Shown here piece after piece: positions 1-53,900 of a DNA stretch of 53,900 nucleotides (within the stretch, counting starts at the first letter, position 1; every line of letters begins with the position of its first letter). The position numbers were made by a program, and so were the translations under genes. This stretch comes from Octopus bimaculoides (taxonomy: Eukaryota), in the NCBI RefSeq assembly GCF_001194135.2, contig NC_069000.1, forward strand, positions 46,342,552-46,396,451, in the 5' to 3' direction. Under the pieces are notes generated by a model that had not been told where the DNA came from, made no database searches, and saw only the letters and a list, made by a program, of their open reading frames with translations.

Positions 1-51583: not shown

Positions 51584-52170
51584 NNNNNNNNNNNNNNNNN
51601 NNNNNNNNNNNNNNNNNNNNNNNNNNNNNNNNNNNNNNNNNNNNNNNNNNNNNNNNNNNNNNNNNNNNNNNNNNNNNNNNNNNNNNNNNNNNNNNNNNNN
51701 NNNNNNNNNNNNNNNNNNNNNNNNNNNNNNNNNNNNNNNNNNNNNNNNNNNNNNNNNNNNNNNNNNNNNNNNNNNNNNNNNNNNNNNNNNNNNNNNNNNN
51801 NNNNNNNNNNNNNNNNNNNNNNNNNNNNNNNNNNNNNNNNNNNNNNNNNNNNNNNNNNNNNNNNNNNNNNNNNNNNNNNNNNNNNNNNNNNNNNNNNNNN
51901 NNNNNNTTCCGCCCACTTCGACGGGCACCAGACCACGCACCACCCTCACCCACACCCATTCGGTTCCATCCTTTCATCCACCCCCACTCCCACCCCCGAC
52001 CGACCGACCCTTCTTTCCAACACCTCACCCCTGCATTCCCCCCTCCCAACAGCCACACTTCACCATCCTGCCTAATATCAACACACACAGGCACATACAC
52101 ACAGGCACGTACATGTTCATATACATATGTACTAAAAGTGTTCACATACATACATGCACATATAAACACG

Positions 52171-52201
<31 letters not shown>

Positions 52202-52208
52202 CCATTGA

Positions 52209-52243
<35 letters not shown>

Positions 52244-52376
52244 ATACTTGAACACAGCCTTATATATATGTGTATATATATATGTACATATATATATATA
52301 TATACATACACACACAAATAGGATCCACACACAACTCACGACAAACATACACATATCTACATATACCCACCCAAAA

Positions 52377-52428
<52 letters not shown>

Positions 52429-52539
52429 ACATACACACACTTGTCCAATCCCCAATAACACACATGTACGCACGCGCGTGCACGACATAGCACACAGACN
52501 NNNNNNNNNCGTGCACGACATAGCACACAGACACACACA

Positions 52540-52579
<40 letters not shown>

Positions 52580-52659
52580 ATCTTGGTTGCTTTACCATCT
52601 AACCTAAGTCCCCACACACACATACATCCACACACAGACACATACACACCTTATCAGAC

Positions 52660-52949
52660 AGTTTCAATTCGTCAGCATGAGACCGAGGGTTGCGCGCGGG
52701 CAGGAGAGAGGGTGGTTCGGTTGTGGTAGGGCGTAAGGGGTTACCCTGGTTCTCCCTTGCCCGCCTCTATCTTCTCGGGTCTGCCCCCGCTGCCGCCTCG
52801 GTTCCAACTGTTGCAGCACACCCTCTCTCTCTGCTGGCGAACGTTACTTCAGTTAAATATCGTACACACGTAGCTTCAAGGAAGGCGACGACACGCGCTC
52901 ACACACCAACCACGGCTTCATACGGCGGTTGTCAAGCACGGAGCAAGCA
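52660..52949 (+). promoter_or_regulatory. CpG-rich promoter and 5' UTR of the SNAG gene; candidate initiator TCAGTT at 52849-52854 (TSS about 52851)
   Basis: Abrupt GC/CpG-rich unique sequence in an AT/microsatellite background. GC-box-like CTGCCCCCGC, a CT tract at about -30, no TATA box, and an Inr-like TTCAGTT followed by about 99 nt with no ATG before the SNAG start. Confidence 0.65.
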
Positions 52950-53070
52950 ATGCCACGCTCCTTTCTGTTCACCAATAAGCGATACTTCGCTGCTGCTTTG
53001 CCAGTGAGCAGCCCAACCAACTATGCTTACACTACATACATACAAAGCCACGACAGCGAGGGCGAGCACG
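52950..53070 (+). CDS. First coding exon of a SNAG-domain transcriptional repressor (Snail/Scratch/Gfi/Insm/Ovol-type C2H2 zinc-finger gene); peptide MPRSFLFTNKRYFAAALPVSSPTNYAYTTYIQSHDSEGEH, then a phase-1 intron
   Basis: Manual translation: ATG at 52950 gives MPRSFL, the canonical SNAG N-terminus. An in-frame TAA lies upstream (52854-52856) with no intervening ATG. Purine at -3. Donor ACG|gtaaat at 53070/53071. The unspliced frame stops after 51 codons, which is why the ORF track misses it. Zinc fingers are not in the window, so the subfamily cannot be assigned. Confidence 0.85.
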
Positions 53071-53192
53071 GTAAATCCACTTTTATATTCTATATCTATA
53101 TCTAAGTTATATTGCATATTGAACTATCTACCTCTATATCTATCTATCTGTCAATCTATCTATCAATCTATCTATCTATCAATCAATCAATC

Positions 53193-53249
<57 letters not shown>

Positions 53250-53421
53250 GTGTCTATCTATCTATCTACCGGTGTTTTTGTCTGTGTGTCTGTCTATTTA
53301 TATCAAGGTGCCGTTCTATCTTCCTCCCTATTTATTGGTCTTTACTTTCTATGTTGATATTACTTTTACTATTTACATTTATTGTTACATACAAACATAT
53401 ATATCTCTACATCTCTCTCTC

Positions 53422-53467
<46 letters not shown>

Positions 53468-53900
53468 CCTATATATACATATATAAACAAGTTGTTTGTG
53501 CTTGTGTTTATGTTGGCGGTGTGTTTCTCTGTGTGTATATAGGAATTTGAAAGTTATGCATCTCAGGTGTGTCTTCAACAAAATTCGAATCACCTTTAAT
53601 CACCTACAATCTATTGAACAGGTGAACACAATTATTAAACGAGTTAGCTCTGCCATTTCTTCAATGAAATTTATTGTTTACATGGGTAGACGTACATACG
53701 TATGTATGTATGTATGTATGTATGTATACAGTATATATATATGTGTGTAAATGTACACATGTTTTTTTTAATGTTTATACGTACGTAGAGGTATGTGCAT
53801 GTATGTATGTGTGTCTGGATGGGTTGATAAATGATTGAATGAATGAATTACTATATGAAAATAAAGTCGCCTATCTAAACTTTAATTTTAAACGTATATA
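53071..53900 (+). other. Intron 1 (5' part) of the SNAG gene, with (CTAT)n and (CT)n tracts and two CAGGTG E-boxes
   Basis: Follows the GT donor; stop codons and microsatellites; CAGGTG at 53564-53569 and AACAGGTG at 53617-53624. Confidence 0.7.

Follow-up and report, generated by a model that had tools for sequence, protein, structure and literature searches.

Does a short open frame near the 3' end of a 53,900-nucleotide stretch of Octopus bimaculoides DNA (the whole stretch analysed, hereafter the window) encode the N-terminus of a SNAG-type zinc-finger repressor, and if so, of which family? The frame is opened by the ATG at 52950–52952 on the forward strand and covers 120 nt (MPRSFLFTNKRYFAAALPVSSPTNYAYTTYIQSHDSEGEH); an extra G at 53070 brings the exon to 121 nt and phase 1, directly before a GT donor. 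The nearest upstream in-frame stop is the TAA at 52854–52856, no in-frame ATG lies between it and the ATG at 52950, base −3 is a G, and read-through of the donor would meet a stop at 53103–53105. The original prediction had described a 121-nt exon with a start context, an upstream in-frame stop, and a GT donor, and its coordinates and sequence were confirmed. It had also remarked that the exon was absent from the ORF track; this is accounted for by length, because the stop-to-stop ORF around the ATG is 58 aa and falls under the usual 60-aa cut-off. The exon and its conserved core are as follows.

52950..53070, forward strand: candidate first coding exon, 40 codons plus 1 nt, phase 1, encoding MPRSFLFTNKRYF...
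52950..52988, forward strand: conserved core, codons 1–13, MPRSFLFTNKRYF, the sole part with demonstrated homology

SNAG N-termini mimic the histone H3 tail and bind within the catalytic cleft of LSD1 (PMC5066116, PMC5453194). Mutating P2, R3, S4, F5, R8, or K9 of SNAI1 abolishes LSD1 binding, and GFI1 is inactivated by P2A (PMC5066116). The Ki of SNAIL1 residues 1–20 is 210 nM and that of the minimal LSD1-binding hexapeptide, PRSFLV, is 28.4 µM, a difference of about 135-fold that belongs to the residues past the hexapeptide (PMC5453194). In the window peptide the motif begins directly after the initiator Met, and the orthologous proteins start at the same residue. The SNAG core P2-R3-[SAG]4-F5-L6 is present as M-P-R-S-F-L, identical to the start of canonical SNAG-1 (MPRSFLVKK; Snail, Scratch B, Gfi-1/1b), and five of the six residues of the LSD1-binding hexapeptide are found. 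The remainder of the minimal motif MPRSFLVKK, [VI]7 followed by basic residues at 8–9, is absent: the V7-K/R8-K9 of canonical SNAG-1 is F7-T8-N9 in the window, and the basic pair (K-R) is displaced to positions 10–11. The V-K-K part is likewise missing from all five protostome Scratch A proteins to which we compared the peptide.

These reference N-termini were taken from Additional file 1 of Kerner et al. 2009 (PMC2688512), with family labels from Additional file 3, which assigns all five matching protostome proteins to Scratch A.

Capitella scratch 1: start MPRAFLITNKRY, longer start MPRAFLITNKRYRPG... (PMC2688512, Scratch A)
Lottia gigantea scratch 1: start MPRIFMITNRRYF, longer start MPRIFMITNRRYFSN... 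(PMC2688512, Scratch A)
Apis scratch 3: start MPRAFLITHRRY, the same as in Tribolium scratch 3; longer start MPRAFLITHRRYNG... (PMC2688512, Scratch A)
Nasonia scratch 2: start MPRAFLITRRRY, longer start MPRAFLITRRRYNG... (PMC2688512, Scratch A)
Tribolium scratch 3: start MPRAFLITHRRY, longer start MPRAFLITHRRYNL... (PMC2688512, Scratch A)

The window peptide (MPRSFLFTNKRYFAA...) continues as these five proteins do, without any shift in register. The counterparts of its FTNKRY in the annelid, the mollusc, and the three insects are ITNKRY, ITNRRYF, ITHRRY, and ITRRRY, the three insect proteins all starting MPRAFLIT[HR]RRY (PMC2688512), and the window peptide carries the protostome Scratch A signature MPRxF[LM][IF]T[NHR][KR]RY. 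Identities amount to 9/13 with Lottia scratch 1, 10/12 with Capitella scratch 1, and 8/12 with each of the Apis, Nasonia, and Tribolium proteins. When residues 7–13 are scored by ungapped, in-register BLOSUM62 against 41 N-termini, they reach 31 with Lottia, 25 with Capitella, and 16–17 with the three insects (17, 17, and 16), whereas none of the 36 other Snail, Scratch B, and deuterostome Scratch A N-termini scores above 4. That a mollusc, Lottia, scores highest agrees weakly, by seven residues, with a cephalopod source. The window differs from the other protostome Scratch A proteins in having S4 where they have A or I, and F7 where they have I7. It shares with them a motif that begins at the initiator Met in a short 5' exon. 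Beyond residue 13, homology to Scratch A is undetectable.

Could such a match arise by accident, from a random ATG-CCN-MGN-WSN-TTY-YTN that stays open up to a GT in a GC-rich non-coding island? The exon frame does sit in an island, a unique 430-bp segment between (CA)n and (CTAT)n arrays, with no second copy within the window. Its part upstream of the ATG is the following.

52650..52949, forward strand: GC-rich, CpG-rich island upstream of the ATG, GC 0.50–0.58, CpG o/e about 0.7–1.1

The window averages are 0.40 for GC and 0.71 for CpG o/e. Islands comparable to this one make up 6% of the window, and this island's remaining frames run open for 51–105 codons. The length of the exon's ORF carries no weight in such a setting, since the island is also overlapped by a 105-aa ORF in another frame. 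The hexapeptide MPRSFL has a chance expectation of 0.002 per window and about 130 per 2.7 Gb genome, and by itself it is weak evidence at genome scale; the peptide, moreover, was in no database protein searched. All of this would suit a chance origin, and a Bayesian estimate that weighed only the contextual features, namely the island, the open frame, and the donor, put the probability of a real exon at 0.3 to 0.8. That estimate is superseded by the Scratch A match. A random 7-mer of the window's codon-derived composition reaches 31 against any of the 41 N-termini with P = 7e-6, and the pattern [ILVMF]-T-[NHR]-[KR]-R-Y has a probability of 1.3e-6, which, multiplied by the 130 chance copies of MPRSFL, leaves ~2e-4 expected copies per genome. 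By these counts, the 13-residue match is far beyond chance, and an accidental frame is extremely improbable. For a real exon, the island at 52650..52949 would presumably supply the core promoter and 5'UTR; a TTAAATA box at 52853–52859 shares bases with the in-frame TAA stop of 52854.

The first six residues are also the canonical SNAG of Snail, Scratch B, Gfi, and Gsx1, and the peptide might therefore be a divergent SNAG variant of another family (Ovo-like, Gfi, Snail, Scratch B, or a SNAG homeobox such as Gsx). For Gsx, the exon must end by 53102, unlike the long first exon of Gsx genes. The vertebrate OVOL N-terminus is MPRAFLVKK; for an Ovo origin we found no evidence among the compared Snail, Scratch, and Gfi N-termini, and nothing in the window points to Ovo. 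A likeness to GFI1 and Slug can be seen by eye (K10, K11, P18, and Y25; KRYF and PxNY), and it is at chance level: against 90 distinct Gfi-1/1b N-termini (the Gfi-1/Senseless start being MPRSFLVKSKKAHSYHQPR...), residues 7–40 reach a best local score of 28, which is equalled in 213 of 500 shuffles. We accordingly do not claim the SNAG-2-like 'PTNYAY'. The Snail and Scratch B continuation, MPR[SA]FL[VI]KK, fares no better, residues 7–13 scoring at most 4 in register against all 34 such N-termini (PMC2688512) where Scratch A gives 16–31. Membership of a family other than Scratch A is thus very improbable. The original prediction, that a developmental zinc-finger repressor gene has a SNAG-type first coding exon here, is borne out by the Scratch A match. 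Two of its readings are replaced: the FTNKRY continuation, which it had called a divergent or atypical SNAG variant, is the protostome Scratch A form, present in register in five published proteins; and the 'Ovo-like branch' that it had suggested is without support, the match being specific to Scratch A among the Snail, Scratch A, Scratch B, and Gfi sets compared.

We conclude, from the encoded N-terminus, that the coding sequence of a scratchA orthologue very probably starts with the exon at 52950. The Snail superfamily comprises snail, scratchA, and scratchB; protostomes, amphioxus, and sea urchin have one copy of scratchA, and vertebrates and urochordates have lost the gene (PMC2688512). 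Family membership rests on 13 residues, because nothing else that the gene would encode lies in the window. Scratch A proteins have five C2H2 zinc fingers with sequences specific to the family (PMC2688512). Across both strands of the whole window there is no frame for a C2H2 finger, a homeobox, or a Scratch A motif (ELYNL..LAE, STSSNL, YVSMPA), and the pattern hits obtained for zinc-finger and Scratch A motifs are microsatellite artefacts only. The last 830 bases of the window are repeats without a usable frame, so the remaining gene should lie past base 53900. A long first intron is plausible, since scratchA spans 1.3–20 kb elsewhere (Lottia 7.7 kb, Apis 16 kb, and sea urchin 20 kb; PMC2688512).

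Where the exon ends is less sharply indicated. Two of the three GTs within the ORF rank in the top 3.3% of donor scores in the window, and by the rough consensus matrix used here they are about equally strong. They are listed below with a low-complexity stretch that lies between them.

53071..53079, forward strand: donor ACG/GTAAAT, phase 1, approximate PWM score 6.3 bits, top 3.3% of window GTs
53004..53012, forward strand: alternative donor CCA/GTGAGC, approximate PWM score 6.5 bits, top 3.3% of window GTs
53023..53047, forward strand: YAYTTYIQ stretch toward the 3' end of the longer exon, low-complexity, resembling the (TACA)n microsatellites of the window

The exon could therefore end at 53070 or, with the donor between 53003 and 53004, at 53003, giving an exon 52950–53003 of 18 aa in phase 0. 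Homology does not settle the choice because it ends at residue 13, and the 53023..53047 stretch, which matches many (ACAT)n arrays by blastn, has no homology of its own. The published Lottia and Capitella Scratch A models look unreliable right after the conserved N-terminus (Additional file 1 of PMC2688512); the Lottia ...APFQ-GK-IHCVSS... looks like a phase-1 GGTAAG donor that has been translated through. In both species, then, the real first exon may be short as well. A weak hint of the phase-1 donor comes from reading the Lottia ...APFQ-GK-IHCV... as G/GTAAG read-through beside the window's ...GEH-GK-STF.

Searches with the peptide recovered no relative. A search of a collection of 5.8 billion clusters with the 40-residue peptide found no protein sharing even three 5-residue words, and a control alignment of canonical MPRSFLVKK variants in the same word-indexed search yielded no candidate either; these negatives exclude near-identical proteins only, because a word index of this kind does not resolve short motifs. 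Exhaustive phmmer against 1.84 billion representatives returned just two spurious, internally repeated proteins, in a search of a size at which a 12–13 residue match is unable to reach significance. With a chimeric query that joined the exon to Snail, Scratch, Gfi, Ovo, and Insm zinc-finger anchors, the exon was found in 0 of the 120 best hits; the matches were vertebrate Gfi and generic zinc-finger proteins, and were the source of the real Gfi N-termini used above. PDB and Pfam searches with the peptide gave no match, nor did Pfam on the island's other ORFs. A degenerate 12-codon DNA pattern had 0 matches in JGI metagenome contigs, and exact-protein look-ups for three window ORFs returned no records. 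In full-text literature, neither PRSFLF nor SNAG together with cephalopod was found.

The exon thus appears in no annotated or transcript-derived protein searched, as would be expected of a relic, that is, the first exon of a scratchA pseudogene or partial duplicate that is unjoined from functional zinc-finger exons. In an exon that runs to 53070, the 3' half is low-complexity and microsatellite-like, and the window is rich in repeats, gaps, and transposon fragments, which would also fit a relic. On the other hand, nothing is broken in the 13 conserved codons, the start codon, the GC/CpG island, or the two good donors; in the species surveyed by Kerner et al., scratchA never exceeded one gene and was never duplicated (PMC2688512); and the lack of annotation is weak evidence because gene predictors commonly miss short first exons before long introns. 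We regard a relic as improbable, and in what follows take the exon to belong to a working scratchA gene.

For such a gene we infer splicing, downstream zinc fingers, and LSD1 binding. The exon would encode the very first residues of a C2H2 zinc-finger repressor. Removal of the initiator Met would leave a free Pro-Arg-Ser-Phe N-terminus that could enter the catalytic cleft of LSD1/KDM1A in imitation of the histone H3 tail, and the docked N-terminus would bring LSD1-CoREST-HDAC to E-box targets, which the protein would contact through zinc fingers encoded by exons past the window end. The LSD1-contact anchor is intact because P2, R3, S4, F5, and L6 are retained. Affinity for LSD1 may differ, because the residues behind the roughly 135-fold gain of SNAIL1 are not the same here; LSD1 binding by the window peptide would be an extrapolation, T8 and N9 standing where SNAI1 needs R8 and K9.

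The SNAG motif of protostome Scratch A might then form a conserved subtype of its own (P-R-x-F-[LM]-[IF]-T-[NH]-[KR]-R-Y) with a different LSD1 affinity or geometry, or with another partner, a proposal that we consider rather unlikely. The basic pair of this form, the mimic of H3 R8/K9, is displaced by two residues. The form is lost in Diptera, and amphioxus and sea urchin have canonical VKR or VRR. To our knowledge, the literature holds no LSD1-binding test of the Scratch A form. The only studied Scratch A member is Drosophila Kahuli (CG17181), a Snail-like, E-box-binding developmental zinc-finger factor of the presumed orthologous family, which is without a SNAG motif (PMC8722224). Kahuli and its Anopheles orthologue start MTKDQQATPIPEELYNL... 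and MVQEQRPNNVPEELYNL..., respectively, whereas the window gene keeps the motif.

The value of the exon is mainly one of annotation: it would fix the true start of the scratchA gene in this genome, and existing gene models, if any, probably lack the SNAG first exon, since no searched public protein carries it. It also adds a further lophotrochozoan example of a Scratch A SNAG form conserved from annelids and molluscs to insects. Should the Scratch A subtype be real, the exon would serve as a mollusc-type example for LSD1-binding comparison. Whether the Scratch A form binds LSD1 as canonical SNAG does (PRSFLFTNKRYFAAALPVSS versus the PRSFLVKK type) is a modest question, and one independent of this locus.

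The remainder of the window agrees with the original description of about 52 kb upstream without another clear gene. It holds only transposon fragments, microsatellites, and gaps, among which small exons could escape notice. Microsatellites of the (TA)n, (CA)n, (CT)n, (CTAT)n, and (ACAT)n types occupy much of it, 20 N runs of 10–958 bases make up 14.9% of its length and nearly all border (TA)n or (CA)n arrays, and most of the long listed 'ORFs' are translated repeats or gaps. Rfam gave 0 matches in the whole window. The frames with recognizable content are these.

27459..27824, forward strand: mariner-type transposase DDE fragment, 121-aa ORF, Pfam PF01359 Transposase_1, E = 5.4e-13
41479..42269, forward strand: two overlapping frames containing ...PTCGRPFPARIRQIGHSRTH..., within the GC/CpG-rich island 41251–41750
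23523..24002, reverse strand: ORF ending ...WIVVEISCLAVVNIKLKINEKENPYAELLRNLQLLYPDYKFRFIPVIIGALGYV... and running into an N gap, no Pfam match

By its Pfam match, the first of these is identified as a fragment of a mariner/Tc1-like DNA transposon. The ORFs at 41479..42269 had no Pfam match; the ...PTCGRPFPARIRQIGHSRTH... they contain resembles what we take to be the zinc-knuckle tail at the C-terminus of some LINE ORF2 proteins, and the frames are shifted, so the element is probably a decayed retroelement. The reverse-strand ORF looks, by eye, like the C-terminal part of a retroelement protein.

Five more unique islands of 300–550 bp (9501–9850, 13151–13500, 37801–38350, 40651–40950, and 47251–47600), with GC of at least 0.50 and CpG o/e of at least 0.8, are scattered through the 'desert' that precedes the exon and may represent scratchA regulatory elements or old transposon pieces. 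At 52477–52532, a 10-N gap (52500–52509) has the same 23 bases (cgtgcacgacatagcacacagac) on either side. Identical flanks mark an unclosed overlap in a short-read scaffold, so the gap was probably introduced by assembly and has a true length of zero or less.
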